NCBI RefSeq assembly: GCF_000007985.2
Contig: NC_002939.5
Span: forward strand, 2,790,001-2,822,000
DNA from: Geobacter sulfurreducens PCA
GTDB lineage: Bacteria > Desulfobacterota > Desulfuromonadia > Geobacterales > Geobacteraceae
DNA: 32,000 bases
Direction: 5' to 3'
A program made the translations under genes and the position numbers. Below the pieces are notes generated by a model. The model made no database searches and was not told the origin of the DNA. It was given only the letters and a program-made list of their open reading frames with translations. Positions 1-32,000 of the stretch are shown in pieces. How positions within the stretch are numbered: position 1 is the stretch's first letter; each line of letters begins with the position of its first letter.

Positions 1-246
1 GTCATCCCGGCCGACTATGCCGGCAAGGTCCTCGGGTCGGTTCAGCAGAAGCGGGGACGGATCGAAGGAATCAGCAGCCAGGGCGACACGGAGACCATCC
101 GGGCGTCGGTCCCCCTGGCGGAAATGTTCGGCTACATGACCGAACTGCGCAGCGCCACCAAGGGGCGCGGCACCTACACCATGGAATTCTCCCACTACGA
201 TCGGGCCCCGATCGAGGTGCTGCGGCGCTTCGGCCTGGAGGCGTGA
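1..246 (+). CDS. Elongation factor G family GTPase, C-terminal fragment (5' end lies outside the window)
   Basis: Frame 1 is open from base 1 to TGA at 244-246. The translation ...VPLAEMFGYMTELRSATKGRGTYTMEFSHYDRAP... carries the conserved EF-G domain V/C-terminal signature (F-GY...LRS.T.GRG...F..Y). Not in the ORF track because the start is missing. Confidence 0.8.
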   Translation, partial: VIPADYAGKVLGSVQQKRGRIEGISSQGDTETIRASVPLAEMFGYMTELRSATKGRGTYTMEFSHYDRAPIEVLRRFGLEA

Positions 247-255
247 ACCGGACGG

Positions 256-1332
256 CTACTTCTTTCCCTTCTTGCGCAGCACCGCCCGCAACCCCTTGGC
301 CATGCGGCGCTCCCCCTTCTTGCGCTCCCGCCGCCCCTCGGCATCGGCCAGGGTTGCCATGGTTTCTTCTTCCAGCCGAAGCTTGAGATAGCTGCCGTAG
401 CGGCCCGGATCCAGCCCGCCCTCGGCCAGGGCGGTGCGGACGGCACAGCCGGGCTCGTGCCGGTGGGAACAGTCGTGAAAACGGCAGCCGGCGGCCAGCT
501 CCGCGATCTCGGGGAACGCCGCGTCGATCCCCTCGTCCACCTGCCAGAGGCCGAATTCCCGCATCCCCGGTGTGTCGATGACGATTCCCCCGCCCGGCAG
601 GAGGATAAGCTGACGATGGGTGGTGGTGTGGCGCCCCTTGGCGTCCCGCTCGCGCACCGCGCCGATGGCCATGACCGGATCTCCTGCCAGCAGGTTGACC
701 AAGCTCGACTTGCCCACGCCGGACGGTCCGATGAAGCAGGCGGTCACACCGGGGGCGAGAAGGGCTCCGACTTCGTCGACACCGGCGCCGTCCAGGGAGC
801 TGACGGTCATGACCCGGATGCCGGGAGCGACCGTTGCGGCCTCCTCCGCCGGTGCGGCCGGATCACCGGCCAGATCGCTCTTGGTGAGCAGTACCACCGG
901 TTCGGCGCCGCTCTCGCGGGCCGCGGCCAGGAACCGTTCGAGCCGGCGAAGGTTGAGGGCGCCATCCAGGCCGGCTACGATGAAGACGATGTCGACGTTG
1001 GCGGCAACCGGCTGAACCTCGGCCCCACGGCCCGACTCACGGCGGGCCAGGATGGTGCGGCGGGGCAGAACGGCCCGCACCAGGACGGTGCTGTCGCCGG
1101 CAACGGGCTCCACAATCACCCAGTCGCCCACCACCGGCCGTTCGAGCCGATCGCCGGCCGTCTCCCGCATGGCGCGGCCGGTGAGGATGGCCGCCACCTC
1201 GCCGTCGGCCGTGCGCACCCGGTATTCGCCGCGCTGCTCGGCAACGACCCGCCCCGGCCGGCCGGCGTCGGAAGACGCCCCGGCATGGGCGGCGAACCAG
1301 TCGTCCCATCCCATTTTTACAAGTAATTCCAT
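256..1332 (-). CDS. rsgA: Ribosome small-subunit biogenesis GTPase RsgA (YjeQ)
   Basis: ORF 256-1350. The ATG at 1332, preceded by AAGGA with a 5-nt spacer, is preferred over the GTG at 1350. GTPase motifs are in circularly permuted order: LLTKSDL (G4), GPSGVGKSSL (P-loop), DTPG (G3). The C-terminal Zn cluster CRFHDCSHRHEPGCAV is typical of RsgA. Confidence 0.85.
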   Translation of the reverse strand: MELLVKMGWDDWFAAHAGASSDAGRPGRVVAEQRGEYRVRTADGEVAAILTGRAMRETAGDRLERPVVGDWVIVEPVAGDSTVLVRAVLPRRTILARRESGRGAEVQPVAANVDIVFIVAGLDGALNLRRLERFLAAARESGAEPVVLLTKSDLAGDPAAPAEEAATVAPGIRVMTVSSLDGAGVDEVGALLAPGVTACFIGPSGVGKSSLVNLLAGDPVMAIGAVRERDAKGRHTTTHRQLILLPGGGIVIDTPGMREFGLWQVDEGIDAAFPEIAELAAGCRFHDCSHRHEPGCAVRTALAEGGLDPGRYGSYLKLRLEEETMATLADAEGRRERKKGERRMAKGLRAVLRKKGKK

Positions 1333-1398
1333 GAGAGTCCTTATGCTCACATCCTCGTGGGAAGGAACCGCTGAGGGGTCTGCTGTTACGTTATCACT

Positions 1399-1448
1399 TT
1401 TCCTCCGGGCGGCCCCTAAGGGGACCGGGGGCTCACCCGGAGGAAAAA
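1399..1448. other. GC-rich compound stem-loop between the histidine-kinase stop and the rsgA start
   Basis: TTTTCCTCCGGG (1399-1410) pairs perfectly with CCCGGAGGAAAA (1437-1448). An inner CCCC-taa-GGGG hairpin lies between the arms. No U-tract follows on either strand, so it is not a canonical intrinsic terminator. Confidence 0.3.
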
Positions 1449-1470
1449 GTCGTGCAACAAAGCAGAACTA

Positions 1471-4400
1471 CTATAGCGGGAGTTTGTGAGAAAAGGAAGA
1501 CGGCAGGGTGAAGCTGAACGTGCTCCCCACGCCCGGTTCGGACTCGCACCAGATGCGGCCACCCAGCCGCCGCACCAGGGTCTTCACGAAGGCCAGCCCC
1601 ATCCCCTCGCCGGGGACATCCTGCCGGCCGGCGCGGCGGAACAGTTCGAAGACCCGGGGGATTTCTTCCTCCCTGATGCCGCGCCCGTTGTCCTTCACAT
1701 GGAAGACGCACTCCTCGCCGCCCACATCGGCCCAGATCTCCAGACGGCCCGGCCGCCCGGGCTCCAGGTACTTGAGGGAGTTGTCCAGCAGGTTGCCCAT
1801 GATCTGTTCCATGGCAATCCGGTCCGCGGTGATGACCGGAAGGTCGCGGATCGCCACTTCGGTACGGTTCGTCTCGATCTGATGGGCCAGGGAGTCGAGG
1901 ATCGAACGCACGACAGCGCCCATGTCGACCGGTTCCGTCTTGAGTTCCCTGCGACCGAGGCGCGACAGGTTGAGAATGGCGGTGATGAGGGTATCCATGC
2001 GCTGGGACGAGGAGTTGATGAAGCCGACCGCCTCGTCGATATCCTGCTCGAAGAGCCGGCGGAGCCGCTCGCGGGTCATCATCTCGATGTTCGGGGAAAG
2101 CTCCGCTATGACCCCCCTGAGCTCATCCATAGCCGTAACCAGCTCCATGGAGAACCCCTTGATGCTGACCAGCGGCGCGCGCAGGTCGTGGGAGACGATA
2201 TAGGCGAAGTCCTTCAGTTCCTCGTTGGTCTGCTCAAGCTCTGTCGCGTATTTCCGGAGCGTGTCCTCATGGTGCTTCCGCTCGGTGATATCCCTGAAAA
2301 TCCCCCGGGAGGCCAGCGGCTTGCCGTCCACCACGTTACAGTTGACACTCCCCTCCACCAGGATGGAGCGGCCATCTTTCGCCATGAACCGGGCCTCCAC
2401 CGCCTCCAGGCTCTGGCCCTCCATGACCCTGCGGAACTCGCCCATGCAGTGGCCAATGCACTCCGGATCGATGATCTGATCAAAGGTGAGCCCCTTCACC
2501 TCCTCCTCGCTGTAGCCGAGCGTTTCGCGCCAGGCCCGGTTCACGTAGAGGATCTCGCCCGAGGGTGACACGCTCTGGATCAGGTCGTTGGCGTTTTCGA
2601 AGAGATCCTTGTAGCGGGTCTCGCTTTCGCGCAGGGCCTCGTCCCACCTCATCCGCTCGAGCTCCGCCCCGGCCCGGGCCGCGAATATCCGCAACAGGGA
2701 GCGGTGCCCCTCGTCCTCGCGCATGGGCTTATCGTCCAGAACCGCCAGGTGGCCGATGGCGGTGCCGCGGGAATCGAACAGCGGCACGCCCAGGAAGCTC
2801 TCGACACCCATTCGCTTCATGGTTTCGGCGGAGGGATAGAGCTGTCCCAAGCCGCTGGGATGGAACAGGATGTCGCTGTCAGCGATGACCCGTTCGCAGG
2901 GGGTGCCGTTCAGGGGCATCTCCATGGTGGGACAGTAGCCGTTGCCGGTCCAGAAGGCCAGGGTGCGCATCCGGGCGGGAGAACCGTCCAGCAGGCGGGT
3001 GACAAAGGCGAACCGGGTCCCGAGGGCCGAGGAGAGACGCCGGACGAGCGAACGGAAAAACTCCTCGCCCGTCACCGAAGCCGTCCCCTCGGTGAGGTAG
3101 CGGAGCATTTCTTCGGCCCACTTGCGCTCGGAGATATCGATGAAGCTCTCGATCAGCAGCTTCCTTCCCTGGTAGGTGACCGGCACCACCGATTTGAGGA
3201 TCGGGATGGACGTGCCGTCGAACCGCAGCAGGCGCCGCTCCGAGTTGTCCATGTTTTCGAGCAGGTCGGTGATGGGACAGGCGCCCTGAACGGCGCTACA
3301 GACGAAATTGTGGCAGATCCGGTCCACCACGAGCCCCTTGGGCGCCCCGATCATGTCCAGGGCAAAGGTGTTGGCATCCACGATCCGGTGATCCTGGGGG
3401 TCGATGACAAGGATTCCCGCGTGGATGGAATCGAGGATGTTCTTCAGGTGCTGCTCGTTTTCCCGCAGGGCCTGCTCGGTCCGCTTCCTCTCCCCGATGT
3501 CCACCGCAACGAAGACCGATCCCTGGAACGAGCCGTCACGGCCTAACATGGGAGACGCGGAGAGCAGTACCGGGGTCCGGCGTTCGTCGCTGCTCAGGAA
3601 GGTGAATTCGGCCGGACTGGAGCCGATGGACTCCACAAAGCACCTGAGCCCCTCGGTCCGCAGGCGCTCCTTGTCACGTTCCCAGGCGAAGATGACACCG
3701 ACCGGCATGCCGAGCAACTGCTCCTCATCGTAGCCGAGCATGGTCAGGGCGGCGCGATTCACCCGCCGGATGGCGGCGCGGGTGTCGACCACTATCAGGC
3801 AGTCGCTCATGCTCTCGATGATATTGTCCACGTAGTCGCGGGAGACCGTGGTCTCCTGGAGCCCCTCCACCATGGACCTGAACGAGGCGCAGAGGGAGCC
3901 GATCTCGTCTCCGGCATCGTAGTCAGGGAGTCCGGAAAGGTCCAGACTGCCCCCGGCAAAGGAGGTAACCATGCCGCGCAGCTCTTCCAGGGGGCGGATC
4001 AGGAGCCGGTTGGCCACAAAGGTGATGGCAGGCGCCGCCAGCAGTACCACCATCCCGAACAGGACGAAAAGATAGATCGAGGTATCGCGGGCAAGCGCAC
4101 GGTTGCGCTCGATCTGGTGCTCGACCGAGGTGACGTAATCCCGCGACATCCGCTCGAAGTCCACCAGGATCAAGCGGCCGTCCGCCCCGAGACGGGCGAT
4201 CTCTCCGCTCAGGAACGTGTCGGTGCTGCCGAGCACCCGGGGATACAGCTCCGTCGCCTTCCGGAAATAGGCCTCGTAGCGGGACTTGAGCGCCTCGACG
4301 TCGCCATAGCGGTGCTCGGTGTCCTCCCGGGTGAGCTCAGCTACCCGGGCCAGGCTCGTCACGATCTCGCGCCCCAGTTCATTGGCCCTGAGCGCTTCAT

Positions 4401-4632
4401 CCCGCTCGCCGGTGACAAAGGCATCCTCGTAGAGCTTCAACTGCTTGCGGTAGAGGCTCAGGATATCGTTCCCATTGAGGGCCAGGGGAAATTCGACCCG
4501 CTTGAGGTGGTCGAGGTTGTGGGAAAAAAGTAGATTGGAGTAGTAACTGGAAAGGGTTGCGATCAGGTAACCCACGAAGGCCACGAGAACACAGAGCCAC
4601 ACCTTGGTGCGGATACTGCGGGGGAGCTTCAT
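1471..4632 (-). CDS. Membrane sensor histidine kinase: extracytoplasmic helical domain, HAMP, multiple PAS, GAF, HisKA, HATPase
   Basis: 1053-aa ORF. Two hydrophobic segments (VWLCVLVAFVGYLIATL and IYLFVLFGMVVLLAAPAITFV) flank about 155 aa of predicted extracytoplasmic sequence. H-box FAYIVSHDLRAPL. ATP-lid motifs DNGRGI and GEGMGLAFV. The ATG at 4632 overlaps the upstream gene's stop (ATGA). Confidence 0.9.
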   Translation of the reverse strand: MKLPRSIRTKVWLCVLVAFVGYLIATLSSYYSNLLFSHNLDHLKRVEFPLALNGNDILSLYRKQLKLYEDAFVTGERDEALRANELGREIVTSLARVAELTREDTEHRYGDVEALKSRYEAYFRKATELYPRVLGSTDTFLSGEIARLGADGRLILVDFERMSRDYVTSVEHQIERNRALARDTSIYLFVLFGMVVLLAAPAITFVANRLLIRPLEELRGMVTSFAGGSLDLSGLPDYDAGDEIGSLCASFRSMVEGLQETTVSRDYVDNIIESMSDCLIVVDTRAAIRRVNRAALTMLGYDEEQLLGMPVGVIFAWERDKERLRTEGLRCFVESIGSSPAEFTFLSSDERRTPVLLSASPMLGRDGSFQGSVFVAVDIGERKRTEQALRENEQHLKNILDSIHAGILVIDPQDHRIVDANTFALDMIGAPKGLVVDRICHNFVCSAVQGACPITDLLENMDNSERRLLRFDGTSIPILKSVVPVTYQGRKLLIESFIDISERKWAEEMLRYLTEGTASVTGEEFFRSLVRRLSSALGTRFAFVTRLLDGSPARMRTLAFWTGNGYCPTMEMPLNGTPCERVIADSDILFHPSGLGQLYPSAETMKRMGVESFLGVPLFDSRGTAIGHLAVLDDKPMREDEGHRSLLRIFAARAGAELERMRWDEALRESETRYKDLFENANDLIQSVSPSGEILYVNRAWRETLGYSEEEVKGLTFDQIIDPECIGHCMGEFRRVMEGQSLEAVEARFMAKDGRSILVEGSVNCNVVDGKPLASRGIFRDITERKHHEDTLRKYATELEQTNEELKDFAYIVSHDLRAPLVSIKGFSMELVTAMDELRGVIAELSPNIEMMTRERLRRLFEQDIDEAVGFINSSSQRMDTLITAILNLSRLGRRELKTEPVDMGAVVRSILDSLAHQIETNRTEVAIRDLPVITADRIAMEQIMGNLLDNSLKYLEPGRPGRLEIWADVGGEECVFHVKDNGRGIREEEIPRVFELFRRAGRQDVPGEGMGLAFVKTLVRRLGGRIWCESEPGVGSTFSFTLPSSFSHKLPL

Positions 4633-5060
4633 TGGCGAACCTCCAGGACCCTGACCGACGCATCGACCGTTTCGGGGGAGATATAGCCGATGGCAGTGGG
4701 GGTGGTGGCCACGAACGCCTTCACGTCGGCATCCCCCTTCAGGGTGCGCGGCGGAATGGCCGTACCCGTGAACAGCGCCTTCTTCCAGTAAATGCCGTAC
4801 TGCTGGGACGAACGGTGGAGCACACCCTGTACAAATGAGGAGTGAGCCTTTTTACCATCCTGGAGCACGATGGTGACCGAGCGGCCATCGGGCCAGGCCG
4901 TTTTCTTTCCCAAGAACATGAGGCGGGCTTCCTGTTCGGTCAGGGTCTTGACCGGGTTATCGCGGTTGACGACGAGGACGTAGTCGGCCGCTCGCGCCGC
5001 CTCCGGAACGGAGACGGCAACCAGCAGGACCACAAGGATGACGTCCAGACAATACCTCAT
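4629..5060 (-). CDS. Small secreted PstS/PBP-like (half periplasmic-binding-protein) domain protein
   Basis: The ORF track starts at a GTG (5069). The ATG at 5060 is preceded by GGTGGA. Signal peptide MRYCLDVILVVLLVAVSVPEAARA. The mature part (...FLGKKTAWPDG...TPTAIGYIS...) resembles short PBP_like/PstS-family domains, a recalled family resemblance. The stop overlaps the HK start. Confidence 0.65.
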   Translation of the reverse strand: MRYCLDVILVVLLVAVSVPEAARAADYVLVVNRDNPVKTLTEQEARLMFLGKKTAWPDGRSVTIVLQDGKKAHSSFVQGVLHRSSQQYGIYWKKALFTGTAIPPRTLKGDADVKAFVATTPTAIGYISPETVDASVRVLEVRQ

Positions 5061-5081
5061 CGCATCCACCGCCGTTGGGTG

Positions 5082-6293
5082 TCAGAAATTGTATGAAACC
5101 TTCACGGCGCCGTAGCCCCAGCGCCGCTTCATATCCTGCGGACTGTTGTAGAGTTCCAGGTACAGGGCAGCACCGTCCACCTGGTGCCATTCGGCCTTGA
5201 CGGTCCACGACGGGTTGATGTCGAAGCGGAGCCCGGCGCCGAAATCCTTGCGCCAGCCCAGGTAGTCGGGCCGCCCCTGCCGGAGGTAGGCCTTCCCGTC
5301 GTGATCGTGCTTGTCGTTGTAAAACACATCGTAGAGCAGCGAGAGACTCACCTGTTCATTGAAGGCCCAGGTTCCCATCACGTACCACTCCTGGGTCCGG
5401 CCGTCCATGGTGAGCTGGCCGAAGAGCCGCTGCTCGCGGTCTGTTTCGGCGTACTCACTGGCCAGCGTGAGGGGGCCGTTCACATATTCCAGGGAGTAGA
5501 CGTACTTGCCGCGGATGGCCAGCTCTCCCGGCGGGAGCGCTCCGCCGTTCAGGGTCAGGTCGTGGCGGCCGCGCTGCCAGGATACCGCCGCGCGCAGGCC
5601 GTCGATGGAGGTGTTGAAGATGAGCTGTGCGCCGACCACGTACTTGTTGTCCATGGTCACGTCGGTCACGGTGCCGAGCCCCTTGCGGGTGGCAAAGGTC
5701 TGGGCGTTCGCCCGCGTGGCTCGCGCGATGACGGAATCGTCGGGAAAATCGAACCAGCCTCTGAAAAACTGGTAGTCGAAATCGCCCAGCGGGCCGGCGG
5801 GCACGTTGCCGTAAAGGCCGCCGCCGATGCAGGCGATGAGCATGTCGCGACGGGTTTCGTCGTAAATGCTCTGGGGGAGAAATATCATGGGACGGAGAAA
5901 ATCCGAGTCGCGCCCCTCGTTGTAGAGCCCCATGGGACGCTTGATCTTGCCTACCCGCACGCCGATCAGGTCGTGAACGCGATAGTCGGCCAGGGCCCAG
6001 TCGAGCCGGATTTCGTTGTCGCCCACGTCGCCGTAGTCGCGGGAGAGCAGCTGGGCGCCGAGATGGAGGTGGTCGGTGAGGCGAGAAGTGAGCGTAAGCC
6101 CGAACTCGTTGAGCTGGAAGGTCCCGTCGCGGGTATCGGCCAGGAAATTGTTGCCGGTGCTGTCCAGGTAGCCCTGGGAAGCGAACCCGTGCAGGGCGAG
6201 TTTCTCGCCCAGCAGGTCCAAGGCGCGGGCATCGCCGGCGACCGCCACGGTGACGGCCGCCAGCGCCGCGCAGAAAAATCGAACAATGGACAT
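5082..6293 (-). CDS. Outer-membrane beta-barrel (porin-like) protein, specificity unknown
   Basis: Start moved in-frame to the ATG at 6293 (MSIVRFFCAALAAVTVAVAGDARA, a signal peptide). The Arg-rich N-terminal extension in the track overlaps the upstream GGDEF gene. Alternating amphipathic strands throughout. C-terminal ...VKVSYNF with a terminal Phe is typical of BAM-dependent OMPs. Confidence 0.75.
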   Translation of the reverse strand: MSIVRFFCAALAAVTVAVAGDARALDLLGEKLALHGFASQGYLDSTGNNFLADTRDGTFQLNEFGLTLTSRLTDHLHLGAQLLSRDYGDVGDNEIRLDWALADYRVHDLIGVRVGKIKRPMGLYNEGRDSDFLRPMIFLPQSIYDETRRDMLIACIGGGLYGNVPAGPLGDFDYQFFRGWFDFPDDSVIARATRANAQTFATRKGLGTVTDVTMDNKYVVGAQLIFNTSIDGLRAAVSWQRGRHDLTLNGGALPPGELAIRGKYVYSLEYVNGPLTLASEYAETDREQRLFGQLTMDGRTQEWYVMGTWAFNEQVSLSLLYDVFYNDKHDHDGKAYLRQGRPDYLGWRKDFGAGLRFDINPSWTVKAEWHQVDGAALYLELYNSPQDMKRRWGYGAVKVSYNF

Positions 6294-6307
6294 ATGACGG
6301 CAGCTCC

Positions 6308-7666
6308 CTAGCACGGGGATCCGGCACACGCCTGCGGCGCAGCGTCTACCGCCCCGGCGCAGGGATCGTGCATCGCGAAGGCGAAACGGTTTTTCCCGAG
6401 GCGCTTGGCCCGGTACATGGCCGCGTCGGCCTTTCTGAGCAGGCTTTCCGCATCGGCCGCATCGAGGGGATACATGCTGATGCCGATACTGGCCCCGACG
6501 GTACATTCGCCGCCGGCGAGCGCTACCGGCACGGCCAGTGCTTCGATGATCTTGCCCGCCACCATGGCCGCGTCGGCTTCGCCTGAAACCCGGGTGAGGA
6601 TGACGGTGAATTCGTCCCCCCCCATCCGGGCCACCGAGTCGGCCTTGCGCAGGCATGATTCGATGCGCCTGGCCGCCTCCATCAGGAGCACGTCGCCGGC
6701 GTCGTGGCCGAAGACATCGTTCACTCCCTTGAAATGGTCCAGGTCTATGAAGAGGAGCGCGGCACACTGCCGGTCCCGCTCGGCCTGGCGCAGGCTCACG
6801 TCGAGGCGGTCGAAAAACAGCACCCGGTTGGCCAGGCCGGTGAGGGGATCGTGGTGAGCCAGGAACTCCAGTCGTCTTTTCGCCAGCTTCTTTTCCGTTA
6901 TATCACGAATAATAACCTGTAACGCCTCTTCCCCCTCGTGGGAAAAGGGGACTGCCGCCAGTTCAACGTCGACGGCTCGGCCACCGGGGAGGGTGAGCCG
7001 TTCCTCGAACCAGGGCACGGCATCGGAGCCGGTGGATTCCGACGCGAGCTGGTCGCGGACCAGGCAGAGGTAATCGGGGGACACCAGGTCCGCTACCCGC
7101 CGGCCGATCACCCCCGTCGGATCGGATGCCCCCAGCAGGCGGGCCCCCGCGGCATTGATGAAGGCGATCCGGTCCCCCACGTGGATGGCGATGCCGTCGG
7201 GCGACAACTCCACCAAGCGGCGATAGCGCTCCTCCCGGTCGCGGATCATCTCGGCCATCAATTCCTTTTCCCGGAGCAGTTCCTGCCGGGTCAGGACCTG
7301 CTCGATCACGATGGGGAGCAGTTCGATGTACCCCATCTCCAGGTCCTTCACCACGTAGTCCGCCGCCCCCTGCTTGAGGGCTTCCACTGCCACCTTCTCG
7401 CTTCCGTTGCCCGTAACCATGATGACGGGGATATCGACACCCCTGGCCGCAAGGGTGGCAATCACCTCGATGCCGCCGCAGACGGGCATATCGTAGTCCG
7501 CCAGAATCAGATCGTAGGAGGTCCCTTCAAGCACGGTAAGCCCGGCCGCGCCATCGGCAACGACATCAACCTGGTACCCCTTGCGCAGCAGGCTCTTCTG
7601 GAGCAGCCGGGCGAGAGCGGGGTTGTCCTCCATGTACAGAATCCGGATCGGACGTGATTCGGCCAT
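6308..7666 (-). CDS. Response regulator-PAS-GGDEF diguanylate cyclase
   Basis: REC motifs (ILYMEDN, LILADYDMP, VVKD), a PAS region and a GGDEF domain with intact GGDEF. GHDAGD carries the guanine-specifying Asp. The RKAD I-site lies 5 residues before GGDEF. SD GAGGTGG lies upstream of the ATG at 7666. Confidence 0.9.
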   Translation of the reverse strand: MAESRPIRILYMEDNPALARLLQKSLLRKGYQVDVVADGAAGLTVLEGTSYDLILADYDMPVCGGIEVIATLAARGVDIPVIMVTGNGSEKVAVEALKQGAADYVVKDLEMGYIELLPIVIEQVLTRQELLREKELMAEMIRDREERYRRLVELSPDGIAIHVGDRIAFINAAGARLLGASDPTGVIGRRVADLVSPDYLCLVRDQLASESTGSDAVPWFEERLTLPGGRAVDVELAAVPFSHEGEEALQVIIRDITEKKLAKRRLEFLAHHDPLTGLANRVLFFDRLDVSLRQAERDRQCAALLFIDLDHFKGVNDVFGHDAGDVLLMEAARRIESCLRKADSVARMGGDEFTVILTRVSGEADAAMVAGKIIEALAVPVALAGGECTVGASIGISMYPLDAADAESLLRKADAAMYRAKRLGKNRFAFAMHDPCAGAVDAAPQACAGSPC

Positions 7667-7745
7667 TGGCCCACCTCATCGTGTCGTGTCGTACCCAGCG
7701 CTTGACGATTGAATTAATATATAAATATGCAAAATATAGACCTAT

Positions 7746-8189
7746 TCATTCGCCAGCGCTAATCGTGCCGTCCCCAATGAGAGAGACGATCCGCTCGGCC
7801 ACCAGGACGAAGCCGTCGCTATCCATCGGCTTCCGGAGAAAGGCGTCACAGCCGAGTTCATGACAGGCTTCGATCTCCGCCGGGTTATCGGAGGTGGTGA
7901 GGATCACTACGGCAATGGACGAGGTACGCTCATCTCCCTTGAGCCGGGACAGGACGTGCACCCCGCCCAATTCGGGCATGTTCAGGTCCGCGATCACGAG
8001 ACAGGGCCGCAGGGTCTTGACCCCTTCGAACTCGCCCTCCTCGAAGATGAAGTCGAGGGCCCTGCGTCCGTTGTCGAGCCAGATCACATGCTGCATGCCC
8101 CCCATGCGGGCCAGATGCTTCTCGATGAGGCGTGCATGGCCGCGGTCGTCGTCCACAAGCAGGATTACATCGTCGCGAAACCCATTCAT
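7746..8189 (-). CDS. Stand-alone CheY-like receiver domain protein
   Basis: Start moved in-frame to the ATG at 8189 (MNGFRDDVILLVDDD...). Phospho-acceptor context LVIADLNMP, and K in FLRKP. The upstream part of track ORF 7746-8408 has no domain-like sequence. Confidence 0.85.
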   Translation of the reverse strand: MNGFRDDVILLVDDDRGHARLIEKHLARMGGMQHVIWLDNGRRALDFIFEEGEFEGVKTLRPCLVIADLNMPELGGVHVLSRLKGDERTSSIAVVILTTSDNPAEIEACHELGCDAFLRKPMDSDGFVLVAERIVSLIGDGTISAGE

Positions 8190-8416
8190 AAAAACCCCTG
8201 AAGCGAAATCGGCGGCACCGTTCAGGTCGTCGTCCGGGCAGCTGGCCACATGCGGTTCCTTATGATTGTATCGACCGGAAAGGGGTGTTCCTTTAGCAAT
8301 AGTCGGGCGAAAATACGCACTACTGGGGCAAATGCCCCCTCGGAACGCGGCCGATGAACAGAGGACGGTCAACACCAAAACATTAGTGGGGAAATTCTGA
8401 AGAAACACGGAGGGAT

Positions 8417-8464
8417 CGCCCCGGGAGAGGTTCAGGCCGGGGATGCCTGGCCTCTCTCGGGGCG
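8417..8464 (-). other. Long GC-rich stem-loop downstream of the hydrolase gene (possible terminator or RNA-stability element)
   Basis: CGCCCCGGGAGAGG..CAGG (8417-8436) pairs with CCTG.CCTCTCTCGGGGCG (8446-8464), about 18 bp including one G-T. On the minus strand a U-rich run (GUGUUUCUUC) begins only about 9 nt after the stem, so this is non-canonical. Confidence 0.35.
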
Positions 8465-8506
8465 CAACGGTGTGTGCGGCTACCTGCCGCCGTTACGAAG
8501 GTCCGG

Positions 8507-9319
8507 TTATCCGCCGGAAAAACAGAGATGGAAAAAGCGCTTCATTTCCGCCCATGACCGTCGGTCGGCACGGGCGTCATAGGCCACGTCGAGACCGAAG
8601 CGTTTGGCAAAGGCGTCTGCCTCGGGGTTGGTGAAACTGTGCTTGGCCCCGGCATAGGAAATAAAACCGAACTCGGCACCGGACCGGGCCATTTCAGCGG
8701 CGAACGCCCCGACCTGCTCCGGCGGAACGAAGCGGTCTGCCGCACCATTGAGCACCAGGACGCGGGCCTTGATTCCGCCCGGCTCGGCCGGCCGGTCTGT
8801 GGCAAGGCTGCCATGGAAGCTCACCACTCCGGCCAGATCAACTCCCTGGCGAGCCATGTTCAGCACAACCGCGCCGCCGAAGCAGTAACCGATGGCCCCG
8901 ATCCGGCCCGGGTCCACCGTGGGCTGGTCTTTCAGCAGGTTCATGGCCGCCATGAAGCGGTCCTTCATCAGGTTGCCGTTCTTCATGACCTCCGCGGCGA
9001 ATGCGGCCGCATCGTCCGGATGGGGAGCCTGCTTTCCCTCGCCGTACATGTCGACGGCCAGGGCCGTGTAGCCCAGGCCGGCCAGCATCCTGGCCCGCTT
9101 GCGGGCATACTCGTTGTGCCCCCACCACTCGTGCACCACCAGCACGCCGGGACGCTTCCCTTTCAGGGCCGGGTCCCATGCCAGGTACCCCTTCATGGTG
9201 ACGGTGCCGTCCCGGTACTCAACCACCCTACCCCGGACCTTGGCCGCGGCGGGAAACGCCGCCAGCACGACCAGGGCCGCCACGACCAGCATGAGTCCTG
9301 CGCGAATGCTCTGTTTCAT
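8507..9319 (-). CDS. Secreted dienelactone hydrolase family protein
   Basis: The ATG at 9319, preceded by GGAGGTGG, is preferred over the GTG at 9325. Signal peptide MKQSIRAGLMLVVAALVVLAAFPAAA. DLH-family hallmarks HEWWG, the nucleophile-elbow-like GYCFGG, and SFHG. Confidence 0.85.
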   Translation of the reverse strand: MKQSIRAGLMLVVAALVVLAAFPAAAKVRGRVVEYRDGTVTMKGYLAWDPALKGKRPGVLVVHEWWGHNEYARKRARMLAGLGYTALAVDMYGEGKQAPHPDDAAAFAAEVMKNGNLMKDRFMAAMNLLKDQPTVDPGRIGAIGYCFGGAVVLNMARQGVDLAGVVSFHGSLATDRPAEPGGIKARVLVLNGAADRFVPPEQVGAFAAEMARSGAEFGFISYAGAKHSFTNPEADAFAKRFGLDVAYDARADRRSWAEMKRFFHLCFSGG

Positions 9320-9427
9320 GGCCACCTCCCGATTCGTTGCACGTATCCAATTCTACCATCCGAACGGATACGCTCAACCGGCCGCATCGAGGGTGCGAGC
9401 GGTCGGAAGGGGGCGGGTGGGGCTCCG

Positions 9428-11335
9428 TCATTCCCCCAGGTAGGTGTAGCCCAGGAGCGTCCGGTCCAGCAGCTCAAGGAAATGGCTACTCTCCTCGATG
9501 GTGACCTTGCGAAGGGCCACGTCCTTCTCCAGGGTGTCGCGGACGTGCTTCAGGATCTCCGGCCCCTTGTACTGGACGTACTTGAGGCTCTCCCAGGTGG
9601 CGTCGCCATGGATGACCGTATCGATCTTGTAGCCGGTCTTCTTGTTGAAGGTGACGTGGACGGCGTTGGTATCGCCGAACAGGTTGTGCATGTCCCCCAG
9701 GATCTCCTGGTAGGCGCCGATCAGGAAGAAGCCCACGAAATAGTCCTCGTCCTTGCGCATCTTGTGAAGCGGCAGGTACTTGGTCCGGCCGTTCTCGCCC
9801 ACGAAGCTGGTGATCTCCCCGTCCGAATCGCAGGTGATGTCGGCGATGGAGGCCATCACGTCGGGCTTCTGGTTGAGCCGCTGGATCGGCACGATGGGAA
9901 AGAGCTGGTCGATGGCCCAAGAGTCGGGAATCGACTGGAACAGCGAGAAATTGGCGAAATAGGTCTGCCGCAGGCTCAGCTGGAAATTCTGGAGCTCCTC
10001 GGGGATCGGCTTGATCTTTTCCACGATGCCGTTGATCTTGCGCAGGATCTTACCGTGGAGCCACTCGGCCATGGCCCGCTCGTTAAGGGTCAGGTAGCCC
10101 AGGTTGAAGAGGCTCACCGCCTCTTGGATGAGCTGGACCGTATCGTGGTAGTCCTCCCGCAGAGAATAGCGGTCGATGCTCTTGTAGATGTCCACCAGCT
10201 TCTTGACCGTTGGGGCCAGCTTTTCCGTGCCGTTGAGGGTCTCCTCGAAGTCGGGCATGGCATTGGACGTGTTGGTGTTGAGGAGATTGGTCACGAGCAC
10301 CGAGTAGTGGGCCGCCGTGGCCCGCCCCGATTCGGAGATGATGTTGGGGCATTCGACGCCGGCGTCCTCACAGATGTTCTTGATCTGGTAGATGACGTCG
10401 TTGGCGTACTCCTCGATGGAGTAGTTGACGCTGGAGAAGTAGCTCGACTTGGACCCGTCGTAGTCGACCCCCAGGCCGCCGCCGATGTCCACGTACCGGA
10501 TGCCGACCCCCAGCTTGCGCATCTCGGCGTAGATACGGGTTCCCTCGATCAGGGCGCTCTTGATCTTGTCGATCTTGGTGATCTGGCTGCCGATGTGGAA
10601 GTGGAGGAGCTTCACCCGGTCCAGGAGGTCATTTTGCTCCAGGAGCCCGATAGCGGCGATGATCTCCGACATCCGGAGGCCGAACTTGGCGTCCTCACCG
10701 CCGGAAGTGGCCCACTTGCCGGTCCCCTTGGAGGAAAGCTTCACCCGGATGCCCAGCTTGGGCTTGATGCCGGTCTTTTTCGACAGGGCAATGATCTTCT
10801 CCAGCTCGAACATCTTCTCCACCACGATGGTGATGTCGTAGCCGATCTTGGTGGCGTAGAGGACCGTCTCGATATACTCGGTGTCCTTGTAACCGTTGCA
10901 GATGATGGGGATGCCGTTGCCGGTGGCGAAGGAGATGCCGATCACCAGCTCCGGCTTGGAGCCCACTTCCAGGCCGATATTGTAGCGCTTGCCGAACTTG
11001 GCGATGGCCTCCACCACCTGGCGCTGCTGGTTCACCTTGATGGGGTAGAAGGTCTGGTAGGTGGCCGGGTAGTCGTTCTCGTCGATGGCGTTCTTGAAGA
11101 CTCGGTTGATGGATGCGATCCGCCCCTGGAGCACGTCCATGAACCGGAGCAGGATGGGGGGCTTGATCTTGCGCTTGATCAGATCGTCCACCAGGGCACG
11201 CAGGTCGATGGAATGCTTGGACGTGGGTGACGGGTGCACGCAGACGTTCCCCTTCTTGTTGATGGAGAAGAGGTCGGCGCCCCAGTTGGGCAGGTTGTAG
11301 ATCTTCGCAGATTCGTTAATCGACCAGCGTTCCAT
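9428..11335 (-). CDS. speA: Biosynthetic arginine decarboxylase
   Basis: 642-aa ORF. The ATG at 11335 (MERWSI...) has SD AGGAGA 4 nt upstream; the ATG at 11356 has none. The N-terminus ...YNLPNWGADLFSIN..G.. and a PLP-dependent fold-III decarboxylase body (YPIKVN, HFHIGSQ, DIGGGLGVDY) are typical of SpeA. Confidence 0.95.
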   Translation of the reverse strand: MERWSINESAKIYNLPNWGADLFSINKKGNVCVHPSPTSKHSIDLRALVDDLIKRKIKPPILLRFMDVLQGRIASINRVFKNAIDENDYPATYQTFYPIKVNQQRQVVEAIAKFGKRYNIGLEVGSKPELVIGISFATGNGIPIICNGYKDTEYIETVLYATKIGYDITIVVEKMFELEKIIALSKKTGIKPKLGIRVKLSSKGTGKWATSGGEDAKFGLRMSEIIAAIGLLEQNDLLDRVKLLHFHIGSQITKIDKIKSALIEGTRIYAEMRKLGVGIRYVDIGGGLGVDYDGSKSSYFSSVNYSIEEYANDVIYQIKNICEDAGVECPNIISESGRATAAHYSVLVTNLLNTNTSNAMPDFEETLNGTEKLAPTVKKLVDIYKSIDRYSLREDYHDTVQLIQEAVSLFNLGYLTLNERAMAEWLHGKILRKINGIVEKIKPIPEELQNFQLSLRQTYFANFSLFQSIPDSWAIDQLFPIVPIQRLNQKPDVMASIADITCDSDGEITSFVGENGRTKYLPLHKMRKDEDYFVGFFLIGAYQEILGDMHNLFGDTNAVHVTFNKKTGYKIDTVIHGDATWESLKYVQYKGPEILKHVRDTLEKDVALRKVTIEESSHFLELLDRTLLGYTYLGE

Positions 11336-11411
11336 ATGCTCTCCTGGCGACGCCATATTCGCGCACTAACGCCGCTGTTAGGTAATCGTTTTCAGTTTAC
11401 GGTTTTCCAAA

Positions 11412-11532
11412 GGGGCGAGAGATTTCGGCCAGATCGACGCATCCGCAGGAAGCCTGGCGGAGGCGTAGCAGCGCTACGCCGCACAACGAAGCTTACGAGG
11501 ACGGCGTCGAGATGGTCGGAAGATATCGCCCC
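11412..11532. repeat. 121-nt structured intergenic repeat, copy A (between nspC stop and speA start)
   Basis: Aligns without gaps to 12758-12878, with 100/121 positions identical by hand count and a 34-nt identical core. Terminal helix GGGGCGA/TCGCCCC. Invariant hairpin GGCGTAGC-agc-GCTACGCC at 11462-11480. Confidence 0.85.
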
Positions 11533-11533
11533 C

Positions 11534-12736
11534 CTACGACAATCTGCTCCTGAAATCCTCGTATCCGAACTTCCTCACCACCCTCAACTCCCCGGTTTCC
11601 GGCTCGAAGGTACAGATGGCCGGATGCTGGATGCCGTTAAAGGTGGTGGTCTTCACCATGGTGTAGTGGGACATGTCCTCGAAAACGAGCCGGTCTCCCG
11701 GCTTCAGGGGCTTATCAAAGGACCAGTCGCCGATGACGTCCCCGGCCAGGCATGACGGCCCCGCCAGGCGGTAGGTGTGGGCCTTCTCGCCGGGGTCGAA
11801 GCCGGCGGTGATGCCGGGACGGTACGGCATCTCCAGCACGTCGGGCATGTGGCAGGTGGCGGAGACGTCGAGGATGGCGATGTCCATCTCATTGTGCACC
11901 ACGTCCAGCACCTCCCCCACGAGGATGCCGGTGCCGATGGCGATGGCCTCCCCCGGCTCCAGGTAGACCTCCACGCCGTACTTTCTCTTGAAGTATGTGA
12001 TCAGCTCCACCAGGGCGTCGATATCGTAACCCTCACGGGTGATATGGTGGCCGCCCCCCAGATTCAGCCACTTCATGCCGTGGAGAAACGGGCCGAACTT
12101 TTCTTCAAATACCTTCGCGGTCCGCGCCAGGGGCTCGAAGAGCTGCTCGCAGAGGGTATGGAAGTGGAGCCCCTCTACCCCTTCGAGGGATCTGCCGTCG
12201 AACTCCCGCCGGGGGATGCCGAGCCGCGACGCGGGCGCGCACGGATCGTAGATGGGGGTGTGCCCCTCGGAGTGCTCGGGGTTCACCCGCAGCCCCACCG
12301 AGACCCGTCCCCGCTCCTTCTCCCACAGGGGCCGGAACCGCTCCAGCTGGTTGAAGGAGTTGAAAACCAGGTGGTTGGAGGTTTGAAGCAGCTCCACCAC
12401 GTCGCTCTCCTTGAAGGCGGCGGCAAAGCTGTGGACCTCCCGGCCGAACTCCTCGCGCCCCAACCGGGCCTCCCACGGAGAGCTGGCACAGACCCCGTGA
12501 AGCGTCTCCCGGATGATCGGGAAGACGCTCCACATGGCGAAGGCCTTCAACGCCATGAGTATCTTCGCGCCGCTGCGCCGCTGCACCTGGTCCAGGATGG
12601 CCAGATTGTGGCGCAGCCGCCCCAGGTCCACCACATAGGCGGGAGACGGGGCAAGCTTCAGGATTTTGTCGATATCGATGCCGGTCAAATTCAAAACCTT
12701 TTCAAAACAGTAACCACAGGGGTCACAGAGGAACAC
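11534..12736 (-). CDS. nspC: Carboxynorspermidine/carboxyspermidine decarboxylase
   Basis: 400-aa ORF beginning at a GTG. The true start may be an internal TTG a few codons downstream (..LTGIDIDKILKL..), after AAAGG. PLP fold-III decarboxylase with the NspC-like motifs LKAF..., GLHFH, LNLGGGH and YLEPGEA. Confidence 0.9.
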   Translation of the reverse strand: MFLCDPCGYCFEKVLNLTGIDIDKILKLAPSPAYVVDLGRLRHNLAILDQVQRRSGAKILMALKAFAMWSVFPIIRETLHGVCASSPWEARLGREEFGREVHSFAAAFKESDVVELLQTSNHLVFNSFNQLERFRPLWEKERGRVSVGLRVNPEHSEGHTPIYDPCAPASRLGIPRREFDGRSLEGVEGLHFHTLCEQLFEPLARTAKVFEEKFGPFLHGMKWLNLGGGHHITREGYDIDALVELITYFKRKYGVEVYLEPGEAIAIGTGILVGEVLDVVHNEMDIAILDVSATCHMPDVLEMPYRPGITAGFDPGEKAHTYRLAGPSCLAGDVIGDWSFDKPLKPGDRLVFEDMSHYTMVKTTTFNGIQHPAICTFEPETGELRVVRKFGYEDFRSRLS

Positions 12737-12757
12737 AGAGTAAACGCCTTAACCGCC

Positions 12758-12878
12758 GGAGCGCAAGATTTCGGCCGGGTCCTCGCACCCGCAGGGATGC
12801 CGGCGGAGGCGTAGCAGCGCTACGCCGCACAACGAGCATTCCGAGGACGGCGGTGAGATGGTCGGAAGATTGCGCTCC
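12758..12878. repeat. 121-nt structured intergenic repeat, copy B (between dehydrogenase stop and nspC start)
   Basis: Same element as 11412-11532, in the same orientation. Terminal helix GGAGCGCAA/TTGCGCTCC, which covaries with copy A. Invariant hairpin at 12808-12826. Confidence 0.85.
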
Positions 12879-12880
12879 TC

Positions 12881-14077
12881 TTACAGCTCCGGCCACTCGC
12901 CGCCGTCCACCACCACCGTCGGCAGCCCCATGGGCCCAAGCTCCGCCAGGAACGGCTCGGGATCGAACTGTTCCATGTTCCAGACACCGGGGGCGTGCCA
13001 TTTGCCGGTCAGCATCATGATCCCGCCCACCACCGCCGGTACGCCGGTGGTGTAGCTGATGGCCTGGGAGCCAACCTCTTTGTAGCAGGCCTCGTGGTCG
13101 CAGATGTTGTAGATGTAGACCTGTTTCCGCTTGCCGTCCTTGAGACCGCGGGCGATGACGCCGATGCAGGTCTTCCCCTTGGTGAGGGGGCCGAGGGAAC
13201 CCGGATCGGGGAGGAGCGCCTTCAGGAACTGGATCGGCACGATCTTCTGCCCCTGGAACTCCACCTCGTCGATACGGGTCATGCCCACGTTCTGCAGCAC
13301 CTCCAGGTGCTTCAGGTAGTTGTCGGAGAAGGTCATCCAGAACTGGGCCTTCCTGATGGTCGGGATATGCTTGACGATGGACTCCATCTCCTCGTGATAG
13401 AGACGATAGATGTTCATGGGGCCGATCCCCTCGGGGAAATCGAAGACCTGCTTGGTCGAAAGGGGGGGCGTCTCGACGAACTCGCCGTTCTCCCAGTGGC
13501 GGCACGGAGCGGTCACCTCGCGGATGTTGATCTCCGGGTTGAAGTTGGTGGCAAAGGGCTGGCCGTGGCTCCCGGCGTTGGCATCGATGATATCGATCTC
13601 CTGCACCTCGTCCAGGTACTTCTTGGCGGCCAGGGCGGTGTAGACGTTGGTCACGCCGGGGTCGAAGCCGGAACCGAGCAGCGCCATGAGCCCAGCGCTC
13701 TTGAAACGGTCCTGATAGGCCCACTGCCAGGAGTACTCGAACTTGGCGGTGTCCAGGGGCTCGTAGTTGGCGGTGTCCAGGTAGTCCACGCCGGTCTCCA
13801 GGCAGGCATCCATGATGGTCAGGTCCTGGTACGGCAGGGCCACGTTGATGACGAGCTTCGGCTGCTCTTTCTTGATGAGCGCCACCAGCTCGGGAACATT
13901 GTCCGCGTCCACCTGGGCAGTGGCGATGCTGTTGTTCAGCTGGGCGGCGATGGCGTCGCACTTGGACTTGGTCCGGGAGGCGAGGGTGATCCCGCTGAAG
14001 ATGTCCCTGCGCTGGGCGCACTTGTGGGCAACGACCTGGCCGACGCCGCCGGCTCCGATTATCAGTACCTTGCTCAT
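12881..14077 (-). CDS. Carboxynorspermidine/carboxyspermidine dehydrogenase (saccharopine dehydrogenase family)
   Basis: Start moved to the ATG at 14077 (MSKVLIIGAGGVGQVV, a Rossmann GxGxxG), preceded by a strong SD AAGGAGA with a 7-nt spacer. Long saccharopine-dehydrogenase-like body. Adjacent to nspC, as in the alternative spermidine pathway. Confidence 0.9.
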   Translation of the reverse strand: MSKVLIIGAGGVGQVVAHKCAQRRDIFSGITLASRTKSKCDAIAAQLNNSIATAQVDADNVPELVALIKKEQPKLVINVALPYQDLTIMDACLETGVDYLDTANYEPLDTAKFEYSWQWAYQDRFKSAGLMALLGSGFDPGVTNVYTALAAKKYLDEVQEIDIIDANAGSHGQPFATNFNPEINIREVTAPCRHWENGEFVETPPLSTKQVFDFPEGIGPMNIYRLYHEEMESIVKHIPTIRKAQFWMTFSDNYLKHLEVLQNVGMTRIDEVEFQGQKIVPIQFLKALLPDPGSLGPLTKGKTCIGVIARGLKDGKRKQVYIYNICDHEACYKEVGSQAISYTTGVPAVVGGIMMLTGKWHAPGVWNMEQFDPEPFLAELGPMGLPTVVVDGGEWPEL

Positions 14078-14102
14078 TGGTTGATCTCCTTCGATTGCGT
14101 TA

Positions 14103-14648
14103 TCAGTAATCAAATGTCGGCGGGGTCACGACCCACAATATCTTGGCCGGCCCCTTGCCGATATTTTTCACCGTATGGCGCTTGTCCGAGGTGAAGTAGA
14201 AGCATTCGTCCTTTTTCAGCGTGTAGACCTTGTCGTCCAGCCGGAGCTGGATTCGGCCCAGAAGGACGAAGCCGAACTCCTCTCCCTCGTGGAAGTTCTG
14301 CTCGTCCATCTCCTCGCCCGGGGCCAGGGTCACCAGGGCCGGGTCCATCTCCCGGTTCTGGGCGCCGGGGACGAGGAGTTCCACCATCACGGCCGCATCG
14401 TCGGCCGAGGGCTGAACCCGGGCATCCTTGCCGTAGACCACGTCCTCGCCGATTGGATCGCTGAAGAACTCCTGCATGCTGACGCCGAACACGTCGAGGA
14501 TGTCCTTCAGAGTGGCGATGGACGGAGAGGTGGCGTCGTTCTCAAGCTGGGAGATGTATCCCTTGGTCAGGTCGGCCCGATTGGCCAATTCCTCCTGGGT
14601 GAGGGAGTTGATCATCCTGAGCCGCTTCAACCGCTCGCCGATCTTCAC
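14103..14648 (-). CDS. PuuR-like transcriptional regulator (XRE-type HTH plus C-terminal cupin)
   Basis: GTG start at 14648 with SD AGGAGA 6 nt upstream. N-terminal HTH (LTQEELANRADLTKGYISQLEN). C-terminal cupin beta-barrel (..HEGEEFGFVLLGRI...CFYF..). Size (181 aa) and architecture match the PuuR/XRE-cupin regulators. Confidence 0.85.
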   Translation of the reverse strand: MKIGERLKRLRMINSLTQEELANRADLTKGYISQLENDATSPSIATLKDILDVFGVSMQEFFSDPIGEDVVYGKDARVQPSADDAAVMVELLVPGAQNREMDPALVTLAPGEEMDEQNFHEGEEFGFVLLGRIQLRLDDKVYTLKKDECFYFTSDKRHTVKNIGKGPAKILWVVTPPTFDY

Positions 14649-14661
14649 GTTGTTTCTCCTG

Positions 14662-14760
14662 GTTCAGAAATACTAAACTCTTTGTTTACACCCGCTGTTT
14701 AGCATTTCTAAACTTTCTGTCAAGCAGCCGGTTTAGCATTTCTAAACTTTTCGTTTAAAC
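14662..14760. promoter_or_regulatory. Operator array: three 17-bp GTTYAG-N5-CTAAAC palindromes plus a GTTTAAAC palindrome
   Basis: 14662-14678 is GTTCAGAAATACTAAAC. 14697-14713 and 14731-14747 are both GTTTAGCATTTCTAAAC, within 20-nt identical repeats. Centre-to-centre spacing is 35 and 34 bp. GTTTAAAC lies at 14753-14760. Confidence 0.7.
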
Positions 14761-14779
14761 CAATCGACACGAGGGGAGG

Positions 14780-14808
14780 TATATAATACAAAGAAAACAG
14801 GGTGTCAA
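14780..14808 (-). promoter_or_regulatory. Near-consensus sigma70 promoter for the regulator/polyamine operon
   Basis: On the minus strand: TTGACA (14808-14803), a 17-nt spacer, then TATATA (14785-14780). The predicted TSS is near 14773, about 125 nt upstream of the GTG at 14648. Confidence 0.6.
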
Positions 14809-14936
14809 CGATTTTTTGACCCCGCCAAACATATTCACAAACCCGCAACATTCCGTCATGTTCGACTGATCACCGGCTTGACATTTTCCGGCGGATGCCG
14901 TAGGAAAAAGTATACTATTTTCGAGGAGGGACGAAG

Positions 14937-15749
14937 ATGCTGAAGGGAAGCACTCTCGGCTTCATCGGCGGCGGGAACATGGCTGAGGCGATCATCAAAG
15001 GGCTGCTGGCCGGCGGGGTCGCGGCGGCGGACGTGATGGTGGCTGAACCGGTGGCAGCGCGGCGGGAATACCTGCACGGCACCTACGGCATCGACGTCTG
15101 CGCCGACAACGGCCGGGTGGCCGCCGCTGCCGACGCCCTGGTCATGGCCGTAAAGCCCCAGGTGTTCCGTGGCATGGTTGCGGCCCTGGGGCCGGCAGGG
15201 CTCGACGGCAAGCTGCTCATCTCCATCATGGCGGGGATTACCACCGCGGACATGGAGGAGGTCTGCGGCAGCGCGGCCCGGGTGATCCGGGTGATGCCGA
15301 ACACCCCGGCCCTGGTGCTGGAAGGGGCGTCCACCCTCTGTCGCGGCAGGAACGCCACCGATGACGATCTGTTCTTTGCCACGGGAATCTTCGACCTGGT
15401 GGGGACCACCTGCGTGGTGGAGGAAAAGCTCATGGACGCCGTCACCGGCGTCTCCGGCTGCGGCCCGGCCTACGTCTTCCTCTTCATGGAGGCCCTTTCC
15501 GACGCCGGCGTGAAAAACGGCCTCCCCCGGGACGTGGCCACGAGACTGGCGGCCCAGACGGTACTGGGAGCTGCGAGACTGCTCCTGGAGACCGGCGACC
15601 ACCCAGGCGTCCTCAAGGAGAAGGTCACCTCCCCCGGCGGCAGCACCATCGCCGGCATCGCCTCCCTGGAGCGGGATGCCTTCCGCGGAGCGGTCATGGC
15701 CGCCGTGGACGCCGCTACTGCCCGCTCGGCGGAGCTGGGCAAAAAATAA
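14937..15749 (+). CDS. proC: Pyrroline-5-carboxylate reductase
   Basis: 270-aa ORF with SD GAGGAGGG upstream. N-terminal GFIGGGNMAEAI NADP-binding motif. C-terminal P5CR dimerisation-domain signature ...VTSPGGSTIAG... Confidence 0.95.
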   Translation: MLKGSTLGFIGGGNMAEAIIKGLLAGGVAAADVMVAEPVAARREYLHGTYGIDVCADNGRVAAAADALVMAVKPQVFRGMVAALGPAGLDGKLLISIMAGITTADMEEVCGSAARVIRVMPNTPALVLEGASTLCRGRNATDDDLFFATGIFDLVGTTCVVEEKLMDAVTGVSGCGPAYVFLFMEALSDAGVKNGLPRDVATRLAAQTVLGAARLLLETGDHPGVLKEKVTSPGGSTIAGIASLERDAFRGAVMAAVDAATARSAELGKK

Positions 15750-15841
15750 CGCTTCTTCGCCGCAGAGAATAACTCTCAACGCGTAACGGCGGCTGTCACG
15801 AATCCCGTAGCGATCAGGGTGGAGACGGCGGAGATCCGGTG

Positions 15842-16030
15842 CTACTCTGTGTCCTCTGTGGCCGAAGCCTTTCGGTTCACCTTCTCAAAAAGCTCGACCT
15901 GCTCGGCCAGGGAGAGCTTTTTGCCTTTCTTGCACCCCCGCAGGCAGAGGGAACAGCGGTCATCGCCGCACCACTGGCAGAACCGGCAGTCGGGGCAGGG
16001 ATGCTTTTTGGGCGGATCAGTAGACGACAT
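15842..16030 (-). CDS. Small cysteine-rich protein (62 aa), function unknown
   Basis: Seven Cys within 22 residues (CPDCRFCQWCGDDRCSLCLRGC) followed by a Lys/Glu-rich helical tail. Host-like GC-rich third codon positions. The ATG lies 14 nt inside the 3' end of the upstream deacetylase gene. There is no well-spaced SD, so coupling or reinitiation would be needed. Confidence 0.45.
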   Translation of the reverse strand: MSSTDPPKKHPCPDCRFCQWCGDDRCSLCLRGCKKGKKLSLAEQVELFEKVNRKASATEDTE

Positions 16031-16820
16031 TTCTCCGGGGTCCGCTCCCGGCCAGGATCTGGGCGAAGACCTTCCCCTGGTCGGCGTTGATCATGAGATA
16101 ACGGGGCAGCTTCATGACGCTCTCGGCCGGCGTCACGTGGCGACGGTCGATGGTGAAGGTGGCCCGGTACCCCAGCGTCCCGGCCCGGCGGATCAGGTCG
16201 TCGTCATAAATGCCGAAGGGCCAGGCGAGCATGTCCACCGTCACCCCGAGTTCCTTCTCGATCTTTTCCCTCGATTTTTTCAGCTGCGACTCCACCAGCC
16301 GGTCAAACTCCGCCGGGGGGAGTTTCTTCCGCTCCTTCTTGAAGTTGGGATGCCAGTAGGTGTGGGACTGGAAATCGAAGAGCCCCGTTTTTTTCAGCTC
16401 CCGGAGCTGGTCCCAAGTCATGGCATACTTCGCGTTGGAGACGGCCGACGGGTAGATGAAGACCGTCACCGGCACCCGGTACTTCTTCACCAACGGCAGC
16501 ATGTCGGTATAGACCGACTTATGGGCGTCGTCCTCCACGATCACCACCGACTTGGGGGGCGGCGCCGGTCCCTTTTTCAGATAGAAGTCCACCACCTGCC
16601 GCAGGGGAATCACCCGGTAGCCGTTGTCCCGCAGATACTTCAGGTGTTCCTCGAAGACCGATGTTTTGATGGTCATGCCGTCGGCAACGGTGGGGCCGAA
16701 GCGGTGGTAAAGGAGGATGGGAACCGAGAAATCCGCGGCCGAAACCGGCCGGGGCACGGCCCGGGCGGCGGACGAGAAGGACGCCAGGAACATAACCGCG
16801 ACAATCAGGCGGAACAGCAT
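16017..16820 (-). CDS. Secreted polysaccharide deacetylase (CE4/NodB family)
   Basis: Start moved to the ATG at 16820 (MLFRLIVAVMFLASFSSAARA, a signal peptide), preceded by GGAGG. NodB-type motifs ILLYHRF, VVIVEDDAHKS and HTYWHP. Confidence 0.85.
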   Translation of the reverse strand: MLFRLIVAVMFLASFSSAARAVPRPVSAADFSVPILLYHRFGPTVADGMTIKTSVFEEHLKYLRDNGYRVIPLRQVVDFYLKKGPAPPPKSVVIVEDDAHKSVYTDMLPLVKKYRVPVTVFIYPSAVSNAKYAMTWDQLRELKKTGLFDFQSHTYWHPNFKKERKKLPPAEFDRLVESQLKKSREKIEKELGVTVDMLAWPFGIYDDDLIRRAGTLGYRATFTIDRRHVTPAESVMKLPRYLMINADQGKVFAQILAGSGPRRNVVY

Positions 16821-16902
16821 TTGCGCTACAACCTCCACTAAGGAAATAACTACGGGAATTACGGCCCGAAGACCGCCACAGGGGTAGTGACGGGTGACTT
16901 GG

Positions 16903-17598
16903 TCAGGGACGATACACCCGTTCGCCGAACAGGGCCGTTCCGATGCGGACCAGCGTAGCCCCCTCCTCCACGGCAGCCTCGAAGTCACCGGACATCCCCA
17001 TGGAGAGTTCCGTCATGGAAATACCGGGAATGTTCTCGGCAGCCACCGCGTCGGCCAGGCGCCTGAGCTCGCGGAAGTAGGGACGGGCCTCCTCGGGGTC
17101 GTCGAAGAAGGGAGGCATGGTCATGAGACCCCGGACCCGCACGTGGGGCAGGGTGGCCATGGCCGCCACCAGGTCTGTGAGTTCGGACGCCGAGGTGCCG
17201 CTCTTGGTCTCCTCGTCTGCGATGTTCACCTGCACGAGGATGTCGCAGACCGCGTCGAGCTTTGCCCACTGGCGGTCGATCTCCTCGGCCAGGGACAGAC
17301 GGTCCACCGAATGGATACAGGTCACGAGCCCGGCCAGGTACTTGACCTTGTTGGATTGAAGGTGACCGATGAAATGCCACTCCACCGGATCACGCACCTC
17401 ACGGGCCTTGGCCGTGAATTCCTGCACGTAGTTCTCGCCGAAGAGCCGCTGCCCTGCCCGGGCCGCGTCCTCAACCGCCTCGGCCGGAATGGTCTTGGAG
17501 ACCGCAACGAGGCGCACCGACGCCGGATCACGCCCGGCCCGCCGGGCCGCGGCCGCGATCTTTGCCAGGATATGGGTCAAATTGTCGGCGATTGCCAT
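16903..17598 (-). CDS. yggS: YggS-family pyridoxal-phosphate homeostasis protein
   Basis: 231-aa ORF. The LVAVSKT lysine motif, [10 protein letters not shown] and SMGMSGDF are typical of the YggS/PROSC family. Confidence 0.9.
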
Positions 17599-17607
17599 GA
17601 CCGGAAC

Positions 17608-18183
17608 TCACAGGGCGCCGATGCGGCGCAGATCCTCCACCACTTCGCAGAGCGGCAGGCCAACCACATTGGTATAGGAGCCGTCGATCCGCTCGACCAT
17701 ATAGGCAGCGCCCCCCTGAATGGCATAGGCTCCGGCCTTGTCCATGGGGCAGCCGGTGGCTACGTAGGCGCTGATTTCCTCGTCACGCAAGGGTTTGAAC
17801 ACGACCTTGGTCACCACCGCCTTGCAGAGCAGACCGTCGCGTTCCCGGTCGTAAACGGCATAGCCGGTAATTACTTCGTGGGAAACACCGGAGAGTTTCC
17901 TGAGCATCCGCACGGCATCGGCCTCATCCACGGGCTTGCCCATGATCTCGCCGGCACAGACCACGATGGTATCGGCACCCACGAACCAGCGCCCCTCGGT
18001 CCGGGCCGCCGTGGCCACGGCCTTGTCCCGGGCCAGGCGCGTGGCGAAATCCGCCGGGGCCTCGCCGGGGATGGGCTCCTCGGGGATATCGCTCGCACAG
18101 ACGTCGAATTCCACCCCGGCCGATGCCAGCAGCTCCAGCCGCCGGGGTGAGGCGGACGCCAGGACGATCCTACCCTTTTCCAT
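17608..18183 (-). CDS. maf: Maf-like nucleoside triphosphate pyrophosphatase
   Basis: Start moved to the ATG at 18183 ([19 protein letters not shown]). The Maf motifs ASASPRR, GADT.V and AGAYAIQG are present. Confidence 0.9.
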
Positions 18184-18451
18184 CCTTTTCTCCCTCGTTT
18201 CGCGCCTTGATCCGTTCCTCGTGGCGGCGTTTCTCGATCTCCAGCTCCTCCCAGTGCTTCTTCCAGTCCTTTTTCCTGACAAAGGAAAGGACCACTGCCC
18301 CCACCAGGATCACCACGCCCCAGAAGATGTTCATGATCTGGGATCGCGCAATGCCGTAGCCCAGAGAAACGATCCCCATGAGGATCAGGAGCGCCTCCAT
18401 GGAAAGGAGCCTGCCGATGAGAGATATTTCCTGTTTTTCCTTGTCGTCCAT
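18170..18451 (-). CDS. Small two-TM membrane protein with charged C-terminal tail, unknown function
   Basis: ATG at 18451 (MDDKEKQ...). Two hydrophobic helices (ALLILMGIVSLGYGI and IFWGVVILVGAVVLSFV), then a KKDWKKHWEELEIEKRRHEERIK tail. The stop overlaps the maf start by 14 nt. Confidence 0.5.
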   Translation of the reverse strand: MDDKEKQEISLIGRLLSMEALLILMGIVSLGYGIARSQIMNIFWGVVILVGAVVLSFVRKKDWKKHWEELEIEKRRHEERIKARNEGEKDGKG

Positions 18452-18530
18452 AGATACCCCGTGGGAGCGATCCTTGTGATCGCCCGCTTCTGGTGTCACG
18501 CGACGTCAAAGGCGAACGCGAGGTTCGCCC

Positions 18531-19835
18531 CTACACTGTTGCGAGCCAATGATCCAGTTCCGCCAGGGCTCGCTCCGCAAGCCTTCCCCGGCGATCCTTC
18601 TTTTTCACTTTCCCCTCGAGGGGCGGGAACAGTCCGTAGTTTACGTTCATAGGCTGAAAGTGCCTGGCCGGCGCAGTGGTGATATGGGCCACCAGCGCAC
18701 CCAGGGCGGTGACCGGCGGCGGAACTGCCGGATCCTCACCCCGCACGAGCCGGGCACTATTGATACCGGCCAGGAAACCGCTGCCGGCCGATTCCACGTA
18801 TCCCTCCACCCCGGTGATCTGGCCGGCAAAGAAGGTGCGGGGGTCGCCCTTGAGCCGGAAGGTGGGCTCCAGCAGGGTCGGCGCATTGATGAACGTATTG
18901 CGGTGCATTGAGCCGAGCCGGACGAACTCGGCGCTCTCCAGGCCGGGGATCATTCGGAAGACTCGCCGCTGTTCGGGCCAGGTGAGCTTGGTCTGGAAAC
19001 CCACCAGGTTGAACAGGGTTCCCTCCCGGTTCTCGGCCCGCAACTGCACCACCGCGTGGGGTTCACGGCCGGTACGGGGGTCCGTGAGCCCCACCGGCTT
19101 CAGGGGGCCGAAGCGGAGAGTTTCCCGGCCCCGCTCCGCCATCTCTTCCACGGGCATGCACCCCTCAAAGTGTACCACTTTTTCAAAATCCCTGGCCGGT
19201 ACCTTTTCCGCGGCGAGAACGGCATCAACGAACCGCTCGTACTCTTCTTCGGAGAGGGGGCAGTTCAGGTAGTCGTCACCGTCCCCCTTGCCGTAGCGGG
19301 AGGCCCGGAAAACCTTGTCCGAATCGAGGGAGTCGGCCGCAACGATGGGAGCGATGGCATCGTAGAAGTAGAGGCTGTCGCCGGTGATCTGCTTCAGCCG
19401 CTCGGCCAGGGCGTCGCTGGTCAGGGGCCCCGAGGCGATCACCAGGACCCCTTCGGCGGGAAGCTCCGTCACCTCCTCGCGCACCAGCTCGATCAGGGGA
19501 TGCCCCTCGATCCGCTCGGTTACGTAGGAGGAGAACAGTTCCCGGTCCACGGCCAGGGCGCCGCCTGCAGGCACCCGGGTGGCGTCGGCCGCGGCCATGA
19601 TGAGTGAGCCGGCCCGCCGCAACTCTTCCTTGAGGAGCCCCACGGCGTTCTCCAGGGACTCCCCCCGGAGCGAGTTTGAGCAGACCAGCTCCGCCAGCCC
19701 GGACAGGTGGTGGGCCGGCGAGTAGCGCTGGGGCTTCATCTCCCGCAGAACGACCCGCACGCCGCGCCCGGCGATCTGCCAGGCGGCCTCGCACCCAGCC
19801 AGGCCGCCGCCGATGATGGTGACGGCACCGGTCAT
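18531..19835 (-). CDS. trmFO: Folate-dependent tRNA (m5U54) methyltransferase TrmFO (Gid)
   Basis: Start moved to the ATG at 19835 ([19 protein letters not shown], an FAD-binding GxGxxG), giving 434 aa. The N-terminal extension in the track is Arg/Pro-rich and overlaps the upstream ORF. The start overlaps the upstream stop (ATGA). Confidence 0.95.
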
Positions 19836-20242
19836 GGGGACGGGTCGCCCGCCGCGGGAATCTCGAACTTCTGGAGGGGGTGGCCAGCCAGGAGTCGGGC
19901 CTTTCCCTTCTCCTCGTCCCAGAGGGTCAGATACCCCTTCCAGCCGCTGTCGAGCAACTGGCGGATGTGGGTGACAACCTCCCCGGAGGGTGGCACGTGA
20001 AAGGCGTTGTACCCCGAGAAGCCGCCGGGCGGTATGAGTCGGTAGGCACCGTACCCCTGCATGACGCTCCGCTTGACGGTGGTGGCCAGGGCAAAGTTCC
20101 AGACCTGCTCCTCGTACTTGGTCCAGCCGCAGATGGGGCACATGACCCGCCGGGAGCTCGTCTCGCCCCAGCACTCGGTATCGATCCGGGCATAGGCGAA
20201 ACGACACTGCTCACAGGTTTCGTGCATGTCGGTAAGCATCAT
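19832..20242 (-). CDS. Zinc-ribbon-containing hypothetical protein (136 aa)
   Basis: N-terminal CEQC...(19 aa)...CPIC four-Cys pattern. SD AAGGA 5 nt upstream of the ATG at 20242. Host-like codon usage. Translationally coupled (ATGA) to trmFO. Confidence 0.6.
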
Positions 20243-20271
20243 GGATTTCCTTCAGCAGCCGCACATCGTGC

Positions 20272-20299
20272 GAGAAAAAGGCGGGGATCGCTCCCCGCC
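20272..20299 (-). terminator. Rho-independent terminator after topA
   Basis: Minus strand: GGCGGGGA-gcga-TCCCCGCC (20299-20280, 8-bp GC stem with a tetraloop), immediately followed by TTTTTCTC (20279-20272). It begins 16 nt after the topA stop. Confidence 0.7.
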
Positions 20300-20314
20300 C
20301 GGTCGGCGACGTGA

Positions 20315-22588
20315 TTACTTTTTCCCTTCGGTCCGGTAGTCGCATCCTTCCTTGGGACACTTGAGGAACTCCCCTTCCCGCTTGTAGACCTTCTTCACCA
20401 GCAGCGGGAAGCCGCACTTGGGGCACGGCCCCGGCTGGGGCGGGTCCCAGAGGGCGAACTTGCACTGGGGATAGCGGTTGCAGGAGTAGAACATCTTGCC
20501 GTAGCGGGACTTTTTCTCGGTCAGCTCCCCTTCCTTGCATTCGGGGCAGGTATGGCCGGTCCCCTTGGGCTTCACCAGGGGCTGGATGTTCTTGCAGGCG
20601 GGATAGGCCGAGCAGGCCAGGTACTTGCCGAAGCGCCCGTCCTTGATGAGCATGGGGCTGCCGCATTTGTCGCACTTTTCCTCGGACAGGACCGGCTCCG
20701 CCTGCTCTCTTCCCTCACCCTGGTCGATGTTGCGGGTATAGGTGCACCCTTCCTTGTAACCGGAGCAGGCAATGAACTTGCCGCGCTTGCCGAGCTTCAC
20801 CACCAGGGGTTTTCCGCATTCGGGGCATGCCTCGTCCGTGGCCTCGGTGGTGAGGTCCGCCTTGCTGACCTCGCCCTCTTTCTGTTTGAGCAGTCCCTGG
20901 AAGGGCTCCCAGAACTCGCGCAGCAGCGGCTTCCACCGCTTTTCCCCCCGGGAGACCTGGTCGAGCTCTTCCTCAAGGGTGGCGGTGAAGTTGTAGTCCA
21001 CGTACGTGGTGAAATGGTTGGTCAGAAGATCGTTGACCACCATCCCCACATCCTCGGGGATGAAGCGCTTGCTGTCGAGGCGGGCGTACTTGCGCTCCAG
21101 GAGCGTGTTCATGATGGAGGCATAGGTTGAGGGGCGCCCGATGCCGTACTCTTCCAGCGTCTTCACCAGGCTCGCCTCGGTGTACCGGGGGGGCGGCTGG
21201 GTGAAGTGCTGCTCCGGGAGGAGCTTCAGGAGCTTCAGGAGTTCCCCTTCGGTGAGGGGAGGGAGGGTCCCCTCCTTCTCTTCGGCCTGATCGTCCACCC
21301 CTTCGATGTACAGCTTCATAAATCCGGGAAAGCGGATCACGGTGCCGGCGGCCCGGAAGCGGTAGCCCTTGCCCGCGCCGATATCGACGGAGGTTTGGTC
21401 CAGGAGCGCCTCGGCCATCTGGCAGGCCACGGTCCGCTTCCAGATCAGGTCGTACAGCTTGAACTGGTCGGAGGAGAGGTACTTTTTCAGCTCCGCCGGG
21501 GTGCGGGCGATGGAGGTGGGGCGGACCGCCTCGTGGGCCTCCTGGGCGTTCTTAGCCTTGTTTTTGTAGAAGCGGGGCTTGGCAAGGGCGTATTCGGGAC
21601 CGTACAGGGAAGTGATGACCTGGTGGGCCTCCTGCAGTGCCTGGTTCGACAGCACCACGCTGTCGGTACGCATGTAAGTGATGAGACCCACGAGCCCTTC
21701 GTCGATGGCGACCCCTTCGTAGAGCTTTTGGGCCGTGGCCATGGTCTTTTTGGCCGAAAAGCCCAGTTTGCGGGCAGCCTCCTGCTGGAGGGTCGATGTG
21801 GTAAACGGCGGCGCCGGCGTCCGCTTGCGCTCGCTCTTCGTCACCTTGTCCACAGTGAAGGTGGCGTTCTCCAGGGCCTTCACGAGCCGGTCGGCCGCAG
21901 CCTGATCGGGGATGTCGAACTTGTCGAGCTTCTTCCCCTCGGCTTCGACCAGATTGGCGGTGCACTTCTGCCCCCCCTCCTTGGCCAGCTCCGCGCCGAT
22001 GGTCCAGTATTCCTGGGACTGGAACGCCTGGATCTCCTTCTCCCGCTCGCAGATGAGCCGCAGGGCCACCGACTGGACCCGGCCGGCGGAAAGGCCGTAA
22101 CGAATCTTCTTCCAGAGGAAGGGGGAGAGATTGAAACCCACGAGATAATCGAGAATTGAGCGAGCCTGCTGGGCGTCCACCAGATCCTGTGAGATATCGC
22201 GGGGATTCTCCACGGCATGGACTATGGCGTCCTTGGTGATCTCGTGGAACACCACCCGCCTGACCGGTACCGGCGGTTTCTCGGGCTTCACGCCCAGGGC
22301 CGCCAGCAGGTGCCAGGAGATGGCCTCCCCTTCCCGGTCGGGGTCGGTGGCCAGCAGGAGCGAATCGCTCGCCTTCAACTCCTTCTTGATGGCGTCGATG
22401 TGCCGTTTGCTCTCGGGCAGGACGGCGTAGCGGGGCTCGAAGTCGTGCTCCACGTCCACGGAGCCCTGCTTGCTCGGCAGGGCGCGCACATGGCCGTAGG
22501 ATGCGAGCACCTTGTAGTCCGGGCCGAGGAACTTCTCTATGGTCTTAGCCTTGGCAGGAGATTCTACTATGACGAGATGTTGGGACAT
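20315..22588 (-). CDS. topA: DNA topoisomerase I
   Basis: 757-aa ORF. TOPRIM N-terminus (LVIVESPAKAKTI), the active-site region ...GLITYMRTDS, and four C-terminal C4 zinc-ribbon repeats (CPECG..., CDKCG..., CPECK..., CPKCG...). Confidence 0.97.
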   Translation of the reverse strand: MSQHLVIVESPAKAKTIEKFLGPDYKVLASYGHVRALPSKQGSVDVEHDFEPRYAVLPESKRHIDAIKKELKASDSLLLATDPDREGEAISWHLLAALGVKPEKPPVPVRRVVFHEITKDAIVHAVENPRDISQDLVDAQQARSILDYLVGFNLSPFLWKKIRYGLSAGRVQSVALRLICEREKEIQAFQSQEYWTIGAELAKEGGQKCTANLVEAEGKKLDKFDIPDQAAADRLVKALENATFTVDKVTKSERKRTPAPPFTTSTLQQEAARKLGFSAKKTMATAQKLYEGVAIDEGLVGLITYMRTDSVVLSNQALQEAHQVITSLYGPEYALAKPRFYKNKAKNAQEAHEAVRPTSIARTPAELKKYLSSDQFKLYDLIWKRTVACQMAEALLDQTSVDIGAGKGYRFRAAGTVIRFPGFMKLYIEGVDDQAEEKEGTLPPLTEGELLKLLKLLPEQHFTQPPPRYTEASLVKTLEEYGIGRPSTYASIMNTLLERKYARLDSKRFIPEDVGMVVNDLLTNHFTTYVDYNFTATLEEELDQVSRGEKRWKPLLREFWEPFQGLLKQKEGEVSKADLTTEATDEACPECGKPLVVKLGKRGKFIACSGYKEGCTYTRNIDQGEGREQAEPVLSEEKCDKCGSPMLIKDGRFGKYLACSAYPACKNIQPLVKPKGTGHTCPECKEGELTEKKSRYGKMFYSCNRYPQCKFALWDPPQPGPCPKCGFPLLVKKVYKREGEFLKCPKEGCDYRTEGKK

Positions 22589-22602
22589 AGACGGTACCGT
22601 TG

Positions 22603-23673
22603 TCAGTTAGCGTGAAAAAACTTGCCGGGAAGCTGAGTTACGACTCCTTTCAGTTCCAGGCGCAGTAACATAGCCGAAACCTCCCCCACTGTCAACGCGC
22701 TTTTGGCAATGATCTCGTCGATGTGAAGTGGATCGGCGCCGAACATCGCCATCAGGGCGGCCTCGCCGGCGGGAAGCGGCGGCAGTGGCGGCGCAACGGC
22801 AACCGCGGCCGCAGCTCGGGGGACAAGCTCTTCCAGGATATCCTCGACTCCGGCCACGAGTTTGGCCCCTTCCCTGATGAGCCGGTTGGTGCCGCTGCTG
22901 CCGCTGCTCGTGATATTCCCCGGGATGGCGAAGACGTCCCGCCCCTGGTCCAGGGCCATCTGTGCCGTGATGAGCGAGCCGCTCCGCTCGGCCGCCTCCA
23001 CCACCAGGACACCGCGGCACATGCCGCTGATGATCCGGTTGCGGCGGGGAAAATTCTCGGCCAGAGGCCCCATGCCCAGGGGGAACTCGGACACCAGGGC
23101 TCCCCGGTCGGCCACCCGGGCGAAGAGCGCCCGGTTCTCGGGGGGATACACCACGTCGATGCCGCACCCCAGAACGCCGACGGTTCTCCCCTCCCCGGCC
23201 AGGGCGCCCTGGTGGGCCGCAGTGTCGATGCCCCGGGCCATGCCCGAAACCACCGCCACCCCGCGGCGGGCAAGGTCCTCGGCCAGCCGGGCCGTTACGG
23301 TGCGGCCGTAAACGGTGGCCCGGCGCGACCCCACCACGGCCACGGCAGGCTCCAGCCCCGTCGGGTCGCCCTTGACGTAGAGGTAGGGGGGCGGGTCGGC
23401 AATCTGGAGGAGAAGCGGCGGGTAGTCAGGGTCCCGGATGGTGACGATGCGGACGCCCGCGCGCCGGACCCGTTCGCACTCTGACTCGGCAAAGGCACGG
23501 GGATCATGCCCCCGGATGGAGGCCGCAACGGCGGAGCTTACGCCGCGCACGGACGCAAGCTCAGCATCGGAGGCCCTGAAAACCGCCTCGGGAGAGCCGA
23601 ACCGATCCAGCAGCCGGCGATAGAGGACATTCCCCACCAGGGGGACCGATCTGAGCGCAAACCAGTGATACAT
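22603..23673 (-). CDS. dprA: DNA processing protein DprA (Smf)
   Basis: 356-aa ORF. Rossmann-like DprA core (AVVGSRRAT.YG, SGMARGID..AH, VLG.GID..YP, GSLITA). C-terminal winged-helix-like tail. 14 nt upstream of topA. Confidence 0.9.
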   Translation of the reverse strand: MYHWFALRSVPLVGNVLYRRLLDRFGSPEAVFRASDAELASVRGVSSAVAASIRGHDPRAFAESECERVRRAGVRIVTIRDPDYPPLLLQIADPPPYLYVKGDPTGLEPAVAVVGSRRATVYGRTVTARLAEDLARRGVAVVSGMARGIDTAAHQGALAGEGRTVGVLGCGIDVVYPPENRALFARVADRGALVSEFPLGMGPLAENFPRRNRIISGMCRGVLVVEAAERSGSLITAQMALDQGRDVFAIPGNITSSGSSGTNRLIREGAKLVAGVEDILEELVPRAAAAVAVAPPLPPLPAGEAALMAMFGADPLHIDEIIAKSALTVGEVSAMLLRLELKGVVTQLPGKFFHAN

Positions 23674-23725
23674 GGGAGTGGGAAGGCGGCAGGCCCTTTC
23701 ATGCCGGAGACGGGGGATACGAAAC

Positions 23726-23748
23726 GGGGACCGGCCGTGCCGGTCCCC
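23726..23748 (-). terminator. Stem-loop downstream of the LysM gene (possible weak terminator)
   Basis: GGGGACCGGC-cgt-GCCGGTCCCC, a perfect 10-bp stem. On the minus strand only GTTTCGT follows, a poor U-tract. Confidence 0.4.
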
Positions 23749-23758
23749 GCAATGCTGC

Positions 23759-24760
23759 CTACCTGGCGGCCCGGACCTCGACCCGGTCGCCCCGGTAGAT
23801 GGTATCGATGCTCTTCACCACCAGGGCCGTCGACGTGGTCTCGCCGCTGGCCACCACCACCAGGGCGCCGATCACCTCGGGCGGCAGCTTCTTCACTGAG
23901 ATGTCGGCATACTGCTGATCGGGCACCACGTCGCGCAGCACGTAGAGCATGTGCCCCGGCTGGGCGCCCTGGCTTTTTCCGAGGTCTATGAAGACAAGGT
24001 CACCTTCGCTGATGGCCTTGTTGCCCCCCTGCGAGTCAACGACAAAACCGTTCATATCCTGCTGGGCCGCCTTCAGGGGAACCAGGCGTCGCTTGTCCCG
24101 CCAGGGGAGGATGAGGGAGCCAGGCCCGATCTCCTGATAGGACTTGGTCACAATTGCCTTGGAGACCTTTCCTTCCACCTCGGTGAGCTGGAGGGTGCCG
24201 AGGGGGATCATCTTCTCGCCGAGGATCACGTTCGTGACCGGATGGCTCACTGCTTCGAGCTTTTTATAGACGGAGAACCGGTCGCCCACCTTGGCGCCCT
24301 GATCCGCACCGATGTCCACGTAGACGATGTCGTCCTCGCCCACGATCACGCGGCTCTGGCTGGTGGTGATGATCCTGCCGGCGGGCTTGAACCCTTTTTC
24401 CACCAGATACCCTTCGCTGCCGCTCACCAGGAAGCTCCGCTCCGCCACCGGTTCCTCGGAGGGGCGGGGCGACGGTGCCGCCTCGGGCGTGGCGGGCGTA
24501 CGCGGCTCGATCTCGATCCGGTCGGGATAGACCCTGACCCGCTGTCCCGGATAGATGAAGTGGGGATTGCCGATAGCGGGGTTTCTGGCCCAGAGGTTCG
24601 GCCAGTAGTACGGGTCCTTGAGAAAGCGCTCGGACAGTCCCCAGAGGGTGTCACCCTTCTGGATGACGTAGACCGTCGGCTCCTCTGCGGCAGCCAGCAC
24701 CCCGAGGGGAGCGACAAGAGAGAGGGCGAGAAGGAGGGAAGCAGCCAGCATCCGTTTCAT
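23759..24760 (-). CDS. Secreted LysM-domain peptidoglycan-binding protein (possibly TsaP-like)
   Basis: Start moved to the ATG at 24760 (MKRMLAASLLLALSLVAPLGVLAA, a signal peptide), preceded by GAGGTG. The LysM motif YVIQKGDTLWGLSERFL...WP.LW..N lies at the N-terminus, followed by about 250 aa of beta-rich sequence. Confidence 0.8.
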   Translation of the reverse strand: MKRMLAASLLLALSLVAPLGVLAAAEEPTVYVIQKGDTLWGLSERFLKDPYYWPNLWARNPAIGNPHFIYPGQRVRVYPDRIEIEPRTPATPEAAPSPRPSEEPVAERSFLVSGSEGYLVEKGFKPAGRIITTSQSRVIVGEDDIVYVDIGADQGAKVGDRFSVYKKLEAVSHPVTNVILGEKMIPLGTLQLTEVEGKVSKAIVTKSYQEIGPGSLILPWRDKRRLVPLKAAQQDMNGFVVDSQGGNKAISEGDLVFIDLGKSQGAQPGHMLYVLRDVVPDQQYADISVKKLPPEVIGALVVVASGETTSTALVVKSIDTIYRGDRVEVRAAR

Positions 24761-24833
24761 GGTCACCTCGCGGCCCCGTCCGTAAAGGGGCACCTGATGC
24801 GCCGGCGGGGCGAACGCCGGCATGGGTACGGAA

Positions 24834-25562
24834 TCACTGTTTTTTCGGAGTCGCAACAGCGAGGCGTTCGCGGGCCTTGGCCGCAGCGGGGCTCCGGGGA
24901 TACTTGGCGGCGAGCGATTCGAGGATCTCCCGGGCCCGCTCAGGCTCCTTCATGGCATAGAGCGTGTAGCCGCTCTTGAGGAGAGCATCGGGGACCTTAG
25001 TGCTCGCGGGATAGCGCTCGGCCACCAATCTGAAGGCATCCAGCGCCCGGGGCAGGTCGGAGCGCGAATAGTGGCATTCGCCGATCCAGTAGAGGGCATT
25101 GCCCGCATACTCGCTGTCGGGATGTTCCGCAAGGAATGCCTGAAACGCCTCCACGGCGCCGGCGAAGTTGTTGGCGCTGTAGAGGCCGAAGGCCTTCAGG
25201 TAAGCATCGGGGGGGCCGTCCTTTTCACGGGGCGCGCCGTCTCGGCTCACCACCTCGATGCGGGATGGGGTACCGGCCGCGGGGGCAACCTGGGCGAGAC
25301 GTTCGGTGATGTTCGCCTGCAGTTCCCGCTGTCCGGCCTTGATCTGCTCGAGCTCGGCGCCCTGGGCGGCCAGGCGCTCGCGGAGCGCGGTCACCTCGGC
25401 CGAAAGTTCGGCGAGGCGCACGCCGGAGGTGGTGCTGGCCTGATGCAGGTGCTCCAGGCGCGTCTCCATCTCCGACTGCTTCCGTACCATCACATCCTGG
25501 CCGCTGCAACCGGCGGACGCCACGAGGCAAAGTCCGGCAACAGCGTGTCTGAGCAGGTTCAT
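24834..25562 (-). CDS. cpoB: Tol-Pal system protein YbgF/CpoB (lipoprotein with coiled coil and TPR)
   Basis: 242-aa ORF. Lipobox LVASAGC. A coiled-coil segment (LAELSAEVTALRERLAAQGAELEQIK). The C-terminal TPR-like block YL.AF.LY.....A...F..F...P.S.YA.NALYW.GE is characteristic of YbgF. SD GGGAGAGGG. Confidence 0.8.
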   Translation of the reverse strand: MNLLRHAVAGLCLVASAGCSGQDVMVRKQSEMETRLEHLHQASTTSGVRLAELSAEVTALRERLAAQGAELEQIKAGQRELQANITERLAQVAPAAGTPSRIEVVSRDGAPREKDGPPDAYLKAFGLYSANNFAGAVEAFQAFLAEHPDSEYAGNALYWIGECHYSRSDLPRALDAFRLVAERYPASTKVPDALLKSGYTLYAMKEPERAREILESLAAKYPRSPAAAKARERLAVATPKKQ

Positions 25563-25647
25563 GGACCCTCTCCCTAGTGAACTCTTCGGAGAGTTAATGA
25601 CATTTCCCCTTGTTTGTCAAGGTCAAAGCCGTGACCGGAATCACGCG

Positions 25648-25684
25648 TTACATGAATATATTCACGTAATTTTGTTGATTACGT
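25648..25684. promoter_or_regulatory. Overlapping palindromes built from TTAC(A/G)T half-sites in the divergent control region
   Basis: TTACATGAATA|TATTCACGTAA (25648-25669, 21/22 symmetric) overlaps ACGTAAT-N7-ATTACGT (25664-25684). The third half-site overlaps a possible -35 TTGATT (25675-25680; TATAAC at 25700-25705, 19-nt spacer). Confidence 0.4.
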
Positions 25685-25755
25685 TAGCGTTGGATATGCT
25701 ATAACATCGATCAGCGAGACAGCATCCGGCAGAGCGAGCGCCCACAGGACCGCAC

Positions 25756-26469
25756 ATGAAGATTTCCTTTGTCATTCCGGTGCATAACGAACAGGACAAT
25801 CTCCTACCCCTTTTCGACGAAATCACCCGGATGGCCGATGCCGAACGGTACGAATACGAGATCATCTTCGTCGACGACGGGAGCCGCGACAACAGCCTCC
25901 AGGTTCTAAAATCCCTGGCGCGGGGCTGCCCGGCCGTTCGCTACCTATCGCTGGCCGCCAACCGGGGCCAGTCCGCGGCCCTGGGGGTGGGCTTCGCCCA
26001 CGCCGCCGGGGATGTCATCATCACCATGGACGCCGACGGACAGAACGATCCGGCCGATGTGCCGGCCATGATGGCCCGTTACGGCGAAGGCTGCGACATG
26101 GTGACCGGCTGGCGCCGCAACAGGCGCGACACCCTGTCCAAACGGGTGGGGAGCAGGATCGGCAACGGCATACGTAATCGTCTCACCGGGGAGAGCATTC
26201 ACGACACCGGCTGCTCTCTGAAGGTCATGCGGGCGGACATGGTTAAACGGATCAAGATGTTCAAGGGGATGCACCGTTTCCTGCCGACCCTCATGAGGAT
26301 GGAGGGAGCCCGAGTCGTTGAGATGGAGGTGAACCACCGCCCCCGGCGCCACGGCACATCCAACTACACCAACTGGCGGCGGGCCCGGGAGGGGTTCTTC
26401 GACCTGCTGGCGGTGCGCTGGATGCAACGGCGGTATCAACCGGCAACGATAGGAGAAAAACATGTCTAA
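25756..26469 (+). CDS. Family 2 glycosyltransferase, polyprenyl-phosphate sugar transferase type (ArnC/GtrB/DPM1-like), soluble catalytic domain only
   Basis: 237-aa ORF. ISFVIPVHNEQDNL, IIFVDDGS.D and ITMDADGQNDP (DxD) motifs. It lacks the C-terminal TM hairpin that I recall in ArnC. Confidence 0.9.
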   Translation: MKISFVIPVHNEQDNLLPLFDEITRMADAERYEYEIIFVDDGSRDNSLQVLKSLARGCPAVRYLSLAANRGQSAALGVGFAHAAGDVIITMDADGQNDPADVPAMMARYGEGCDMVTGWRRNRRDTLSKRVGSRIGNGIRNRLTGESIHDTGCSLKVMRADMVKRIKMFKGMHRFLPTLMRMEGARVVEMEVNHRPRRHGTSNYTNWRRAREGFFDLLAVRWMQRRYQPATIGEKHV

Positions 26470-26755
26470 GGCGGCGATGCTTACCATGGGAATCGGTTTC
26501 GCCGGACAGGCCCTGTTCTTCATGCGCTTTTTCGTCCAGTGGATCCATACCGAGCGCCGGAAGGAAAGCGTCATTCCCGAGGCGTTCTGGTACTTCAGCA
26601 TCATCGGCGGGTTGTTCCTGCTGGTCTACGCTGTCATAAAACGGGACCCGGTCTTCATCGTGGGACAATCCACCGGTACGGTCATCTATCTGCGCAACCT
26701 CTACTTCATCCGCAAAAACAAGAGGAAGGACGTGATCGATGCGCTTGAGTCGTAG
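26462..26755 (+). CDS. Small membrane protein with lipid-A-biosynthesis N-terminal (LAB_N) type domain
   Basis: 97 aa with three hydrophobic segments. FFMRFFVQWIHTERRKESVIPEAFWYFSIIGG...VYAVIKRDPVFI.GQ matches my recollection of the LAB_N domain. Overlaps the GT2 stop by 8 nt. Confidence 0.7.
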   Translation: MSKAAMLTMGIGFAGQALFFMRFFVQWIHTERRKESVIPEAFWYFSIIGGLFLLVYAVIKRDPVFIVGQSTGTVIYLRNLYFIRKNKRKDVIDALES

Positions 26756-28358
26756 GGCGCTCCCCTTCCTGGCCATCTACTTCCTGATCCTCCTCTACCC
26801 CGGGTCGGCCCTCCACCTGAGAGAGTCCACCGAGGCCCGCTACGGTGAAATCGCCCGGGAGATGGTAGTGACCGGGAACTGGCTCGAGCCGCACCTGAAC
26901 GGCATCAAGCACTTCCACAAGCCTCCCCTGTCCATGTGGGGAATGGCCGCCGGGATGGAGCTCTTCGGCATCAACGGCTTCGGGGTCCGCTTTTTCGGCA
27001 TCGTTGCCGCAACGGCAGCCCTGGCCGCCCTGCTCGGGACGGCCCGCATCTTCCTCGGCAGCGGGGACGAGGCGATCAATGCCATGCTCATCTGCGGCAC
27101 ATCGCTCCTCTTCCTCTCCTCGTCACGGGTGGTTTCCACCGACATCTACCTGGCCTGCTTCACGGCCCTGGCCCAACTCATGCTCTTCCGCCAGCTGTAC
27201 GGCGGGCGCAGCTTCTGGAACGCCCCCCTCTACGGGCTGTTCCTGGGCCTCGGGTTCCTCACCAAGGGACCGATCATCCTGCTCTTCACCCTGCTCCCCT
27301 TTCTGGTGGCCAAGACCTTTGACCGCGATCACCGCAACGTTTTCACCTGGCGCGAGGTGGCCGCGGCGGCCGGCGCCTTTGCAGCGGTGGCACTCCCCTG
27401 GTACCTGGCGGTGAGCATCAGCAATCCGGAGCTTCCCGACTACTTCCTCAAAGTCCAGACCGTGGACCGGGTGGCCACCAACCGCTTCGGCCGGGACAAG
27501 CCGTTCTGGTACTTCTTCGTCATCTTCAGCGCCACCTTTTTCCCCTACACGCTGTTCCTGGCCCGGGGCGTCGCCGGGTGGAAGCAGCTCGACGGACGGA
27601 TCAGGACGATCTTCGTCTATATAGTGGCGCCGCTGGTAGTGTTCTCCCTGGCAAAGAGCAAGCTGTCCGCCTACATCCTCCCCTTTTACGGCACGGCCTC
27701 CATCATAACGGCATACGCGCTGGCCCGGTTCGAGACGGCCCGGCTGCGGGCCGCCACCCTGGTCATCCTCACCCTGGCCGCCGTTGCGGCCGGCGGAACC
27801 GGCTTTTTCTACAAACCGGCCGCCCCCCTGAAAATCCAGCTCCTCCTCTACGGCGTAGCGCTCCTCGTCCTGTGCGCCTACCTCTGGAAGAGCCGCCTCT
27901 CGCCCCAGTTCGTGAGAAACACGGCCCTTTATACCCTCTGTCTGTCGGTGACGATCTATGGCGCCATGACGCATCTGGGCCCACACCTTAAGGGGTACGG
28001 CGACATGGTCGCCGCCATCGACCGCATCGACCCGGAGCACAAGCGCGACATCCTCATGTACGGCACGTTCATCCCCTCGCTCTCCTTCTACCGGAACCGG
28101 ATCGCCGCCATGGGACTCGTGACCGACCGGGACCTGCGCTTTGAGGAGGACGGCGCCAACCGGGACATCTACCTTCCCACCGATGCCGACGTGGAGCGGT
28201 TTCTGGCCGCACGGGGCGAAATCTTCGTGGTGACCGACCAGGGCCAGATGGATCAGTTCCGGCTGAAGCACGCCTGCTCCGTCACGCCGGTCTTTGTCCA
28301 GCGCAAGCACACGGCCTATCTCTGCCGAAGGGAGCCTCCCCCGCACCCGGTGCCCTGA
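26739..28358 (+). CDS. ArnT/PMT-like GT-C family (GT39/GT83-type) membrane glycosyltransferase
   Basis: 539 aa, with SD GAGGAAGGA 8 nt upstream. N-terminal E.RYGEIAREM....NW..P.LNG..H..KPPL motif and 10 or more hydrophobic segments typical of undecaprenyl-phosphate-sugar-dependent GT-C enzymes. Soluble C-terminal domain. Confidence 0.85.
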   Translation: MRLSRRALPFLAIYFLILLYPGSALHLRESTEARYGEIAREMVVTGNWLEPHLNGIKHFHKPPLSMWGMAAGMELFGINGFGVRFFGIVAATAALAALLGTARIFLGSGDEAINAMLICGTSLLFLSSSRVVSTDIYLACFTALAQLMLFRQLYGGRSFWNAPLYGLFLGLGFLTKGPIILLFTLLPFLVAKTFDRDHRNVFTWREVAAAAGAFAAVALPWYLAVSISNPELPDYFLKVQTVDRVATNRFGRDKPFWYFFVIFSATFFPYTLFLARGVAGWKQLDGRIRTIFVYIVAPLVVFSLAKSKLSAYILPFYGTASIITAYALARFETARLRAATLVILTLAAVAAGGTGFFYKPAAPLKIQLLLYGVALLVLCAYLWKSRLSPQFVRNTALYTLCLSVTIYGAMTHLGPHLKGYGDMVAAIDRIDPEHKRDILMYGTFIPSLSFYRNRIAAMGLVTDRDLRFEEDGANRDIYLPTDADVERFLAARGEIFVVTDQGQMDQFRLKHACSVTPVFVQRKHTAYLCRREPPPHPVP

Positions 28359-28449
28359 TCCGCCCCCATGTTCTCCCATCAAAGTGTTCTGCCGGGAACG
28401 ATGACTGTGATATCATCCCGGCCACACGAACCTTCAGCGCGGAGCAGTC

Positions 28450-29664
28450 ATGCAGATCCCCGAACTCCTGGCCCCGGCCGGGAACCTCGAAAAACTCAAA
28501 GTGGCCGTCCACTACGGCGCCGACGCCGTCTACCTGGGCGGTGCCCGCTTCGGACTGCGGAGCCAGGCCGACAATTTCACCCCCGCCACCATGGCCGAGG
28601 CCGTGGCCTATGCCCACGACCGGGGGGTGAAGGTCTACCTCACGGTCAACAGCTATCCCGACACCGACGAGCTGGAGGAACTGGACCGCTACCTGGAAGA
28701 GGTAGCGCCGATCCCCTTCGACGCCTTCATCGCCGCCGATCCCGGGGTCATCGCCACCATCCGCCGCATCGTCCCGGACCGCACCATCCATCTCTCGACC
28801 CAGGCCAATACCACCACCTGGCGCAGCGCCCTCTTCTGGCAGCAGCAGGGCATCAGCCGCATCAACCTGGCCCGGGAGATGTCCCTGGAGGCGATCCGCG
28901 AAACCCGCCGCCGCGTGTCGGCCGAACTGGAGGTCTTTGCCCACGGCGCTCTCTGCGTGGCCTATTCGGGGCGCTGCCTCCTCTCCGCCGTCATGACCGG
29001 GCGCCATGCCAACCGGGGGGAGTGCACCCATCCCTGCCGCTGGAGCTACGCCCTGGTGGAGGAAAGCCGGCCCGGCGAGTACTACCCGGTCACTGAGGAC
29101 GAAAACGGCACGTTCATCTTCAACTCCCGGGACCTCTGCCTCATCCGCCACATTCCCGAGCTGGTGGAGGCGGGAGTCGACTCCCTCAAGATCGAGGGGA
29201 GAATGAAGGGAATCCACTACGTGGCGTCGGTGGTGCGGGTCTACCGGGAGGCGCTCGACCGCTATGCCGCCGACCCCGCCGGCTACGCGTTCCGTCCCGA
29301 GTGGCTGGAGGAACTGTCCAAGGTGAGCCACCGGGGATACACCACCGGCTTCCTCCTGGGCCGCCCCGAGGCGGCGGACCTGGAGTACGACTCCCGTTAT
29401 CTGCGCAGCCATGACTTTCTCGCCGTGGTGGACGAGATCCTACCCGACGGCACCGCCATCCTTGCCGTCCGCAACCGCATCCGGCCAGGCTGGACCATGG
29501 AGCTGATGGGGCCGGGCATGCGCTCGGATACCTTCAGGCTCGACACCTTCACCGACGAGAACGGGGCTCCCCTGACCGAAGCCCACCCGAACCAACGGAT
29601 CCGGACGATACTCCCCGAAGCGGCCGCCCCCTGGGATCTGCTACGGCGGGAACGGGACGACTGA
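28450..29664 (+). CDS. Peptidase U32 family protein (Fe-S, RlhA/TrhP/UbiU-UbiV-type)
   Basis: 404 aa. N-terminal ELLAPAGNLEKLKVAV.YGADAVYLGG. Conserved Cys cluster GALCVAYSGRCLLS....GR.ANRGECTHPCRW. The KIEGRMK motif. Confidence 0.9.
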   Translation: MQIPELLAPAGNLEKLKVAVHYGADAVYLGGARFGLRSQADNFTPATMAEAVAYAHDRGVKVYLTVNSYPDTDELEELDRYLEEVAPIPFDAFIAADPGVIATIRRIVPDRTIHLSTQANTTTWRSALFWQQQGISRINLAREMSLEAIRETRRRVSAELEVFAHGALCVAYSGRCLLSAVMTGRHANRGECTHPCRWSYALVEESRPGEYYPVTEDENGTFIFNSRDLCLIRHIPELVEAGVDSLKIEGRMKGIHYVASVVRVYREALDRYAADPAGYAFRPEWLEELSKVSHRGYTTGFLLGRPEAADLEYDSRYLRSHDFLAVVDEILPDGTAILAVRNRIRPGWTMELMGPGMRSDTFRLDTFTDENGAPLTEAHPNQRIRTILPEAAAPWDLLRRERDD

Positions 29665-29671
29665 GGTCGCC

Positions 29672-30607
29672 ATGGAACGGCCAACCATCGCCATCAAGGT
29701 CGATGCCGACACCTTCGTGGGGACCCGGGACGGCATCCCGCGCATCCTCGACATCCTCGGCCGCTTCGGGGTCAAGGCGACATTCTACTTTTCCCTGGGT
29801 CCCGACAATACCGGCAAGGCGGTGCGCCGCATCATCACCCGGCGGGGATTCCTCCGGACCAGCCTCCGGCTCAACGCACCGGCCCTGCTGGGGCCGCGGA
29901 CCCTTCTCTCGGGCCTGCTGATCCCGCCCCCCATCATCGGCAACCGGCTCGCCGACACCATCCGGCTCACTGCCCGCCTCGGCCACGAAGTGGGCATCCA
30001 CGGCTGGGACCACGTAAAGTGGCACGACCTTCTTCCCTGGATTCCGAAAAAGATGATCGCCCTGGAACTGGGCCGCGCCTGCGCCCTCTTCGAGGAGGTG
30101 ATGGGACGACGGGCCCGGACCGCCGCGGCGCCCGGCTGGACCGTGAGCGCCGACTCCCTTGAAATCCAGGACTCCATGCTCCTGTCCTTCTGCAGCGATT
30201 GCCGGGGACGGACCCCCTTCTACCCGGTTGTGGACGGACGGCGGTTCGGCACCCTCCAGGTGCCCACCACCCTGCCGACCCTGGACGAACTGCTGGGCGG
30301 GGGGATCGCCACGGAGCGGGAGGCCGTGGACCGGCTGATGGGCCTGGTGGGGCCGGGACTCAACGTCCACACGGTGCAGGCCGAAATCGAAGGGAAACGC
30401 TATGCGCCGCACCTGGCGTCGCTGCTGGACCGGCTCACGGGAACCGGCGCCCGCTTCGTCACTCTGGGCGAAGCCGCGGACGAGGCCAAGCGGGCAACCG
30501 TGCCCGTCTGCCGGCTCACCATGGAGGAGATCCCGGGCCGTCCCGGGCGGGTGGCGGTTCAGGGCGAGGAATGGAGCGAACCGGGGCCGGCGGCCGGAGA
30601 ACCGTGA
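29672..30607 (+). CDS. ArnD/PmrJ-like polysaccharide deacetylase (undecaprenyl-phosphate aminosugar deformylase/deacetylase type)
   Basis: 311 aa, 7 nt after the U32 stop, with SD GAGG. Motif series colinear with my recollection of E. coli ArnD: KVDADTFVGTRDGIPRILDIL, YFSLGPDNTGK, HEVGIHGWDH, SDCRGRTPFYP, VPTTLPTLDE, QAEIEG. Confidence 0.85.
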   Translation: MERPTIAIKVDADTFVGTRDGIPRILDILGRFGVKATFYFSLGPDNTGKAVRRIITRRGFLRTSLRLNAPALLGPRTLLSGLLIPPPIIGNRLADTIRLTARLGHEVGIHGWDHVKWHDLLPWIPKKMIALELGRACALFEEVMGRRARTAAAPGWTVSADSLEIQDSMLLSFCSDCRGRTPFYPVVDGRRFGTLQVPTTLPTLDELLGGGIATEREAVDRLMGLVGPGLNVHTVQAEIEGKRYAPHLASLLDRLTGTGARFVTLGEAADEAKRATVPVCRLTMEEIPGRPGRVAVQGEEWSEPGPAAGEP

Positions 30608-30648
30608 TTCCAGGCGTTGATCACCAGAGGAGCATTGGGGAGGGAGCC

Positions 30649-31464
30649 ATGACGTCATTCACCGCCTTCGCCCTGCCGGGCGAACTTGACCTGAACCGGC
30701 TGGCCGCCGATCTGGGCTTCCCCCGGCGCTACCGGTGGGAAGAGCCCATGGTGCTCGACCAGGCGAGCCTCAAGCCCCTGTCGGGGGACCAGGGCACGAC
30801 CAAGAGGGTCTACCTCTATTTCTTCGGCGGGGTGGTCTTCGTCAACTGCACGGAGGAGGAGGCAAGGGCCTTTTTCTGGAGCATGGCGCACTACGCGGAG
30901 CCGTTCAAGAGCGTGCCGGACGAAAAGTACCGGGATGACTACGCCCTGGCCCTGGGGGAGAGCAGCGGCCCCGCCGTGACCAACGATCTGGCGACCATGC
31001 CCGTGTATGATCCGGCCTACGTGGATACCATCTGCTTCGTCATCGCCAAATCAGTGGCCCTGGAGCGGATCGAGGAACGGGTCGACCAGGTCCTGGATGA
31101 AATGGAAACCGTCATCGGCATGCTCGACCGGGGCAAGCTGGGAATCTCGGACCGGCGTCTGGCAAAGCTGGCGGCCAACGTCCTGACCTACAAGTACCAG
31201 TCCATCGCCCACGTCATGGTCCTGGAAAAGCCGGAATTCACCTGGGAGAACCCCGAGGCGGACCGCCTCTACCTGACCATGGCCAACGTCTTCGAGCTGA
31301 ACCAGCGCTACAACGAGATCAAGCACAAGGGGGAAACGCTCCTGGACATCACGGAGGTTTTCACGAGCCTCGCCCACGCCCGCCGCGCCTCCCGCCTTGA
31401 ATGGACCATCATCATCCTGATCTTCATCGAGATCGTCATCTACCTCTTCGAGCTGGCCCGCTAA
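30649..31464 (+). CDS. RMD1/DUF155 family protein with C-terminal TM helix
   Basis: Start moved to the ATG at 30649 (MTSFTAFAL...), preceded by GGGGAGGGA. About 271 aa. The body ...VYLYFFGGVVFVN..., the coiled middle region and the terminal hydrophobic helix LEWTIIILIFIEIVIYLFE fit the DUF155 layout. Confidence 0.7.
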   Translation: MTSFTAFALPGELDLNRLAADLGFPRRYRWEEPMVLDQASLKPLSGDQGTTKRVYLYFFGGVVFVNCTEEEARAFFWSMAHYAEPFKSVPDEKYRDDYALALGESSGPAVTNDLATMPVYDPAYVDTICFVIAKSVALERIEERVDQVLDEMETVIGMLDRGKLGISDRRLAKLAANVLTYKYQSIAHVMVLEKPEFTWENPEADRLYLTMANVFELNQRYNEIKHKGETLLDITEVFTSLAHARRASRLEWTIIILIFIEIVIYLFELAR

Positions 31465-31646
31465 AAGCCGCCCGACAGGGCATACCGCTCCGTCGGGCAC
31501 CCAGCCGCGGCCGGCAGGGAAAACGGCTTGTGGCATGCCCCGCAGGTGACGGTGCCCGCCGTGAATTTCTGCTGGAGCGTCTGGTTCCTGGTGTCGCACC
31601 AGTCACAGTACCAAGCGTAGTAGTCGCCGAGTGGAATAATATTCAT
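31461..31646 (-). CDS. Small zinc-ribbon protein (61 aa), unknown function
   Basis: Strong SD AGGAGG 7 nt upstream of the ATG at 31646. CDWC...(16 aa)...CGAC four-Cys pattern. Host-like codon usage. Its stop codon overlaps the convergent DUF155 stop (CTAA). Confidence 0.55.
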   Translation of the reverse strand: MNIIPLGDYYAWYCDWCDTRNQTLQQKFTAGTVTCGACHKPFSLPAAAGCPTERYALSGGF

Positions 31647-31745
31647 CGTTGAACCTCCTGACGTGTCATGATCCCACTTTAGACGTTCAACACTTCGATT
31701 TCGTTACGGTACGCACACAATTACGAAAATACGGAGGGGACAGGC

Positions 31746-32000
31746 TCAGGCGAGGGCGCTTTCGGCCACCAGCAGGAGGCGCTTACTGAAGGCCTCCTCG
31801 AAGAGATCTCCCTTGATCTTGCCGCCGAAGAGCTCCACGGAGATTTCTCCGCGACTGGCAAGGGTAAGGATGAAGGTGCCGTCGGAAAGGGAACAGGTAA
31901 GGCCGGAGACCAGGCTGTTGCGGCGACGGTCGAGGCCGTCGGCGAGCCGCAGGATGCCGCCCAGGCGCGCCACCAGGAGCCGGTCCGGCTCCGCCAGACG
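31746..32000 (-). CDS. C-terminal fragment of a Ppx/GppA-family (exopolyphosphatase-like) protein; 5' end lies outside the window
   Basis: The reading frame is open to the window edge. The tail ...RLLVARLGGILRLADGLDRRR...FILTL......VEL..... resembles the C-terminal helical/HD-associated region of Ppx/GppA proteins. The identification is tentative. Confidence 0.5.
   Translation of the reverse strand, partial: RLAEPDRLLVARLGGILRLADGLDRRRNSLVSGLTCSLSDGTFILTLASRGEISVELFGGKIKGDLFEEAFSKRLLLVAESALA

Follow-up and report, generated by a model that had tools for sequence, protein, structure and literature searches.

Why the polyamine operon of Geobacter sulfurreducens PCA carries two nearly identical structured repeats, one on either side of nspC, is the question raised by this locus. 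In the window, which is the whole 32,000-nt stretch of DNA that was analysed, three genes are read from the − strand: a saccharopine-dehydrogenase-family gene (Sacchrp_dh; carboxynorspermidine dehydrogenase, 397 aa; 12881–14074), nspC (carboxynorspermidine decarboxylase, 384 aa; 11534–12688) and speA (arginine decarboxylase, 635 aa; 9428–11335). The true start of speA is ATGGAACGC at 11335, and not the ATG farther upstream at 11356. The repeats, copy A (11412–11532) and copy B (12758–12878), are very probably the orthologues of Gmet_R1012 and Gmet_R1011, respectively, and members of a multicopy family of generic hairpin repeats rather than a polyamine element.

The two repeat copies and their surroundings

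Copies A and B align without gaps and are identical at 100 of 121 positions. The longest identical stretch, GGCGGAGGCGTAGCAGCGCTACGCCGCACAACGA, covers 34 nt (11456–11489 in copy A, 12802–12835 in copy B), and the likeness extends past the rod to 11535 on the copy A side. In a repeat search the pair forms the top direct repeat of the whole window (124 nt, 82%), the remaining direct-repeat families being at most 42 nt long with 60–79% identity, which is the noise level. Both copies sit within a string of same-strand genes. Copy A ends 1 nt from the nspC stop codon (11534–11536, CTA on the + strand), and copy B ends 2 nt from the stop codon of the carboxynorspermidine dehydrogenase gene (12881–12883, TTA on the + strand). 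The far end of copy A lies 76 nt from the start codon of speA, and that of copy B lies 69 nt from the start codon of nspC. The original prediction had described two 121-nt repeats with this identity, this core, these flanking minus-strand genes at 1–2 nt from their stops, and a set of compensatory pairs; all of these proved exact on recount.

On the + strand, which is the structured strand of both copies, each repeat folds into a rod. In copy A, P1 (11412–11418/11526–11532) is followed by a purine-rich loop (11419–11422/11522–11525), by P2 (11423–11431/11513–11521), which contains two G·U pairs, by a tandem GA/GA loop (11432–11433/11511–11512) and by P3 (11434–11440/11504–11510). The apical hairpin (11462–11480), GGCGTAGC-AGC-GCTACGCC, is the signature palindrome of the family and lies within the 34-nt identical core. 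The corresponding elements of copy B are P1 (12758–12766/12870–12878), P2 (12769–12777/12859–12867) and the apical hairpin (12808–12826), again within the identical core. Read on the minus strand, both copies give GGCGTAGCGCTGCTACGCC. Double changes distinguish the copies in P1, where G/C at 11414/11530 in copy A becomes A/T at 12760/12876 in copy B and A/T at 11418/11526 becomes C/G at 12764/12872. Inner-helix pairs change in the same manner, from G-C to U-A (11452/11492, copy A numbering) and from C-G to G-C (11453/11491).

Upstream of speA the window also holds a 3´ remnant (~35 nt; 11340–11376, − strand, sense-oriented) of a second family member, from which ~90 nt are gone between GGCGT and GACGT. 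G. metallireducens (Gmet_R1013), G. benzoatilyticus and G. pickeringii have the whole of this member ahead of speA. Geobacter species differ in which repeats occupy the polyamine locus: G. benzoatilyticus is without copies A and B, G. pickeringii is without copy A, and close relatives missing one or both copies still have the three genes. A scan of both strands found no sigma-70-type promoter, terminator, expression platform or SD-sequestering feature at or near either copy, and neither strand of copy A or copy B holds an intrinsic terminator (a GC-rich hairpin with a U run). A plasmid search and an exact look-up of the window's nspC gave no match. A candidate sigma-54 promoter in copy A (TGGCGG-N5-TAGCA) was rejected; its fit is lost in copy B and in other subfamilies.

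Covariation and strand preference of the fold

Covariation of the helices is strong across 29 relatives. In the family alignment, pairing is retained in 94.5% of cells, compared with 75.5% in shuffles. Double changes occur in 22 of the 32 pairs, and the covariation score reaches 0.526, where shuffles give 0.165 and slid controls 0.12–0.17. This strong covariation bears out the earlier claim that the fold of a nucleic acid is being kept and that the pair is not a recent neutral duplication. Conserved sequence is found at the apex; P1, at the foot of the stem, varies in sequence and covaries. The sample was gathered by a fixed core pattern, so the invariance of the apical hairpin and part of the cross-phylum conservation arise by construction.

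The rod folds better on the + strand than on the coding strand, a correction to the original prediction: RNA folding z-scores for copies A and B are −6.6 and −5.0 on the + strand and −4.4 and −1.05 on the other. DNA energy parameters likewise favour folding of the + strand. The same preference is found throughout the sample: in 104 of 109 elements the better fold is that of this strand of the element, with a mean advantage of 15 kcal/mol. The favoured strand carries 483 G·U pairs and 22 A·C mismatches, whereas its complement carries 205 and 157, respectively. In the window the favoured strand is antisense to the operon, and it is antisense to the neighbouring gene in ~78% of copies. The asymmetry is present in all gene contexts (for example, 11 of 11 same/same and 45 of 45 opp/opp copies). 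Mutation bias was rejected as its source, because non-template deamination would favour the opposite strand and because the asymmetry is independent of gene orientation.

This strand preference bears on two explanations in which the repeats act as RNA. In one, the repeat is an mRNA element that benefits the host in the manner of REP/ERIC: a hairpin behind the stop codon, opened by terminating ribosomes, would either stop 3´-to-5´ exonucleases or be cut at an RNase III/E site, and would thereby fix the proportions of the three enzymes. Both copies do lie 1–2 nt past stops in a same-strand gene string, the coding-strand RNA still folds (−62 and −56 kcal/mol), and a terminating ribosome would melt P1, since the element abuts the stop codon; REP, ERIC and Correia repeats are also transcribed together with genes and influence how stable the mRNA is (Delihas 2011, PMC3184786). 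However, it is the other strand on which pairing is kept, the coding-strand version carrying 107 C·U mismatches across the sample in addition to its A·C mismatches, and the coding strand of copy B folds no better than shuffles. Relatives, moreover, manage without one or both copies, and we regard this explanation as unlikely. Among the roles proposed in the original prediction, the REP-like one nevertheless comes closest to the nature of the element; the part that is not supported is the mRNA structure, the structured strand being the antisense one.

The second explanation, which is quite improbable, has the + strand of the repeats transcribed, in antisense to the operon, into small structured RNAs of one family, which would act autonomously or as cis-antisense regulators of neighbouring 3´ ends. 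No sigma-70-type promoter or terminator was found at or near either copy on either strand, a shared external promoter is unlikely because the flanks vary between copies, most copies lie inside same-strand gene strings, and there is no Rfam match. These points stand against several RNA-like signatures, namely a G·U share of 11% on the structured strand, tandem G·A loops, purine-rich internal loops and strong covariation, as well as a polarity that is intrinsic to the element and the name 'predicted short RNA elements' used by Aklujkar et al. (PMC2700814). The G·U share and the purine-rich loops would suit single-stranded DNA as well as RNA.

Family distribution, placement and preferred explanation

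The supplement of the G. metallireducens genome paper contains 24 of these predicted elements, Gmet_R10xx (Aklujkar 2009, PMC2700814, Additional files 4 and 5). They are intergenic, 111–116 nt long and share the palindrome GRCGTAGCGCTGCTACGCC; the paper gives an alignment and a neighbour list alone, in an orientation that corresponds to the strand found less structured here. Copies A and B have this palindrome within an intergenic element of the ~111–116-nt kind and align over the full length. Their central palindrome and their spacing of 1346 nt match Gmet_R1011/R1012. With model R1, copies A and B score 113.8 and 107.8 bits, the G. metallireducens copies at orthologous positions score 108.1 and 102.7 bits, and the alignments agree. 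A link to lysine and arginine genes, which was proposed in 2009, is not borne out by that paper's own neighbour list. In G. metallireducens the genes beside the 24 copies have unrelated functions; they include hemE, nuo, dapL, cox, tkt, nifD, aor and fliK, among others.

A scan with the core pattern found at least 120 loci in Geobacterales, Desulfobacterales, Myxococcota, Nitrospirota and some Firmicutes, where some of the taxon labels of metagenome-assembled genomes may be wrong. Nearly all of the listed matches are full rod-like hairpins of ~115–180 nt, and a model search also detects copies without the exact core. The sequences from the 2009 supplement were left out of the counts, because their extracted rows lose 1–2 letters each. 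Gene contexts beyond four loci come from a simple in-house codon-usage gene caller that was checked on the window. Across the at least 120 loci the neighbouring proteins belong to generic families, with response regulators, ABC-F ATPases, epimerases and trpG-like genes recurring; no transposase, reverse transcriptase or recombinase recurs among the neighbours in the 8-kb loci examined. The family is absent from Rfam, with no match at the gathering score for the window and 18 loci and nothing relevant at E ≤ 10 for the window and representatives of three subfamilies. In a literature search on the core sequence and the locus tags, the 2009 supplement was the sole mention of the family (Aklujkar 2009, PMC2700814), and a search on REP, RAYT or MITE in Geobacter returned just the unrelated Chunjie MITE.

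Because a multicopy repeat adjoins many unrelated genes in Geobacter and in other bacteria, the copies do not qualify as control elements specific to polyamines. The original proposal of a leader that is pathway-specific or responds to polyamines came with the proviso that copies scattered at many unrelated loci would speak against a polyamine association. Such scatter is what the 24 G. metallireducens copies and the occurrence in several phyla display. A riboswitch or other cis-regulatory leader that controls nspC and speA in response to polyamines is, accordingly, barely conceivable, even though the copies lie upstream of both genes and have a structure with compensatory changes. It is the antisense strand that is structured, and the copies start at the upstream stop and finish well before the next start codon. 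No expression platform was found, and two Geobacter species lack one or both copies. Polyamine sensing by the copies is unlikely; the repeats provide no evidence of it, and a tempting but wrong reading of the operon is removed.

The similarity of paralogues stops at the ends of the rod, so that the repeated unit is exactly the hairpin. An opposite-strand stop codon lies within 6 nt of one fixed end in 36 of 76 copies, compared with 2 of 74 at the other end, and this placement is confirmed by database gene calls at five sites in four genomes of the Geobacter family. TTA, CTA or TCA stands at the stop-side junction in 59 of 80 copies; among the 40 copies without an adjoining called stop, 23 have one of these triplets, compared with ~8 expected (p = 3e-7). 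Some genomes carry copies that are 97–99% identical, and the presence or absence of copies differs at orthologous sites. No target-site duplication is evident in the window's subfamily (A), where a matching 3-mer occurs at 10 of 23 sites (8.0 expected). In the long, ~180-nt subfamily C a matching 3-mer, mostly TAA, occurs at 16 of 19 sites (7.8 expected), a 3-bp duplication that is clear only there. The sequence of the terminal helix differs from copy to copy in the window's subfamily, unlike the ends of a classical MITE.

A start directly after a stop codon, a folded strand antisense to the gene, a length within the attC range and the bracketing of nspC by two direct copies could also describe an attC-like site folded from the bottom strand, with nspC as a cassette moved by a single-strand-specific recombinase. 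This is very improbable: the variable stem base and conserved apex are the reverse of attC, RYYYAAC/GTTRRRY boxes were not seen at the ends when the sequence was read by eye, and no integrase is among the largest clusters of neighbouring genes. In five species the genes on either side have housekeeping functions and keep their synteny. A substrate for recombination that can delete or duplicate nspC, another of the roles in the original prediction, is purely hypothetical; nspC itself is 94–96% identical to its closest relatives and is kept in 5 of the 5 species examined.

Taken as a whole, the copies probably represent a generic, selfish, interspersed palindromic repeat, rod-shaped and ~115–130 nt long, of the ERIC/REP kind. 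The fold would then serve the element itself, which would be a non-autonomous selfish repeat. Spread by way of a folded single strand can be put forward only tentatively. By this mechanism the element would spread or be kept up through a single-stranded intermediate of the structured strand, either DNA or RNA, would land beside stop-codon-like TA sites, and would survive mainly in the orientation that gives the host mRNA the weaker complementary hairpin. The operon transcript would bear a mismatched hairpin of ~50 bp directly after the stops of the dehydrogenase gene and nspC. By analogy with REP, ERIC and Correia repeats, the operon would most likely be affected as a by-product, through altered decay or processing of the mRNA between the cistrons.

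It seems somewhat unlikely that the repeats constitute an undescribed class of strand-specific structured element in Desulfobacterota, Myxococcota, Nitrospirota and beyond, either a folded-strand mobile element or a widespread antisense ncRNA. The mobile version would travel as one folded strand, either of DNA or of RNA that is afterwards converted to DNA, with a fixed end and orientation at stop-codon-like TA sites; the ncRNA version would be read antisense to gene ends. A putative protein would dock at the apical module, GGCGUAGC-N3-GCUACGYC, which has CCGCAG and GAGGA loops on either side. For the preferred explanation, a selfish interspersed repeat, the practical consequence is that annotators should mask the copies as interspersed repeats. 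The family offers a tractable case for studying the spread and the persistence of hairpin repeats in bacteria, because it has a wide taxonomic spread, pairing on one strand only and one end anchored at stop codons.

Comparison with known systems

The riboswitch class does not describe the copies, which show neither association with one pathway nor a sense-strand structure with an expression platform. ERIC/IRU repeats, the MITE-like imperfect palindromes of ~127 bp of enterobacteria, share the size, the long imperfect hairpin, the conserved central inverted repeat and an intergenic, co-transcribed position. De Gregorio and colleagues are said to have observed in 2005 that ERIC copies beside stop codons favour one orientation, ribosomes being thought to impede folding. 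The host taxa differ, and ERIC duplicates TA on insertion, whereas the window's subfamily shows no duplication. The ERIC consensus is not known to resemble the hairpin repeat in sequence, and we know of no description of a strict one-strand pairing bias for ERIC. Effects of ERIC on mRNA stability are cited in PMC3184786. In terms of MITEs generally, the copies show small size, high copy number and terminal inverted repeats, in that the unit is the hairpin, with a terminal helix that varies in the window's subfamily; this subfamily has no target-site duplication.

REP/BIME and REPIN-RAYT elements are likewise multicopy extragenic palindromes, often located just 3´ of genes, and REP hairpins containing G·T pairs are thought to be single-stranded DNA substrates of the Y1 transposase. 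Opposite-orientation copies pair up in one intergenic region in G. metallireducens, as in BIMEs. In contrast, REP is 20–40 nt long with an unpaired 5´ GTAG, whereas the hairpin repeat is a multi-helix rod of ~120 nt with GTAG inside the apical stem, so the copies fit neither the size of REP/REPIN nor its unpaired 5´ GT[AG]G. Integron attC sites, 57–141 nt long, also start at the stop of the preceding gene, fold as the antisense strand and form gene-site-gene-site arrays. The hairpin repeat differs in being conserved at the apex rather than at the base, in having no R/L boxes and no integrase nearby, and in its housekeeping neighbours.

A further likeness is to the 'mobile/repeat sequence candidates' of Narunsky et al. 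(2024, PMC11109978), MRSC-65-2 among them. That study analysed a Geobacter genome, and the hairpin-repeat motif is not described in its text or in the supplement examined. MRSC-65-2 consists of one long, strongly covarying stem that holds a conserved short repeat, and genomes from diverse phyla carry dozens of copies each (PMC11109978). Compared by description, that repeat is UYCCGG, whereas the modules of the hairpin repeat are CCGCAG and GAGGA around the apical module. The authors remark that the structure of the MRSC elements may matter as DNA (Narunsky et al. 2024, PMC11109978).

The repeat pair in the polyamine operon and its family

The original prediction placed two folded direct repeats around nspC, and the pair stands as described. 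An ungapped alignment of 11412-11532 (copy A) and 12758-12878 (copy B) shows agreement at 100/121 positions, among them an unbroken stretch of 34 nt at 11456-11489; the pair ranks first among direct repeats of the whole window, the remaining families being short and weak. The surrounding genes, whose lengths were fixed by homologues, are all on the minus strand: an HTH-cupin regulator gene (14103-14648), a saccharopine-dehydrogenase-family gene (carboxynorspermidine dehydrogenase; 12881-14074), nspC (11534-12688) and speA (9428-11335). The window stems from a close relative and not from G. metallireducens itself: its nspC shows 94–96% identity with those of G. metallireducens, G. benzoatilyticus and G. 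grbiciae, and no recorded protein matches it exactly. Both copies start 1-2 nt past a stop codon, as had been stated. The compensatory changes claimed between them are all correct, and two more were found in an inner helix (11452/11492 and 11453/11491). In a promoter and terminator scan at both copies, none accompanies copy A or B. A terminator-like hairpin at 12710-12726 (minus), GTGACCCCTGTGGTTAC then TGTTTTGAAA, occupies part of the interval from copy B to the nspC start and is largely preserved in G. metallireducens. Chance could explain it, with 1.3 such sites expected by the scan in the stretch, or it could act as an intercistronic attenuator.

Copies A and B belong to a family already listed in G. 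metallireducens, all of whose defining features they share. Aklujkar et al. 2009 (PMC2700814, Additional file 4) align "24 predicted short RNA elements" sharing the palindrome GRCGTAGCGCTGCTACGCC, which is the core of both copies read on the minus strand. Gmet_R1011 (993381-993494) and Gmet_R1012 (994727-994840) are positioned 5´ of nspC and speA (PMC2700814, Additional file 5), and the distance between them, 1346 nt, is identical to the copy spacing in the window. Other copies adjoin hemE, NADH dehydrogenase, dapL, cytochrome oxidase, transketolase, nitrogenase and aldehyde:ferredoxin oxidoreductase genes, a sensor kinase gene, fliK, a ferritin-like gene and others (PMC2700814, Additional file 5). 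Since the copies sit beside so many unrelated genes, a distribution that the original prediction itself named as refuting, specificity for the polyamine pathway does not hold, and the polyamine-riboswitch reading is not supported. The repeats are real, but ordinary as far as the polyamine operon goes. The HTH (XRE-type) and cupin regulator gene precedes the polyamine genes in five of five species, and is a more plausible candidate than the repeats for pathway-specific control.

Distribution and placement relative to genes

Scanning one genome per species with CGTAGCNNNGCTACGCCTSCG gave at least 120 stretches. The matches listed come from Geobacteraceae, Desulfobacterales, Desulfobulbaceae, Syntrophales, Myxococcales, Nitrospira, Bdellovibrio, Thermoanaerobaculia and a few Firmicutes and Actinobacteria, some of the MAG labels being possibly unreliable. 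Almost all of them, taken with 62 nt per side, are full rod-like hairpins with variable arms. At least three subfamilies occur among the listed matches: the window type (GCGGAGG, the hairpin, then CCGCACAA), a Desulfobacterales type with conserved ends GTGTCC…GGACAC, and a long type of about 180 nt (L018, L027, L036, L050, L058, L070, L072, L084, L086, L100 and L106) carrying the same core within longer conserved inverted ends, GGGACTCGGAAT… or GAGCTTGTCCGTAAAT…. No Rfam family matches copies A and B or any of the three subfamilies. Only seven matches were found on viral contigs, and a plasmid search gave none. Gathering copies with a fixed core makes the apical hairpin invariant in the alignments by construction; a family-model search also retrieves copies without the exact core, and the G. 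metallireducens set, gathered by BLAST, includes a few compensated variants of the apical stem (PMC2700814). Tandem or close copies occur at L114 (about 7030-7280), L064 (5130-5430) and L119 (about 1-150), with start-to-start distances of 123, 171 and about 98 nt. Many matches lie at contig ends, as expected of high-copy repeats, which break assemblies.

Gene contexts come from a gene caller based on codon usage, which recovers the genes of the window, and element ends from the fold. At the 3´ end of the structured strand (the better-pairing strand, here the window's plus strand), the stop codon of an opposite-strand gene lies within 6 nt in 36/76 copies, compared with only 2/74 at the other end. 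Neighbouring genes are oriented opposite/opposite in 56 cases, same/opposite in 15, same/same in 14 and opposite/same in 6. A minority of copies are sense-oriented, and there the same end falls directly ahead of the next gene's ribosome-binding site and start codon; at the five such sites in the polyamine loci the model match stops 8-9 nt short of the start codon. Database gene calls at ten sites in four genomes confirmed both placement rules. TTA, CTA or TCA stands at the stop-side junction in 59/80 copies. Because this enrichment persists in copies not adjoining a called stop (23/40, about 8 expected; p = 3e-7), the data favour a target containing TA over stop codons themselves; at a genomic G+C of about 60%, most TA sites that can be hit without harm are stop codons.

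Fold and strand asymmetry

The structured strand is antisense to the operon. RNA folding z-scores are -6.6 (copy A) and -5.0 (copy B) on the plus strand, compared with -4.4 and -1.05 on the coding strand. Helix P2 explains the difference: on the plus strand two of the pairs between UUUCGGCC and GGUCGGAA are G·U, and on the coding strand these turn into C·A mismatches. DNA energy parameters also favour the plus strand, with a smaller gap. From base to apex, the rod comprises P1 (7-9 bp, free in sequence), a small purine-rich loop, P2 (9-10 bp), a tandem GA/GA loop, P3, a CC-GCA…GA-GG internal loop, the variable helix P4 and an apical stem of 8 bp with a 3-nt loop. For 29 window-type sequences aligned on the structured strand, RNAalifold predicted 32 pairs, 22 of them with double changes. 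Pairing was retained in 94.5% of the alignment cells (75.5% in shuffles), double changes numbered 157 (45 in shuffles), and the covariation score was 0.526, compared with 0.165 in shuffles (reached by 0/500) and 0.12-0.17 in slid controls. In palindromic DNA such covariation does not by itself discriminate RNA from DNA, and template switching between the arms can also produce it.

The asymmetry is built into the element itself. In 104/109 extracted elements the strand equivalent to the window's plus strand gives the better fold (mean MFE -68.7 versus -53.7 kcal/mol for the complement). Across 81 full rods, G·U pairs outnumber single A·C mismatches 483 to 22 on the structured strand and 205 to 157 on the complement; the variable helices of the 29-sequence alignment show 69 G·U versus 11 A·C on the structured strand. 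The bias is independent of flanking-gene direction (11/11, 45/45, 10/10 and 3/3 in four contexts) and is therefore not caused by host transcription; the folded strand is a property of the element, not of the operon mRNA. Deamination of the non-template strand was considered as a source and would give the opposite direction to that observed. The 11% share of G·U pairs, together with the G·A loops, would suit a single strand acting as RNA, and the multicopy, two-orientation, TA-anchored distribution one acting as DNA.

Mobility and relation to known repeats

Polyamine loci of related species differ in their copies. Four family members occupy the G. metallireducens locus; in G. pickeringii copy B is present and copy A absent, G. 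benzoatilyticus has neither, and in Geomobilimonas a single copy follows the regulator gene. In G. benzoatilyticus the position of copy B, between the dehydrogenase gene and nspC, is taken by an MNT (nucleotidyltransferase)/HepT-like toxin-antitoxin pair (L122, 3364-4004). Just upstream of the locus, in G. metallireducens only, lies an ISL3-family transposase gene (L121, 239-1492). Comparison of filled and empty sites places the element exactly between the stop codon and the spacer found in empty sites. Similarity between paralogues within one genome stops at the rod ends, and certain genomes hold copies 97–99% identical to each other. No transposase or recombinase was found to recur among the genes near copies.

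Closely similar sense-oriented members lie in G. metallireducens (L121, 2477-2606 and 5307-5436), G. benzoatilyticus (L122, 2008-2137 and 5179-5308) and G. pickeringii (L123, 5180-5307). They end 8-9 nt ahead of the start codons, with the ribosome-binding site at the edge, and precede both the dehydrogenase gene and speA in the first two species and speA only in the third. These members, not copies A and B, would be the candidates for a 5´-leader role. The window species lacks them, except for a 3´ remnant of a second, sense-oriented member at 11340-11376 (minus), immediately 5´ of the actual speA start (11335). An in-frame ATG (11356), which ORF finding gives as the speA start, falls within the remnant. 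Between the short direct repeats GGCGT and GACGT the remnant lacks the hairpin body of about 90 nt; G. benzoatilyticus, G. pickeringii and G. metallireducens (Gmet_R1013) keep the speA-side member intact.

Copies A and B are a generic multicopy hairpin repeat of old standing, with pairing maintained on one strand and one end anchored at TA/stop sites. By way of a single-stranded form, the fold would help the element to spread or maintain itself, and copies would persist chiefly where the host mRNA bears the weaker complement. The operon transcript would carry a mismatched hairpin directly after two stop codons, which may hinder decay or offer a processing site, effects described for REP, ERIC and Correia repeats (PMC3184786).

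The long subfamily looks like classical MITEs, unlike the window's subfamily: it has a 3-bp duplication, mostly TAA (16/19, 7.8 expected), and no orientation bias, whereas the window's subfamily has no target-site duplication (10/23, 8.0 expected). The ends of the long subfamily, GGGACTCGGAAT… and GAGCTTGTCCGTAAATAA…, may resemble those of the IS5 family and of Tourist elements. Taken as a whole, the repeat family is under-described, and its unusual features merit proper study. It fails the defining tests of ERIC, REP/BIME/REPIN and attC alike (sequence, size, duplication, conserved base), but in behaviour it is closest to ERIC and to REP/BIME or REPIN, and its arrangement relative to genes is like that of integron attC sites.
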